DNA of 63,741 bases, filler included, from Chthonomonadaceae bacterium (GTDB lineage Bacteria; Armatimonadota; Chthonomonadetes; Chthonomonadales; Chthonomonadaceae): the NCBI GenBank assembly GCA_035650735.1. It is 4 parts of 4 records of this genome, joined end to end, with 100 filler letters (N's around TTAATTAATTAA, not from the genome) between each part and the next. Parts side by side here need not be neighbours in the genome. Positions count along the whole stretch, not along the records: positions 30,670 to 57,263 come from DASRGZ010000013.1; 3 more parts are not named here. The stretch is one strand, 5' to 3'. The notes under the pieces are model-generated. The model ran no database searches and was not told where the DNA came from. It saw only the letters and a list, made by a program, of their open reading frames with translations. The translations under genes and the position numbers were made by a program. Position 1 is the stretch's first letter, and each line of letters opens with the position of its first letter. Below, piece after piece: positions 1 to 63,741 of the stretch.

Positions 1-138
1 CGGGTAGAGTAGAATCAAGTTGGTCGGTCATGGGATTGGCTCCTTTTCTGGTCTTGGCAACCGAAAGGATACCCCATGACCTGCCGCTTACCCGCTCAGC
101 AGGCCAGACCAATTCTACAGAAAGAAGTGTACACTACC
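1..138 (-). mobile_element. Left end of an IS256-like insertion sequence, truncated at the contig start
   Basis: Identical to 13775-13912. On the minus strand it starts GGTAGTGTACACTTCTTTCTGTAG, then RBS AAGGAG and an ATG at 31 (MTDQLDSTLP...) running off the contig. The terminus resembles IS256-family IRs. Confidence 0.65.
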
Positions 139-139
139 A

Positions 140-337
140 AATTCCGAAGAAGGAATCAATGTAAACGAGAGTTCGGAACTCGCATTGCAGCGTTGCCGAA
201 TTTATCAAAATGGCCGCATGGGTGTGTATGTACGCGGCAACAGCCGAGTTAGTGTCTTCAATTGCTACCTTGATGACAACACTGGCGGGGCATGGTTTGT
301 CGAGCCTGGATCTGAATATAAAGTAATGCGCCAATGA
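140..337 (+). pseudogene. 3' fragment of a right-handed parallel beta-helix repeat protein, interrupted by the IS
   Basis: Open frame NSEEGINVNESSELALQRCRIYQNGRMGVYVRGNSRVSVFNCYLDDNTGGAWFVEPGSEYKVMRQ* with PbH1-like periodicity. Its stop lies directly before the kinase RBS (AGGAGG). Confidence 0.6.
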
Positions 338-352
338 AGGAGGACCGTGCCG

Positions 353-1669
353 ATGAGTCAGATCCTCAAACGCGGACAAACGGTACGCACTAAGTCTTCG
401 AGCCTGAGTTGCGAGGTGGAGCAGTTTCTTGGCGGCGGCGGTCAGGGCGAAGTCTATAAAGCAACGTGGGCAGACAAGCTTGTTGCCCTCAAGTGGTATT
501 TCCCACAGGCCGCTACCCCTGAACAGAAGGCCTCAATTGAGAGGCTGGTCAAAATGGGGCCGCCCAATGAGCGGTTTCTCTGGCCTATCGAACTCGTCTC
601 ATCACCGCAAGTGTTGGGATTCGGCTATCTTATGCCCTTGCGCGAGCCGCGCTATAAGAGCCTGGTTGACCTGATGAAGCGGCGCATTGAGCCAAGCTTC
701 CGCGCGCTGGCGACAGCGGGATTGAAACTCGCCGATAGTTTCCTGGCTCTGCATTCCAGAGGATTATGCTACCGGGACATCTCCTTCGGCAACGTCTTCT
801 TTGACCCCGACAGCGGCAGTGTCCTCATCTGTGACAACGACAATGTGACCGTTGATGGCGCAGGCAAGGGCGGCGTATTAGGCACTCCCCGCTTCATGGC
901 CCCGGAGATCGTGCGGGAAGAAGCCGCGCCCAGCACGCAGACCGACCTGTTCTCCCTGGCCGTCCTGCTGTTTTACCTGTTCATAGTGCATCACCCGCTC
1001 GAAGGCAAAAAGGAGGCTTCCATTCGATGTCTCGACCTACCTGCGATGACCAAACTATACGGGACGGAGCCGATCTTTATCTTCGATCCGCACAACCGAT
1101 GCAACGAACCCATTCGCGGCTATCATGATAACGCGCTCGACTTCTGGCCCCTCTACCCCTCCTTTCTGAAGGACTTGTTTACCAGAGCCTTCACGGAGGG
1201 CCTTCGCGACCCGCTGAACGGACGTGTGCGCGAGAGTGAATGGCGGGCTGCCATGATACGCTTGCGCGACGCGATCTGTTACTGCCCGCACTGCGGCAGC
1301 GAAAACTTCTATGATGAAGCTACGGCAGCGGCTGGCTCAGAACCGAGTTGCTGGCAGTGTAAGCAGGCGCTACGTTTGCCGCTGCGGCTCTGCCTCGGCA
1401 AGGCGCAGGTCATGCTAAATCACGACACTAGGCTCTACCCGCACCACACGGATGCCAACAAGCCCTATGATTTCTCTCACCCCTCAGCGCAAGTCAGCCA
1501 GCATCCTGCCAACCCCGGCGTGTGGGGGCTGAAAAACCTGACGCAAGAGAACTGGTCTATCAAAGGCACGGATGGGCTTGTCAAGGACGTACCGCCTGGT
1601 CGCAGTGTGAGCTTAATGCCCGGACTAACCATCCACTTTGGAACCCTCGAAGGCACAATCGAGCGGTAG
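353..1669 (+). CDS. Ser/Thr protein kinase, YegI/TerY-associated type, with Zn ribbon and FHA-like C-terminus
   Basis: GGGGQGEVY loop, VALK, YRDISFGN catalytic loop, DNDN in place of DFG, GTPRFMAPE, CPHC...CWQC. RBS AGGAGG; GTG at 347 is an alternative start. Confidence 0.85.
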   Translation: MSQILKRGQTVRTKSSSLSCEVEQFLGGGGQGEVYKATWADKLVALKWYFPQAATPEQKASIERLVKMGPPNERFLWPIELVSSPQVLGFGYLMPLREPRYKSLVDLMKRRIEPSFRALATAGLKLADSFLALHSRGLCYRDISFGNVFFDPDSGSVLICDNDNVTVDGAGKGGVLGTPRFMAPEIVREEAAPSTQTDLFSLAVLLFYLFIVHHPLEGKKEASIRCLDLPAMTKLYGTEPIFIFDPHNRCNEPIRGYHDNALDFWPLYPSFLKDLFTRAFTEGLRDPLNGRVRESEWRAAMIRLRDAICYCPHCGSENFYDEATAAAGSEPSCWQCKQALRLPLRLCLGKAQVMLNHDTRLYPHHTDANKPYDFSHPSAQVSQHPANPGVWGLKNLTQENWSIKGTDGLVKDVPPGRSVSLMPGLTIHFGTLEGTIER

Positions 1670-1765
1670 CAGACAACGTGATCAGTATAATACTCCCGGA
1701 AAACTGGACAGAGAACTAAGTTAAGTTTGCTGTGTCATAATCGCTAGAGAAGGAGCGGATTATGA

Positions 1766-2899
1766 ACTCACCTTACGCAGAGCGATGCTCTGGAATGGCT
1801 TGCCACAGGTAAACTGTGTGCATGGACAAGCAGCTTCTGGACATCTACTCGGATTATCTGATCTGCTCATTCGGTCTGACGACCGCCACCGGGTTATCGG
1901 CGCTCTTAGACGCCGCTCTCAGCCATGACAAGATTACCCGCTTCCTCGCCGGAAGCGACTTCACCTCCGCCGACCTGTGGCATCTGGTCAAGCCCCTGGT
2001 ACGCCAGGTACAACAGGAAGAGGCTGTTCTGATTGTCGATGACAGCATCGAGGAGAAACCCTACACTGACGAGAGCGAGTTGATCTACTGGCACTGGGAT
2101 CACTGCCTCGGACGCAGTGTCAAGGGCGTCAACTTCCTCACCTGTCTCTACAAAACCCAAGAGGTCGCCTTGCCTGTTGCTTTTCAACTGATCCGAAAGT
2201 CGGTCTGGACCACCGACAAGAAAACGGGCAAGCCAAAACGGGTCTGTCCCAAGACAAAAAACGACTACTTTCGTGAACTGCTCGCCCAATGCCTTAAAAA
2301 CCAACTGCCCTTCCGCTATGTATTGGCGGATAGTTGGTTTAGCGCGGCAGAGAACATGCTCTATCTCAAACACGAGTTGGAACAGGACTTTATCTTCCCG
2401 CTCAAAGATAACCGCAAAGTCGCCTTATCGCAGGAAGACAAATTAGCAGGACGCTACCAGGGCGTCTCGTCTGTGAAACTGGAAGAGAACGCCGTTACAG
2501 AAATCTGGCTGGAGGGGGTGGACTTCCCCCTTCTGCTCACTAAGCAGGTCTTTACAAACAAGGACGGCAGCCAGGGCGTTCTCTATCTGGTGACCAGCGA
2601 TACGACGTTGAGCGCCGCTTCTATCCAGACAATCTACCAAAAACGGTGGAAAGTCGAAGAGTATCCCAAATCGGTCAAGAGCAATGCCTGCTTTGCCAAG
2701 TCACCCACCAAGACGATCCGAACGCAGAGCAACCATATCTTCGCCTGTTTGTGGGCGTATGTGAAGTTGGAAAGTCTTCGGATCAAGACCCAGATGAACC
2801 ATTTCGCGATGAAAGGCAGGCTCTATCGGGCGGCCCTCGCCAGTGCTTATCGAGAACTTCAGGTTCTCAAAGGTATTGAGGCGGCTGCGTAAGGTGAGT
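1766..2899 (+). mobile_element. IS701/IS4-like insertion sequence
   Basis: Perfect 15-bp terminal inverted repeats ACTCACCTTACGCAG (1766-1780) and CTGCGTAAGGTGAGT (2885-2899) enclose one transposase. No clear TSD. Confidence 0.85.
1822..2892 (+). CDS. DDE transposase, IS701-like
   Basis: SHDKITRFL, LIVDDS, VLADSWF, YQKRWKVEE motifs. Confidence 0.85.
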   Translation: MDKQLLDIYSDYLICSFGLTTATGLSALLDAALSHDKITRFLAGSDFTSADLWHLVKPLVRQVQQEEAVLIVDDSIEEKPYTDESELIYWHWDHCLGRSVKGVNFLTCLYKTQEVALPVAFQLIRKSVWTTDKKTGKPKRVCPKTKNDYFRELLAQCLKNQLPFRYVLADSWFSAAENMLYLKHELEQDFIFPLKDNRKVALSQEDKLAGRYQGVSSVKLEENAVTEIWLEGVDFPLLLTKQVFTNKDGSQGVLYLVTSDTTLSAASIQTIYQKRWKVEEYPKSVKSNACFAKSPTKTIRTQSNHIFACLWAYVKLESLRIKTQMNHFAMKGRLYRAALASAYRELQVLKGIEAAA

Positions 2900-3019
2900 A
2901 AAGTAATCCTCCAAGCCGGAGGGTTTGATAAATGCTTTGTGCAGGGACGCGCCCTGTTGCCGTCGAACTAATCCCTGCCGAAAATTGAATGCGAATATCA
3001 CACAGAGGAGGGCGCTTCC

Positions 3020-4102
3020 ATGAGAACCATCAACGTCGGCCTGATCGGGTCGCAGTTTGTTTCCGATATCCACGCCACCAGCCTGCAATCCGTGCCGGGC
3101 GCAAAGATACTCGCCGCCGCCAGCCCCACCGAGGAACATATTACCGCGTTTGCCCGCCGCTTCGATATTCCGCACGCCTATACCGACTACCACAAACTGC
3201 TGGAGATGCCCGAAATTGATATGGTCGTCATTGGCGCCCCCAACTACGCGCACGCCGAGATCGCCATTGCGGCGGCGCAGGCGGGAAAGGCTATCGTGCT
3301 GGAAAAGCCGATGGCGCTGAACTTGCAGGAAGCGGACGCCATGCTCGCGGCGGCCAAGCAGGCCAACGTCAAGCTAATGTACGCGGAGGAACTCTGCTTT
3401 ACCCCCAAGTACGTGCGCCTGAAGCAGTTGGCCGATAGCGGCGCGCTCGGCGACATCTATCTGGTCAAGCAGAGCGAGAAGCACGACGGCCCGCACGCGC
3501 CCTGGTTCTGGGATGTGGAGAAGTCAGGCGGCGGCGTCACGATGGACATGGGCTGCCACGCCTGCACGTTCTTCCTCTGGTTCTACGATTGGGCCAAGCC
3601 GGAGAGCATTCTGGCCGATATGGGCACGCACGTGCACGCCGATAAGACGCAGGGCGACGATAACGCCACCATCGTCGTGACGTTTCCCGGCGGGCGCAAG
3701 GGCCTTGCCGAAGAATCGTGGGCGCGCAAGGGCGGCATGGACGACCGCGCCGAGGCGTACGGCAGCAAGGGCTGCTCTTATGCCTACCTGCACATGGGCA
3801 TCGCCTTGCAAACCTATAGCGAGGTGGGATACGATTACGTCGTGGAGAAAGCGCCCGTCTCGACGGGCTGGAGCTACACCATCTACGAGGAGCTATGGAA
3901 CTACGGCTTCCCGCAGGAGTTCCAGCACTTTGTCGAGTGCGTCCGCGACGATAAGGAGCCGCTCGTAACCGGGGAGCATGCTCGGACCACGCTGGAGATG
4001 ATCTTTGCCGCCTACGCCTCCGCCGGACGTAACGCCCGCGTCTCTTTCCCCCTCCAGACCGACGCCCGCCTGCCCATAGACCTCTGGAAACCAAACCGCT
4101 AG
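3020..4102 (+). CDS. Gfo/Idh/MocA family oxidoreductase
   Basis: N-terminal Rossmann fold, LEKPMA motif, GGGVTMDMGCH; RBS GGAGG. Confidence 0.9.
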   Translation: MRTINVGLIGSQFVSDIHATSLQSVPGAKILAAASPTEEHITAFARRFDIPHAYTDYHKLLEMPEIDMVVIGAPNYAHAEIAIAAAQAGKAIVLEKPMALNLQEADAMLAAAKQANVKLMYAEELCFTPKYVRLKQLADSGALGDIYLVKQSEKHDGPHAPWFWDVEKSGGGVTMDMGCHACTFFLWFYDWAKPESILADMGTHVHADKTQGDDNATIVVTFPGGRKGLAEESWARKGGMDDRAEAYGSKGCSYAYLHMGIALQTYSEVGYDYVVEKAPVSTGWSYTIYEELWNYGFPQEFQHFVECVRDDKEPLVTGEHARTTLEMIFAAYASAGRNARVSFPLQTDARLPIDLWKPNR

Positions 4103-4210
4103 GCCCCCGCGCGGGGCACTGTGGTGGTTTCTCCCTTCGGTCATAAAAGGGCGCTGCCCGCCGTATGTCCTGCGGACACGGTGAGGTCGGAGCCTCTGCC
4201 GCAATCCGGG

Positions 4211-6028
4211 TCAGTTTTCCGGAGCGGCTCCCTGGCCCTCGGTGACTGTATAGACCGTATCGGGGGCCAGATTAGGCCATACGTCTTTCGCCCCGCTAGG
4301 CCACTGAATTTCGACCTCCTCCACGCGCGCGGCTGGCCCTAAGCCAAAGGTCGGTTTGAGGCTGCTCTGACTGAGGAAACTGCATCCGCTTTTGACCCAT
4401 TGACGCTGTTTGAGGCCGCCCGCCTTGACGGTAATGAGCGCGCCGATGCCATCGCGATTGGACTTCCTGCCCATCAAGTGGAACCGAATCCAGTGGTGGC
4501 CCCGCGGCAGGTCGTTGCGCCAGAGGCGGGCACGCCCATTATTCTCGACGGTTAGAATGTCGAGGTCGCCGTCGTTGTCAATATCGGCGAAGGCGCAGCC
4601 GCGCAGAACATAGCGGGCACGCAGCGGTTGGCCCGACTGCTCGCCAACCTCCGCGAAGGTGCCGTTGCCGAGATTGTGATACAACAGGGGACGTTCCTTG
4701 TAGGTGATCCCGGTATTGAACTCCTCGACAAACTCCTGAATGTGTCCGTTGGCGGCAAACGCATCCTGCCAGCCGTCCAGGTCATAGTCAAAGAAGAAAC
4801 AGCCGAAGGTCAGAAACAGTAGGCTGGGCTGTCCGATCCCGGTGCGATCTGCCATGTCGGTCATCATTCCCGGCACATCCGGGGTGAAGAGGCTCAGCTT
4901 CTCATTGGAAAAGTTGCCAATGAAGAGCGCGTCGCGCCCATCGTTGTTCCAATCCGCCACGTCTATGCCCATACCCGACTTGGGATGTCCGCTTTCGCTC
5001 AGGGCGATCCCTACTTGAACCGCCTCTTCCGTAAAGTATTTGCCCTCATGGTTGATAAAGAAGGTGTTGGGCTGCCGGTCGTTAGCGATGGCGATGTCGG
5101 GCCAGCCGTCGCCGTTGAAGTCCCAGGCCGCTATCCCCCACGCCTTGCCAAGATATTCGGAAACCTGGGTGCGCACGCTGACATCGGTGAACGTTCCATT
5201 ATGATTGTTGTGATAGAGGGTATTGGGGAGGGGTTTATAGGCGTCCGGCGCGCAGTAGTCCTTTTTACCTCCCTTATTCCCGCAGAACACGTCCAGTTCG
5301 GGAGACCATTCGACAAAATTGCAGACGAACAGGTCCACATACCCGTCCCGGTCGTAATCTATCCAGGCGCAGGAGGAACTCCACTTCCATTTCAGGCCGC
5401 CATTGACCTTCATGCCCGGAACGCCCGCTCTGGCGGTCACATCCTCGAACGTGCCGTCGCCTCGGTTACGAAAGAGATGGTTGGGGCCGAGGCAGGTGAT
5501 ATAGATGTCGTCCCAGCCGTCGTTATCGTAGTCGCCGACGCAGACGCCCTGCCCGTACCCGTCCACGCGCAGGCCCGCTTTTGCGGTCACATCCTCGAAC
5601 GTGCCATCTCCGCGATTATGGTAGAGCGTCACGCGCGAGCGCGTATCGCGCGTTTTGTAGGTGGAGGTGGCGGCAGGGGCCGCGAACTGCCCGCTATTGA
5701 CCAGAAGGATGTCCTCTTTACCGTCCCGGTCATAATCCAGGAAGGCGCCACCACCGCCGGTCGTCTCCGGCATCCACTTTTTTCCGAACGCGCCGTTATC
5801 ATGGACGAAGTGGATGCCCGCCTGGTCGGTGATGTCCGTAAATTGGGCAGGCGCTCTCTCCGGCGTTCTGGCGGCGATGAGGGAGGCTTTCGGGCCAGGC
5901 GGAGAGGAGACCGTTTGCCTGGCGCTGCACCCGAAGAAGACGGCGGGCGCTGCCAACAGGGAAAGGAGCAGACATTTAGCTTTTCGGTTCATGTGTACGG
6001 AGTTTAAGGATTTCTTTCTCACGTGCAT
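4211..6028 (-). CDS. CRTAC1 family protein (FG-GAP repeats plus ASPIC/UnbV), probable lipoprotein
   Basis: Repeated DYDxDGxxD motifs, NRGDGTFEDVT, C-terminal NRDGIGA...FGLG...IQWPSG, lipobox-like VFFGC. Confidence 0.9.
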   Translation of the reverse strand: MHVRKKSLNSVHMNRKAKCLLLSLLAAPAVFFGCSARQTVSSPPGPKASLIAARTPERAPAQFTDITDQAGIHFVHDNGAFGKKWMPETTGGGGAFLDYDRDGKEDILLVNSGQFAAPAATSTYKTRDTRSRVTLYHNRGDGTFEDVTAKAGLRVDGYGQGVCVGDYDNDGWDDIYITCLGPNHLFRNRGDGTFEDVTARAGVPGMKVNGGLKWKWSSSCAWIDYDRDGYVDLFVCNFVEWSPELDVFCGNKGGKKDYCAPDAYKPLPNTLYHNNHNGTFTDVSVRTQVSEYLGKAWGIAAWDFNGDGWPDIAIANDRQPNTFFINHEGKYFTEEAVQVGIALSESGHPKSGMGIDVADWNNDGRDALFIGNFSNEKLSLFTPDVPGMMTDMADRTGIGQPSLLFLTFGCFFFDYDLDGWQDAFAANGHIQEFVEEFNTGITYKERPLLYHNLGNGTFAEVGEQSGQPLRARYVLRGCAFADIDNDGDLDILTVENNGRARLWRNDLPRGHHWIRFHLMGRKSNRDGIGALITVKAGGLKQRQWVKSGCSFLSQSSLKPTFGLGPAARVEEVEIQWPSGAKDVWPNLAPDTVYTVTEGQGAAPEN

Positions 6029-7990
6029 TTAGCTTCTCTTGCTGGCAAGCAGCCGCTTCCACTGTTGTAAGTGCTGCCACTGCCCTTCCGGCTGCGCTAA
6101 TTCACCGTAGACCGTGACCATCCCCTCATGCGCCGTGAGGTTATCCGGCGAGAGAGCCAGAGCTTTCTCGAATTCACGCCGCGCCGCCGCATAGTCGCGC
6201 ATTCGCAGAAGCAGACTACCCATAGCAAGATGGGCCGCAGGGTCGCCAGGGTGCGCCTTGACCCGGCGCGAAAGCAGATCGCTCTCGACCTCCTGTTTGC
6301 GCAGGCGCTGATAATAGTCCTGCGCGCGCTGCGCCTCCCGCTCGTTGCCGAGCCGCCGATAGATCTGGTTGAGGCGGAAGTAGAGCACCTGATTTTGGGC
6401 CGCGAGGTTGGCCGAACGATGCAGAGCGACGGCAGCCTCTTCCCAGCGGCCTGCCTTCATGTAGGCCGCGCTGAGAAAGTCGTGAAGGGTGACGCTGTCA
6501 GGAGCCAACCGTTCGGCCTCTTCCAGATGCCGGATCGCTCTGTTCAGGCGATCACCCATCTCCGGGCGCAGGAGATAGGTCTGTCCCAGGGCGTAGTGGT
6601 ACTGGCTCTCGTCCGGCTTGAGCGCGATGCTCTTCTCCAGGAGTTGTTCCGCTTCATCGTAATTTCCGACCTCTAGGGCGATTTTGCCGAGGAGAAAGGT
6701 GTCGCGGTGCGCGTTCTGCGGGTCCAGCCGGGCCGCCTCTTGCAGTGCCGCGATCTGTTTGGTCACGATATGCAGCTTGGAGTAGACCTCGGCCTGCTGG
6801 CGGCGCAGGTCGGGCGCGCGCGGGTCGCGCTGAATGGCCTTTGCCAGGGCCGCGAGCGCCGCCTGATAGCGTCCCGCTTTGGTCTGCGTGCGCGCAAGAA
6901 AGGTGTATACGGAGCGGGAGTATTGTGGAGAAGCGAGCAACTGCTGAAAGTAGCGCAGGGCCGTGTCGAGTTGCCCGATATACTCATAGTACTGCCCCAG
7001 GAAGAAGGCCGTCTGCACTTTGTCGCCCTGCGCCTGGCTTGCCTGCCCCGCCCTCCACAGCAGCGCGCCCGGCTCATAGCGGAGTTCGTAGGCGCTGCGA
7101 AAGGCACGTAACGCGGCCTCCCACTCCTTACGTTCCATGCAGATCAGCCCAAACTGATAGAGGGCCGGCGCATGTTGCGGGTCGAGTTTGAGCGCGGCGA
7201 GGAGATGTTCGCGGGCCAGGAGGGTATGCGGCTCGGAAGGGCGAGCGCGCAGGGCCAGCGCCAGCGTATAGTGGGCGTCCGGGTCGTCGGGCGCGTAGGA
7301 ACAGGCTTTCTGAAGCAGAGGAATGGCTCTGTCGGCCTGTTTCAAGACGAAGTAGGATTTGGCAGCCAGAAGGTATCCCTGCGGGCGCGTGGGGTCGGCG
7401 TTCTGGGCCTGCGTAGCCCATTGGACGGAGCGGGGGAACTCGCCAAGACGGGCGTAGGCTTCCGCAAGCGCTTCCAGCATAGGCGCTGCCGGGCGGGCGT
7501 ATCGGGCGGGCGTCTCTCTGGGGGCGCTGGATCGCAGCGTCGCTTCCGCGCGCTGAAGGGTGCGCAGCGCCTCCGCGCGCCTGCCGATAGAGCGATAGGC
7601 CGTCGCCAGGCTGATGTAGGTATTGAAGAAAGCAGGCTCCCGCTGAATAGCCTTCTCGTACTCCGCGATGGTATCGGTGACCCAGCCGAGTTCTCCCAGA
7701 GAGCGGCCCAGGATACGGTGCGTTTCGGCGGTATCGGCCCCGGAGCGCAGGGCGGCATCGAGTATCTCGACGGCCTCCAGCCAGCGGCCCTGCTCGGCGC
7801 GTTCCCTGCCTGTCGTCAACAGAGTGCTGGCCGTCGGGATAGAAACCGCGACCGGTTTGCGCTTGAGCGCAACGATATAAGGCCGGGTGATCCCCCAGGC
7901 GACTGCTGTGCAGACCAGCATTCCCAGCAAGATACGCAGGCGTTTGGGATTTGCGGAGGATTGGTTGGTCGAGGCGATAACGTGTTTCAT
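6029..7990 (-). CDS. Tetratricopeptide repeat protein with N-terminal membrane anchor
   Basis: Many TPR-like helices (AHYTLALAL, ALYQFGLI, YHYALGQTY). Abuts the CRTAC1 gene. Confidence 0.85.
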   Translation of the reverse strand: MKHVIASTNQSSANPKRLRILLGMLVCTAVAWGITRPYIVALKRKPVAVSIPTASTLLTTGRERAEQGRWLEAVEILDAALRSGADTAETHRILGRSLGELGWVTDTIAEYEKAIQREPAFFNTYISLATAYRSIGRRAEALRTLQRAEATLRSSAPRETPARYARPAAPMLEALAEAYARLGEFPRSVQWATQAQNADPTRPQGYLLAAKSYFVLKQADRAIPLLQKACSYAPDDPDAHYTLALALRARPSEPHTLLAREHLLAALKLDPQHAPALYQFGLICMERKEWEAALRAFRSAYELRYEPGALLWRAGQASQAQGDKVQTAFFLGQYYEYIGQLDTALRYFQQLLASPQYSRSVYTFLARTQTKAGRYQAALAALAKAIQRDPRAPDLRRQQAEVYSKLHIVTKQIAALQEAARLDPQNAHRDTFLLGKIALEVGNYDEAEQLLEKSIALKPDESQYHYALGQTYLLRPEMGDRLNRAIRHLEEAERLAPDSVTLHDFLSAAYMKAGRWEEAAVALHRSANLAAQNQVLYFRLNQIYRRLGNEREAQRAQDYYQRLRKQEVESDLLSRRVKAHPGDPAAHLAMGSLLLRMRDYAAARREFEKALALSPDNLTAHEGMVTVYGELAQPEGQWQHLQQWKRLLASKRS

Positions 7991-8209
7991 CAGGATGTTT
8001 CAAGCATAGGGGCAGCCCCCATAAAATTGTGGTTTGAGGTGGTGCGTTGGAGACAAAATCCCTTTTGAGCACAGCAGCCGCAATCCGATAGCAACGTTTG
8101 TGTGTGAGCGTTTGCAGGAGAATCCTAGTTTCGTGAGGTGCCGTCGGAAGAGCGCCCCTTGCCCGGAAAAGGAGGTGGCCTCCGTGATTTCCGGGCAAGG
8201 GGCAGCGCG

Positions 8210-8443
8210 TCAGGGATTCTGTCCTCTCCGGTTCTGAATGTCCGGGGGAGGCTGGGTGCGCGGCTTGCCGGAAGCATCCGGGCCTAACATGCTGCTCATG
8301 GAGGAGATCGGCCCTCTGGTTGTGTTCTTGCGCTCGCTTTCCGGGGGAGCCGAACCGCCCAGGAACTTCCAGCCGCTCCAGAGCGCCAGCACCGCCGCCA
8401 CCGCCGCAATGACCAGCCAGAGGGTTTTGCGTGACTCGTTCAT
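8210..8443 (-). CDS. Small single-TM hypothetical protein following DUF1559 gene
   Basis: RBS CAGGAG, hydrophobic N-terminus, Pro/Ser-rich tail. Confidence 0.7.
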   Translation of the reverse strand: MNESRKTLWLVIAAVAAVLALWSGWKFLGGSAPPESERKNTTRGPISSMSSMLGPDASGKPRTQPPPDIQNRRGQNP

Positions 8444-8470
8444 AGTTATGTATACTCCTGTTGGTCCGGT

Positions 8471-9268
8471 CTATTCGGAGGTGCAGAAGGTCGCCTGGCG
8501 GCCCTTGAATCGAGGCTCCAACCCGGAGATATAGTTCGGATTAGCGACCAGGTTGAGAGGCTTCCCGCTTGGACCGACGTCTACGCCCCATCCATCGTTC
8601 GGCGGGCAGGGTTCGACGTTATCCGGGCGCAGCCACTTGGCGTGACCGTCGAAGAAGACGTAGTTCCCGCCACGATTGTGGTGGGTGTCGCCGTAGGCCA
8701 TCTCATTTTCACCCCACCAGCCTGTGTAGGAGTCCTGGATGGGCGTCGTGCGGCCTTCATCGGCTCCGACCGCTTCGTGAACGCCGACGGTGCGGGCCAC
8801 GTTGACGATCTCCGCATCGTTCATCGAAGGATGCAGCCAGGTGCCGGGAAGGGGCTTGCGCTCATCGAACTGAATGTTGCGGTTCGAGGTCATGCTCTGG
8901 ACGGTTCCGTCCAGGTGCGCCTTGGGATAGTCGGGAGGAGTGGGGTAGGGATCGGACGGACATTTGCGAATTTGATTGTTCTTCGTGTACGGGTCAATCG
9001 CTCCGGCATAGTAGCGTCCGTAGGCCGGGTCGCCGATGTGGTTTTCATCTCCGTTCCACCAGACGGGCCAGTAGCCATCGGCATCTTGCTTATACATCTC
9101 CAGAGCCAGGCCCACTTGCTTAAAGTTGCTGAGGCAGGAGGTGGCACGCGCTTTCTCGCGGGCTTGCGCGAAGACCGGAAACAGAATGGCGGCCAGAATC
9201 GCGATAATCGCGATGACGACGAGCAATTCAATCAAGGTAAAACCTGCTTTTTGGGGTCGCGGTCTCAT
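8471..9268 (-). CDS. DUF1559 prepilin-type N-terminal cleavage/methylation protein with H-X9-DG motif
   Basis: [33 protein letters not shown] and [16 protein letters not shown]. Confidence 0.92.
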
Positions 9269-9640
9269 GGTAATAGCAACTCCCTTCAAAGGAAGAGGAT
9301 AAAGGTCGCAGCAGCTAGCGCTGCCGCAACTCTATCGGATTAGGAATGCTCTCAAAGAGAGTATTTTAACTCAAGTTGCTACCTTGCCTCTTCGAGAAGG
9401 CAAACGGTGATGCAAAAGCCGGTTTCCAGAGCGATTCTCTCTCAAACGTGTTCCTAGGTAGCAACTTGGGTTATTTTATCAAACGCTGCCAGCAGTTCCC
9501 CGGCTTGAGCCTCAGAGCGGTAGGCCGCAAAGCAGTCCTGCATTCCCCGGTCGGAAGCCTGTTACTTTTCGGCTCCGACCATCGGGAGAAGAAAACTTGC
9601 CGCATAGGATGCGTAAAGGGCATCAAGTCAGGTGGCATCA

Positions 9641-9913
9641 TCACTCTGTCTTGTGTTGTCCTCCTTTCTCAGCACCTGGTTTGCCCGCCTCCGCGCCTTT
9701 GGCAGGCGGCGTTCCCCCTTTGGCCTCCGCGGCTTTCCTGCGTCCTGCGGCAGGTGGGCCGCCCATCCTGGGCATCGCAATACCGGCTGGCGGCCCTGCA
9801 TTCGAGGGGGATAGGCCCGTAGGCGGAGCCAGTGTGCGGGAATAGCTGTAATAGGCGGCGAGGATAGCGCACACGACGAGAACCAGAGCCGCCAGCACGC
9901 GAAGGGTCTTCAT
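9641..9913 (-). CDS. Small single-TM hypothetical protein
   Basis: RBS GAGGAG, TM helix, then a low-complexity Pro/Gly/Ala/Lys tail. Confidence 0.65.
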   Translation of the reverse strand: MKTLRVLAALVLVVCAILAAYYSYSRTLAPPTGLSPSNAGPPAGIAMPRMGGPPAAGRRKAAEAKGGTPPAKGAEAGKPGAEKGGQHKTE

Positions 9914-9967
9914 AATCTCCTCTTCCTACCGTGAAATGGGGCGAAGCCGGTTGCCTCTGCATTCTAA

Positions 9968-10271
9968 TAGACAAACCAGTTAAAGGTCGGACGCTGCCCT
10001 GCCGGGCACGGAAAGTACCCGGCTCTGGGGCCTGCGGCCAAGCGACTGCAAGGGACGGCGCTACGCTTGCTCGCGCCTTTGCCTTGCGACTGGCGGACGC
10101 TCCTGTCCCGCAGGAGTTTCCGTCCGGGAGGACGGTTGGCGGCGCAGCCGCCCTCTAGCCGGTATTTTCAATGCCCGACACGGATCGGAGGTTTTCAACC
10201 CCCGGCTCTAGGGCCTACGGCCAAGCGTCCTGGCGGACGCATCATGGTACGAGGTTTAACTGGTTTCTCTA
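9968..10271. mobile_element. MITE-like element with 17-bp TIRs, filled with REP-like units
   Basis: TAGACAAACCAGTTAAA ... TTTAACTGGTTTCTCTA (1 mismatch), flanked by TAA on both sides (9965-9967, 10272-10274). Confidence 0.65.
9998..10240. repeat. REP-like family A cluster
   Basis: Units such as GCCGGGCA..GAAAGTACCCGGCT..GGGCCTACGGCCAAGCGTCC..CGGACGC recur at about 57055-57263, 58025-58280, 61499-61524 and 62725-62761. Confidence 0.75.
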
Positions 10272-10609
10272 TAAGGTTGGCTGGCGAAATCCGCCGTATG
10301 GGACGGACGCGCGCTCACTTTCGCGCTGTCAACACCCATGATTCCCTCGGCTCTTGCCTTTAAACGCAGGGTCTGCTCTATATTTACACGCCCGTATAAC
10401 AGTTTCCTCTAATTGGAGACTTTTTTCATGAACGGGAAATAGTTTCTCGTGTTCCTTTGCTTCCCGACGCTCAGGTAACAGGATAATGAGCGCCAGGCGC
10501 GAAAGGAAGTGAAGGCAGAAAGAGCGAATGTATCCTTATCCTCGTCGCAGTCTGGCGGCAGGCTGTATCGTTCTCCTCATTAAGACTTTTCATTAAGGAG
10601 CGTCCCCGC

Positions 10610-11551
10610 ATGATTCGAATTGGAGTGGTCAACATAGATACCTCGCATCCCCTGGCGTTTAGCAAATATCTGGAGCAAGGCAACCGCGCCCGTTATGTGG
10701 CCGTCTACAACGACGGCTTTCGCGGCGACGACGAGGTGGAGGCGTTTATCCGCAACCACGGCCTGGAGAAGCGCTGCCAGAGCGTGGAGGAGTTGGCCGA
10801 CTATGTGGATATCGGCTTTGTGCAGGGATGCGACTGGGATCAGCACCTGCGGCACGCCCTGCCCTTCATCGAGCGTGGCAAGCCCGTCTTCATTGACAAG
10901 CCCCTCGTCGGCTACCTCGCCGACTGCAAGGCCCTGGAAAATCTCGCGGACAAGGGCGCGGTCATTCTGGGAAGCTCCTCGGCGCGCTACGCGCAGGAGA
11001 TCGCCGACTTCCTGGTGCAGCCTGAGTCGGAGCGCGGCAAGATACTCAACGTCTACGGCACGGCGGGCGTGGACGAGTTTAACTACGGCATCCATATTGT
11101 TGAAGCCATCGGCGGCGTGATGGGCACTGGCGCAGTTTCGACGCAGTTCGTGGGCAGCGGCGAGGCGGAGGGCAAGCGAGCCGAAACCTTCTTTGTGCGC
11201 TTCGCCGATGGCCGCACCGCCGTCTACACCCTCTGTCACGGCGTCTGGCAGCCCTTTGAGATGGTCATCATGACCACCAAATCCACCTTCCAGTTCCGCA
11301 TGGATACCAGCAAAATTTACGCGGCGCTGCTGGATCGCATCTGCGACTTTATGGAGACGGGCCAGAACCGGATGGCTCCTGTGAACGCGCTCACCGAGTC
11401 GGTCAAGATTATGCTGGCCGGGCGTCTCTCGCGGGAGCGGGGCGGCGGGGAAGTCCGCCTGGCCGACATTCCCGCAGACGATCCCGGCTACGATGGGGCC
11501 GACTTTGCGCGCGGCTATGCCGCCGCCGCGTCCAAGCTCTACCTGAAATAG
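10610..11551 (+). CDS. Gfo/Idh/MocA family oxidoreductase
   Basis: IRIGVVNIDTSH, GKPVFIDKP, YGIHIVE; RBS AAGGAG. Confidence 0.8.
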   Translation: MIRIGVVNIDTSHPLAFSKYLEQGNRARYVAVYNDGFRGDDEVEAFIRNHGLEKRCQSVEELADYVDIGFVQGCDWDQHLRHALPFIERGKPVFIDKPLVGYLADCKALENLADKGAVILGSSSARYAQEIADFLVQPESERGKILNVYGTAGVDEFNYGIHIVEAIGGVMGTGAVSTQFVGSGEAEGKRAETFFVRFADGRTAVYTLCHGVWQPFEMVIMTTKSTFQFRMDTSKIYAALLDRICDFMETGQNRMAPVNALTESVKIMLAGRLSRERGGGEVRLADIPADDPGYDGADFARGYAAAASKLYLK

Positions 11552-11636
11552 CTGCCTTGTGATCCAGGTCGCCACAACCATTTATTTGACCGGAAGGACA
11601 ACGGCCTGTAAGGGCTGATTGCGGAAGAGTTGCCTT

Positions 11637-12944
11637 ATGATCCAGGTTACCAAAACGAACCTCAATTTTGAGCGGGAGCCGCTGGTCGCGCCCTTTGGTT
11701 TTAAGGGCGGCTACGTCACCGACATCTGGCAGGTGGCCGCGCTGATGGAGAGCCGGACGGGGAAGCAAGGCGTGGGCGTGGGCGTGCATGGCGTGCTCTG
11801 GTCGGATGCGAAGGTGTTTGCCGGCCACCCGGACGCTGTCGGCAACGCCTTGATGCTGCTAATGACTTCCCACGCCTTGCAAGCGGCGCAGGAGATTCCC
11901 TTCACGACGCCGCCGGAACTGCTGGAGCGCCTGCTGCCCCTCACCTATGAGTACGGTAAGCAGATCACCGAAAACCCCGACCTGCGCCTGACCTTTGCCC
12001 TCAATTCCCTGGTGCCGGTGGATAACGCGGCCTGGCTGCTCTACGCCGCCGAGAACGGCATCGTCCGCTTCGACGACCTGATCCCCCCGGATGTCCGCCC
12101 CGCGCTGGCGCACCGGCATCCCTACGTCGTCGCCGTGCCTGTCCTCGGCTACGGCGTGGCGATAGAGGACATCGTTGGGCTGGTGGACGAGGGCTACTAC
12201 CTCCTGAAGATTAAGATCGGCTCTGACCCGGACAAGGACGGTGACCAGGAGAAGATGCTGGAGTTCGACAAGCGGCGCATCGGCGCGATCCATGAGGCGC
12301 TCAAGCATCGGGAGGTCGCCGGGGCCGCGCAGGGCCACGTCCTCTACTACCTGGACGCCAACGGGCGCTACGAGAGCAAAGAGCGGCTGCTGCGCCTGCT
12401 GGATCACGCCGACAAAATCGGGGCGCTGGAATGGACGGTGCTGCTGGAGGAGCCGTTCCCGGAGGAGGCGGCCTGGGACGTGCGCGATATTCCCGCCCGC
12501 GTCGTGGCCGACGAGAGCGCCCACAGCGACCGGGAGGCCCTGGAGCGCATTCATCTCGGCTACGGGGCCATCGCCTTAAAGCCCATTGCCAAGACGCTGA
12601 GCATGAGCTTCCGGGTGGCGAAGCTGGCCCACGAGCACGGCGTGCCCTGCTTCTGCGCCGACCTGACGGTCAACCCCGTGATGATAGAGTGGAACAAAAA
12701 TGTGGCGGCGCGTCTGGCGCCTCTGCCCGGAATGCCGGTGGGCGTCCTGGAGGCCAACGGCTTCCAGAACTACCGCAACTGGCAGACCATGCAGACCTAC
12801 CACCCCTGCCCGGACGCGCCCTGGACGCAGCCGGCGCGCGGCGCCTATCCTCTCGGGGAGGATTTCTACACCCGCAGCGGCTGCATCTTTACACCGGGGA
12901 AGCACTACGCTTCCCTCGTCGGAGGAAAAACCAACGTTGAGTGA
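11637..12944 (+). CDS. Enolase-superfamily enzyme (mandelate racemase/Ala-Glu epimerase-like)
   Basis: LKIKIG, YLDAN, LEEP, VADES and IALKP catalytic/metal motifs. Confidence 0.8.
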   Translation: MIQVTKTNLNFEREPLVAPFGFKGGYVTDIWQVAALMESRTGKQGVGVGVHGVLWSDAKVFAGHPDAVGNALMLLMTSHALQAAQEIPFTTPPELLERLLPLTYEYGKQITENPDLRLTFALNSLVPVDNAAWLLYAAENGIVRFDDLIPPDVRPALAHRHPYVVAVPVLGYGVAIEDIVGLVDEGYYLLKIKIGSDPDKDGDQEKMLEFDKRRIGAIHEALKHREVAGAAQGHVLYYLDANGRYESKERLLRLLDHADKIGALEWTVLLEEPFPEEAAWDVRDIPARVVADESAHSDREALERIHLGYGAIALKPIAKTLSMSFRVAKLAHEHGVPCFCADLTVNPVMIEWNKNVAARLAPLPGMPVGVLEANGFQNYRNWQTMQTYHPCPDAPWTQPARGAYPLGEDFYTRSGCIFTPGKHYASLVGGKTNVE

Positions 12945-13674
12945 GAGAGTGCTGACCGAGGCGCAGAAAGCACAGTTTCTGACGCGAGGCCATATCGTCA
13001 TCCACGACTGCTTTACGCGCGAGACTGCCGAGAACCTGATCGCGCTCGCCTTTGATCGCCTGGGCTACGACCGCAGCGCCCCGGCTACCTGGGTGAAGTC
13101 GCGCATTCACATGCCCGCGATGCATCGGTTCCCGATGCAAGAGTTCGCGCCCAAAGCGTGGGCGGCGGCGTGCGAGCTGCTGGGCGGCGAGGAGCGCGTC
13201 CGCGAGTCGGTGACAATGGGCGATGGCTTCATCGTCAACTTCCACGACGGGGCGGATAGGCCCTGGCAGCCCCCCTCGGCGCAGTCTCCGGGCTGGCACA
13301 AGGACGGCGACTTCTTCCGCCATTTCCTGGATAGCCCGGAGCAAGGACTGCTGACGCTGGTCCTCTGGTCGGACATTGCGCCTCAAGGCGGCGGCACGTT
13401 CGTCGCCTGCGACTCCGTTCCGGTCGTGGCGCGGTTCCTGGCGGAGCATCCGGAGGGCGTCGTTCCCGGTGGCTTCCCTTTCAAGGAGCTGGCCGCTCAG
13501 TGCCGGGATTTCCTGGAGTGTACCGGGCGCACCGGCGACATCGTCCTGCTGCATCCCTACATCCTGCACGCCTCCTCTCAGAACCTATCGGGCAAGCCCC
13601 GCTTCCTGACCAATCCGCCCGTCGCCCTCAAGGAGCCGATGCATTTCAACCGGCCTGATCCAAGCGATTACTCG
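12937..13674 (+). CDS. Phytanoyl-CoA dioxygenase (PhyH) family protein, 3' truncated by contig end
   Basis: TTG start after GGAGG; LTEAQKAQFLTRGH, WHKDG (HxD) and GDIVLLHPYILHAS. Confidence 0.8.
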
Positions 13675-13774
13675 NNNNNNNNNNNNNNNNNNNNNNNNNN
13701 NNNNNNNNNNNNNNNNNNTTAATTAATTAANNNNNNNNNNNNNNNNNNNNNNNNNNNNNNNNNNNNNNNNNNNN
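13675..13774. other. Artificial contig linker
   Basis: N-run around TTAATTAATTAA (stops in all six frames). Confidence 0.98.
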
Positions 13775-13912
13775 CGGGTAGAGTAGAATCAAGTTGGTCG
13801 GTCATGGGATTGGCTCCTTTTCTGGTCTTGGCAACCGAAAGGATACCCCATGACCTGCCGCTTACCCGCTCAGCAGGCCAGACCAATTCTACAGAAAGAA
13901 GTGTACACTACC
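13775..13912 (-). mobile_element. Second copy of the IS256-like left end
   Basis: 138 bp identical to 1-138. Confidence 0.65.
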
Positions 13913-13993
13913 AAAATCCGGTTCATCCCGTTGATCCTGTCTGAATCGGTTTGTAAGGTGTGGTTCTAGCTGGGGAGAGGAGAGCATAGAGAC

Positions 13994-14947
13994 GTGGCGG
14001 AAGTGACCTGTGTGGGCATACTGGTGGCCGATGTCGTTGGCAAGCCAATTGACGCGCTGCCGGGGCGCGGCAAGCTGGCCCTCGTGGATCGGATGGAATT
14101 GCATTCCGGGGGATGTGCGGCCAACACCGGCATCAGCCTGGCGAAGCTGGGCGTGGACACGGCCATCATCGGCAAGGTCGGCGACGACGGATTCGGCGAT
14201 TTTCTGGTGCGCCGCTTTGAGCAGTTCGGCATTGACGCGGGCGGCGTGGCGCGAGATAAGGAAACGGCGACCTCGGCGACGATGGTACTGGTCCATAGCG
14301 ACGGCGAGCGCAGCTTCCTGCACTATCTGGGCGCTAACGCGACCCTGGCGCTGGAGGATATTGACCTGGAGCGCGTGCGCCGCAGTAAAATCCTGCATAT
14401 CGCGGGCGCGCTGGTCATGCCGCGCCTGGACGGCGCTCCGACCGCCGAGCTGCTGCGTCAGGCAAAGGAGGCCGGCATTACGACGGCATTCGATACCGTC
14501 TGGGATGCGCGCGGGCTGTGGATGGAGAAGGTCGGGCCGTGTCTTCCGTATGTAGACTATCTGCTGCCCAGCTATGAAGAGGCGCGGATGCTGGCCGGAG
14601 GGCGCGAGGACCCGGCTGAGATCGCGCAATACCTGATTGATGCGGGCGCGAAGGTGGTCGGGCTGAAGATGGGCGAGCGCGGCGCCTATATCCGCGCGGC
14701 GGATGGGACGGCGTTCACCGTGCCGATTCTGCCCGTGCAGGCCGTGGATGCGCTGGGGGCCGGTGATGCGTTTGTGGCTGGGTTCCTGGCCGGGCTGGCT
14801 CGCGGCTGGGACCTGGAGCGGTGCGCCCGCTTCGCCACAGCGGTCGGCGCCTGTTGCGTGACGGCGCTGGGCGCGACGACGGGCGTTAAGACCTTTGAGG
14901 AGACGGTCGCGTTCATGGAGCAGTTTGCCCGTCAGGGCAAACTGTAG
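13994..14947 (+). CDS. PfkB family carbohydrate kinase
   Basis: GGCAANTGISLAKLG, GKVGDDGFG, VDALGAGDAFVAG. Confidence 0.93.
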   Translation: MAEVTCVGILVADVVGKPIDALPGRGKLALVDRMELHSGGCAANTGISLAKLGVDTAIIGKVGDDGFGDFLVRRFEQFGIDAGGVARDKETATSATMVLVHSDGERSFLHYLGANATLALEDIDLERVRRSKILHIAGALVMPRLDGAPTAELLRQAKEAGITTAFDTVWDARGLWMEKVGPCLPYVDYLLPSYEEARMLAGGREDPAEIAQYLIDAGAKVVGLKMGERGAYIRAADGTAFTVPILPVQAVDALGAGDAFVAGFLAGLARGWDLERCARFATAVGACCVTALGATTGVKTFEETVAFMEQFARQGKL

Positions 14948-15032
14948 GCACACGCACAGCGCGCCGGGGCGAAAGCCAGGGGCAGGAAACTCGTGTTTTG
15001 GGTAAAGTGGCTTGTTTGAGGAAGTAGGGACC

Positions 15033-16181
15033 ATGTCCGGGCTGCGGGTCTCCCTGTTTACGCCCTGGCACGCGCGCTGCGGCGTTAGGGACTACAGCCG
15101 TCATCTGATCGCGGCGCTGACCGCGTTGCCGGAGATCGTGGGTGTGCGCGTCGTGGAAGCCCCACAGGGCGCGGCGCGGGCCAGCGCTGTCGCAGCCCTG
15201 CGGCACTACCTCGCCGACGAGAAACGTTTCCGCGCGCTTGGCGCGGCCATGAACGCGGAAGGGGCGGAGGTCGCGCACGTGCAGCACCAGTACTTCTTCT
15301 TTGGCGGCGTGGCGCCTTATAAGAGCCACGTGCGCGCCTTCCTGAGTGCCGTGCGCGTCCCGCTGGTGATGACCGTCCACGAGATCGCGCTGCCGGGGCC
15401 ATCCGCCTCCGCGCCGCAACGGGCTGCCCTGACGCTGGCCAATCGCAGGAACTTCCTTCACCCCGTCATTCGCCGCTATATCGTCCATACGGAGGCAGAT
15501 CGAGCGCATCTGGCGGCCATCGGCGTCCCTGCGGACCGCATCCATGTCCTCACGCACGGCGTGCCGCCGCCCTCTCCCTTGCCGGAACCGGAACGTGCCC
15601 GAGAAGCGCTAGGGCTGGAGGGAAAGCGGGTGGTCACGCTGTTTGGCTTCCTGTCGGCGAAGAAGGGACACACGCTGGCCCTGGAGGCGCTGCGGCAGCT
15701 TCCGCCCGACGTCGTGCTGCTGTTTGCCGGCGACCGGCATCCCGAGGATTTTACCGATTACGTGCCCAATCTGCGCGCGCAGATCCAGGCGCGGGGCCTG
15801 GCGAATCGCGTCCACATCACCGGATATCTTCCCGATGAGCGCCTGCCGCTGATCATGGCGGCGACCGATGTCGGGCTCGCGCCCTACATGCAGACCTCCG
15901 GGTCGGGCTCGCTGGCAAACCTGCTGGCCTATGGGCGGGCCATCGTTGCCTCCGATATTCCTCCCCATCAGGAGATCGTGCGCAAGGTGCCTGCGAGCCT
16001 GGCGCTGTTCCGCTCCGGCGATACCGAAGACCTTGCGGCAAAGCTGCTCACGGCGCTTGAAGATGCCTCCTGCCGCGCGGCCCTGCAAGCTGCCGCCCGC
16101 GCCTACGCGGACCGCTACTCTTATGAGAACATGGCACGGGAGGCGGTCGCCATCTACCGATTAGCCCGGCAGGAAGTGTAA
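15033..16181 (+). CDS. Glycosyltransferase family 4
   Basis: CGVRDYS, VMTVHE, FGFLSAKKG, SGSLANLLAYGRAIVASD. Confidence 0.88.
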   Translation: MSGLRVSLFTPWHARCGVRDYSRHLIAALTALPEIVGVRVVEAPQGAARASAVAALRHYLADEKRFRALGAAMNAEGAEVAHVQHQYFFFGGVAPYKSHVRAFLSAVRVPLVMTVHEIALPGPSASAPQRAALTLANRRNFLHPVIRRYIVHTEADRAHLAAIGVPADRIHVLTHGVPPPSPLPEPERAREALGLEGKRVVTLFGFLSAKKGHTLALEALRQLPPDVVLLFAGDRHPEDFTDYVPNLRAQIQARGLANRVHITGYLPDERLPLIMAATDVGLAPYMQTSGSGSLANLLAYGRAIVASDIPPHQEIVRKVPASLALFRSGDTEDLAAKLLTALEDASCRAALQAAARAYADRYSYENMAREAVAIYRLARQEV

Positions 16182-16298
16182 TGTGCCCGTGCTTTTCCTT
16201 GCTTCGCCTGTTAGCTTGAGCAGAACGGTTGATGCAGCGAAAACGAAAGACTACTTTTCTCGCCTACCAGCAGTCAAGGGATAATATTAAGTTGGGAT

Positions 16299-16664
16299 AT
16301 GAGGCTTAGATTTCGAATTGCATTAAGGGATTTATACAACCTGAGACGTCAGGCAGAACGCGCGGGCAGGCAATGCCGCGAAGTTTGTGGCTTGCTGGTT
16401 AAAGAGCATAATCGTTTGCGTCTGCTTCCAGTCAAGAACATAGCGAACGATTTATTAAGTTTTGAGATGTCAAGTCGGTGGCGAGAAATAGCCTTGCTTG
16501 CTGCTTCACTGAATGCAAGGGATGTGGTGGGTACGTACCACTCGCATCCCGTAAGCTCCGCTAAACCAAGCCAGATTGATATTACAAATGCGTCGGACAG
16601 GTCGCTCATGCTCATCATATCTTGTTCTTCCAAAAATAGACAAACCCCGGTGGTTTATCCGTAA
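16299..16664 (+). CDS. JAB/MPN (Mov34) metalloprotease domain protein, possibly frameshifted near the C-terminus
   Basis: EVCGLL and the JAMM motif HSHPVSSAKPSQID (HxHx7Sx2D). Visibly AT-richer than its neighbours. Confidence 0.8.
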   Translation: MRLRFRIALRDLYNLRRQAERAGRQCREVCGLLVKEHNRLRLLPVKNIANDLLSFEMSSRWREIALLAASLNARDVVGTYHSHPVSSAKPSQIDITNASDRSLMLIISCSSKNRQTPVVYP

Positions 16665-16712
16665 GGGCGTTGCAATACGTCTCCGATTTATCCGAAGTTA
16701 GATTCATACCTT

Positions 16713-16794
16713 GGTAATCGCTCCCAACGGTGTTGACGTATCTCCTCAGCAGCAGGCTGCGTGAGATTGATCCACACGGCTGGGAGTGTCTACC
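16713..16794. mobile_element. 82-bp MITE, copy 1
   Basis: 8-bp TSD CATACCTT (16705-16712, 16795-16802); imperfect TIR GGTAATCGCTCCCA / TGGGAGTGTCTACC; second copy at 28669-28750. Confidence 0.9.
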
Positions 16795-16862
16795 CATACC
16801 TTGTTAGCCCGACAGGAAATACGATCCTTCTTCGCAGTCAGCAAGCGAAGAGACACAAACCC

Positions 16863-16891
16863 TTGCATTTCCGGCAATGTTGGAGCATAAT
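16863..16891 (+). promoter_or_regulatory. Putative sigma70 promoter of the Rpn gene
   Basis: TTGCAT-N17-CATAAT, 23 bp before the ATG. Confidence 0.45.
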
Positions 16892-16914
16892 ACCACAGAG
16901 GCCAGCCAACCATC

Positions 16915-17976
16915 ATGCCTGATTCGCAGGAAGAGCTAATACGGGAATTTGCTGACCGGGGCACTCTGTGGCTGCTGGAGTCACCAGAGAACCTACACGG
17001 GCTTATCCGCATCGTCGCGGCGGAGATCGCGGACCGTCTGGATTTCTCCCGCGCCGAGCGTATCAATCGCTCCTTTGTGCCGGACAACCTGCAAAAGCAG
17101 GAGGCCGATCTGCTCTATCGTGTTCCCTTCCGGCACGGTGCTGGCGAGGCGCTGGTCTATGTGCTGCTGGAACATCAGTCCCGGCCCGACCGCACAATGG
17201 GGTTACGGCTGCTCTCCTACATGGTGCAGCTCTGGGAGACGCAGCGGCGGGCCTTGCAGGATGCCAAGACGCCGGTATCGCAGTGGCGGCTGCATCCGGT
17301 TGTGCCCATCGTCTTCTACACGGGCAAGCGCCGCTGGATAAGCCCGTTAAGTTTGGCGGCGCTGATAGAGGCGCCGGCCCCGCTTTCCGATTTTGTGCCG
17401 CAGCATCGAGTATTGTTTTTAAATTTGCACGAGACCACGCCGAATGTACTGGCGAACGCAGGCACGGCCATCGGCGCGGTGTTGCGGGTGATGCAGGCGG
17501 CGGAAGAGCCGCGTGAGGTGCTGGCTTCTGTGCTGGCGGAGGCGGTCGCATATTTGGAAACGCTGCCTGAAGCAGCGCAGGCGGAGTGGCGGCGGGCCAT
17601 GCACTACCTGCTGCTGTTGATCCGCAACAAGCGCGAGCCGGAAGAGCGCACTGAACTCTATGATGTGGTGGTCGAGGCGGCAGAACGCCGCCATAAGGAG
17701 GAGGTTCAGGAAATGGCAAGAACGGATGCCCAGGTTCTGGTTGCGCAGGGGCGCAGAGAAGGGAGGAGAGAAGGGCGCCTTGAAGGGCGTCTTGAAGGGC
17801 GCCTTGAAGGACGCCTTGAAGGGCGACGGCAGACATTGTTAGAACTACTGGAATTAAAGTTTGGGCCGTTGTCGGAAGAGAGCGTTGGGAGGGTAAACTC
17901 GCTTTCCGAGGCGCAGTTATCTGAAATCACGCGGCGGGTGCTAACTGCCTCCACGTTGGCGGAATTAGGACTCTAG
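16915..17976 (+). CDS. Rpn/YhgA-like PD-(D/E)XK nuclease with DUF4351-like C-terminus
   Basis: SFVPDNL...EADLLY, YVLLEHQS, RLLSYM, VVPIVFYTG, EGRREG/EGRL repeats, LELKFGPL. Confidence 0.92.
   Translation: MPDSQEELIREFADRGTLWLLESPENLHGLIRIVAAEIADRLDFSRAERINRSFVPDNLQKQEADLLYRVPFRHGAGEALVYVLLEHQSRPDRTMGLRLLSYMVQLWETQRRALQDAKTPVSQWRLHPVVPIVFYTGKRRWISPLSLAALIEAPAPLSDFVPQHRVLFLNLHETTPNVLANAGTAIGAVLRVMQAAEEPREVLASVLAEAVAYLETLPEAAQAEWRRAMHYLLLLIRNKREPEERTELYDVVVEAAERRHKEEVQEMARTDAQVLVAQGRREGRREGRLEGRLEGRLEGRLEGRRQTLLELLELKFGPLSEESVGRVNSLSEAQLSEITRRVLTASTLAELGL
17713..17976 (+). CDS. Putative in-frame internal small protein (RpnS-like antitoxin), 87 aa
   Basis: Strong internal SD AAGGAGGAGG 8 nt before an in-frame ATG (MARTDAQVLVAQGRREG...). 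Confidence 0.6.
   Translation: MARTDAQVLVAQGRREGRREGRLEGRLEGRLEGRLEGRRQTLLELLELKFGPLSEESVGRVNSLSEAQLSEITRRVLTASTLAELGL
17758..17826 (+). repeat. 12-bp coding tandem repeat (EGRR/EGRL)
   Basis: GAAGGGCGCCTT-like units in tandem. Confidence 0.85.
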
Positions 17977-18017
17977 CAACATAAAGACTTACAGAAACCG
18001 GCATGAAGGGAGGCGCT

Positions 18018-19181
18018 ATGCGGATCGCCATTGATGGGCGCGCGCTCACCGGACGCTTCACAGGCGACCGCACCTACTGGCGGAACTTGCTGCGCGCCCT
18101 GCCGGGAGTAGATGCCGCCAACGAATACCTGATCTATAGCCGCACGCTGGTACCGGAAGGCGAACTGCCGGAGGCGTCGAACTTCCGCTGCCGTCTGGTA
18201 GACGCGCCCAACGATCGATTGTGGACCCTGCTGGCCCTGCCGCGCGCCCTGGGCCGGGATAGCGCCGACCTTGTTCATGTGCAATATACCGCGCCTCCGC
18301 GCGTCCTCTGCCCCTGCCCTATAGTCACCACCGTTCATGACATCTCCTTTCGGCTCTACCCGCAGTGGTTTCCCGCCCGGCACCGCGCTCTGCTAAACCT
18401 GACCGTGCCGGCTTCCATGCGCCAGGCCGCCCGCGTTATCACCGATTCGGAAAGCTCGCGGCAGGACATCCTGCGTATCTACGGCCTGCCTCCGGAGCGG
18501 GTTGTTGCTATTCTGCTGGGCCTGCCGGAAGAGTTCGTGGCGATTGCCCGCCGGGGGCCGGAGGTGTGGGAGCAGGAAACGGCGCGGCAGATCGCGAAAG
18601 AGCGTTTTGGTTTGGAACGGCCTTTTGTGCTGGCCGTCGGCGTCTTGCAGCCGCGCAAGAATTTGCGCCTGCTGGCGGAAGCCTTCGGGCAGGCCAGGGC
18701 GGCGCACCGGCTGCCGCATCAGCTCGTATTGGTCGGCAAGGCGGGATGGGACACCGAGCGGGAGGTTCTGCGGCAGGCGGCGGCGTGTGGGGGCGGCGCA
18801 GAGGCGGCGGAGGCGGTCGTGTTCACCGGCTACGTGGAGGACGCCGATCTGCCGATATTATATCGGGCGTGCGCGGCCTTCGCCTACCCGTCGCTCTATG
18901 AAGGCTTCGGCATTCCTCCGCTGGAAGCGATGGCCTGCGCCGCGCCCGTCCTCGTCGCCGACGCGCCCGCCATGCCGGAAGTCGTCGGGGAGGCCGCCCT
19001 CATCGTCCCGGCGACGGACGTGGCCGCCTGGGCCGACGCGCTGGCCCGCGTCCTGCAAGATGCCGATCTGCGCCATGACCTATCTCTGCGCGGCCCACGC
19101 CATGCCGCCCGCTTCACCTGGGAAGCCACCGCCGCCCGTACTGTGGCGGTCTACCAGGAAGCGGTTACGCGCGCCCACTGA
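18018..19181 (+). CDS. Glycosyltransferase family 4
   Basis: MRIAIDGR, TTVHDISF, VGVLQPRKN, YPSLYEGFGIPPLEAMAC. Confidence 0.92.
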   Translation: MRIAIDGRALTGRFTGDRTYWRNLLRALPGVDAANEYLIYSRTLVPEGELPEASNFRCRLVDAPNDRLWTLLALPRALGRDSADLVHVQYTAPPRVLCPCPIVTTVHDISFRLYPQWFPARHRALLNLTVPASMRQAARVITDSESSRQDILRIYGLPPERVVAILLGLPEEFVAIARRGPEVWEQETARQIAKERFGLERPFVLAVGVLQPRKNLRLLAEAFGQARAAHRLPHQLVLVGKAGWDTEREVLRQAAACGGGAEAAEAVVFTGYVEDADLPILYRACAAFAYPSLYEGFGIPPLEAMACAAPVLVADAPAMPEVVGEAALIVPATDVAAWADALARVLQDADLRHDLSLRGPRHAARFTWEATAARTVAVYQEAVTRAH

Positions 19182-19198
19182 GGTCCCATACGAGAATT

Positions 19199-19281
19199 TT
19201 TAGACAGGATTACGGAGAGAGGGAGAAGCAAGGCTTCTCTGTGTGGTGGAAATCCGGTTAATCCCGTTAATCCTGTCTAAA
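19199..19281. repeat. Intergenic inverted repeat (GACAGGATTA type REP-like)
   Basis: TTTAGACAGGATTA ... TAATCCTGTCTAAA; the right arm resembles 13914-13945. Confidence 0.6.
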
Positions 19282-19337
19282 TGGCTTTGCGCACTGCGCG
19301 CTGCCGTCCCCATTTTCGGAAGGAGTCTGCTATCGAG

Positions 19338-19586
19338 ATGGATACTCAAAACGCCGCCAATGCGCCTGCCACGCAGCCGCTGGATCAATGGTTCCTGGAC
19401 TTGCTGGCCTGTCCGGCCTGTGAGCAGCACTGGCCGCTGCACCTGAACGAGAAACAGGATATGCTGATCTGCGCGTGTGGCCGTCACGGCTTTCCTATCC
19501 GGGACGGCATTCCGATCCTGCTGGTAGACGAGGCCGTTATTCTGGATGAGAACGCGCGCCCTGAAGATGTGCAGGCTAAGGCATAG
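19338..19586 (+). CDS. Trm112 family protein
   Basis: LDLLACPAC...C.CGRHGFPIRDGIPILLVDEA; RBS AAGGAG. Confidence 0.88.
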   Translation: MDTQNAANAPATQPLDQWFLDLLACPACEQHWPLHLNEKQDMLICACGRHGFPIRDGIPILLVDEAVILDENARPEDVQAKA

Positions 19587-19603
19587 CGCGCCTGGAGAAG
19601 ACC

Positions 19604-20050
19604 GTGATTAAAGTTTCGCTGATTCATGGCCCCAACCTCAATCTGCTCGGCAAGCGCGAGCCGGAATTCTATGGACAGGATTCCTTCGATGAACTCAACC
19701 GCAAGATCAAGCAGCGCGCTCAGCAGATAGACATCGAGGTGCGCATCCTGCAATCCAACCATGAAGGCGAAATCATAGATGCGCTTCACGAGGCGCGCGA
19801 TTGGGCGGATGCTCTTATCATTAATCCGGGGGCCTTCACGCACTACAGCTACGCGATTCGGGACGCCATCACCGCCGTGCGCCTGCCCGCGATTGAGGTC
19901 CACATATCGAACGTCCATGCGCGCGAGGAGTTTCGGCGGCATTCGGTGATCGCGCCCGTGGTGATCGGCCAAATCGTGGGGCTAGGCACGTTCGGCTACC
20001 TGCTGGCGCTGGACGCCGTGAAGAACCTGGTCGAGCAGAGCCGCCGCTGA
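19604..20050 (+). CDS. aroQ: Type II 3-dehydroquinate dehydratase
   Basis: HGPNLNLLGKREPEFYG, QSNHEG, INPGAFTHYS, EVHISNVHARE. Confidence 0.97.
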   Translation: MIKVSLIHGPNLNLLGKREPEFYGQDSFDELNRKIKQRAQQIDIEVRILQSNHEGEIIDALHEARDWADALIINPGAFTHYSYAIRDAITAVRLPAIEVHISNVHAREEFRRHSVIAPVVIGQIVGLGTFGYLLALDAVKNLVEQSRR

Positions 20051-20063
20051 TAGGCACAGAGCA

Positions 20064-21125
20064 ATGAGCAAGCAAGAAACCAGATTGGCGAAGCGGTGCG
20101 CTGCGTCGGATTCGATCAGGAACACCAAGCCGGGCCTTTACGGTCGCTGCGCGCTGGCGAGCATTCTGCTGGGCATTTGCCTGCTGGCGGCACAGGGCGC
20201 AACACCCCAGACGCCATCCCAACTGCCGCTGCAGCGCAGCCCTATGCCCCTTCCAAAAGAGATAACCCTGCCCGCGTCGCTGCACTTTACCCTCTGGAAC
20301 GGCCTCATGGTCGTGCAGGGGATGGTCAATGGGCCGGGGATCGAGCGCTTTGTCATTGATACCGGGTTGAACGCCTGCGCGCTCTCGCTGCAAGGCTTCA
20401 AGCGCCATGACGTGAAGCTGTTGCCGCAACGGGTGCGGGCGCAGGCGCTGGATAATCTACTGGATGCGCCGGAGGGCCAGATCGACTCGCTGCAATTGGG
20501 CGGGCTGAAGCTGGCCAATGTGCGTGTAGCGCAGGCGGATGTGTTTGCTGCCCTCTCGCGCTCCTTTCGGCCCGATGCCCCCGCCGGCTGGCTGGGCGCT
20601 CCATTTCTCTCCGCCTTTCAGATCACCGTTGACTTTAGCGCCCGAACCCTTCAGCTTGAGTCGCCGGAGGCCAAGCTGCCCGCGCCGCACGGCGCCGTTG
20701 TCCTGCCGATAGTGGTGCGGGAGGGGCAAGTCTGGGTGAAGGTCGCGGTGCCTGGCGCGAAGCCGTTTCTGGCCCTGGTGGATACCGGCGCGCGCGGCAC
20801 GCTGATTCCCACCGAGGTCGCCGCGAAGCTGAAGCTCAAGCCCCAACAGGTCTTCACGCTGGCGCGCGCGACCGGGCAGGAAGCCAAAGCCGGGCTGATC
20901 GTGCTGCCCCGGCTGAGCGCCGGCCGGGCAGAAGTGAAGGAGCTGCCCGTCGTCTTTCTCGCGGCAGATGCGCCGCCCGAATTCGACCGGAACCTGGCCG
21001 TGCTGGGCCTGGATTTCCTCAGCCGCTTTAAAATCACCCTCAACTACGCCAAGCAGAAAATGGTCCTCGCGCCACTGCCTCCGCCTGCCTCCGACGAGTC
21101 GGACGAACCGACCGCCTTGCAGTAG
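20064..21125 (+). CDS. Secreted two-domain retropepsin-like aspartyl protease
   Basis: Two DTG motifs (FVIDTG, ALVDTG), WLGAPFL and LGLDFL; signal-like hydrophobic stretch. Confidence 0.85.
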   Translation: MSKQETRLAKRCAASDSIRNTKPGLYGRCALASILLGICLLAAQGATPQTPSQLPLQRSPMPLPKEITLPASLHFTLWNGLMVVQGMVNGPGIERFVIDTGLNACALSLQGFKRHDVKLLPQRVRAQALDNLLDAPEGQIDSLQLGGLKLANVRVAQADVFAALSRSFRPDAPAGWLGAPFLSAFQITVDFSARTLQLESPEAKLPAPHGAVVLPIVVREGQVWVKVAVPGAKPFLALVDTGARGTLIPTEVAAKLKLKPQQVFTLARATGQEAKAGLIVLPRLSAGRAEVKELPVVFLAADAPPEFDRNLAVLGLDFLSRFKITLNYAKQKMVLAPLPPPASDESDEPTALQ

Positions 21126-21234
21126 CCAGGGCAACCCCTTTTCTCTCTCATGAGCGACTTGCTCGCCTGATATGACGAGCAGGAACGTTCTCTCAGGCGT
21201 TTGCCCTGCCGCCCGTGACTTCTCCCCTACGCTA

Positions 21235-21243
21235 TGGTATAAT
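21235..21243 (+). promoter_or_regulatory. Extended -10 element upstream of the ccm operon
   Basis: TGGTATAAT (TGn-TATAAT). Confidence 0.45.
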
Positions 21244-21266
21244 CTGCTAGAAGCTTTCCGCGAACG

Positions 21267-22058
21267 GTGAGTGAAAACACGCAACTTCGGGCGCGTGACC
21301 GTGTCGAAACCAGCGGCAACGCCGACGCGCACAAGCCCATCACGCACAGGCGGGGCCGCGCCGTGGGCATCGTCAACACAGCACAGGAGAAAGAACGCAA
21401 TAGCGGGCCGTGCCTTGCGCCGGGGGCCGTTTCGGTGGAACTGGCCGGGGTGGGGCATCGGTTTGGTGCGCGCGCTGTCTTTAAGGACATCCACGCGCGG
21501 GTGGAGGCCGGGCAGACGCTGGTGATCACCGGGCGCAACGGCTCCGGCAAAAGCACGCTGCTGCGCATCCTCGCCGGCCTGCTGCCTCCCGCAGCTGGAA
21601 CGGTCACGGTGCAGGTGGACGGCGAGACGCTCGATCCGGTCGCGCGCCGCCGCGCCCTCGGCTACGTGGCGCCCGACCTGACGCTCTACCGCGAGTTGAC
21701 CGCTGCGGAGAACCTGCAGTTTTTCGCGCGGCTGCGGGGCATTCACCTGACCCGTGAGGATCTGATCGCCGCCCTGACCGAAGTGGGGCTGCGCGGGCGC
21801 GGGCGCGATCTGGTGGGGGCCTACTCCTCGGGGATGCGGCAGCGGCTCAAATACGCTTTTGCGCTGCTTACCCGCCCGCCGATCCTGCTGCTGGACGAGC
21901 CGACTGCCAACCTGGACGTGGACGGCATCGCGATGGTGGAGCGAATCCTGGCGGCGCAGCGCGAGCGGCCCGGCGGCGGACTGGCGGTCATAGCGACCAA
22001 CGAGCCGCGCGAGGTGGAATGGGGCGATACGTGGATACGGTTGGGAGCCGAGGGGTAA
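21267..22058 (+). CDS. ccmA: Heme ABC exporter ATP-binding protein CcmA (start uncertain)
   Basis: GRNGSGKST, YSSGMRQR, LLLDEP; first gene of the ccm cluster. Confidence 0.88.
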   Translation: MSENTQLRARDRVETSGNADAHKPITHRRGRAVGIVNTAQEKERNSGPCLAPGAVSVELAGVGHRFGARAVFKDIHARVEAGQTLVITGRNGSGKSTLLRILAGLLPPAAGTVTVQVDGETLDPVARRRALGYVAPDLTLYRELTAAENLQFFARLRGIHLTREDLIAALTEVGLRGRGRDLVGAYSSGMRQRLKYAFALLTRPPILLLDEPTANLDVDGIAMVERILAAQRERPGGGLAVIATNEPREVEWGDTWIRLGAEG

Positions 22059-22075
22059 GCGCGCCGGCGCGGGCG

Positions 22076-22807
22076 ATGGCCTCTGGCGGCAGCGGATGGC
22101 TTGCCGAGGCGTGGGCGCTCCTGCTTAAAGACCTGCGCGCCGAGCTGCGGACCAAAGTGGCCCTCAGCACGGTCGGCCTGTTCACCTTCTCGTCGCTTTT
22201 GCTGCTCAGCCTGGCGACCGCGACCCTCAAAGAGAAGCTGGCGCTAGACCCGCTGACCAACCAGATGCGCCCGGCCTGGGATGCGGCAGGCAAGATGGGC
22301 CTGCTATGGCTGTTGCTCTGTTTCGCGGCGTTTTCCGGCCTGTCGCACGCGTTCGTGCACGAAGAGGAGACGGGGACGGTGATGGCCCTGCGGCTCTCGA
22401 TGTCGGCGGGGGCGGTCTACGCGGGCAAGCTGGCCTTCAATCTCCTGATACTTTTTGCAGTTGCCCTGGTCGTTACGCCGGTATTTATGCTCATTACGGG
22501 AATGCCGCTGGGCGCTCCCATCGTATTCTTGATAGTGATGGTCAGCGGATGCGTCGGGCTGGCGGGCGCGGCTACCATCGTGGGGGCGCTGGCAGCTAAG
22601 GCGCGCGGGTCCGGCGCACTCTATCCGGCCATTGGCCTGCCGCTGCTCGTCGTCTTTCTGCTTTTGTTGCTGAACGCCGCCAATACAACTTTTATCGTTC
22701 ATCCGCCGGCGCTGCGCCTGGTGCGTGACATCGGCGGGCTATTGAGTTACGGTATCCTGCTCATTACCGTCTCCGCCCTGACGTTTAGCTTTGTCTGGGA
22801 AGATTAG
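22076..22807 (+). CDS. ccmB: Heme exporter protein CcmB
   Basis: LLKDLRAELRTK, FVHEEETGT, YAGKLAFN; multiple TM helices. Confidence 0.9.
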   Translation: MASGGSGWLAEAWALLLKDLRAELRTKVALSTVGLFTFSSLLLLSLATATLKEKLALDPLTNQMRPAWDAAGKMGLLWLLLCFAAFSGLSHAFVHEEETGTVMALRLSMSAGAVYAGKLAFNLLILFAVALVVTPVFMLITGMPLGAPIVFLIVMVSGCVGLAGAATIVGALAAKARGSGALYPAIGLPLLVVFLLLLLNAANTTFIVHPPALRLVRDIGGLLSYGILLITVSALTFSFVWED

Positions 22808-22901
22808 ACAGCGCCTCCGTTTTTCTGTAAGAGAATGCCTCCGGCTCTCTCGAAAGCTGGATTTTACAGAAACAGAAGACGTTGTCGGAAGATTGATCTA
22901 A

Positions 22902-23663
22902 ATGGCAGCCACCCAAACCCGACCTCCCGCGCCGAAGATGCCGGAACCGCCGCCTTCCCGCCATACGCCCGTGCCTCCCCTGCGAGGCGCGTGGTGGAAG
23001 TGGGGCCTCGGCGCGCTGATGGCTTACGTCATCTATGGGGCCTTCTTTATCGCCAAAGGTGCCGTCAACTTCACGGAGGACGGCAACACGGCGCGCATCG
23101 TCTTCTTTCACGTTCCCTGCGCCATCCTCTCCTACGTCGCCTACGCCGTCGCCGCCGTCTATGCCATCCTCTACCTGACGCGCGACCGCAACCTGCAAAC
23201 CGATGCCAAGTCGGCGACCGGGATGGAACTGGGCTTCCTGTTCTGTATCCTGGCGACGATCACCGGCAGCCTGTTTGCGGGGGTGATGTGGGGCAGCTAT
23301 TGGAACTGGGACCCGCGCGAGACCTCTATTATCGTCATGCTGCTGCTCTACGCCTCGTATCTGGTGCTGCGGGGCGCGGTGAGCGAGCAGCCGGAGAAAC
23401 GGGCACGGCTTGCCGCCGTCTATACGCTGGTGGCGCTGATTCCGGCCACGTTCCTGATCTGGGTGGTGCCGCGCCTGCCCTGGTTGCAGAGCCTGCATCC
23501 GACGACTACGCTGGTGCGGCCCGCCAACACCAGTCTGTCCTACAAGGCGGTGCTGTATCCGTCGTTCCTGGCGTTTACCCTATTGTTCGTGTGGATGTTC
23601 CAATTGCGCTACCGGCTGCTCCAGTTGATGGCGCGGAAGGCGGGAAGACTAGAGAATGAGTAG
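22902..23663 (+). CDS. ccmC: Heme exporter/chaperone CcmC
   Basis: RIVFFHVP, WGSYWNWDPRET (WWD domain), SLHP. Confidence 0.93.
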   Translation: MAATQTRPPAPKMPEPPPSRHTPVPPLRGAWWKWGLGALMAYVIYGAFFIAKGAVNFTEDGNTARIVFFHVPCAILSYVAYAVAAVYAILYLTRDRNLQTDAKSATGMELGFLFCILATITGSLFAGVMWGSYWNWDPRETSIIVMLLLYASYLVLRGAVSEQPEKRARLAAVYTLVALIPATFLIWVVPRLPWLQSLHPTTTLVRPANTSLSYKAVLYPSFLAFTLLFVWMFQLRYRLLQLMARKAGRLENE

Positions 23664-23787
23664 CAAGCAGCTTATCGTAATGATGGTGCCGCTGATCGTC
23701 TGGTGCGGCATTTTCGCCTATCTTCTGTTTATTGATCGGTCTTTGCGCCGCCTGGAGCGCGACGACAGGGAGCAGGATCAACTGTGA
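23656..23787 (+). CDS. ccmD: CcmD family small membrane protein, 43 aa (absent from the ORF track)
   Basis: MSSKQLIVMMVPLIVWCGIFAYLLFIDRSLRRLERDDREQDQL; overlaps the ccmC stop and ccmE start. Confidence 0.85.
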   Translation: MSSKQLIVMMVPLIVWCGIFAYLLFIDRSLRRLERDDREQDQL

Positions 23788-24188
23788 AAAAAGCCTATTG
23801 GATAGCGATAGTAATTATCGCGGTGGCAATGGGGTTCACGCTGTGGGCCTTCAGCAGCAGCATGACCCCGTATGTGGATATCGCGACCGCCCGCCGCATG
23901 GGCACGCCCGTGCAGGTGCGCGGCAAAATCCTGCACGAGACCGCCTACTACGACCCGGCGCAGGGCGCGCTGCGGTTTCAGATCCAGGACGTCAACGGCG
24001 AGCGGATTGAGGTCGTCTATCACGGGGCCAAGCCCGACGCCTTCGACACGGCCCCGGAGACAGCGGCGCATGGCGTCGTACGCGGCAACACGCTCCAGTC
24101 GGATAGCCTGGTGGTCAAGTGTCCCTCCAAGTACGACGACCAGAAGGGGCCGTATAAGCGCGCCGTCGCGCCCGGAGGAAGCAGTTAA
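23784..24188 (+). CDS. ccmE: Heme chaperone CcmE, CxxxY variant
   Basis: N-terminal TM, VQVRG, VVYHGAKPDAF, VKCPSKY. Confidence 0.92.
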   Translation: MKKAYWIAIVIIAVAMGFTLWAFSSSMTPYVDIATARRMGTPVQVRGKILHETAYYDPAQGALRFQIQDVNGERIEVVYHGAKPDAFDTAPETAAHGVVRGNTLQSDSLVVKCPSKYDDQKGPYKRAVAPGGSS

Positions 24189-26887
24189 TGGGATTTGGAT
24201 TGGTGGGCGTGGTCCTGCTGGCGGTGGCCCTGGGCTTTGCCGTGCTGACGATGATCGCCTACGGCGTGGCCCTGGCGCGGCCCCAATCGCGCAAGGCGCT
24301 CCTATTGGGGCGGGCCTGCTATAGCGTGACGGCCCTGGGCGTGCTGGCGACCTTCGGCGTGCTGGCGGCCCTCGTCTACACGAAGCAGTATCAGTATAAG
24401 TACGTGTGGGAGTACACCAGCAACGACCTGCACGCCTGGTATCGCTTTGCCGCGACCTGGGCAGGCCAGGAGGGCAGCTTCCTGCTCTGGAGCACCTGGA
24501 CCGCCCTGATCGGCTTCCTGGTGTTTGCGAAGGCGGGCCGCTACGAAGCGCGCGTCATGCCCTTCTACGTGTCGGTGCTGGCCTTCCTGTGCGCCATTCT
24601 GCTCAAGCAGTCGCCTTTCCACCTGATCCCGGCCCCGACGCACGCCGAACTGCTGGCCAATCCCGACTGGCACTACCCGCCGCTGGATGGGCGCGGCCTG
24701 AACCCCTCGCTGCAAAACTACTGGATGACCATCCATCCGCCGACCATCTTCTTCGGGTTCGCCTCGCTTGCCGTGCCGTTCTGCTACGCCGTCGCCGCCC
24801 TGGTCTGGAAGGACTATGACGGCTGGGCGCCGCGCATCATGCCCTATGCCCTGCTCTCCTGCGCCACGCTGGGCCTGGGCCTGTTCATGGGCGGCTACTG
24901 GGCCTATGAGACCCAGGGCTGGCACGGCTTCTGGGCCTGGGATCCGGTCGAGAACGCCTCGTTCTTCCCCTGGCTGGCGATCACGGCGCTGGTGCATGGG
25001 CTGGTGGTGCAGAAGAGCCGGGGCGGCATGGCGCGCAGCAACACCTTCCTGGGCGTCCTGGCCTTCGCGCTGTTTTTGCTCGGCACGTTCCTGACGCGCT
25101 CCGGCGCGCTGGCCTCGAAAGGCGCGGACGGCCAACTGCTCTCTGTCCATGCCTTCGACAACATCAGCAAGAGCGGCCTGATCCTGATGACGGCGATGCT
25201 GGCCCTCTACGGCGGGGGCGGGCTGCTGCTCTGGCTGGCGCGCGTCTGGAAGATGCCCCATCGCAAATCAGTGGGGGAGACGCTGCTTTCGCGCGATTTC
25301 GCCTTCTTTGTGGCCGTGCTGCTAATGCTGCTGGCCTGCGCGGTGGTGACGCTGGGCACGACGCGCCCGCTGTATCTAAGCTGGCTGCACCGCCCGCCGG
25401 ACGCGCCCAAGGCCGCCTTCTATAACAAGACGATGCTGCCGCTGGCGCTGATCGCGGCGCTGGCGATGGGCGTGGTGCCCTGGCTGGCCTGGCGCAAGAC
25501 GAACCCGGACACCTTCCTCAAGAAGTTGATCGTCCCCTGGTTCGGCATGATCGCCTTCGGCTTCTTTATGGTAGTCTGGGTGCTGGGCGCGGAACGGGCG
25601 CTGGCCGCCTCGATGGACCCGAACTCCGTGGAGAGCCTGGAGACGCTGCACGCCTGGATCAGCCCGACGGTGCAGCGTCTGGCGGTCGTCTCGCTCTCCT
25701 CGCTGGGCTTTCTGGCGGCGCTCTCGAACGCGATGCTGGCCTACCGGGTGTTTCGGGCCAAGCCGCTCTCGGCGGGCGGCTGGCTGGCGCACGTGGGCAT
25801 CGGCCTGCTGATGGTGGGCGTGATCGTCTCCAACACCTACGAGCGCACGGAGCGCATTCTGCTGGAAGAGGGCCAGCCGCCGGTCACCAAGTTCGGCTAT
25901 AAGTTCTCCTTTGAGGGCATGACCGGCAAGGCGCCGCAGTCGTTTCCGCTCAACCCCGATTTTGACCGCAACAACGCCATCAAAATCCGCGTGACGCCGC
26001 CGGGCGTGGACGAGAACGCCGGGCGGGACCGTTCCCCGGACGACGGCACGCCCAAGACCTTTGTCATCCAGCCGCGCTGGTTCGTCCATAACCTGAATAC
26101 GGCGGAGAGCGAGGCCGATCTGGAGCGAATGCGCTGGCCGGCCATCACCAAATATCTCGGCCACGACCTCTACGTCGGGCTGGCTGCTGACGCGCAGCGC
26201 AGTTGGCCGACCGATGCGGGCCGCGAGGAGCCGGGCATCGTGATCCGGCCCAAAGAGGAGCGCCAGATCGGTCCCTACAAGATCAAGTACCTCGACTCCA
26301 CGGTCCAGCCGCAGCGGGCGTTCGTGGTCTATCTGGGAATAGAGACATCGGAGGGCAAGCGGTTCATCGCCTCGCCGGCCCTCCTCATGAACGGGGGCGG
26401 GATGACCTCGGCGCACATCGCCGTGCCGCAGGTGACCGACGAGAACGGAATGCCAGGAGCCATCTACCTGGATCGCCTGGAGCCGGGGACGCGCGTGGCG
26501 ACGCTGCGCATCAATCTGCCGGGCCTTTCCGGCCACTGGGCCATCCCGCTGGAGGTGACCTATAAGCCCTGGATCAACGTGGTCTGGCTGGGGGTGCTGA
26601 TCGCGGTGGCGGGAACGCTGCTGGCGATGGTGCGCCGCGCCCTGGAGGCGCGCAGGGTGCCCGACCTGCCCAACCTGGAACACGCGCCAGGCATGAAGGA
26701 GCCGATTGCGGTGCCTGAGCGCGAGGTCTGGGAGATACCCGCTGCCGATGAGGAGGCTGCCGTCGGCGCGGGCGTTGCCGCCGTCACGGCCCTCACGACC
26801 AAGAACGGCAAGCATGGCGCGGCGCGCAATGGGAACGGCAAAGGCAAGCCTACCGCCAGGTCGGGCGGTCCGAAAGCCAAATCCTGA
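24188..26887 (+). CDS. ccmF: Cytochrome c heme lyase CcmF
   Basis: WAGQEGSFLLW, GLNPSLQNYWMTIHPP, WAWDPVENAS, GTFLTRSG, SVHAF, YKPWINVVWLG. Confidence 0.95.
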   Translation: MGFGLVGVVLLAVALGFAVLTMIAYGVALARPQSRKALLLGRACYSVTALGVLATFGVLAALVYTKQYQYKYVWEYTSNDLHAWYRFAATWAGQEGSFLLWSTWTALIGFLVFAKAGRYEARVMPFYVSVLAFLCAILLKQSPFHLIPAPTHAELLANPDWHYPPLDGRGLNPSLQNYWMTIHPPTIFFGFASLAVPFCYAVAALVWKDYDGWAPRIMPYALLSCATLGLGLFMGGYWAYETQGWHGFWAWDPVENASFFPWLAITALVHGLVVQKSRGGMARSNTFLGVLAFALFLLGTFLTRSGALASKGADGQLLSVHAFDNISKSGLILMTAMLALYGGGGLLLWLARVWKMPHRKSVGETLLSRDFAFFVAVLLMLLACAVVTLGTTRPLYLSWLHRPPDAPKAAFYNKTMLPLALIAALAMGVVPWLAWRKTNPDTFLKKLIVPWFGMIAFGFFMVVWVLGAERALAASMDPNSVESLETLHAWISPTVQRLAVVSLSSLGFLAALSNAMLAYRVFRAKPLSAGGWLAHVGIGLLMVGVIVSNTYERTERILLEEGQPPVTKFGYKFSFEGMTGKAPQSFPLNPDFDRNNAIKIRVTPPGVDENAGRDRSPDDGTPKTFVIQPRWFVHNLNTAESEADLERMRWPAITKYLGHDLYVGLAADAQRSWPTDAGREEPGIVIRPKEERQIGPYKIKYLDSTVQPQRAFVVYLGIETSEGKRFIASPALLMNGGGMTSAHIAVPQVTDENGMPGAIYLDRLEPGTRVATLRINLPGLSGHWAIPLEVTYKPWINVVWLGVLIAVAGTLLAMVRRALEARRVPDLPNLEHAPGMKEPIAVPEREVWEIPAADEEAAVGAGVAAVTALTTKNGKHGAARNGNGKGKPTARSGGPKAKS

Positions 26888-26894
26888 TCGCTAC

Positions 26895-27265
26895 AGCGGC
26901 AGGCTAAACCCTGCCGCTGTGGAGTCTACGGCCTGCTGATTGCAAGGGTCGGGGCTACAACGGACTGCAAGCTCCCCTTCCAGCGCCAGCGAAGGAGGGA
27001 GGACGAAGCTGATTGCAAGGGTCGGGGCTACCATGGTTCGGCCCACTGCCAGGGTCGGCAGGGTTACGGCCCTTGCCTCCGCCTTGCGACACCTTGCGAC
27101 ACGGCTCTGCCTTGCCACACCCCTCCGCCTGGCGATGCCTTTGCAGGCAGAATATTATCGCCCACGCAGGTGGGCGACGGGCGCTTTGCGCCCCCGAGCG
27201 GCAGGCTAAACCCTGTCGCTTTAGGTTCGGCCCTCCGCCTAGCTATACCTACGCGGGCAGGTTGC
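26895..27265. repeat. REP-like family B cluster
   Basis: CGGCAGGCTAAACCCTGCCGCTG and CTGCCAGGGTCGG... units. A roughly 125-bp block recurs inverted at about 47987-48111; related units at about 30430-30569 and 52422-52562. Confidence 0.8.
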
Positions 27266-28087
27266 CTACGGTTTGCGCCCCAGCGCGAATATCCCCGGCC
27301 AATCTATCCAAATGCCCTGGTCGGTGGCGGAGGCCGCCATCGCTGCAAGGTATTCTGCCTTGAACTGCTCAAGGGCCTGAGGAGGGAGATATTGCAGAGG
27401 GATACGCGCGCCCGTGTTCCATACCAGGTCCCAGCACTGCTCGGCCTGCGGGAGGTAATAACCCAGTTGCTCGGCATGGACGGCAATTTCCTCAAACCCC
27501 GTCTCTCGCAGCAAATCACCGCACTTCTCCGGGGTATTAACCCGTTGCAATGGCATGACCGGAGGAAGCGGAATGCCGTACTTCTGGAGAAGATTGTAGT
27601 ATAATCTGTCCTTTCCCGTTCCGAGGCTGGAAAAGGCCACGCGCCCGCCCGGCTTGAGCACACGCCGCCACTCTTGCACAGCCGTCTGTATATCCGGCAG
27701 CGTATAGATGGCCGAAGCGCAGATCACCGCATCGAAGCGGTTGTCGCCGAAAGGCGGCGCGGCGGCATCTCCCTCCTGAATCTCCACATTGCTCAGACCC
27801 ATTGCCTGGATTTTTTGCCGGGCTACCTCGCGCATATCTGCGGCTATTTCAATCCCGATCACCTGTCCTGCCGGCTCAACGACACGGGCCGCAGCGAGAG
27901 CCGCATTGCCGGTTCCTGCCCCCACATCCAGTACCTTCTGGCCGCTTTGTAGCTCGGCTAGCTCGACGAGGCGGTCTGCGCCGGTAACAAAGGCACGCAG
28001 AGAGGGACTATCGTACCCGGAGGCAGCCTGGTTGAAGCCGGATGCGACCCGTTGCTTGTATTCGCGCTCTATGTTGGGATCCCTCAT
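27266..28087 (-). CDS. Class I SAM-dependent methyltransferase (UbiE-like)
   Basis: VLDVGAGTG, FDAVIC, RVLKPGG; ATG overlaps the upstream stop. Confidence 0.9.
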   Translation of the reverse strand: MRDPNIEREYKQRVASGFNQAASGYDSPSLRAFVTGADRLVELAELQSGQKVLDVGAGTGNAALAAARVVEPAGQVIGIEIAADMREVARQKIQAMGLSNVEIQEGDAAAPPFGDNRFDAVICASAIYTLPDIQTAVQEWRRVLKPGGRVAFSSLGTGKDRLYYNLLQKYGIPLPPVMPLQRVNTPEKCGDLLRETGFEEIAVHAEQLGYYLPQAEQCWDLVWNTGARIPLQYLPPQALEQFKAEYLAAMAASATDQGIWIDWPGIFALGRKP

Positions 28088-28638
28088 AATCCAAGCTCCG
28101 GTGCGATGGACTGCATGGCGGCGATGCAGTTGGCAATATGCTCCTCCAACGGCACGCCCAACTCCTGCGCGCCTTGCAGAATATCCTCCCGGTTGATCCC
28201 CCGCGCAAAGCCGCTCTGCCGCATCTTTTTCAGCACGGAGCCTACCTCTACTTCCGCCAGCGAGCGCGACGGGCGCGTATAGGCTACGGCGGTGATGAGG
28301 CCGCAAAGCTCGTCCACGGCAAACAGCGTTTTATCCAACAGGCTCTCGCGCGGAATATAGAGATACTGTGCGTGCCCTCCGATGGCGTGAATGAGCGGTT
28401 CCGGCCAGCCCTGCTCGCGCAGCAGGCTCATGCCGACGGTGGGGTGATGGGGCGGCTCCGGATTGCGCTCATAGTCAAAATCATGCAGGAGGCCGGTGTT
28501 GCCCCAGAGCTCCGCATCTTCCCCGAATTTGCGGGCGTAGAAGCGCATGGCCGCTTCGACCGCCAGCGCATGTTTGCGCAGGCTCTCGCTCTGTGTCCAC
28601 TCCGTCAGCAGTTGCCAGGCATCGGCGCGTGTCTTCAT
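28084..28638 (-). CDS. HD-domain phosphohydrolase
   Basis: LRKHALAVEAAM, GLLHDFDYE, LFAVDELCG. Confidence 0.9.
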   Translation of the reverse strand: MKTRADAWQLLTEWTQSESLRKHALAVEAAMRFYARKFGEDAELWGNTGLLHDFDYERNPEPPHHPTVGMSLLREQGWPEPLIHAIGGHAQYLYIPRESLLDKTLFAVDELCGLITAVAYTRPSRSLAEVEVGSVLKKMRQSGFARGINREDILQGAQELGVPLEEHIANCIAAMQSIAPELGL

Positions 28639-28668
28639 CCTTAAGTTCTAACTCCTTCCCTGAAATTC

Positions 28669-28750
28669 GGTAGACACTCCCAGCCGTATTGATCAATCTC
28701 ACGCAGCCTGCTGCTGAGGAGATACGTCAACACCGTTGGGAGCGATTACC
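28669..28750. mobile_element. 82-bp MITE, copy 2
   Basis: 8-bp TSD TGAAATTC (28661-28668, 28751-28758); reverse complement of 16713-16794 with 2 mismatches. Confidence 0.9.
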
Positions 28751-28947
28751 TGAAATTCCACTTGAAGCAACAAAACGGTACCGGTCGTTTCCACATTCGG
28801 CGCCGATCTCCTTCCCTTTCGGCGGTTCGCTAAGATCCTTCCGTTTTTATGGCTACCTGGTGCGGCTTCCTGGCTGTATAAAGACAAACAGGAGTCCTCC
28901 CGAATTGGGGTGACTCCTGTTTGCAGGTTCCCTAGCACAGATAGGGG

Positions 28948-30381
28948 CTAGGCTTGCGGCGCAACGCCCTTGAAGGTGGGATCGGCGAGGCCGGCCAGTT
29001 GGCTGACGCTGTCGCCGAAGTGATCGACGGGAGCACCGATGCGGGCCAGCATGGCGCGGTAGAGGTTGCAGAGCGGAGTCTTCTTTTCGTAGACCAGATG
29101 GCGTCCGGTCGCCAGTGTGCCGCCGCCCCGCCCGGCCAGCACAATGGGCAGGTTGTAGGGGCTGTGCGCGTTGCCGTCGCGCATCCCGCCGCCGAAGAGC
29201 ACCATCGAGTTGTCCAGCAGCGTGCCCTCGCCCTCCCGGATCGATTTCATCCGCTCCAGCATGTAGGCATACTGCTGAATGTGCCAGATATTGATCCGCT
29301 TGTACTCTTCCAGCTTCCCCTTATCGTTCTCGTGGTGAGAGATCTGGTGGTGCCCGCCGCTAACGCCGGGCAGGAACGCGAAGTTTCTGCCGCTGACCTC
29401 GTTGCCGAACATGAACGTGGCGACGCGCGTGGAATCGGTCCAGAAGGCCAGCACCATGATGTCGAGCATCAGGCGCACCTGCTCGGTATGGTCAATGCCG
29501 CGCTCGCGAATACGCGCCGGGTCCTGATAGTAGTCCTTAATGCGTCCGCCGAGCCGCTCGATCTCTTTGCGCGCCAGGGGGTCGCCGTCATACTCCGCCG
29601 CGCGCCGGGCCGCGTCGAAGGCGATCCGCTTCTCCACCGAGCGCACCGCCTCGAAGTACTCCTCCAGCTTGTGCCGGTCGGCCTGCCCGACCTTCGCCTG
29701 GAGCCGCTTCGCATCTTCCGAAACGAGGTCGAGCACGCTCTGATCCTGCGTGGAAGCACCTTTACCGCGCGCAGCGCGCGACCGAAACAGGCGGTCGAAG
29801 GCAAGCTGCGGGTTGATCTCGCGCGTCACCGGCGTCGTCGGCGTGTTCCAGGAGATATGCGAGCCGTACAGGCTGGTGTACCCGACGTTGGTATCTACAT
29901 AGGTGGTGGGCGGCTCGACGCTCAGTTCCAGCGAGGGCAGCGGGGTCAGGTTGCCGATATGCTGCGCCGCCACCTGATCCATCGAGATGCCGCCGCAGCG
30001 CAGGTCGCTGCCGGTGGTTTTAGTGATGTGGGTGCCGGTCAGGAAAGGCGCCACTTTGACGTAGTGGCCGTCCCCCTCGATGCTCTGCTTGTTCATCAGT
30101 TCTGACAGCACCAGCACCTCGGATTTCACGTTGGCCAGCGGCGCGAGGATGGGCGAAAGCTCGAACTCGCTGCCCACGCCCGTCGGCGTCCAGGCTTGCG
30201 GGTTGACGCCGTTGGGCATGTAGAGCACGGCCATCCGCACAGGCGGCTTCCCTTGCTTGCGTTTCGCGCCTGCGCCGAGCGCCGCGAGCGGCTCCATCGC
30301 CTCCAGCAGCGGCAGGCACATCGACACGCCAATGCCTTTGAGCATAGTTCTGCGCGATATCAGCCAGGCTTCTCGCCCCAT
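28948..30381 (-). CDS. DUF1552 domain protein (Tat-like N-terminus)
   Basis: SRRTMLKGIGVSMCLPLLEAM, YMPNG, SMDQVAA, DSTRVATF, HHQISHH, TLLDNS, NLPIVLAG. Confidence 0.9.
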   Translation of the reverse strand: MGREAWLISRRTMLKGIGVSMCLPLLEAMEPLAALGAGAKRKQGKPPVRMAVLYMPNGVNPQAWTPTGVGSEFELSPILAPLANVKSEVLVLSELMNKQSIEGDGHYVKVAPFLTGTHITKTTGSDLRCGGISMDQVAAQHIGNLTPLPSLELSVEPPTTYVDTNVGYTSLYGSHISWNTPTTPVTREINPQLAFDRLFRSRAARGKGASTQDQSVLDLVSEDAKRLQAKVGQADRHKLEEYFEAVRSVEKRIAFDAARRAAEYDGDPLARKEIERLGGRIKDYYQDPARIRERGIDHTEQVRLMLDIMVLAFWTDSTRVATFMFGNEVSGRNFAFLPGVSGGHHQISHHENDKGKLEEYKRINIWHIQQYAYMLERMKSIREGEGTLLDNSMVLFGGGMRDGNAHSPYNLPIVLAGRGGGTLATGRHLVYEKKTPLCNLYRAMLARIGAPVDHFGDSVSQLAGLADPTFKGVAPQA

Positions 30382-30429
30382 ATCTTCCTCCTCAAACGCT
30401 TTGTTTTGCCTTACCTAACCCCCGGCCCC

Positions 30430-30569
30430 CGGCAGGCTAAACCCTGCCGCTGTGGGGCGCTGCCAGGGTCGGCGCTGCGCTCGCTCGACTGCCAGGGACG
30501 CCGCTCAACGGTTCGCGGCTCTGCCTGGCGATCTCCGCCTAGCCAGGCCCGCTGACTGCCAGGGTCGGG
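30430..30569. repeat. REP-like family B at the contig end
   Basis: CGGCAGGCTAAACCCTGCCGCTGTGG and CTGCCAGGGTCGG. Confidence 0.7.
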
Positions 30570-30669
30570 NNNNNNNNNNNNNNNNNNNNNNNNNNNNNNN
30601 NNNNNNNNNNNNNTTAATTAATTAANNNNNNNNNNNNNNNNNNNNNNNNNNNNNNNNNNNNNNNNNNNN
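30570..30669. other. Artificial contig linker
   Basis: N-run around TTAATTAATTAA. Confidence 0.98.
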
Positions 30670-31269
30670 AACCAGGCCCAGACCATCAACATCTCGTCCT
30701 TTGACCCGACCTGGACGAGCCAGATCGGCGCGGACGTGTTCCAGGTAGAGATCTCTACCGATCGCACTTTCTCCAACCCCAGCCGCATTTTCCGCATCGG
30801 TCCGATCTTCTCGACGGCACCCAATGCGGCGGGCGTGACCCAGCGGCTGCCCAGCACGGTGAACTTGACCACCGCGACGGAGCTGCTTAACGATACGGCC
30901 TTCGCCAATTTCGTGACCAACGCGGCGACGACGAACCCACCCCAGCTCTTCTGGCGCGTGGGCGCCCGCCATGATTCCGACCAGCCCGGCCCGGTCAACT
31001 GGGTCTCGCGCAATCCCAAGGATGCGGATCGCACCTTCCGCTTCGTCTATAGTCCGGTGCAGAGCTTCACGCCCGCGCCCGGACCTCCGGCGCCTCCGGG
31101 CACGCCCGGCAGCCGGGCCGCTGCGATCCTCAATCGCAAGGGCGCTACCCGCGCCGCCGGAACGCCGCTGCCCCTGCCCGGCGACTCGCCCGCCGGACGC
31201 CTCTTCGGACAGAAGCGGGCGCTGACCCTGCGCGATCTGCTGCTGGGGCCGCGCGGAGGACGCCGCTAA
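30670..31269 (+). CDS. C-terminal part of a probable secreted beta-rich protein (5' truncated)
   Basis: Frame open from the contig start (NQAQTINISSFDPTWTSQIGADVFQVEISTD...LFWRVGAR), with FN3/Ig-like pattern. Confidence 0.7.
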   Translation, partial: NQAQTINISSFDPTWTSQIGADVFQVEISTDRTFSNPSRIFRIGPIFSTAPNAAGVTQRLPSTVNLTTATELLNDTAFANFVTNAATTNPPQLFWRVGARHDSDQPGPVNWVSRNPKDADRTFRFVYSPVQSFTPAPGPPAPPGTPGSRAAAILNRKGATRAAGTPLPLPGDSPAGRLFGQKRALTLRDLLLGPRGGRR

Positions 31270-31505
31270 CCGCGTGCCTTCTCCCGTTCGAGAGCGCCCG
31301 ACGCCTCTCGGATAAGCTTTGCGCGCCGCGCCGCCGAGGCCGGCGCGGCGCGCAGAACTTGCCAGGCCCCACCCGACCGTCAAGGCGGGCGGGGACAAAT
31401 ACACAAGCAAACAGACAGATAGTAAATCTATCCGGTGCCGCCCTGCTTGGCCCTGATGGCTCGGCCAGCGGTGATCCCTCCCGACCCGGATAAGGAGCTT
31501 TCACG

Positions 31506-34500
31506 ATGAACCTTCAGCCCAGGCTGCCGCGCTTAGGCCGGATGCTCCTGCTGATCGTTGCCCTTTGCATGGCGCCCACACTACGGGTTGTCGGTCAGCA
31601 GGCACGCCCGACCTTTGTTGCCGGAGAAATCCTTCTTTATATGCAGCCCGGAACGCCTCAGGCCGACGTTCAGGCCGTTGCCGGCCTGGTTCACGCCGAC
31701 GCAACCATCCCACTGCTGCTGGCCGATTGCTATAAAATCGTATTGCCTGCCGACAAGCGCAAGGAGGCCGATACGCTGGATGCGGTGGCCACGCTCAAAC
31801 AGGATGCGCGTGTACGCTGGGTCGGTCCCAATCGTCTCTTTCGGCTGCTTCAGGTTCCCACTTCGGAACCAAATGACCCGCGCTACAAGTCCGGGGAGCA
31901 GTGGAACCTGAAGATGATCAATATGCCGCAGGCGTGGGCGCTGCAGAAGGGCGCGCCCAACACCAATGTGGCCATTATTGATAGCGGCGGCGATCCCCAG
32001 CATGAAGACCTCATCGGCCAGTACGATCCCGGCAGCTTCGATTTCGCCGATAACGATCCCGATATCACCGCGGACGGCACCGGTCCCGAAGCCCAGCACG
32101 GCGTCTTCACCGGCGGCATCATCTGCGCCCTCACCGACAACAACAAGGGCATCGCCGGCATCTGCTGGCAAAACATCAAGCTGGTCATGTGCAAGGCCCA
32201 GAAGAAGGGCACGGACGCGCCGGATAGCGCGGCCATCGTCAATGCGCTTACCTACCTGGCCGCCAACAAGGACAAGTACCATATCGTGGCCTTGAACATG
32301 AGCTTCGGTGGGGGCGGCAATCCCGCCGATACGACCGACCCGCTGTATGTTGCCACCAAAGCCGTTGCCGATGCGGGGATCGTGCCCGTCGCCTCGGCCG
32401 GCAACGACGCCGCCAATAATGCAAGCCAGGTGCCGTCGGGATATCCGTTCGTGATCAGCGTCTCTGCGGTCGGGCCCTCCGGTCGGCTGGCGACCTATTC
32501 CAGTTTCGGCAAGGTCGAGCTCGCCGCGCCCGGCGGCGACATAGACGCCAGTGGCGTCAGTACCGATGGCATCCTGAGCACAGAGAACGGCACGTACCAG
32601 TTTGAGCAGGGCACCTCCGCTGCCGCGCCCCATGTCGCCGCCGTGGCCGGGCTTATGCGCTCGGTGCCCGGCGTCACCGCCCAGGACACCATCTCCGCGC
32701 TGGAGAGCGAGGCCAGGCGGCAGGGACTCGGGCTGAGCACGCTGCCGGATGCCAAATACGGCTTCGGCATTCTGGATGCCTACGCCTCGCTGCTGCGCGT
32801 CTCCGTCCGTGTGGCTGTCCTCGACCCGCCCGGAGTCAACGCCCAGGGCCAATCCAGCGAGCTCAACGGCACGCCGCAGCCGCAGCAGACCCTGCGCCCT
32901 ACCTTCCGCTTCCAACTGGCCAACATCGCCTCCTTCCAGGTTAAGATAGATGGGCAGGTCGTCGAATCGGGCACCATGGATAACGGCAATCTTAGCCTCT
33001 CCGGTCTGCCCGATGTCCAGGCCGGCCTGGAGCCCGGCAGCTCCCCGCCGCGTCTCTTTACCGTGCGCTTGCGCCATAGCCTGGATGCGGGCCAGCATAC
33101 TATCGTCATCACCGGCACCAACCCCGGCGGCAACCGCAGCGTAGACGATACGCGCACCATCACCATCCAGCCGTTTGTGCTCCCAACGGGCCGCTCCTTC
33201 TTCTCGATACCCTACTACGAGTCGGCCGGCGACGTGAATCGCCCGACCAACCAGGACGCGCTGCTTGGCATTCGCGGCTCCGACCCGACCTCGTCCAATA
33301 TTGCTCTCTATCGCTGGGTGCCCTCGCTGAACCGTTATGTCGCCTATCCCTCCAGCGATGCCAATAAGAACCTGGTGACCTTTGACCTGCCGGCAGACCT
33401 GGCGCCGCGCACCGATCAGGACAGCACGCCGCGGCCGCCGCTGGGCCTGGCCTGGTTTGTGGATAATCGCGACACGCCCAAGCCCATCCTGACCTATGGC
33501 CAGGATTTCCCCGACCAGGGCTTCCGTATCCCGCTGCAAAAAGGCTGGAACATGGTCGGCGACCCCTATCATTTCTCGGTGCCCTTCAACTCAGCCCTGA
33601 TCGAGCTGCCCACCGGCAGCCGCATCACCATCCAGGAGGCCGTCAATCAGAACCTAGTGCTGCCCAACATCTACCGCTTTGTGGAGGGCCAGTACGTGTT
33701 CCAAACGCTGCCGGACGGCACCTTCAACCCCTGGGAAGGCCACTGGATCTTCATCAATCCGGGCGGGCCGCACGACCAGATGAACCTGATTCTGTCGCCA
33801 ACGCCGGTCAATAACCTCGCACAGACGGTCAGCAGTGGCAGCAACGCGACCTCGCGCCAGGCGCGCGGAGGGCAGACTACGCGCGCCGCCGTGACAACCA
33901 ATCCCGACGGCACGCCGCGCGTCTCCGGCACCGGCAGCTGGGCGCTGCGACTGGTGGCGCGCACCCACAACCTGATCGATAGCCACAACTTCGTCGGCAT
34001 GACCACCCGCGCCACCGACGGCAATGACCGGACCAAAGTGCCCAAGCCGCCGATGATCGCGCCCTACATCTCGCTTGGCGTCCTGCGGCCCGACCTGCAG
34101 GCGGGTATCTATGCGCAGGATCTGCGCCCGATTGGCGGCGTCAAGACTTGGGATCTGGCCGTCTCCACCGACCAGGCCAGAAGCGATGTGGAGCTGACCT
34201 GGCCCAATATCCAGACCCTGCCGCGCAACTACCGCCTGACGCTCACCGACAAGGTGACCGGCCAGACGGTGGACCTGCGGCGCCAGAGCTCCTACCGGTT
34301 CACCACCGGTGCCAAGGCTGAAACCCGCGCGTTTACGCTAACCGCGCGCCCGACGACCGTTGGCGGAAGGCCGGTCTTCTCCGGCATCTTCATCAACCCC
34401 AACATCTCGCGCGCGGGCGGCCCCCCAACCTATGAGATCGGCTACACGGTCTCCCAGGACGTGCGCGTGGAGGTCTCTATTCTGGCCGCGAACGGCCGGG

Positions 34501-34682
34501 TACTGGCGCATGTGGGTTCGACGCGCGATGTGACCAGCGGTGAGAACCGAGTCATCTGGAACGGTCGTGACGCGGCCGGAAATGCCGTGCCTGCGGGCGT
34601 CTACTCGCTGCAGTTGCGCGCTATCACGTCGGATGGGGAGGTGACCCGAGAGATCCGCCCGTTCCTCAATCCCGGGCGCTGA
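31506..34682 (+). CDS. Secreted S8 subtilisin-like protease with C-terminal module ending in FlgD-Ig-like domain
   Basis: Signal peptide, prodomain, triad IIDSG / QHGVFTGG / GTSAAAPHV, ASAGN; C-terminal WNGRDAAGNAVPAGVY. Confidence 0.92.
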   Translation: MNLQPRLPRLGRMLLLIVALCMAPTLRVVGQQARPTFVAGEILLYMQPGTPQADVQAVAGLVHADATIPLLLADCYKIVLPADKRKEADTLDAVATLKQDARVRWVGPNRLFRLLQVPTSEPNDPRYKSGEQWNLKMINMPQAWALQKGAPNTNVAIIDSGGDPQHEDLIGQYDPGSFDFADNDPDITADGTGPEAQHGVFTGGIICALTDNNKGIAGICWQNIKLVMCKAQKKGTDAPDSAAIVNALTYLAANKDKYHIVALNMSFGGGGNPADTTDPLYVATKAVADAGIVPVASAGNDAANNASQVPSGYPFVISVSAVGPSGRLATYSSFGKVELAAPGGDIDASGVSTDGILSTENGTYQFEQGTSAAAPHVAAVAGLMRSVPGVTAQDTISALESEARRQGLGLSTLPDAKYGFGILDAYASLLRVSVRVAVLDPPGVNAQGQSSELNGTPQPQQTLRPTFRFQLANIASFQVKIDGQVVESGTMDNGNLSLSGLPDVQAGLEPGSSPPRLFTVRLRHSLDAGQHTIVITGTNPGGNRSVDDTRTITIQPFVLPTGRSFFSIPYYESAGDVNRPTNQDALLGIRGSDPTSSNIALYRWVPSLNRYVAYPSSDANKNLVTFDLPADLAPRTDQDSTPRPPLGLAWFVDNRDTPKPILTYGQDFPDQGFRIPLQKGWNMVGDPYHFSVPFNSALIELPTGSRITIQEAVNQNLVLPNIYRFVEGQYVFQTLPDGTFNPWEGHWIFINPGGPHDQMNLILSPTPVNNLAQTVSSGSNATSRQARGGQTTRAAVTTNPDGTPRVSGTGSWALRLVARTHNLIDSHNFVGMTTRATDGNDRTKVPKPPMIAPYISLGVLRPDLQAGIYAQDLRPIGGVKTWDLAVSTDQARSDVELTWPNIQTLPRNYRLTLTDKVTGQTVDLRRQSSYRFTTGAKAETRAFTLTARPTTVGGRPVFSGIFINPNISRAGGPPTYEIGYTVSQDVRVEVSILAANGRVLAHVGSTRDVTSGENRVIWNGRDAAGNAVPAGVYSLQLRAITSDGEVTREIRPFLNPGR

Positions 34683-34723
34683 TCTGAATCCCTCTCAGGC
34701 CAAGGGGCCGAGCCTCTTTCGGT

Positions 34724-34762
34724 CTGCGCCCCTCTTGCCCCAACGGGGCAAGAGGGGCGCAG
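34724..34762 (+). other. Strong hairpin between the two large secreted-protein genes
   Basis: CTGCGCCCCTCTTGCCCC-AAC-GGGGCAAGAGGGGCGCAG; no U-tract. Confidence 0.5.
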
Positions 34763-35010
34763 GCACGGCCTCTCTTCACGGGGTATCTGCTGCCGGGGCC
34801 GCAGGCGATCTCTCTGTGCCGCTCTCGGCAGGGCGCTCCTAGGCAGACGGCGGCGCGCTGCCGTATCCCCCCCAGTTCCTGATGGCCGCAGCAATCGCGC
34901 GCGGACAGGCGACTCCGGCCTGTGTCGCCCTTACGGCTTTTCGCTTTGCGCGTTCTGACAAACCCCCGGTCAGAGACGGCGTCGATCCAACTATAAGGGA
35001 GGATTCTCGA

Positions 35011-37917
35011 ATGGGGTGGCATCCACTTCCTTTTGCCCGTGCCAGAAGCGCGCTCCGTGCCGCGCTGCTTGCAGCTTGCCTTGCGCTGGCAAGTACCTGG
35101 GCGCAGGCGCAAAATAACTACACGGAGACTTCCAACGGCTATCTGACCCTGGATGTGGGCGCGGGCACCAACGTGGCCGGTTTCATCGGCATTAAAACGA
35201 CGGCCAATAACCCGACCGATCCGGGACAGAAAGACCTCATTATTCCGCCCGCGCCGAGGAACGCCGGTTCCATCTCGCTGTTCGGCTCCCGCATCTACGT
35301 GCGTGTGGATGGCGGCTCCCCCAATATCCAGGCGGGCGGCTTCGATTATGTCTTCGGCGACCAGACAACCGGCTTCTGGGCTCTGGCGCCTACCATCGTC
35401 GGCAATCATATCGAGGCTACCTGGGAGACGCTTCCCATCGTCCTCAGCCAGAACAATGGCGGCACCGGTGGGGGTGGCACCGGCGGTGGAGGCACGGGCG
35501 GCGGGACCGGCAACAACAACCAGTTCATCATCACCAACGACATTCAGGTGCATCTGATCGCCTCGTTCGTCCATGACACCGTGCGCTTTGAGTTCCAGAT
35601 CAAAAATAACGAGACCGCTCTTGCCCATAGCGTCGGGTTGGCCTTCGTGCAGGACATCGTCGTCACCTCCACGGGTGGGGACGGCCCGCTGCGCCTATCC
35701 ACCGGCCAGATCCTGCACCGGGAAACCCTGCTGACCGGCTCGGCCATCCCGCCCTATTGGGAGACCTTTACCCAGGCGGCTAACTCGCCGAATATCCTCC
35801 ATACCATTCGCGGCACCGTGCGTCCTCAGTCCAACCTGATAAACGATCCGACGCCGCCGACCCGACTCGCCTATGGACGCACCGTAGAGCTCACTCTCTC
35901 GGCGACGTTCAACAACCTCACCTTCCCGGGTGTCTGGGATTTTCAGCCGGATCCTACCGTCATCCTGGATCGGCCCAACGCAGGCCAGCTTTCCGATGCC
36001 TCGATAGGGCTTTACTGGGATCCGCAGGCGATAGCGCCCAACGCGACGCAGCGCATCATCACCTACCTCGGACAGTCTACGGCGAACAACGACTTCACCC
36101 CGCCGATGTCCCTGAGCGTCAGCGCGCCCAGGGCCCTGACCTATAATCAGGGCGTTGCCACTCCTTCGCCCTTTACGGTCACCGCTTATGTCCAGAACAT
36201 GAGCGATATTCTGGATTTGGGCATAGATATTCCCATCGGCCCGATCAATCTGTTCCTGAACCTGCCTCCGGGCCTGCAGCTGGCCGGCGGCGATACGGCC
36301 AATAAGCAGATCGCCAGCCTCTCTGCCGGCGCCGAAAACTCGGTCTCCTGGAACGTCGCGCCAACGGGCAACGTCACCGGCAAGGTCACCTTCAGCGTCT
36401 CGGCGACCACCAGCAACGCCGCCGGCAAGGTCATCCAGCGCACCATCGAGATCCCGGCGCTGCCCATCCATGACTTCAACACGGGCTTCCAGATGGTCTC
36501 GATGCCCTTTACCTTCGGCGATCAGCGGCCCTCTGCCATCCTGGGCATCAACACCAATCCCGGCGCCAATGACCCGAACGCCAACTTCGACCTGCTGCGC
36601 TGGAATCCGGTCAAAAACCTGTACGAGAACGCCACCACTTTCGTGGTCGGGCAGGCCTATTGGCTGCGTCTGAATAAGGCGCTGACCGCGCAGCCGCTGG
36701 GTGGGCAGCCCTCCCCACTGCCCAATCAGGTCGGGGCAGGCGCGACCCGCTTCACCATCAACTATCCGCAGGGATGGAACCAGATCGGCGATCCCTACGT
36801 CTACAGCATCCCGATCTCGGAGATCCTGGTGCGCGACTTGGGCACGCTGGAAACTGTGGATCTTGCCGGGGCCGCCGATGTCGCGCATCAATGGCTCCTG
36901 CCGGCGATCTTTGTCTATGACCCGGGTCCCAACCCCAAATATCCACCCTCGATGCACGTCGCCCCGGATAATCCCTATGCGATTCTTGACTTCGGCGCGA
37001 CGCTGGATCCCTACCAGGGCTACTGGCTGCGTGTGAACCGGAACAACCTGCTGTTCATCTTCCCGACCGTGGATACGCCGGGCACGGCGGTGACGCGTGC
37101 GGCCCATGTCGGGGCCTCCGTAGGCTTCAGCCAGAGCCCCCCACGGCCTAGCTCCAACAACTGGCGGCTGCGGCTGATCGCGCGCGGCGCCAACACGAGC
37201 GATGGCGCCTTCATCGGGGTGGCGCCCCGCGCCAGCGATGGCCCGGATAATTTCAAGCTCGAAAAGCCCCCGGCCATCGGGCCCCAGATCAACTTCGACA
37301 TCGTCCATGGCGACTGGCCCAATCGCGGCCCATCCTTCGTCCAGGATCTGCGCTCCCCCTCGCTGACCCGCAAGTCCTGGGATCTGGTGGTGCGCTCGCA
37401 GCAGCCCAACGAGGAGATTCAGCTCTCCTGGCCGGACATCGCCGCCAGCGTGCCCCGCGACTATCAGTTGACGCTGGTCGATCTCGATACGAATACGCGC
37501 CGCAGCCTGCGCAATACCTCCTCCTACACGGTCAAGACCGGGGAGAGCGGCACGCGCCGCATCCAGATCGTGGCCGAGCCTACGCGCGGGGCGGGACGGC
37601 TGCGCATCACGAGCCTGGATGTCGTGCCGGCCGGTGGGCGCGCTGCGGGCGTCCCGGCGAGCGTCACGATTAACTACACGCTCTCGCGGGATGCGGATGC
37701 GCGCGTGACCATCCGGGATGCGCGTGGGCGCGCGATCCGCACCATCAACAGCACGCACCGCGCCGCCGGTACGGCCAATGCGGGCAGCGCCATCTGGGAT
37801 CTGCGTGATGACCGTGGGGCCATCATGCCCTCCGGCCTCTATAACATTGAGCTGGAGGCCATCACCTCCGACGGCGAGCGATCCCGCCAGGTGCGGCCTT
37901 ACCTGAGCGTTCGTTAG
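35011..37917 (+). CDS. Large secreted protein sharing the C-terminal module and FlgD-Ig-like domain with the S8 protease
   Basis: RBS GGGAGG, signal peptide ending WAQAQ, Gly-rich linker, GWNQIGDPY, WDLRDDRGAIMPSGLY. Confidence 0.85.
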   Translation: MGWHPLPFARARSALRAALLAACLALASTWAQAQNNYTETSNGYLTLDVGAGTNVAGFIGIKTTANNPTDPGQKDLIIPPAPRNAGSISLFGSRIYVRVDGGSPNIQAGGFDYVFGDQTTGFWALAPTIVGNHIEATWETLPIVLSQNNGGTGGGGTGGGGTGGGTGNNNQFIITNDIQVHLIASFVHDTVRFEFQIKNNETALAHSVGLAFVQDIVVTSTGGDGPLRLSTGQILHRETLLTGSAIPPYWETFTQAANSPNILHTIRGTVRPQSNLINDPTPPTRLAYGRTVELTLSATFNNLTFPGVWDFQPDPTVILDRPNAGQLSDASIGLYWDPQAIAPNATQRIITYLGQSTANNDFTPPMSLSVSAPRALTYNQGVATPSPFTVTAYVQNMSDILDLGIDIPIGPINLFLNLPPGLQLAGGDTANKQIASLSAGAENSVSWNVAPTGNVTGKVTFSVSATTSNAAGKVIQRTIEIPALPIHDFNTGFQMVSMPFTFGDQRPSAILGINTNPGANDPNANFDLLRWNPVKNLYENATTFVVGQAYWLRLNKALTAQPLGGQPSPLPNQVGAGATRFTINYPQGWNQIGDPYVYSIPISEILVRDLGTLETVDLAGAADVAHQWLLPAIFVYDPGPNPKYPPSMHVAPDNPYAILDFGATLDPYQGYWLRVNRNNLLFIFPTVDTPGTAVTRAAHVGASVGFSQSPPRPSSNNWRLRLIARGANTSDGAFIGVAPRASDGPDNFKLEKPPAIGPQINFDIVHGDWPNRGPSFVQDLRSPSLTRKSWDLVVRSQQPNEEIQLSWPDIAASVPRDYQLTLVDLDTNTRRSLRNTSSYTVKTGESGTRRIQIVAEPTRGAGRLRITSLDVVPAGGRAAGVPASVTINYTLSRDADARVTIRDARGRAIRTINSTHRAAGTANAGSAIWDLRDDRGAIMPSGLYNIELEAITSDGERSRQVRPYLSVR

Positions 37918-38015
37918 TTCCTTCAAATAGCTCGCGCAACAGCCTGCTTCCCTGCCCGCTCGTCGGAGAAGGGGAGCAGGCTACCTCCGCATTCTATAGC
38001 AGTAAGGAAATAGCT

Positions 38016-38822
38016 ATGTTGAACCAGCATTACGAGCGGCCCCAACCCCGCTCTCTCCATTCTGCATCGCAGCGCCACGGTTTGGCGCGCGGCGGCGCCC
38101 TGTTGGCGCTAGCCGTGCTGCTGGCTTTGCCCTGCGGCGGGCTGGGTGCCGCGCCCTCCAGAAGCGCCCAGAACAGCAGCCAGCAGTCCTCTTCGGCGCG
38201 CGCCAGATCCAGACAGTCCTCGCGCCGGACTGAGCGCGGCAAGCGCGGCAAAAAGTCCGACATCCCGACGACGGTCGTGCTGCTGTTCCCGCCCGATACC
38301 AAAGGCGGCGTCAGCGATCAGCTCGGCGACGTTATCTCGGATGTCGAAGAGAGCCGCCTACGCGCCACCGGGAACTACAGCGTCATCTATTTCCAAACCG
38401 CGCTGCCCTCCATCCGGCGCGCCCTGCTGGATCATACGATCAACCCCGAAGATGCCCGCCCGCCCTTCGACAACAACGCGAAGGCGACGCGGCTGGCCCA
38501 TCTGCTCAGCTACCCGATGGTGCTGGTGAGCGCTATCGAGTCCTATGAGTATAACGCGCCCAAAAAGACCGTCAGCCTGGTGCTGAGCGGTAGGCTGATG
38601 GACGTTTCCGGCCAGACGACCCGCGTCATTCGGGCCGTGACCATCACCGGCGATAACGCCAAAAGCGGCGCCGCCCCGGATGCCAAAGAGGAGACGATAG
38701 CGTCGCAGGTAGCCCGCGACACGGCGGAGCGCCTGATGAACGACCTGCTCCAGCCTCCCGCCAAACCGGCCCCGGAAGAGAAGTCCAAAGCAACGGGCCA
38801 GACCGGCGCGTCCGGCAAGTAA
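38016..38822 (+). CDS. Exported protein with possible CsgG/TolB-N-like fold
   Basis: Signal-like N-terminus, basic linker, VVLLFP...helix...MVLVSAIESY...VSLVLSGRLMDV pattern. The fold call is tentative. Confidence 0.55.
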   Translation: MLNQHYERPQPRSLHSASQRHGLARGGALLALAVLLALPCGGLGAAPSRSAQNSSQQSSSARARSRQSSRRTERGKRGKKSDIPTTVVLLFPPDTKGGVSDQLGDVISDVEESRLRATGNYSVIYFQTALPSIRRALLDHTINPEDARPPFDNNAKATRLAHLLSYPMVLVSAIESYEYNAPKKTVSLVLSGRLMDVSGQTTRVIRAVTITGDNAKSGAAPDAKEETIASQVARDTAERLMNDLLQPPAKPAPEEKSKATGQTGASGK

Positions 38823-38943
38823 TCCTCTTTACCAGGCTGCGCCCTGTTTCCCTGGCGTGCGCCAGACTGGCTGTGCCTGCCCTTCGGGGCAGGTGAGGAC
38901 GGAAACAAACGAAACAAACGCCAGGAACGGAGTCGATCCGCGT

Positions 38944-40908
38944 ATGCGAGCTCGCGACCTCTTCTTATCTACCCTGTTATTGGGCCTCTTTCTTGCCGCC
39001 TGCGCCACAGCAGCGCGGGCGGCAGGCCCTCCTGCTACCATTCAACTACAGACCACGCGCCTGACCCTGATGGCCGACGGCAAGCAGAGCACCGACCTGC
39101 GCGCGTTCGTGCGCGACAGCAGCGGCCGCCCGGTCGGCAATAATGTCGAGGTGCAGTTCCAGACGACGGCCGGGACCCTCTCGTCTGTGCATGCGCAGAC
39201 CTTCGGCGGCATCGCTACTGTGCGTCTGGTCAGCGCGCCCATACCCGGCATTGCCAAAGTGACTGCGGTGACTGCCGGGGCCAGCAGCGATGTGCTGGAG
39301 ATCGTCTTTACCGACGACCCGGCCGCCCTCTTCGAAGGCAACGCCTATATCTCGGTGTCGGGAAGCGGCTACCTGGCCTATAGCGCCACGGATCGAGTCA
39401 TCGAGAGCCAGGGCAAGAACGGCGGCGCGCGGCTGACCTATCGTAATATCGAGATCACCGCCGACCGCCTGCAGCTTCGTTGTGATGACAACATCATCCG
39501 CGCCCACGATAACATCACCCTCAAGCGCGGCCGGCATGTCGTTCACGCAAGCCGCCTCTACTATAGCCTCCAATCGGCGCAGGGGTATGCCATCGCGGAA
39601 GTGGACAAGAAGCTCATCCCCGTGATCATCTCCGGGGAGAGCCTGAAAGTGGAGCCCAGCCCCACGCCCATCCCCAGCTCCTACATGATGTTCCCGCAGT
39701 TGCAGGTCAAGCTGGTGATCGTGGCGCGCGGCATTACCTACTTCCCTGGCGACCGGCTCCAGTTCCGCCGTCCCCGGTTCTTCCAGGACCAGCAGCAGAT
39801 CATGGCGCTGCCCTACTACGAGCTGGCGCTCAACTCCGCCGAGCTGTTCTCGGATCAGTTTCTCAGCCTGGGAACCAGCGGCTTCGGGCTGGAATTGCCC
39901 TTCTACTATAATCTGACGCCGCGCTCCACCGGCATCGTCTATCTGCGCCACCAGCAGCGCCTCGGGCGCGGCTACTATGCCACCGATCCCGGCTGGTCGC
40001 TGGATGTCATTCAGGGCTATTCCGCCAACGGGTCGCATCGGTATGAGGGCGCGTTCGGCTTCACCGGGCTAACCCGCGGCGATTGGGGCTTCCGCTGGAC
40101 GCACAGCCAGGAGTTCAATTCCACCACGCAGGGAGCCTTCTATCTGGATTTCCCGCATCACGACTCGGTCTTTACCTCCACGAACCTCTCCCAGCAGGGC
40201 CGCGTCCTGCGCTGGGGCACCAACCTGACGGCCGGCCAGACCTTTACCGGCCCCAGCGATACCAGCATCCGTAACGACTTCTACGTGGAGACTCAGCCGC
40301 ACCCCTTCCTGCGCAATATGATGTACACTATCGGCACCAACCTGACCACGGGAAGCGTGCGCAGTTCCGATCTGACCTATACCGAGACGACCGGCAACGT
40401 GGCCATGCGGGCCTTTTCGCACCCGATCAACCTGGATCGGCGCACCACGCTGACCAACTCCTTTACCGTAGGCCATCTCTGGTCTAGTACCGGCGTCTCC
40501 GGCCCGATGACCCTGGCGACCCTGGCCCTGGATCACACCCAGCCCGGAGGCGGCTCGATCAACCTGACCTACGACCTGGTCTTCCAGCCGCGCACGCTCG
40601 ACTCCTCCGGTGGCCGGCACCGCGTCAGCCTGATGTACTCGTTCGGCGGCAACAAGCGCTTTGAGGCTGCCGTGTTTGGCAGCGCCTTTCTCGACTCGCC
40701 GGACGCGAGTTTCCTCGCCGACCTGGCTTACCGACTGGATAATCACTGGCGTCTGCTGCTGTCGGCTACCCTGCAAACCTTCGCCGGGGCCAGCTACCAG
40801 GACATTGAGTTCACCATCGGGCGGCGCATCGGCGCGCGTGAGCTACAGTTGACCTATTCGACTTACAATAAGCGCCTCTCTGTAGACCTTACCGCAACCC
40901 GCTTCTAA
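38944..40908 (+). CDS. Outer-membrane protein: Big_1/invasin Ig domain, OstA/LptD-like region and beta-barrel
   Basis: LMADGKQSTDLRAFVRDSSGRPV...VQFQTTAGTL (Big_1); IEITADRL, ALPYY (LptD-like); amphipathic strands ending in C-terminal Phe (ATRF). Confidence 0.7.
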   Translation: MRARDLFLSTLLLGLFLAACATAARAAGPPATIQLQTTRLTLMADGKQSTDLRAFVRDSSGRPVGNNVEVQFQTTAGTLSSVHAQTFGGIATVRLVSAPIPGIAKVTAVTAGASSDVLEIVFTDDPAALFEGNAYISVSGSGYLAYSATDRVIESQGKNGGARLTYRNIEITADRLQLRCDDNIIRAHDNITLKRGRHVVHASRLYYSLQSAQGYAIAEVDKKLIPVIISGESLKVEPSPTPIPSSYMMFPQLQVKLVIVARGITYFPGDRLQFRRPRFFQDQQQIMALPYYELALNSAELFSDQFLSLGTSGFGLELPFYYNLTPRSTGIVYLRHQQRLGRGYYATDPGWSLDVIQGYSANGSHRYEGAFGFTGLTRGDWGFRWTHSQEFNSTTQGAFYLDFPHHDSVFTSTNLSQQGRVLRWGTNLTAGQTFTGPSDTSIRNDFYVETQPHPFLRNMMYTIGTNLTTGSVRSSDLTYTETTGNVAMRAFSHPINLDRRTTLTNSFTVGHLWSSTGVSGPMTLATLALDHTQPGGGSINLTYDLVFQPRTLDSSGGRHRVSLMYSFGGNKRFEAAVFGSAFLDSPDASFLADLAYRLDNHWRLLLSATLQTFAGASYQDIEFTIGRRIGARELQLTYSTYNKRLSVDLTATRF

Positions 40909-40943
40909 CGCACAGACACAACGGGAACCAACAATCAACAGCA

Positions 40944-40993
40944 AAGGCCGGAACGCGGGGAGGCACGCTCTCCCCGCGTTCCGGCCTTGTTTT
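40944..40993 (+). terminator. Rho-independent terminator
   Basis: AAGGCCGGAACGCGGGGAG-loop-CTCCCCGCGTTCCGGCCTT followed by GTTTT. Confidence 0.75.
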
Positions 40994-41056
40994 GCGCGCT
41001 GCTTACTCGCTATGGCCAGAAGGCCCCGGCTTTAGAGCGTGTACGGTTCCTTCTGG

Positions 41057-41208
41057 CCGCCCACCCCTAAAGAGATAGGCGGTGGACGGCAAGCCCCCTC
41101 CAGGGGGCTTGCCTCCCTTCTGGTAGCCCTGGAGGGGGACTAACCAACCTCTGGCAGCCCGCTTTAGCGGGCTTGCCGCCCACAGCCCGGTCCTTTAGGG
41201 CCGGGCGG
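41057..41208. repeat. REP-like family C palindromes
   Basis: GGCAAGCCCCCT-CC-AGGGGGCTTGCC, AGCCCGCT-TT-AGCGGGCT, GCCCGGTCCTTTAGGGCCGGGC; related fragment near 42512. Confidence 0.6.
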
Positions 41209-41213
41209 AGTTG

Positions 41214-41435
41214 TTAATCCGCCGCTCTATCCTTTGCGCTGGAGTCCTCCTCCTGCGTGGGGCGCAGACCCGGCGGCGCATTGATATGCTTTTCGAGATC
41301 GGGCGGCTTCACGCCGGCCACATACGCGATACTGCTGTTGGTTTGATCGAGAATTTTTAAGCTGAGCAAAGTAAGTATGCTCAGAACGACCAGGCAAGCA
41401 ACAACAACGATAGCGGGACTGACTTCTCTGTTCAT
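41214..41435 (-). CDS. Small single-TM hypothetical protein following DUF1559 gene
   Basis: MNREVSPAIVVVACLVVLSILTLLSLK...; RBS AAGGA. Confidence 0.7.
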   Translation of the reverse strand: MNREVSPAIVVVACLVVLSILTLLSLKILDQTNSSIAYVAGVKPPDLEKHINAPPGLRPTQEEDSSAKDRAAD

Positions 41436-41518
41436 CGCAATATCTACAGTCCTTCTGCAACTGAGTATAGACTTATAGCCTTGATAGAGTACAGCGCGCA
41501 CGGTTCCCTGGGCTAGTC

Positions 41519-42289
41519 TTATTCGATGGTGTTGTCTATGACGAGCCACTTGAGCCGGGCCGGGTTGATGTCGGCGATCACCTGGCACCAGGCGTCCGGC
41601 GGGGGCGGCGTGCCGTCCGGGACCAGTGACCGGGTGCGATACCACTTCGCGTGCCCGTCTGCCAGGGAGACATTGGTGCCCCCCTGGTGCCGATCCGAGA
41701 GGGTATCCCCCGTGCCGTTGACGACGATAGGCTCCCCACACTGGTCGACACGCGCGTTCCAGTTGGACGAGAGATAGCCGCGATAACCCTGAGCCGTCTC
41801 GCCGGGAGAGCTATCGGCGAAGAGCACGACATGAACCGGCCTGGCTATCTGGGCCAGGCTGACGCGTATGGGACGACAATCGGTGTCATGGCAGAACAGC
41901 CAGCCGCCAAAGTGGTTGTTGTAGCCGATGGAGAGCCAGCCGCGCTCTCCCCAGGTGCCGCTCCACTGAGAGCGCCCTGCGCTAGGGCAGAGGACGATCT
42001 GATGATTGCGCGCGTAGGGCTGGAGCATCGCCGACCAGATAGGCGTGACGCTCCCCGCCCTGGCATCCACATCCTCGACATAGCCCGGAAAGACTTCGTC
42101 GGCATCCTGAACATAGAGCAGCATCGCCGTGCTCAGTTGCCTCTGGTTGGACAGACAAGCCGCCGCGCGGGCTTTCTCGCGGGCTTGCCCGAACACCGGG
42201 AACAGCAGCGCGGCCAGGATGGCAATCACGGCGATCACCACTAGCAGCTCAATCAGCGTGAATCCGTCCGCTCTGCGGGTATCCATCAC
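41519..42289 (-). CDS. DUF1559 prepilin-type protein with H-X9-DG motif
   Basis: [33 protein letters not shown] and [17 protein letters not shown]. Confidence 0.92.
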
Positions 42290-42382
42290 GGAAGGGGTCT
42301 CCGGCAGTGCGACGCCTGCATAGCATCTTGCGGGGGACGCCGGCCAATCAACACAATGCGCCCGCCATTCTTGGCGAGGAAG

Positions 42383-42419
42383 GTCTCAATCCTCACCCGG
42401 CCCGGAGGCCGGGTGCTAA
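42383..42419 (-). CRISPR. Solitary CRISPR-like repeat (37 bp), no array
   Basis: Minus strand TTAGCACCCGGCCTCCGGGCCGGGTGAGGATTGAGAC: stem CACCCGGCC/GGCCGGGTG and a 3' end one base from ATTGAAAC. Confidence 0.7.
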
Positions 42420-42443
42420 GGAGCTCTCTCCGGGGGTGCTTCC

Positions 42444-42472
42444 ATTATAGAGGCGGCACGGCAGCCTGTCAA
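42444..42472 (-). promoter_or_regulatory. Consensus sigma70 promoter
   Basis: Minus strand TTGACA (42472-42467), 17-nt spacer, TATAAT (42449-42444). Confidence 0.85.
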
Positions 42473-42752
42473 GCACAATTTTAGCCTTGCCATGCCATAT
42501 GGCATCCGGCTTCGCCCAACCCTAAAGGTATGGACTGCGGGCGGTCTTGTTAGCGGTTCTAAAGCCGGTAGGGCTTGCAGGCGGATAGCTCGGAAGGGTG
42601 GGGAATAAAGGCATTGGGAGACGTAACCGCTTTCTGAGGTCGGTTCCCTGTTGCCAACCGATATTCAGAAAGCCTTCTGTGCCGGGCGGAGGGCCGTAGA
42701 GAGCGCAGAAGCGTTGTCTGGCGCCAACGGGGGCGTCTCCCGAAGCCTTTTG

Positions 42753-43379
42753 TTATCGCAAGGCTGCCTGAGCTACACCGCGTTTCCAGGCGGGGCGCCT
42801 GGCCTCATAGGCGGCAATGTCGTCCGCGTGCTGCAGGGTCAGGCCGATGTCGTCCAGACCGTGGAGCAGGCAGTGGCGGCGGAACGGGTCAACCTCAAAC
42901 GGCGCCGAAAAGCCCTGGTTATCGGAAACCGTCTGCGCCTCCAGATCCACCGTGACCTGGTAGCCCGGCACCGTCTTGGCGCGCTCCATCAGCAGGTTCA
43001 CCGTCTCCTCAGGCAGCCGCACCGGCAAAATCCCGTTCTTGAAGCAGTTGTTATAGAAGATGTCGGCGAACGACGGGGCGATAAGTGCCCGGAACCCATA
43101 GTCGAGCAGCGCCCAGGGAGCATGCTCCCGAGAAGAGCCGCAGCCGAAGTTCTTGCCTGCCAGCAGGATCGGCGCGCCCTGATAGCGCGGGTCGTTCAGT
43201 TCAAATTCCGGGTTGGGCGTCGTGCCATCGTTCAGATAGCGCCAATCAAAGAACAGAAACTTTCCAAAGCCCGTGCGCTCGATGCGCTTGAGAAACTGCT
43301 TCGGGATAATCTGATCGGTATCTACATTCACCCGATCCAGCGGGGCCGCAACCCCGGTCACACGAACAAAAGGCTCCAT
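42753..43379 (-). CDS. leuD: 3-isopropylmalate dehydratase small subunit
   Basis: [38 protein letters not shown]. Confidence 0.97.
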
Positions 43380-43478
43380 AGCTCTCCTCGATTTCCGACC
43401 GTGCCCAGCTTGTTGGCGCCAGCTTCTGCCTTTCCCTTTCCGCCAGGCGGAGGGTCACGCCAACAGGGGAACGTGGCT

Positions 43479-44879
43479 CTACTCCCAGTCGCGGATGTCC
43501 ACCAGATGCCCGGCGATGGCGGCAGCGGCGGCCATCTGTGGGCTGACCAGGTGCGTGCGCCCGCCCTTGCCCTGGCGGCCCTCAAAGTTGCGGTTGGATG
43601 TGGAGGCGCAGCGCTGGCCCGGCTGCAAGATGTCGGGATTCATCCCCAGGCACATAGAGCAGCCCGCCTCGCGCCAGTCGAACCCGGCCTCCTGGAAGAT
43701 CCGATCCAGTCCTTCGGCCTCAGCCTGCCGCTTCACCGCCGCCGATCCCGGCACCACCATCGCGTGTACGTGTGGGTGCACCTTCCGGCCCCGGGCGATG
43801 GCGGCGGCGGCGCGCAAGTCCTCGATGCGCCCGTTGGTGCAGGAGCCGATGAAAACCTTGTCTAGCTCAAGGGACTGCATCGGCGTGTGCGGCTTCAGGC
43901 CCATGTACTCCAGGGCGCGCTCGGCGGCGCGGCGGTCCGACTCGGAAGGGAACTCCTCGGGCGCGGGCACCGCGCCGGTAATCGGGACGACCATGCCAGG
44001 GCTGGTGCCCCAGGAGACATAGGGGGCGATCTCCGCGCCGTCCAGTTCTACCAGCGCGTCGAACTGCGCGCCGGGGTCGGTGGGCAGGGCCTTCCACTCG
44101 GCCAGGGCTGTCTCCCACTCCGCGCCCTTCGGGGCAAACGGACGGCCCTCCAGATACGCAAAGGTCTTCTCATCCGGGGCGATCATGCCGGCGCGTGCGC
44201 CCGCCTCAATGCTCATGTTGCAAACGGTCATGCGACCTTCCATCGAGAGCGCCCGGATCACCTCGCCGGTATACTCCACGACATAGCCGGTGGCGCCGTC
44301 CGTACCGATCTTGCCGATGATCGCCAGGATCACGTCTTTGGCGGTGACGCCCCGGCCCAGCCGACCGTTCACTCGTATCTCCATCGTCTTAGGCCTGTCC
44401 TGCGGCAGGCACTGCGTCGCCAGCACATGCTCGACTTCGCTGGTGCCGATGCCGAAGGCCAGCGCGCCGAACGCGCCGTGCGTGCTCGTGTGGCTATCAC
44501 CGCAGACGATGGTCAGCCCCGGCTGAGTCAGGCCCAGCTCCGGCCCGATGACGTGGACGATGCCCTGCCGCGCGCTGTGCAGGTCGTAGAGGGTGATGCC
44601 GAACTCCCGGCAGTTGCGCGCCAGCGTCTCCATCTGAAGCTTCGAGATAGGGTCGGCGATGGGCAGGGAGCGGTCGGTGGTGGGAACGTTGTGATCCATG
44701 GTGGCAACGGTCAGATCGGGGCGGCGCACCTTGCGCCCGCTCATCCGCAGCCCGTCGAACGCCTGCGGCGACGTGACCTCATGCACCAGATGCAGGTCAA
44801 TATAGAGCAGCGCGGGCTTTCCCGGCTCCTCCCGCACCACATGCGCGTCCCATATCTTTTCAAACATTGTTTTGGGCAT
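43479..44879 (-). CDS. leuC: 3-isopropylmalate dehydratase large subunit
   Basis: [57 protein letters not shown]. Confidence 0.98.
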
Positions 44880-44907
44880 AACTTTTCCTCCTGGCAGCTA
44901 CACCTAT

Positions 44908-44937
44908 AGTATATCCTCCAACCCCTCCCTTCGTCAA
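44908..44937 (-). promoter_or_regulatory. Putative sigma70 promoter of leuCD
   Basis: Minus strand TTGACG-N18-TATACT, upstream of RBS AGGAGG. Confidence 0.55.
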
Positions 44938-45093
44938 AGAGCGAGTTTCTATGCGATTTATAGGCAGCACCTATGGTACAGCAATAGCCTGGGTTAGCCC
45001 TCACAGCAAAAAGGGCATCAAGTAGCGGATATGCGCGAGTTCTTCGGCAGCCCATTCGGTGGCGGCAGCCGCCAGGCGCGCATCCGCCTGCCT

Positions 45094-45336
45094 CTATCCC
45101 TCCTCTGCCGCCGGGAACTTGCGGAAGGGGCCGCTCCGCACCAGTTTGACCGGGCAGCCTTCGATCTGTTGGGGCAGATCCCGCCTGATCTCCGGGTCGT
45201 CCGTATTCAGGTAGATCGCCAGAACGTACTGGCCTGTCGGATCTTGCTCCACGCCCACGCCGACAACGCCCGGCTTGCTCAGAAGCTGCGCAGCATGGCG
45301 GCGTTTCACTTCCCGAGCCTCTGCTTCCGAAGCCAT
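45094..45336 (-). CDS. 80-aa protein resembling the N-terminal prodomain of the adjacent protease
   Basis: RBS GAAGGAG; PGVVGVGV...LPQQIEGCPVKLVRSGPFR. Confidence 0.75.
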   Translation of the reverse strand: MASEAEAREVKRRHAAQLLSKPGVVGVGVEQDPTGQYVLAIYLNTDDPEIRRDLPQQIEGCPVKLVRSGPFRKFPAAEEG

Positions 45337-45427
45337 GATCGCGCTCCTTCCTCACGCCTTCCGTGGCCGCAAAGAGTTTGTACCAGTCCGGCTCGTTGCG
45401 GCATAATCGCGCTCCCTCCTTGCGCCT

Positions 45428-46474
45428 TCAGGCCAGCGTGACGTTCAAGAGGCTGAGCGCCGTCTCGATGGGATTGGCTATCGTATGGCTGGAGGAGCCG
45501 GCAAACAACAGTCCCACGGCCTGCCCGGTGCTGCGCTCCACTATCAAGGAGCCGGAATCGCCGGCATCGCTAAAGGGCTGATTATTCAGGCCCACGACGA
45601 GCATCTGCCCCGCAAAAACGTACTGACCTGTGTCGTAATCCACCTTGACATCCGCGTCCGCGCTGACAATATGGCCGACGGTATAGCTGGTCGTGCGCCC
45701 AAACTTATGGACGACCATATCTATAGCGGCGGCGGTGGTGCCTTGCGGCGGGCCGATCTCAAGAATCGCATTGGTCACCAGCGAATTGTTGAGTGCCCGC
45801 GCGATGGCGCAGTCGGCCTGGTTGGTGCCGTCGGTTTGCAGCGGCACAAAACGGGTCAGCGTGGCTATCTTGTCCCGCCTTACCCTGCCGCCATCCAGCA
45901 ACCCCGGCTGATAAATGGGCGAGCCTAGCGGCAACTGGTTCTCATCGGCAAGGACATGGTTATTGCTTAAAATGTACTGTGCGCCCTGATCGTCTCGCAC
46001 CAGCGCGCCGAAGGTGCCGGCCATGACGAAGCGGCGCTTTGGGTCTCTGAAGCCGATGGAGCATCCCGGCGGAGCGGGCCGGAGCCGGGCGCGCGGATTG
46101 GCGACCGCCGGAGGCGCCGCGACCAGACGGCGCAGACGACCGACCTGCTCGACGTCGGTAACCAGCCCATCTACGACTTTGGGCAGCCGTTCTCGGGCGG
46201 CGATCTGCGCGTCGGGATATTTGACCTGCACCAGAAACTTGAGCGCCGGGATGCCGGTAGGCTTACCGCGAGTCACCTTCTCGCCGATAGCCACGCCCAC
46301 CACATTCTGATCAGGGGTGGGGCCGGGCAGGATGCCGCCCATGCGCGCCGCCGGTTCGGTCGGGCGCAGCAATCGCGCCGACCATTCCCTTTTGGCGGCT
46401 TGAAACGCCTCGCGCCTCTGGGCCAGGGCGGTGAAAAGTGCCTGCTGCGCTCCCGTTTCCTGTCTCATTGCCAT
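45428..46474 (-). CDS. Trypsin-like (NAL1-like) serine protease
   Basis: GTFGALV, ILSNNHVLA (His), IYQPG, ADCAIA (Asp), KFGRTT, GDSGS (Ser), VGLLFAG; RBS AAGGAGG; no signal peptide. Confidence 0.85.
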   Translation of the reverse strand: MAMRQETGAQQALFTALAQRREAFQAAKREWSARLLRPTEPAARMGGILPGPTPDQNVVGVAIGEKVTRGKPTGIPALKFLVQVKYPDAQIAARERLPKVVDGLVTDVEQVGRLRRLVAAPPAVANPRARLRPAPPGCSIGFRDPKRRFVMAGTFGALVRDDQGAQYILSNNHVLADENQLPLGSPIYQPGLLDGGRVRRDKIATLTRFVPLQTDGTNQADCAIARALNNSLVTNAILEIGPPQGTTAAAIDMVVHKFGRTTSYTVGHIVSADADVKVDYDTGQYVFAGQMLVVGLNNQPFSDAGDSGSLIVERSTGQAVGLLFAGSSSHTIANPIETALSLLNVTLA

Positions 46475-46579
46475 ACCTCCTTGTGGGGTTGAATGCCGAT
46501 AGGCCGCAGCGGCGGAGACGCCTCTGCGCCAGGGATGGGCCGCATGGGAAGAAGTGCTCTGCCTGTAGCGCTCGCGCCC

Positions 46580-47371
46580 TCAGGCTCTGGCGGCTTTGAG
46601 GAGAATACGCTGCCAGGTGAAGCCGATATCTCCGTCCGGGCGGGAGGCGATCTGGAAGGCGCGGACGGCGGACTCCGGCGCGGTCTCAAACTGCCGGCGC
46701 ACGGCGGCGGCCTGCTCTGGCGTACAGCCTGCCTTCGTCAGCCATGCGCCCAGGACAATAGGGATGCCGCCGCCCGCGCTGGACAGATGTTCGAGGGTCA
46801 ACCCGGCATCGGCGACGAACTGCCGCCACTCGCGCGGCGTGTAGTTGCGAACGTGAGACGGGTCGCGCAGGGCCTCCACGCCGTTCTGCCAGGCATCTGT
46901 TTCCGGGGCATCGTCGGGAACGCAGGTATCGGCCAGCAGCAGGCGCCCGCCCGACTTCAAGACCCGCGCCGTTTCCGAGAGGAACTGCGGCACGGAAAGG
47001 AAGTGGTGCGGCGCGATGCGGCAGGTGACGAGATCGAAGGTCGCATCGGGAAAGGGCAGGCTCTCCGCAGCGCCCTCCTGGAAGGTGATGTTCTTTATGC
47101 CCTGCGTCTCGGCCCGTGGCAGCGCCTGCGCCAGCATTCCCGGCGATACATCCAGCCCGACCACCGAGCGCACGCGCGGAGCAAAGGCCAGCGCCGTGAA
47201 GCCCGTGCCGGTCGCGACATCCAGCGCGATATCCGTAGGGCGGCAATCGGCGTTCGCCAGCAGCCAGCGCAACGACTCGTCGCTCCAGGCGCTCCACTGC
47301 GTGTCGTAGTGCTCCGCCTGCCGGTCGAACTGCTCTTGGGCCGTGCGTCTTGGGATAGGGGCGTTGGTCAT
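46580..47371 (-). CDS. Class I SAM-dependent methyltransferase
   Basis: ALDVATGTG, AESLPFPDATFDLVTCRIAPHHF, RDPSHVR. Confidence 0.9.
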   Translation of the reverse strand: MTNAPIPRRTAQEQFDRQAEHYDTQWSAWSDESLRWLLANADCRPTDIALDVATGTGFTALAFAPRVRSVVGLDVSPGMLAQALPRAETQGIKNITFQEGAAESLPFPDATFDLVTCRIAPHHFLSVPQFLSETARVLKSGGRLLLADTCVPDDAPETDAWQNGVEALRDPSHVRNYTPREWRQFVADAGLTLEHLSSAGGGIPIVLGAWLTKAGCTPEQAAAVRRQFETAPESAVRAFQIASRPDGDIGFTWQRILLKAARA

Positions 47372-47407
47372 GATAATCAGAATTCTCCTCTCTAACCTCA
47401 CCCACAA

Positions 47408-47440
47408 TGGCACCGTACCCCTCAGAGGGGTACGGTGCCA
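47408..47440. repeat. Perfect 33-bp palindrome
   Basis: TGGCACCGTACCCCTC-A-GAGGGGTACGGTGCCA. Confidence 0.8.
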
Positions 47441-47548
47441 CTATCACAAGGGAATGAACTCCCTCGCTCGGTGGCGTTCCGCCCCTTGCAGTCCGAAGGC
47501 CACACAGCGAAGGGCTTTAGCCCGTCGTCGAGAGAAACCGGCTCATAT

Positions 47549-47773
47549 CTACTCGGCATCCATATCGCCGCCGAGCAGGGCGCGCGCCTGCTTGAGCTTA
47601 TCCGCCGCCGTATCGCCGCGCTGCTTGAGCTTCTCAATCTCCTCCATCGGCAGGTAGATCTTGTTGGCGCCCTCCAGATCCACCCCGGTTAGCTCCAACA
47701 CGATCCAGCCCTCCGGCGACGATTTACCTTGATACGTGGTGGTGAAGCGCATACGGCTCTTCGGGAACAGCAT
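47549..47773 (-). CDS. Small hypothetical protein, 74 aa
   Basis: RBS AGAAGGAGG before ATG; MLFPKSRMRFTTTYQG... Confidence 0.7.
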   Translation of the reverse strand: MLFPKSRMRFTTTYQGKSSPEGWIVLELTGVDLEGANKIYLPMEEIEKLKQRGDTAADKLKQARALLGGDMDAE

Positions 47774-47874
47774 GGCGAACCTCCTTCTATAGCCTACGAC
47801 ACCCTCCAATTCTCCACGACGGCGCGATTCGCCTGCTGAGTTCCCGATTTCACCTGAGTCCTCCCTGTATGGGG

Positions 47875-47971
47875 CGCACCCCTCGCATGAAAACGTCTCT
47901 CCCCGGTTTGAGCTCCGACCCTTCGACAGGGAGGGGAGCGCCGCACCCCTCGCATGAAAACGTCTCTCCCC
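47875..47971. repeat. 30-bp direct repeat, two copies
   Basis: CGCACCCCTCGCATGAAAACGTCTCTCCCC at 47875 and 47942. Confidence 0.8.
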
Positions 47972-47986
47972 TCTCCCGCAGCGTGG

Positions 47987-48140
47987 ATCGCCAGGCGGAG
48001 GGGTGTCGCAAGGCAGAGCCGTGTCGCCAGGTGTCGCAAGGCGGAGGCAAGGGCCGTAACCTTGCCGACCCTGGCAGTGGCCCCAACCATGGTAGCCCCG
48101 ACCCTTGCAGTCCATTGCAGGCCCGACCCTGGCAGTGGGG
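47987..48140. repeat. REP-like family B, inverted relative to 27013-27136
   Basis: Near-identical reverse complement block. Confidence 0.8.
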
Positions 48141-48192
48141 ACAGGGGGAGAGGGCAATCCGGGCTTGGACGAGATAGAACGCTCGGCTCGCA

Positions 48193-48222
48193 TTGACAAA
48201 GATAGTTCTCGTGCGCTATACT
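48193..48222 (+). promoter_or_regulatory. Putative sigma70 promoter
   Basis: TTGACA-N18-TATACT upstream of the Lrp gene. Confidence 0.6.
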
Positions 48223-48311
48223 AGGCGGAGCGGAACCGGTACGAGAAGGGCGCCGTCCGCCAGCGTCAATTGGCGTACTTTATAGAGTTGGGGACCGCTG
48301 TTGAACCCGGC

Positions 48312-48806
48312 ATGACTACCCAGAAAATGCGAGAGATCCTGAAAATCTTGGAGCGGGACGCCCATGCCGCCCCGGATCAGATCGCCGCCCTCACCGGCCT
48401 GCCCGAAGAGGAAGTGCGCCGCCAGATCCAGGCATGGGAAGAGAGCGGTATCATCCGGCGCTACAAGACCGTGATTGACTGGGAGAAGTTCGGCGAAGAG
48501 AAGGTCTTCGCCTTCATTGATGTCAAGGTCACGCCCGCACGCGGCGTCGGCTTTGATGACGTCGCCGAGCGCATCTACCGTTATCCCGAAGTTCATTCCG
48601 TCTATCTTGTCTCCGGCACACAGGATCTGCGCTGCGTCGTCGAGGGCCGCACCATCAAGGAAGTGGCCGATTTCGTCGCGCAGAAGCTGGCAACCATTGA
48701 CCGGGTCAACTCCACCTCCACGCATTTTCTGCTCAAGAAATACAAGGACGACGGGGACATCTTTGCCGAGAGCGAAGCCGATCACCGTCTGATGGTAACC
48801 CCATGA
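48312..48806 (+). CDS. Lrp/AsnC family regulator (YugG-like)
   Basis: ILKILERDA HTH, GIIRRYKTVIDWEK, VYLVSG, THFLLKKYK. Confidence 0.92.
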   Translation: MTTQKMREILKILERDAHAAPDQIAALTGLPEEEVRRQIQAWEESGIIRRYKTVIDWEKFGEEKVFAFIDVKVTPARGVGFDDVAERIYRYPEVHSVYLVSGTQDLRCVVEGRTIKEVADFVAQKLATIDRVNSTSTHFLLKKYKDDGDIFAESEADHRLMVTP

Positions 48807-50080
48807 CGAGGCCTGAAAAGCGCGAAGATGCGTCGCCTGGGCGCCGCCCATGTAAGCCGCTCAATACGGTTATCGCCAACTGCCCGCCCTCGGGCATTCG
48901 TCGCTTCTTCGACATTGCCCAGCAGATGGAGAACGTCATCTCCCTGGGCGTGGGCGAACCCGACTTCGTGACGCCCTGGCGCATTCGGGAAGCCGGAATC
49001 TGGTCGCTGGAGCGCGGCTACACCACCTATACCTCCAACAGCGGCCTGCTGGATCTGCGGCAGCGCATCTGCGCCCATCTGAACCGGCGCTACGGCGCCG
49101 ACTACGACCCCGTATCGGAATGCCTCATCACCGTCGGCGTCTCCGAGGGACTGGACCTGGCCCTGCGCGTCGTGCTCAACCCCGGCGACGAAGTCCTGGT
49201 GCCTGAGCCCTGTTATGTCTCCTACGCCCCCTGCGTGGAGTTCGCGGGCGGCGTGGTCGTGCCGGTCAAAACCGACGCCTGCGACGGCTTCCGCCTGCAT
49301 GCCGAGCGCGTGGCCGCCGCCATCACCCCCCGCACCAAAGCCCTGCTGTTCGGCTCACCCGCCAACCCCACCGGAGCGACCCAGTCCCGCGCCGACCTTC
49401 AGGCATTGGTGGATCTGGCCGTCGCGCACGACTTCTATCTGATCTCGGATGAGATTTACGACCGGCTGACCTATGTGGGCCAACATACCTGCCTGGGGAC
49501 GCTGCCGGGCGCACGCGAGCGTACTGTAGTGCTCAATGGGTTCTCGAAAGCCTACGCCATGACCGGCTGGCGCGTCGGCTACGTCTGCGCGCCCGAGCCC
49601 ATCACGACCCTGATGACCCGCGTGCATCAGTACACCATGCTCTGCGCCTCTCATCTGGCCCAACTGGCCGCCATCGAGGCCCTGGATAACGCCGAGCCCG
49701 ATGTGGAGGAGATGGTTGCCGATTACGACCGCCGCCGCCGCTTCTTTGTGCAGGGCCTCAACCGGATCGGGCTGGACTGCTACGAGCCGCGCGGCGCGTT
49801 CTACGCCTTCCCGTCCATTCGCCGCTCCGGCATGCGCTCAGAGGAATTTGCCGAGCGCCTGCTGATGGAGGAGCGCGTCGCCGTCGTGCCGGGCAGCGCC
49901 TTTGGGCCCTCCGGCGAGGGACACGTGCGCTGCTCCTATGCCACGGCCCTGCCCCTGTTGGAAGAGGCGCTGGAGCGCATGGGCCGGTTCATGCGCCGCC
50001 CTGCGCCCGATAGGCTGGATAAGGGAGAGGCGCCCGCGCTGAGAATATCTTCGGGCCTGGGCGCAGGCCAGGGAGCATAA
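48803..50080 (+). CDS. PLP-dependent aminotransferase class I/II (YugH-like)
   Basis: PSGIRRFFD, SLGVGEPDF, PANPTG, SDEIY, GFSKAYAMTGWRVG. Confidence 0.93.
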   Translation: MTRPEKREDASPGRRPCKPLNTVIANCPPSGIRRFFDIAQQMENVISLGVGEPDFVTPWRIREAGIWSLERGYTTYTSNSGLLDLRQRICAHLNRRYGADYDPVSECLITVGVSEGLDLALRVVLNPGDEVLVPEPCYVSYAPCVEFAGGVVVPVKTDACDGFRLHAERVAAAITPRTKALLFGSPANPTGATQSRADLQALVDLAVAHDFYLISDEIYDRLTYVGQHTCLGTLPGARERTVVLNGFSKAYAMTGWRVGYVCAPEPITTLMTRVHQYTMLCASHLAQLAAIEALDNAEPDVEEMVADYDRRRRFFVQGLNRIGLDCYEPRGAFYAFPSIRRSGMRSEEFAERLLMEERVAVVPGSAFGPSGEGHVRCSYATALPLLEEALERMGRFMRRPAPDRLDKGEAPALRISSGLGAGQGA

Positions 50081-50186
50081 TACGCTAGCCACAGGAACAG
50101 ACGCAAGGAGCGGAGCGTAACTAGGGATTAAGCAATAGGCCGCGACGCCAGACGCGCAGAGAGGGACAGCGCCCCGATATAAGGGG

Positions 50187-50327
50187 GAAGGAGGAAGGAG
50201 GAAGGATGAAGGCAGAAGGATGAATAAAGCCCTGGTTCTTGTTCTCCTTCCGCCTTGCTGGGAAGTGACGAGGGATGAAGCAAAGCCCTGGCTCTTTTCA
50301 TCCTTCATCCTTGCGCTTTCATCCTTC
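50187..50327. repeat. Inverted heptamer simple repeats (GAAGGAT / TTCATCC)
   Basis: GAAGGAG-GAAGGAG-GAAGGAT-GAAGGCA-GAAGGAT ... TTCATCC-TTCATCC...TTCATCCTTC. Confidence 0.7.
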
Positions 50328-50415
50328 GGAAGGGCTGCCCGGAGAGGTGCTGTCCCCAGGAAGAGAGAAAATACCATTGCCGGCGCAGTCGCGCTGTGGA
50401 CGGCGGCCTGAAGGA

Positions 50416-51060
50416 ATGAGACGACATCCTATCTATCGCTATGGCGGGATACCGCTTTGTATCGGATTGTGGTTGGCGGGAGCGCTAGGGGCGCGCGCAG
50501 ACCGGGCCCTGCTCTCCCCGGAAGGCAGCACCCTGCCGCCCGATGGGGTTAAGGCGGAGTTCGGCATCAATCCGTCTCGCAGCGATCAGAACCTAAGCTG
50601 GCTGCAATTTACCACCTCTGAAGGCATCGAGGTGGAGTTGCAGCGCTTCGATCTGCTCTCGTTCTCTAAGGCGCGTACCGCGCTCAATGTGGAATATCCG
50701 TTGATAAGCGACCTGGGGAAGATCCCGGCGATTTCGCTGGGCGTGCGCGATCTGCTCGGCACCGGCGACGACCACCGCGCCTTCTATCTGGCGGTAACCA
50801 GGACCTTCCCTCTCTCCGACCGGCAGCTCAAGGTGCTGCGGGAGTTCAAACTCAATGCAGGCGCGGGAACCGGCCAGATCGGCGGGCCCTTTATCAGCGC
50901 GCAGGCGCGTTTTACGGCTGGGTTCAGCCTCTATGCCGAACTCTACCGGCGTCGCCCGAATTTTGGACTGGCCCTGCCTCTGGCACGCAATATGCAGGCC
51001 AAAGTCTTTAGCCTGGACGGCGCCGTCTACTATGGTCTCTCCTTTACCTGGACGCACTAA
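50416..51060 (+). CDS. Exported beta-strand protein, possible small outer-membrane barrel (YjbH-like)
   Basis: Signal peptide ending ARA, PAISLGVRDLLG, FYLAVT, amphipathic C-terminal strands. Confidence 0.55.
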   Translation: MRRHPIYRYGGIPLCIGLWLAGALGARADRALLSPEGSTLPPDGVKAEFGINPSRSDQNLSWLQFTTSEGIEVELQRFDLLSFSKARTALNVEYPLISDLGKIPAISLGVRDLLGTGDDHRAFYLAVTRTFPLSDRQLKVLREFKLNAGAGTGQIGGPFISAQARFTAGFSLYAELYRRRPNFGLALPLARNMQAKVFSLDGAVYYGLSFTWTH

Positions 51061-51134
51061 GCCCTGCGCTGGAGAAAGCCGGGCCGCTCCACGCCCGGCT
51101 CCAGGACGCTTTGCAAGCGAGGCATGGATGTAAG

Positions 51135-52280
51135 ATGACTCTATATCATGATCATCGGCGTGTGGTGCTCATCAAGAGCCTGGCCACCAATAATCGGTTC
51201 TACGCACTCGTCGATCCGGAGAGCGGCATTCGCAACGCCGACACGGTAGAGGCCATACCCGACAACCTCCTGCTCGGCATCGCCTATCCCTGCCTGGAAG
51301 ATGGTCTCAACGACTTCGCCGTCATCCGCACGACCTTCGAGACGCTCGACCTCTTCCCGGAAGACGATCCGATCCGGGCCGAAATGATGGAGATCATTAA
51401 CGATGCGCGCGGCAACCTTAGGCAGCGTCTAACCGAACTGCGCGACAAAATCGCCGCCAGCAAAGCCCATTTCCTGGGCACCGATTATGAGGAGTTCAAA
51501 TCCTACGCGCTGGACATGATCCATCGCGGCTACCCGCGCCGCAACCTCGACAGCATGATGAAGCTCAATGTGTTCAGTTCCGTGGCACAGGCGGAAGGGC
51601 ATAACGACAGCAGCGAGCTGCTCTACCATTTCGAGTTTGCCTATCACAGTCCCGACGAGGCCGCTAACCTCTCGCCGCGCGAATTCCTCGTGGCCCTGTT
51701 TGACGAAGTGCTCAAAAGCGTTCTCGATGACGCCAATTACAAGAGCAAGTATCAGTTCGACCGAAATGTTTTCCAGAAGTTCATCGCAGTCATGTTTGTC
51801 AACTATGCGACCACCGACCCTGTCTTTTACGGCATCAATAGAAAAGATTATGGCGTCTCCAATGACAAGGAGATGGATGATACGCCGCTTTATCAGGCTA
51901 TTCACAGGGAACTTCGCGAGATAGAGCAGCGTCTGATGCGTGAAGGCGTTCTGGAGGCCGCGCCCGCCGGCATGGCAGAAGAGCCCGATTTCTCCGCTGC
52001 CGTGCCCCTGCCCGTCGGAGCGGTGCCCGAGGCGGGAGGGCGCCTCTCTTATGAGCAGGCGTCTTCCCTTTTGCCCGGTCAGCTCGTCAACGAAGATGTA
52101 TTGCTCGGCCCCATTACTTCTCTATGCTCGGCAGCCTCGCTGCTGATTCGGAAAAGTGACCCGGAAACACAGCGCTTTGCGCGCGTTATTCTGGCGGACG
52201 CTTCCAAGCTCGTCAATGAGCTCAAGCGCCTGGGAATCGTCTCGCCCTTCGCCAACGACCCTGGCGCCTGCGGCTACTAA
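51135..52280 (+). CDS. Hypothetical alpha-helical protein
   Basis: Long ORF with host-like codon usage; no recognised motif. Confidence 0.75.
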   Translation: MTLYHDHRRVVLIKSLATNNRFYALVDPESGIRNADTVEAIPDNLLLGIAYPCLEDGLNDFAVIRTTFETLDLFPEDDPIRAEMMEIINDARGNLRQRLTELRDKIAASKAHFLGTDYEEFKSYALDMIHRGYPRRNLDSMMKLNVFSSVAQAEGHNDSSELLYHFEFAYHSPDEAANLSPREFLVALFDEVLKSVLDDANYKSKYQFDRNVFQKFIAVMFVNYATTDPVFYGINRKDYGVSNDKEMDDTPLYQAIHRELREIEQRLMREGVLEAAPAGMAEEPDFSAAVPLPVGAVPEAGGRLSYEQASSLLPGQLVNEDVLLGPITSLCSAASLLIRKSDPETQRFARVILADASKLVNELKRLGIVSPFANDPGACGY

Positions 52281-52307
52281 GCTCACGAAACGAGCTGAGA
52301 ATCCCGC

Positions 52308-52337
52308 TTGACAAATTTCACCGGCAAAAGTTACAAT
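52308..52337 (+). promoter_or_regulatory. Putative sigma70 promoter upstream of shc
   Basis: TTGACA-N18-TACAAT. Confidence 0.55.
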
Positions 52338-52421
52338 ACATCGGCTTCGGCCCGGTAGGCAGCGCCCGACGTAACGGTGGTTTTCGGCCTTTTGCCTGCG
52401 TAGGCAGAACGTTTCGCCCAT

Positions 52422-52562
52422 AGGGGTGTCGCCAGGTGTCGCTAGGCGGAGGAACGAGCGAGCGCAGTTGCGACCCTGGCAGTGGCGCGAACCGTTGCAG
52501 CGCCGACCCTGGCAGTCGGCGGGCGCTTTGCACCCCACAGCGGCAGGGTTTAGCCTGCCGCG
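52422..52562. repeat. REP-like family B
   Basis: CGACCCTGGCAGT units and CAGCGGCAGGGTTTAGCCTGCCG. Confidence 0.7.
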
Positions 52563-52708
52563 TTGCAGCAGACGCAAAGCCGACTTGCAGTGGATGTTGT
52601 GTTTCTGAAGGCAGCCCTGATTATTCCAGAGCTAAGTAAGACCCACTCAAGGATTCAGGCCAGAACTCGGAGACCCAACTGCCCGAAAATTCTTCGGACG
52701 GTGAACAG

Positions 52709-54769
52709 TTGAATAGGCGAGTAGAACAGCAAACGGAAGCGGTGGTCTCCGCCTCTTCCCTTACGCGGCATAGCGCCCTGGTTTCCCATCGTATTTCGCT
52801 GGAGGTAGTACGGCACGCCGTGCGCGCCGCGCAGCGCTATCTCCTGGACCGTCAGGAACCGGACGGCTACTGGGTGGCGGAACTCGAAGGCGATACCATT
52901 CTGGAGAGCGAGTATATCCTGCTGCTGCAATTTCTAGGCAGGCGCGACCCGGAGAAGTTCCGCAAACTGGCCAACTACATTCGCCGCTGGCAGCACCCGG
53001 ACGGCTACTGGCCCATCTACCCCGGCGGCCCGCCCGATGTCAGCGCCTCCGTCAAAGCCTACTTCGCCTGCAAGCTGGCCGGGCACCAGGAGACCGAGCC
53101 CTTCATGCGCCGCGCCCGCCGCGCCATCCTCGATCTGGGCGGCGTGACGCGCTGTAACACCTTCACCAAGCTCTACCTCTCCATGTTCGGGCAGTACGAC
53201 TGGCATGGCGTGCCCACCATTCCACCGGAAACCATCCTGCTGCCCCACTGGTTCTACTTTAATATCTACGCGATGTCGTCCTGGTCGCGCGCCATCCTGG
53301 TGCCGCTGGCCGTGATGAACGCCTGTAAGCCCCGGCACCCTATCCCCGACCACGCCCACATTGACGAGCTGTTCGTAGACGGGCGCGACCGCAAGCGGCT
53401 GCGCCTCCAGTGGGACAAAAAGCCGCTTACCTGGCGCAACGTCTTCCTGGTCGTGGATAAGCTGCTCAAGATCTACGACGCCAGCCCGGTCAAGCCTTTC
53501 CGCAAGCTGGCCCTGCAGCGCTCTCTGGCCTGGCTGCTGGAGCGCGAGGAGAACAGCGGCGGTCTGGGAGCTATCTTCCCGGCCATGACGCACGCGATCA
53601 TGGCCTACAAATGCATGGGCCTGCCGGATAACCATCCGGCCATCAGCAAAGAATTGGCCGAGCTGGCCGCCTTTGAAATTGAAGAGGACGACACGCTTCG
53701 GCTGCAGCCCTGCGTCTCGCCCATCTGGGATACGGCCATCGTGCTCAACGCCCTGGCCGATAGCGGCTATCCCACCGACAGCCAGGCCGTCCTTCGCGCC
53801 GCCGAATGGCTGCTCTCCAAGCAGACGAAGCGGAAAGGGGATTGGGCCGTCAAGGTGCCCGACGTGGAGCCGGGCGGGTGGTATTTCGAGATGGAGAACG
53901 AGTACTACCCGGACGTGGACGATACCGTCATGGTGCTGATGGCCCTCTACAAGACCTACTGCCCGGACGGTCAGCCCTGGACGGAAACGCCGCCGCCCGT
54001 GCGCGAGGCCATGCGGCGCGGCCTGGAGTGGGTCTTCGCGATGCAAAACAAGGACGGCGGCTGGGCCAGCTTCGACAAGGACAACAACAACGTCCTGTTC
54101 CAGTATGTGCCCTACGCCGACCATAATGCCATGCTCGATCCCTCCTCCGCCGACATCACGGCGCGCACCCTGGAGATGTGCTCCTACTATGGCCTCGGCC
54201 CGGACGATCCACGCGTGCGCCGAGCCATCGCCTACCTCTATCGCGAGCAGGAGGAGGACGGCTCCTGGTTCGGGCGCTGGGGCGTCAATTATATCTACGG
54301 CACCTGGCAGACGCTGCGCGGCCTGGCGCGCAGCGGCGAGGATATGCGCTCAGAGCCCATTCAGCGCGCCGCGCGCTGGCTGCGCTCGGTGCAGAACGAG
54401 GACGGCGGTTGGGGAGAGACCTGCCAGTCCTACGAGCCGGGCCATCCGAAGGCCGACGGCCCCAGCACGGCCTCGCAGACGGCCTGGGCGCTGATGGGCC
54501 TGTTTAACGCGGGGGACCTGGATAGTCCTGCTGTGCAGCGCGGGCTGGACTACCTGCTGCGCCATCAGAACAGCGACGGCACCTGGGAGGAGCAGTGGTT
54601 TACGGGCACGGGCTTTCCGCGCGTGTTCTACCTGCGCTACCACTACTACCGCCACTACTTCCCGCTCTGGGCGCTGGCGCAGTACCACACCTTTGTCACG
54701 GGCGAGTCGCCCGACGGCCCCGCCAACGAGAAGGCCGAAGGAGGGCGCTTCGCCAATCTCGAAGTCTGA
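52709..54769 (+). CDS. shc: Squalene-hopene cyclase
   Basis: QW repeats, QPCVSPIWDT, YPDVDDT (DxDD), GRWGVNYIYGT, TGTGFPRVFYLRY. Confidence 0.96.
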   Translation: MNRRVEQQTEAVVSASSLTRHSALVSHRISLEVVRHAVRAAQRYLLDRQEPDGYWVAELEGDTILESEYILLLQFLGRRDPEKFRKLANYIRRWQHPDGYWPIYPGGPPDVSASVKAYFACKLAGHQETEPFMRRARRAILDLGGVTRCNTFTKLYLSMFGQYDWHGVPTIPPETILLPHWFYFNIYAMSSWSRAILVPLAVMNACKPRHPIPDHAHIDELFVDGRDRKRLRLQWDKKPLTWRNVFLVVDKLLKIYDASPVKPFRKLALQRSLAWLLEREENSGGLGAIFPAMTHAIMAYKCMGLPDNHPAISKELAELAAFEIEEDDTLRLQPCVSPIWDTAIVLNALADSGYPTDSQAVLRAAEWLLSKQTKRKGDWAVKVPDVEPGGWYFEMENEYYPDVDDTVMVLMALYKTYCPDGQPWTETPPPVREAMRRGLEWVFAMQNKDGGWASFDKDNNNVLFQYVPYADHNAMLDPSSADITARTLEMCSYYGLGPDDPRVRRAIAYLYREQEEDGSWFGRWGVNYIYGTWQTLRGLARSGEDMRSEPIQRAARWLRSVQNEDGGWGETCQSYEPGHPKADGPSTASQTAWALMGLFNAGDLDSPAVQRGLDYLLRHQNSDGTWEEQWFTGTGFPRVFYLRYHYYRHYFPLWALAQYHTFVTGESPDGPANEKAEGGRFANLEV

Positions 54770-54915
54770 TTTGCTGGCAGACCCCGAGAGAGTCTGCCGG
54801 GACCCTGGGCGAGGTAGAGAACGCGGCCTCGGATAACAAGGACGCGCTCCCCGGAGGAGCGCGCAAGAAGGCCGCGAGAAACCCGCCGCATTTTGTTTGA
54901 AGGAGGAGCGCTCTT

Positions 54916-55794
54916 ATGATTTCCCGTCGTTGCGTCGTGTTCGGCCTTGCCGGCCTGCTCGCCGCCGGCCTGATGATCGGGTGCGGTGACCCGCAGGCAG
55001 CCACGAATTTCAGCGATATGCGCGTGGTTAACGCGCTTGTAGGTGCGCCCAACGGCAGCGCGGTAGATGTGGACATCTCCCATGGTTACCAGCCGGTGAC
55101 GAATTTGCCATTTGGCGGCGTGTCTTCATTTCAGAATGGGAGGCTGGGTGAGGCCGATTTTACCGTCCGGTCCGCCAATACGCAGAACGTGCTGGTCCCC
55201 GCCAACACGGTCACCCTGCAAACAGGGAAGGCGCAGACGGTCGCCATCGCAGGGGTCGTCGGTGGGCAGGGCGCGCTGGCCCCGCGCCTTTTCAGGTTCC
55301 TGGAGGATACGATTCCGGCCAATTTCGTTCCCGCGCAAACTGGCACAGCGCAGCCGGATAACATCACATTTGCCGTCCGTGTCTATAATCTTAGCCCGGA
55401 TAGCGGCCCGATAAACCTGGAGCCTTCCGCGCTCGGCCTGACCAATGTAAGCTACGGAAGCGCCTCAGATTATATTATTGTAACCGCGCCGGCAGATAGG
55501 GGACCCGATCCGAATGATCCCGCCAAAATGATCTCGCTAGGACGTGCAACCATCGACTTTGCGTTCAGAGAGACGGCGACCGGGAATCTGATTCCTCGGA
55601 CCGGTGCGGCACTATTTGTGGTTGTGCCCGGCAACGTGGTTAACGTCTTTGCCGTAGGGCTGCGTAATCCCGGCCCAGGGCAACAGGGATTTACGGTGGA
55701 GGTCGTACCAATAACGAACCCGATTCCACAAACGACAACCACGACGCAGACGGGCGCGCGTTCACAGCCCCGTGAGCTGCACCTGACCAGGTGA
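54916..55794 (+). CDS. DUF4397-like lipoprotein
   Basis: Lipobox-like MIGC; MRVVNAL...AVDV...NLPFG and VRVYNLSPD...NVSYG repeats. Confidence 0.7.
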   Translation: MISRRCVVFGLAGLLAAGLMIGCGDPQAATNFSDMRVVNALVGAPNGSAVDVDISHGYQPVTNLPFGGVSSFQNGRLGEADFTVRSANTQNVLVPANTVTLQTGKAQTVAIAGVVGGQGALAPRLFRFLEDTIPANFVPAQTGTAQPDNITFAVRVYNLSPDSGPINLEPSALGLTNVSYGSASDYIIVTAPADRGPDPNDPAKMISLGRATIDFAFRETATGNLIPRTGAALFVVVPGNVVNVFAVGLRNPGPGQQGFTVEVVPITNPIPQTTTTTQTGARSQPRELHLTR

Positions 55795-55960
55795 GGGCGA
55801 ATAAGCCGAAGAGCGATTTCGCGGCGGGTTTCGGGTATAATCTTAGGACAAAAGCCCGGCTGAGAATCCTCCCGCGCCAGGAACGTCTGGCAGACAGGGC
55901 CGGCACCATAGCACGAGGCTGTGTCCGACTGTGTCCAGGGAAGGAAGGAATGACAGGATA

Positions 55961-56962
55961 ATGCGTTTCCCCATTGGGTTCACTATGGCTCAGGCGCGGC
56001 ATCGCGCCAAGATGGAGCGGGCCGGACAGAAGCGCTACCCGACGGTGCTGATGCTGGAGCCGCTCTATACCTGCAATCTGGCCTGCATCGGCTGCTCGGT
56101 CGAGCGCCACACGGGCAAACTGTCCGACCGCATGTCGCTGGAAACCTGCTTCAAGGCGGTGGATGATTGCGGCGCACCCATCGTGAACCTATGCGGCGGC
56201 GAGCCGACCCTCTACCCGGAACTCAAGGAGCTTATCGAGGGCTTGATCGCCCGCGATAAGTACATCATTCTCTGCACCAACGCGCTCAAGCTCGATACCA
56301 AGGTCTTCGGCGTCATCCCGCCCCATCCGCAACTGTTCCTGATGATCCACCTGGACGGGATGCGCGAAACGCATGACTACGTCTGCAATCGCAAGGGCGT
56401 CTTCGATAAAGCCCTCGCGATGATCCAGCAGGCCAAGCAGCTCGGCTACTACGTCTACCTGAATACAACGGTCTTCAAGGAGACCCAGGTGGAGGAGGTC
56501 GAAGCGCTGTGCAAGCTGGTGGACGAGCTTCATGCCGACGGCATCTTAATCTCGCCGGGCTACGAGTATGAGAGCGTGGAGCGCGACATCTTCCTGACCA
56601 AAGAGCAGATTCACGAGAAGTTCCGCGCCATCCGAACCTTTGCCCCCAAGTATAAGATCAACGCGACGCCGTTCTTCCTGGAGTTTGCGGCGGGCCTGCG
56701 CGAGCTGCCCTGCTCCCCCTGGTCCACTGTCAACTACACTCCGCATGGCTGGAAAGCGCCCTGCTATCTGGTCGGCGAGAAGTTCTATCCCGATTGGGAG
56801 ACGTTCTGGAACGAAACCAACTGGGAGTACTGGGAGTCGCGGCTGGACCCGAAGTGCCAGAACTGCAAGATGCACAGCGGCTTCGAGCACAGCGCGGTCA
56901 GCGAGGCGATGAAGTCCATGAAGGGCAAGTTGCAGCTTGCCGCCTGGTCGCTGTCAAAGTAA
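55961..56962 (+). CDS. hpnH: Adenosyl-hopene transferase (radical SAM) HpnH
   Basis: VLMLEPLYTCNLACIGC, ISPGY, CSPW, PCYL, CQNCKMHSGFE; next to shc. Confidence 0.93.
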   Translation: MRFPIGFTMAQARHRAKMERAGQKRYPTVLMLEPLYTCNLACIGCSVERHTGKLSDRMSLETCFKAVDDCGAPIVNLCGGEPTLYPELKELIEGLIARDKYIILCTNALKLDTKVFGVIPPHPQLFLMIHLDGMRETHDYVCNRKGVFDKALAMIQQAKQLGYYVYLNTTVFKETQVEEVEALCKLVDELHADGILISPGYEYESVERDIFLTKEQIHEKFRAIRTFAPKYKINATPFFLEFAAGLRELPCSPWSTVNYTPHGWKAPCYLVGEKFYPDWETFWNETNWEYWESRLDPKCQNCKMHSGFEHSAVSEAMKSMKGKLQLAAWSLSK

Positions 56963-57054
56963 TGCGGTTTAGGTAACCGGAGCCTTAACCTAATTGGAAA
57001 CGCGTGTTACGTAGGCGCGCTCCTGGCGAGTAGGGGTTCCGTCCGCAGCATCCA

Positions 57055-57263
57055 GCCGGGCACGGAAAGTACCCGTCTGGATGGCCTACGGCCAAGCGTC
57101 CTCGCGGGCGCCCCATTGCGGCAGGTTCTTCCTGCTCTACGAAGAGAGCAACCTCCCGATAGGCAGGTGGTTCCGTCCGCAGGCATAGCCGCCCCGGCAC
57201 GCCGGGGGGTGAAAACCCCCGTCTGGAGGGCCTACGGCCAGGCGTCCTGGCGGACGCAAAGCC
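57055..57263. repeat. REP-like family A at the contig end
   Basis: Same units as at 9998-10240. Confidence 0.75.
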
Positions 57264-57363
57264 NNNNNNNNNNNNNNNNNNNNNNNNNNNNNNNNNNNNN
57301 NNNNNNNTTAATTAATTAANNNNNNNNNNNNNNNNNNNNNNNNNNNNNNNNNNNNNNNNNNNN
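57264..57363. other. Artificial contig linker
   Basis: N-run around TTAATTAATTAA. Confidence 0.98.
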
Positions 57364-57910
57364 CGACGACCAGCACATCCATGCCGAAGTACTCCGTCGG
57401 CTCATGGAAACGGCAGTGAACGTGGGGCAGATCCGCGCCCGGACACGGCAGCCGCACCGGCACGTCCCATACGCCCGAAGCCAGCACCAGGAACCGCCCG
57501 CGATACGTCCGCGCCAGGTCGCCGTTCGGTTCCGTGAGCGTGTGGAGCACAAACAGGTCGCCCTCGCGCCGCACGTCGGCGATGCGCTCCCAGAGGGAGA
57601 GGTTGAGGTTCCGATAGGCGGCGACGGCGCGGAAATAGGGCAGGATGTCCTCTCGGGTGGGCTTATCGCCGCCGCGCATCGGGAAGGGCACGCCGCCGAC
57701 CGCCATTTCGTCGGGCGGGGAGAAGAAGCGCAACGTCTGCGGGTACTCCACAAACGAGTGCGCCAGCCCGCGCCGGTCTATGATACGGTGCGTCAGGCCC
57801 AGATCCTGAGCGGTGCAGGCCGCGTGCAGGCCCGCCGGCCCCGCCCCCACAATCAAAACGTCTACCACGTCCTCCTGCTGCCGTTTGTTTGCCTCCTCGC
57901 CGCTCTGCAC
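57364..57910 (-). CDS. FAD-dependent oxidoreductase, YpdA/thioredoxin reductase-like (3' truncated)
   Basis: DVLIVGAGPAGL, YPQTLRFFS, KPTREDILPYFR, LVLASG, PGADLPHV. Confidence 0.85.
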
Positions 57911-58024
57911 TTAGCCTTTCTCCTTCCGTTTTTCCTCCTGGTTAATACGCGCGCCGACATCGAAGTTTCAGCAGCGCCGACGTTGCCGAGGATGCAAATC
58001 GCTCTGGCTTGCATCTCAGCCCGT

Positions 58025-58280
58025 GCCGGGCATTGAAAATACCCGGCTCTAGGGCCTACGGCCAAGCGTCCTTCGGACGCACCTCACCCCCGACCCCTCT
58101 CCTTGCGAAGGAGAGGGGAGAGCAGAAGCCGGGTCTTTTCCTACCCTCCACAAAGGCAGCCACCTGCCGATAGGCCGGTCGTTCCGTCCGCAGGACGGTT
58201 GGCGGCGCAGCCACCCTCTAGCCGGGCATTTTCAACCCCCGGCTAGGACCGGGGTTTTCAACCCCCGGCGCTCTAGGGCT
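58025..58280. repeat. REP-like family A units around a CCTCACCCCCGACCCCTCTCC...GGAGAGGGG unit
   Basis: Matches units at 10120-10240 and 62767-62865. Confidence 0.75.
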
Positions 58281-58433
58281 TGCCTGATGGTTGCAATGGC
58301 GGAGGGGAGGCGGGCTTTCTGCGCGGCCCTGCGTACAAACCAGCCTGATCGCGGTCAACTATGGTATAATGACTCTCCATTGCAGGCCCGTATTCCATAA
58401 GGTTATGTGGTGAAAGGCAGCAGAGCAGCCGCT

Positions 58434-59924
58434 ATGATAACCCCGAATCGCCAAGAGTTCATCGCCCGCGCCCAACGCGGCAACCTCATCCCGGTCTATC
58501 GGGAAATCCTGGCAGACCGGCTTACCCCCGTCTCGGCCTTTGAGAAGCTGGCGGCGACCGGCAAGAGCGGCTACGCCTTCCTGCTGGAGAGCGTGGAGGG
58601 CGGAGAGCGCATCGGGCGCTACTCGTTCCTGGGCAGCGACCCGTCGCTGATTTTTCGCAGCAAAGGTCTTACCGCCACCCTCACGGAGGGCGGCCAGACG
58701 CGCACGATCCCCATCGCGCCCGGCGACGACCCGCTCACGCTGCTCAAGGGGCTGCTGGGGCGCTACACCTACGTCGAGTCGCCCGACCTGCCGCGCTTCT
58801 GCGGCGGCGCGGTCGGCATTTTTGGCTACGATGTCGTGCGGTTCTTCGAGAAGCTGCCCGATAAGAACCCGGATGAGCTCAACGTGGACGACGCCTGCTT
58901 CCTCTTCACCGATACCCTCCTCATCTTCGACCACGTGCGCCACCGCGTCAAAGTTCTCTGCAACGCCCACGTAACGGACGACCCCGGCCCGGCTTACGAT
59001 GAGGCCGTGGAGAAGATCGAAAGCCTGGTTGCCAGGCTGCGCGCGCCGCTGCCCTCCCCGCCGCCGCGTTCCGAGCCGCCCCATACGATCCAGGTGGAGC
59101 ACTGCTTCCCGCGCCCGGAGTATGAGGCCGCCGTGGAGCGGTGCCGGGAGTATATCCTGGCAGGCGACGCCTTCCAGATCGTGCTTTCGCAGCGGTTTAA
59201 GGTAGACTTTACCGCGCCGCCCTTTGACATCTACCGCGCCCTGCGCTCGGTCAATCCCTCCCCGTATATGTACTATCTGATGCTGGGCGACCGCAAGATC
59301 ATCGGCACCTCGCCGGAGATTCTGGTCACGGTGGATCAGGGGATCGTGCGGTCGCGGCCCATCGCCGGCACGCGCCCGCGCGGGCAGAGCCTGGAGGAAG
59401 ATCAGCGGCTGGAGGTGGAACTGCTGGCCGACGAGAAGGAACGCGCCGAGCATATCATGCTGGTGGACCTGGCGCGCAATGATGTGGGCAGGGTCTGCGA
59501 GTACGGCAGCGTGCAGGTCAAGGAGTTGATGGTTATCGAGCGGTACTCGCACGTCATGCATATCGTCTCCGAGGTCACGGGCCGGCTTCGTCCCGACAAG
59601 GACGTGTTCGACGTGCTGCGCGCCGTCTTCCCGCACGGAACGGTCTCCGGGGCGCCCAAGGTGCGAGCCATGGAGATTATTGACGAGCAGGAGCCGACGC
59701 GCCGGGGCTTTTACGCCGGCTCGGTGGGCTACTTCAGCTACTCCGGCGACATGGATATGGCCATCGCCATTCGCACGATGCTGGTGGACGGGCATACCGC
59801 CTACTTGCAGGCGGGCGGCGGTCTGGTCGCCGACTCCGTACCCGCCAACGAGTACCAGGAGTGCGTCAATAAGGCCCGCGCCCTCGTCACCGCTATTGAG
59901 CTGGCCGAGGCTGGGCTGGAATAG
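58434..59924 (+). CDS. trpE: Anthranilate synthase component I
   Basis: FLLESVEGGERIGRYSF, NPSPYMY, PIAGTRPRG, KERAEHIMLVDLARND, GTVSGAPKVRAMEII. Confidence 0.96.
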   Translation: MITPNRQEFIARAQRGNLIPVYREILADRLTPVSAFEKLAATGKSGYAFLLESVEGGERIGRYSFLGSDPSLIFRSKGLTATLTEGGQTRTIPIAPGDDPLTLLKGLLGRYTYVESPDLPRFCGGAVGIFGYDVVRFFEKLPDKNPDELNVDDACFLFTDTLLIFDHVRHRVKVLCNAHVTDDPGPAYDEAVEKIESLVARLRAPLPSPPPRSEPPHTIQVEHCFPRPEYEAAVERCREYILAGDAFQIVLSQRFKVDFTAPPFDIYRALRSVNPSPYMYYLMLGDRKIIGTSPEILVTVDQGIVRSRPIAGTRPRGQSLEEDQRLEVELLADEKERAEHIMLVDLARNDVGRVCEYGSVQVKELMVIERYSHVMHIVSEVTGRLRPDKDVFDVLRAVFPHGTVSGAPKVRAMEIIDEQEPTRRGFYAGSVGYFSYSGDMDMAIAIRTMLVDGHTAYLQAGGGLVADSVPANEYQECVNKARALVTAIELAEAGLE

Positions 59925-60011
59925 CCTGGTTGAGAGCCTATCCCGGCCTGGTCATGGCCGCCCTCCCACATACTGACGTTCGGGATAGCCTGGTTGAGAG
60001 CCTATCCCGGC
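59921..60011. repeat. 27-bp direct repeat, two copies 64 bp apart
   Basis: ATAGCCTGGTTGAGAGCCTATCCCGGC at 59921 and 59985. Confidence 0.8.
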
Positions 60012-60114
60012 AGGGCCAGATCGTCTTCTGGCAAGCCTACCTAGCAGGAAAGGCTTTTTTAACTGTGGAGAAGCCTGCGTTGTCGTGCCGGACCGACACA
60101 ACTGCGAAGGCAAC

Positions 60115-61416
60115 TCAGAGGGAAATGGGCCTGGCGCCGCGCGTGGTGGGCAGAAGGATACGAAACGTCGTGCCCTGTTCCGGCGCGCTTTCCAGTTCCA
60201 GCTTGCCTTCGTGCAGCTCCACGTAGCGGCGCACCAGCGGCAGCCCGACCTCCCAGCCCTCATAGCCGCGCGCGGGCGAGTTCTCCAGGCGCGGGAAGGG
60301 GTCGGTCATGTTGGCTATCGCCTCGGGCGGGAAGTGCAGGGCCGTATCCTGCGTTAGAATCGTCAGCGTGCCGTCGTCGCGATGAGCGCGCAGCGCGACC
60401 TCTCCTCCCGTCGGTGTGGCCCGCAGGGCGCTCGCCAGCAGATGGTAGATGACGTGGCGCAGGATGTTCTCATCCGCCTCAATCGCGCCCAGGTTATCCG
60501 GCAGCTCCATCGAGAACCCGACGCCCTTACGATTGGCCAGCGGCTGTAGGATCTCATAGAGATGACGCAGCAGCGGCGTGACCGCGACCGGACGGTATTG
60601 CAGCGCCAGCTTGCCCGCCCGGATCCGCAAGAGATCGAGTAGATTATTGATGACCTCCAGCAGGTTCTGTGCGGAATTTTCGATATGGCCGACGGCGGCG
60701 CGCTGTTCGGGATTGAGCGTGCCGTAGGTCTCCTCCAGGAGCAGCTCGGCGAAGCCCAGAATGGCGGTGAGGGGGGTGCGCAGCTCATGGGAGGTATTGG
60801 CCAGGAACCGCCCTGCTAGATGCTGCGTGACGCTGTACTCTTCCCGGAAGCTGGCCGCTTGCTGTTCCAATTGCGTGATGTGCCGGTCGGCGATGGCGGC
60901 AGCCAGGGCGGCAAACAGCCCCTCCTCGAGCGCCAGGGTATCCGGGTCGGCGCCGTGCGCGGCCAAAATCCGGAGGGTATGCCCGGCCAGTATCTCCAGC
61001 AGCATGCGGATATCGGCCCAGGCCAGGGCCAGCGCCGCCCACGCCTCCGCGCACGGCGCGGTCAGGCGATCCAGGGTTGGCTCCGGCGTCGCGGCGCCTG
61101 CGGGCGCTTCTGCGAGCGCCTCTTCGGTAGTGCCCTCCTCCACCGGCGCCGCCGCGCCCCCGGCATCTTGTGGGGCCGACTTCGCCCGGCTTCGCCCGGC
61201 GGACGGCAGGGCCGTCGCCTGGCGTGCCTCTCGCGCCTGATGATAGTCTGCCAGCATCGTCAATGTATCGCGGGCACAGCGGGTCGCCGCGCCTTTGCGG
61301 GTTAGCAGCGCTTTCTCGACGTGCCATAGTCGGGTTTGCGCTTCCGCGGACCAATCCCGGAGGATTGCCGCCTTCTCTCCACGCAACGCGCGGGCTGTTT
61401 CTTTTGCGGTCCACAT
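60115..61416 (-). CDS. Histidine kinase-like protein: intact HisKA, degenerate HATPase
   Basis: FLANTSHELRTPLTAILGF intact; N box YHLLASA, G1 QDTALHF, G2 EGWEVGL. Confidence 0.85.
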   Translation of the reverse strand: MWTAKETARALRGEKAAILRDWSAEAQTRLWHVEKALLTRKGAATRCARDTLTMLADYHQAREARQATALPSAGRSRAKSAPQDAGGAAAPVEEGTTEEALAEAPAGAATPEPTLDRLTAPCAEAWAALALAWADIRMLLEILAGHTLRILAAHGADPDTLALEEGLFAALAAAIADRHITQLEQQAASFREEYSVTQHLAGRFLANTSHELRTPLTAILGFAELLLEETYGTLNPEQRAAVGHIENSAQNLLEVINNLLDLLRIRAGKLALQYRPVAVTPLLRHLYEILQPLANRKGVGFSMELPDNLGAIEADENILRHVIYHLLASALRATPTGGEVALRAHRDDGTLTILTQDTALHFPPEAIANMTDPFPRLENSPARGYEGWEVGLPLVRRYVELHEGKLELESAPEQGTTFRILLPTTRGARPISL

Positions 61417-61583
61417 CCCTGCTGATATTTCTTTCTACACCGGGGCCGGAGCACCCGGGTTTATCCGGGCCATGCATGACCTATCTAGTCCGCATCCAGC
61501 CGGGCATTGAAAGTACCTATCTAGTATTACAACGACGAGTTGTGCGTAAACTCGCTTGAGACATTCGCTCAAGAGGTACTGTC

Positions 61584-62638
61584 ATGAACGCATCCGAGTT
61601 TGCTCATATCTACGAGGCATTCTGCGCCTTCCATGCTGTCTTTGCTCCGGCCTGCGGGCGGGCGTTGGTGGATCGGCGGCTTTACTTGCCGCCTGCCTGG
61701 GCACATGAGCCGCTCCGCTGTGAGCAGGCCGGCATTCCCGCCACAGAGCGCGTCTATCAGACCAAGCCCCAGATCGGGTTGGCCCTGCTGCGGCGCGCCC
61801 GCGCCTGGGGCCACCTGCACGCCTGCTGGGTGGCCGGAGATGATCTGTACGGTCAGTCCCCGCACCTGCGCGACGCCCTGGCGGCCGAGGGCTTGTGTTT
61901 GTCTTAGACGTGCAGAGCAACCCCCTGGCTTGGTCTGGACCCGATCCCGCCCAGGCCCCCTGTAGCTGCCTGCAAGAACGCGCTCAAGCCCTGCCCGCTA
62001 CCGCCTGGCAGCCGATTACGGTGGCCGAAGGCGCGCAGGGGCAACGCAGCTATCTGTTCGCCTGCGAACCCGTCTATGACAATCGGGACAAACGGCCGGG
62101 TATCCCCTTGCTGGCCCTGTATCGCAAAAACCTGGATGGGCGAGAGCCGCGCTACTACTATGCCCATGCGCCTGCCGCCACCCCGCTGGTCCGCTTGGCC
62201 CAGGTCGGAGCCAGCCGCTGGAATATCGAAACCGAGTTAAAGACCAATAAGAGCGATATTGGTCTGGACGAGTATGAAGCGCGCAGTTGGCAGGGCTGGC
62301 ATCATCATATGACGATGTGCCTGCTGGCCAGCGCGTTTCTGTTGAGCCTGCAACAGGGTAGTGTACCCATAGAGAGTTGATACTTCGTCGCCGATGACCT
62401 TATCAACTCTGTAGAGGGACACTACCTGCAACAGCAGTGGGGGAAAAAGATGCCCCCCATCACGCGCCCGCAAGTGTATCGGGTCGTGCGCGCTCTGCTG
62501 CCCAAGCCATGCCCCACGCCCACGCAACTGGTGCGTTGGCTTTACGGCGTACAACGGCGCAACGAGCGGTCCCGATGTTCACACCACAAACGGCGGCAGG
62601 CGCGCTTACAACAAGGGCTTTGCCCTAAGGGTTCGTAA
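61584..62638 (+). pseudogene. IS701 transposase pseudogene
   Basis: Fragments ALVDRRLYLP, TKPQIG, WVAGDDLYG, RWNIE, GLDEYEARSWQGWHHH. Apparent N-terminal deletion, frameshift near 61900 and MITE insertion. Confidence 0.88.
62357..62426. mobile_element. 70-bp MITE
   Basis: 26-bp imperfect TIRs GGTAGTGTACCCATAGAGAGTTGATA / TATCAACTCTGTAGAGGGACACTACC; 8-bp TSD TGCAACAG. Confidence 0.9.
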
Positions 62639-62766
62639 AAGAATAACTTCCCGACTGCATAGGTCAGGCCGCAGGGCGATGCGGGAAGGTAGATATGTAC
62701 AGGCCCTAAGCCGTCGTTGTAATACTAGAGGGCGGCTACGCCGCCAACCGTCCTGCGGACGTCTTA

Positions 62767-62865
62767 CCTCACCCCGGCCTGCGGCCACCCCTCTCCTTCT
62801 CAAGGAAAGGGGCCTGACTACCCTGCTCTCCCCTCTCCTTGAGAAGGAGAGGGGCCGGGATGAGG
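62767..62865. repeat. REP-like CCTCACCCC...CCCTCTCC/GGAGAGGGG doublet
   Basis: Two inverted hairpin units; related unit at 58082-58120. Confidence 0.7.
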
Positions 62866-62945
62866 TAGGCGTTCTGGCGGCACAGCCGTCCTGGAGACGA
62901 GTCATCCATGGCCCGTCTGCCTAACGAGAGCTTATCCTATGCCGC

Positions 62946-63617
62946 TTACTTGCCGGCATGTTTGTCCAGGCGCTGCAAAACCAGCGGCGTCAGATCGTTG
63001 GCCGAGTAGACCAGGGCACTGGCATCGAAGACATGGGCAATGCCTTTCTGCCTGGCTACCTCCGCCACTGCCGCGCGCAGCCGCTGGAGCTGTCCCTGGC
63101 GAAAGTCGGCCACCCTCTCCTCCTGTTGCGCGCGCGCCACCTCCCGTACATCGGGCAGCGCCTGCTCCAGCGCGTGTCTCTGGTCAATTAACTCTTGCTG
63201 GCGCGCTTTCTCGGCAGGAGAGAGGTCTTTTTTGACGGTCAGAGCTTGCAGCTCGTCGGTACGCTGATCGGAAAGCGCCTTCAGCGCCTTGAGATGCGTC
63301 TGCTCCGCATCGGATAACGTGCGCTTGCTGAGCAAGTCCAGGTATTCCAATCGCTCCTGCCGGGTCAGATAGGGCGTGGCGGCAAAGGCATTGATACGTT
63401 CCTGAATATCCTGGCCGAGCTCCATCATTTTCTGCGCCAGGGCTTCCCGCCCACCGGACGCAATATAGAGGCGATCCATATCTACGACCGCGATGGCGCC
63501 GCCGGAGAGGGGCGCGGACGCGGCCTCTTTTTCGTTTTGCCTGGCGTGAACGGCCAGCGCGCCGAGGCCAATCAGCAGCGCCAGCGCGCCCAGTCGGATC
63601 AGGCTGCGGATAACCAA
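62946..63617 (-). CDS. OmpH/Skp-like periplasmic chaperone
   Basis: Signal peptide, IAVVDMDRL, long coiled coil, VAEVARQKGIAHVFD...DLTPLVLQRL. Confidence 0.8.
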   Translation of the reverse strand: MVIRSLIRLGALALLIGLGALAVHARQNEKEAASAPLSGGAIAVVDMDRLYIASGGREALAQKMMELGQDIQERINAFAATPYLTRQERLEYLDLLSKRTLSDAEQTHLKALKALSDQRTDELQALTVKKDLSPAEKARQQELIDQRHALEQALPDVREVARAQQEERVADFRQGQLQRLRAAVAEVARQKGIAHVFDASALVYSANDLTPLVLQRLDKHAGK

Positions 63618-63741
63618 AGCGTCCTCCTTATGGAACCGTCACAGACCGAGAGGGCAGCACGAAGACGCGCCGGCCTTCTATTCGCAGGCGTCCCTCAGCG
63701 AAGAGCTGTACGGCGCGCACATAGACCCGGTGCTCCTCCGG

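Follow-up and report, generated by a model that had tools for sequence, protein, structure and literature searches.

We analysed a window of 63,741 nt from the metagenome-assembled genome of a Chthonomonadaceae bacterium (G000; 6.52 Mb in 224 contigs, 97.6% complete). The window joins contigs C8, C9, C13 and C14. At the joints (13675-13774, 30570-30669 and 57264-57363) stand N runs and TTAATTAATTAA linkers, and the neighbourhood across them is not real. The locus lies on the minus strand of C13, and its features are listed in Table 1. Behind leuC and leuD stands a sigma-70-type promoter that agrees exactly with the consensus; 50 shuffles gave 0.4 promoter-like sites on average. A gap of 24 nt separates the promoter from a single 37-nt repeat, and a further 93 nt lie between the repeat and the start codon of a pilin-like gene. 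This layout agrees with an earlier note on this DNA, which had reported the promoter, the 24-nt gap, the single repeat, and 93 nt with a small hairpin and a ribosome-binding site ahead of the coding sequence. GGAG lies 9 nt upstream of the GTG start. The small hairpin also forms in the fold of the leader, which as a whole is no more stable than shuffles (z = -0.75). Unlike many sister copies of the repeat, the window copy has no A/C-rich tract in its 93-nt remainder, and a terminator search between the repeat and the pilin-like gene found none.

Table 1. Features of the locus in the window, and solitary copies of a second repeat class elsewhere in the same genome (contig coordinates).
Feature	Position	Strand	Remark
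leuC	43479-44879		upstream of leuD
leuD (3-isopropylmalate dehydratase small subunit)	42753..43379	-	upstream of promoter
Sigma-70-type promoter TTGACA-N17-TATAAT	42444..42472	-	12/12 consensus matches
Promoter hexamer TTGACA	42472-42467	-	followed by 17-nt spacer
Promoter hexamer TATAAT	42449-42444	-	
Solitary 37-nt type I-C-class CRISPR repeat	42383..42419	-	covariance model R1, 57.1 bits
Repeat, unpaired 5' TTAG	42419-42416	-	
Repeat, first stem arm	42415-42407	-	
Repeat, loop	42406-42403	-	
Repeat, second stem arm	42402-42394	-	
Repeat, 3' tail AGGATTGAGAC	42393-42383	-	
Leader remainder, 93 nt	42290..42382	-	between repeat and GTG start
Small hairpin CTCGCCA-AGAA-TGGCGGG	42378-42361		within leader remainder
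Prepilin-type N-terminal methylation and H-X9-DG protein, 256 aa	41519..42289	-	domain matches
Solitary 30-mer	C3:8091-8120		outside window
Solitary 30-mer	C19:48197-48226		outside window
Solitary 30-mer	C89:7863-7892		outside window
Solitary 30-mer	C121:514-543		outside window
Solitary 30-mer	C152:3580-3609		outside window
Solitary 30-mer	C162:11575-11604		outside window
Solitary 30-mer	C166:40668-40697		outside window

The downstream ORF scored above the cut-offs for both N_methyl/TIGR02532 (prepilin-type N-terminus) and TIGR04294 (H-X9-DG C-terminal domain). The gene had been described earlier as a pilin-like DUF1559 coding sequence; its pilin-like character stands, but Pfam DUF1559 did not match the 256-aa ORF at E ≤ 1 × 10−5. 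A search for related loci with the pilin-like protein in a collection of genome contigs found none. The genomic context of the window copy is housekeeping (leuCD and the prepilin-type gene) and not a mobile element. The copy is not carried by a virus, prophage or plasmid: its neighbours are leuC, leuD and the prepilin-type gene, in an arrangement common to the sister species G001. Of the 8 sequencing runs found to contain the window, none is an RNA run. Metagenome contigs from four DNA runs were identical across the locus and therefore gave no variation to use. As had been noted before, the window contains neither a second repeat nor a cas gene: the 37-mer has one match in the whole window at up to 3 mismatches (0 in 100 shuffles), and all Cas1, Cas6 and Cas5 matches of G000 lie on contig C93, outside the window.

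The Rfam model CRISPR-DR9 aligned with all 37 positions of the repeat at 43.6 bits (gathering score 45; E = 4.2 × 10−8). We built a covariance model, R1, from the copies of the genome itself and found matches to it in 17 of 41 related genomes. Regular R1 arrays with a period of about 73 nt occur in G019, G001 (same genus), G020, G022, G023 and G026, and G035 holds 60 matches, a figure that is a count only and leaves their spacing aside. The repeat arrays adjoin cas5c and cas8c in G022 (G022:C4) and G026 (G026:C23), with cas7/csd2 present as well in G022. Judged from its sequence, the 37-mer is a type I-C repeat by descent, as had been supposed. A degenerate terminal repeat closes the array of G019 and fixes the orientation; no cas genes were found in the trailer flank of this array, and its contig stops at the leader end.

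At the level of the whole community, metagenomes that contain the window also have arrays whose repeat is similar by 80% or more. In runs X2, X6 and X7, metagenome contigs for window positions 42372-42438 join two similar repeats across 24-40 other letters; these joined repeats are CRISPR arrays of the class of the 37-mer. When the metagenome contigs were searched exactly with the best-scoring copy, no array was found, and the only match was solitary. Three I-C repeat-like units, one of them full and two degenerate, stand in the cas3-cas5c interval of G022, some 160 nt ahead of cas5c (L057:8540-9010; G022:C4); they are a known kind of standalone repeat inside a cas locus.

In G000 the R1 model detected 15 solitary full-length matches (E = 1.4 × 10−12 to 4 × 10−4) on 15 different contigs. 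None of the 15 copies was tandem or regularly spaced, in an assembly of a kind that may miss arrays. The genome search proposed in the earlier note, for arrays of the 37-mer and for cas5d, yielded only these solitary copies, with no array and no Cas5d. The same note had set a CRISPR repeat against an element dispersed at many loci, and the 37-mer proved to be both, matching a CRISPR repeat and occurring at 15 loci. Solitary copies were also found in the relatives G001, G010, G013, G014, G016, G019 and G022.

The positions of 42 copies from 8 genomes were pooled, and SD-preceded starts of ORFs of at least 50 aa were counted around them. Such a start lay within 60 nt of 15 copies in sense and of 2 in antisense; the numbers rose to 21 and 5 within 120 nt, and to 27 and 9 within 200 nt. 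For G000 alone, SD-preceded starts of such ORFs were found no more than 200 nt away from 9 of the 15 copies in sense and from 2 in antisense. Three of the 15 sit 9-43 nt past the stop of a mechanically called upstream ORF, and five were judged by eye to precede a terminator-like hairpin and T-run, not a gene directly. AAAC directly follows the repeat in 10 of the 42 copies, where about 0.16 would be expected, and several copies extend on as AAACAAACAAAC.

The genes downstream are ordinary: six prepilin-like genes, three GFO/IDH/MocA oxidoreductases, glnA, and genes for ribosomal protein S21, TerD, PrkA, AhcY, a glutathione peroxidase, NuoL and others. One G001 copy stands in the 16S rRNA leader. 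The copies are single and of the same sense, with no inverted pairs. Flanking direct duplications, which would be a sign of integrase or minicircle insertion, were not seen by eye in the printed flanks of the copies. G013, in which Cas1, Cas5d and Cas6 gave no match, has a 2-kb cluster of two copies plus a decayed third (L018, L025; G013:C1:177675-179600), which may be the remnant of a lost cas locus.

We aligned 40 solitary copies from 7 genomes and compared them with 500 shuffles. In this alignment 91.4% of stem cells were paired, and changes on both sides occurred in six of the nine stem pairs (27 cells); none of the 500 shuffles reached the observed values, and slid registers gave pairing of only 28-48%. 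The five lowest stem pairs hold in 40, 40, 40, 39 and 37 of the 40 copies. Pair 6-25 is GC, AU, UA or GU in all 40, with zero mismatches. The G-U pairs indicate that the hairpin belongs to RNA of the given strand. Conservation of at least 90% was found for the unpaired G4 and for 7 of the 11 tail positions; in the window copy, position 1 and part of the tail differ from the consensus. For the G000 copies alone, pairing was no better than in shuffles (46 of 500 reached the observed value). All three flavours of pair 6-25 occur as array repeats in relatives, and the covariation across genomes could have been inherited from differing source arrays.

Comparison with G001 indicated how these copies come and go. 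The G001 orthologue of the window locus has the same arrangement of leuD, promoter and pilin-like gene, with a 30-nt leader and no repeat, and its promoter is TTGACG-N18-TATAAT (11/12). This answers the synteny check proposed earlier: the gene order is the same, minus the repeat. Because G001 has the promoter and the gene without the repeat, the promoter belongs to the gene, and therefore the proposal of a collapsed array whose leader promoter was taken over by the gene is largely refuted. At three of four sites compared between G000 and G001 (rpsU leader, 16S leader and window gene), a copy is present in one species only. The rpsU- and 16S-leader copies of G001 are missing from the same sites in G000, and the 16S-leader copy is a clean insertion of about 44 nt.

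One site is common to both species (G000:C176 and G001:C260); here 21 of 23 positions are identical in the lower stem and tail, the apex has been rebuilt, and the flanks are not alignable. The elements are thus gained and lost quickly. Such high turnover fits neutral or selfish insertion as well as function. The window copy itself is a young, lineage-specific gain and is somewhat atypical, with T at position 1, a GAGAC end and no A/C tract.

Two other readings of the tail were tried and dropped. It resembles GUUUGAAAC motifs in the G000 rRNA leader, which suggested BoxA/Nus antitermination; the idea was unsupported, since the corresponding motif in G001 reads GUUUUGAAC, and the repeat of G001 is simply inserted. 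As for an upstream ORF, the UUG in the tail lies 1-2 nt from GAGG, which, read from the sequence, is too close for an SD.

The only cas locus of G000 (C93:2500-21337; L016, L017) consists of an I-B module (cas6 at C93:20564-21337, cas7/DevR, cas5b, cas3 and cas4) and a III-A module (cas10/csm1 to csm4). The locus also has cas1b and an array in which another repeat, of 30 nt, stands 80 times. An ORF of 552 aa between cas6 and cas7 had no NCBIfam match, and its position suggests that it is cas8b. A CARF-like ORF of 372 aa adjoins cas1. Cas5d (TIGR01876) had no match in this assembly, and the broad Cas5 family PF09704 matched the I-B cas5 on C93 only.

Among the 41 relatives, Cas5d was found in 11, but not in G001, G010, G013, G014 or G016. 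No Cas1, Cas5d or Cas6 match was found in G016 (3 contigs, 97% complete), G013 or G014, though all three carry copies; in G014 and G016, the two of these three that the search covered, the Cas5 family also gave no match. The I-G Cas5/6 fusion TIGR02165 matched none of the 41, a count that is uninformative since the control also matched nowhere. In the I-C-positive G022, two dispersed copies precede start codons by 14 and 18 nt, and a further copy stands upstream of cas5; in the I-C-positive G020, G021 and G023 dispersed copies were not found. These statements concern metagenome-assembled genomes, which can miss cas loci and arrays.

The 30-nt repeat of the I-B/III-A array in G000 is dispersed as well, in seven solitary copies with 1-5 mismatches (Table 1). 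Several of them lie shortly upstream of start codons, and in the 16S rRNA leader on C121 one copy has a promoter on either side. Relatives have solitary copies of the class too; G014 and G010, neither of which has a Cas6 match, are among them. The 30-nt repeat and the 37-mers have only their ATTGAAAC end in common.

Two loci combine repeats. At G000:C89:7761-7892 (L006), an I-B-type repeat is followed by 65 nt, an I-C-type repeat, about 30 nt and a terminator-like hairpin; this hybrid unit looks like a small RNA gene framed by the two repeat classes, and no target was found for its 65-nt insert. At G000:C152:3540-3609, far from the cas locus, an I-B-type repeat, about 36 nt and a degenerate second repeat form a mini-array of the CreA/CreR kind, and a search for its target found none.

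A scan of species genomes for GGATTGAAACAAACAA returned at least 80 loci; the motif requires the tail, so only adjoining hairpins and the absence of an array count as evidence. Among the matches listed, 64 of 80 had no second repeat body within 300 nt, and from these 64 we chose by eye 20 with a G+C hairpin directly 5' of the motif. The 20 lone I-C-type repeats with (AAAC)n come from Proteobacteria, Desulfobacterota-like MAGs, Armatimonadota, Chloroflexota, Firmicutes, Lentisphaerota, Synergistota and others. An ORF starts within 110 nt in 16 of the chosen 20 (for example der, hisS-like and lolC-like genes), and one repeat precedes a tRNA. Five such genomes were checked, and Cas5d was found in none and Cas1 in two.

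Loci such as L126, L135, L103, L095, L128, L104 and L092 show a lone I-C-type repeat, up to six AAAC units and a start codon; they come from distant phyla, and some of the genomes gave no match to Cas5d or Cas1. Slippage at the AAAC with which the repeat itself ends might give rise to the tract. In viral contigs, nine solitary hairpin copies of the 37-mer class occur on 8 contigs, several directly before an SD and ATG (IMG/VR L204, L208, L210 and L211); one contig of 17 kb has two copies, 4 kb apart.

We tentatively propose, at somewhat short of even confidence and on sequence comparison, that the 37-mer is a CRISPR-repeat-derived, sense-oriented, cis-acting leader hairpin with fast turnover, its action being on RNA. 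Single type I-C repeat units would have been inserted into transcribed intergenic DNA as a dispersed family, most of them in sense, behind a promoter or a preceding gene and ahead of the ribosome-binding site of the gene that follows. Transcription through the repeat would give an RNA hairpin with a stable 9-bp G+C stem, followed by a single-stranded AGGAUUGAAAC tail that in many sister copies continues as an A/C-rich (AAAC)n tract. The module would serve to insulate the 5' part of the mRNA, or to define it, while the SD region stays open, and would affect mRNA stability, processing or translation. In genomes with a cognate Cas5d, the repeat unit would be a cleavage and binding site. In G000 the hairpin would work without Cas, or perhaps via the I-B Cas6, whose own repeat has the same AUUGAAAC end, because no cognate nuclease was found. 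The persistence of copies in genomes that gave no Cas1, Cas5d or Cas6 match, and the dispersal of the 30-mer as a second, unrelated repeat class, favour this proposal. The five G000 copies ahead of a terminator-like hairpin count against it, as does the window copy with its 93 nt of leader and no A/C tract.

There is an appreciable, though limited, chance that the window copy is instead a young insertion with no function, one of many units that some possibly selfish mechanism scattered and that are tolerated in intergenic DNA in a harmless orientation while they decay. Presence and absence at the orthologous sites of G000 and G001, the clean insertion in the G001 16S leader and the departure of the window copy from the consensus would all be expected from this, as would the pairing within G000, which does not exceed that of shuffles, and the best-scoring copy for which the metagenome contigs hold no exact array. 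The orientation bias could stem from purifying selection alone; antisense copies may be disfavoured because they would put CCUC beside the SD. However, the lower stem pairs in nearly all copies, pair 6-25 is never mismatched despite four pair types, and most tail positions are strongly conserved. The enrichment of AAAC after the repeat, the closeness of sense copies to start codons, and the one orthologous pair that keeps its lower stem and tail between flanks that cannot be aligned also speak against a non-functional insertion.

In I-C systems Cas5d is the nuclease that processes repeats of this class, as reportedly described by Nam in 2012 and by Garside in 2012, and an unbinned Cas5d, or the I-B Cas6, might cut the leader below the stem and so couple gene expression to CRISPR-Cas. 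This had been one of the three earlier proposals, and we regard it as rather improbable; a search of the G000 assembly detected neither Cas5d nor any further I-C gene. The two G022 copies close to start codons and the one upstream of cas5 agree with it, and so do the Cas6 of G000 with its own dispersed repeat sharing the ATTGAAAC end, and the similar arrays in the metagenomes that hold the window. Against it are the negative Cas5d searches in G000 and in five relatives with copies, a Cas5-family match in G000 that is the I-B cas5 only, the lack of Cas1 in G013, G014 and G016, and the I-C-positive genomes in which dispersed copies are missing. Cas-coupled cleavage is a live rival, and nothing in the data requires it.

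We hold it very improbable that the repeat is a small trans-acting RNA, either a crRNA-like guide of the CreA/CreR/scaRNA type or a decoy for Cas proteins of the Racr/SRU type. A solitary repeat right behind a strong promoter is described for viral SRUs by Camara-Wilpert et al. 2023 (PMC10651486), and same-class hairpins do stand alone on viral contigs. But the context here is chromosomal housekeeping DNA, no terminator separates the repeat from the gene, and G000 has no matching cas subtype that we could find. The crRNA-like RNA suggested earlier also lost ground for want of a second repeat and of a target. The 38 nt after each of 22 G000 copies gave only chance-size matches of 16-21 nt and cross-matches between A/C tracts; for the window copy no match in G000 was longer than 20 nt (18/20), and its first 24 nt had 0 exact matches in the viral contigs. 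Scarcely any credence is due to a collapsed array that left its leader promoter to the gene, or to a REP element mobilised by a RAYT transposase. REPs start with GTAG and then a palindrome, as does the copy consensus, and Y1 transposases are present in G000. Yet the G001 orthologue has promoter and gene with no repeat, none of the three Y1 transposase matches in G000 has a copy within 1.2 kb, and Y1 genes, which are common in the family, also occur in relatives without copies (such as G004, G006, G007 and G012). Moreover, the copies are single and in one orientation, not inverted pairs.

A wider proposal is that CRISPR repeats have repeatedly been co-opted as a general mRNA leader module, in which a hairpin, the AUUGAAAC handle and (AAAC)n would precede the ribosome-binding sites of ordinary genes, or rRNA and tRNA, in several phyla, phages and cas-less genomes. 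The module would be read by a non-Cas host factor, or by Cas nucleases where these are present. We consider this doubtful, though worth stating; if true, it would tie CRISPR RNA biology to everyday gene expression. Lone repeats have so far been known in phages, as RNA decoys, and inside cas loci, as regulators. The bacterial lineage described here has single repeats in large number and from two classes; they stand in leaders of housekeeping, stress, pilin-like and rRNA genes, and some of the genomes have no cas matches. If the copies are selfish insertions, they would be a sign of a novel route by which exact repeat units spread. Our literature search on lone repeats in mRNAs, in UTRs and outside cas loci, with subscription journals mostly outside its scope, found no chromosomal genome-wide leader copies described, and a search on the motif GGATTGAAACAAAC found no description.

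Among known systems, REPs and other small dispersed extragenic palindromes are alike in being short G+C-rich hairpins in transcribed intergenic DNA that vary between close relatives. They are unlike in that our copies are full CRISPR repeats with a conserved 3' handle, low in copy number, single and sense-oriented, with no RAYT linked to them. Viral solitary repeat units and RNA anti-CRISPRs (Racr, including the type I-C RacrIC1) were described by Camara-Wilpert et al. 2023 (PMC10651486). They share with our copies a lone repeat outside arrays and away from cas genes, often right after a promoter, with the I-C class included. The paper reports a matching host cas subtype for 82.9% of prophage SRUs. 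In contrast, the G000 copies are chromosomal, stand before housekeeping and pilin-like genes and number 15 per genome, and no matching cas subtype was found for them.

CRISPR repeats are also used for purposes other than interference in the CreA and CreR RNAs. Unlike such crRNA-like regulators (CreA, CreR and mini-arrays), the window copy has no second repeat on its contig and no target beyond chance-size matches. In their 2023 preprint, Shmakov et al. (PMC10120712) report that repeat-like sequences are enriched in cas loci and depleted in other intergenic DNA, with no excess in CRISPR-negative genomes; the elements they describe are situated within cas loci and direct effectors to promoters with a partial match. 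These elements and CreA/CreR are alike in using repeats beyond interference, and the G022 copy upstream of cas5 is such a case. Our copies, by contrast, are spread over the whole genome at a great distance from cas genes, and genomes that gave no cas match have them as well; this runs against the depletion trend. 

The arrangement at the locus, a CRISPR repeat between promoter and ribosome-binding site and then an unstructured spacer, is alike to that of engineered UTR sites. Engineered Cas6/Csy4 or direct-repeat sites in UTRs insulate or control transcripts, and DREDGE and PERSIST are said to be repeat-in-UTR devices of this engineered kind. Those are synthetic and need a nuclease to be supplied, whereas the present arrangement is natural and its nuclease was not found. 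Should the units prove to act on mRNA, the engineered repeat-in-UTR devices would have a counterpart in nature, and CRISPR repeats a new afterlife.
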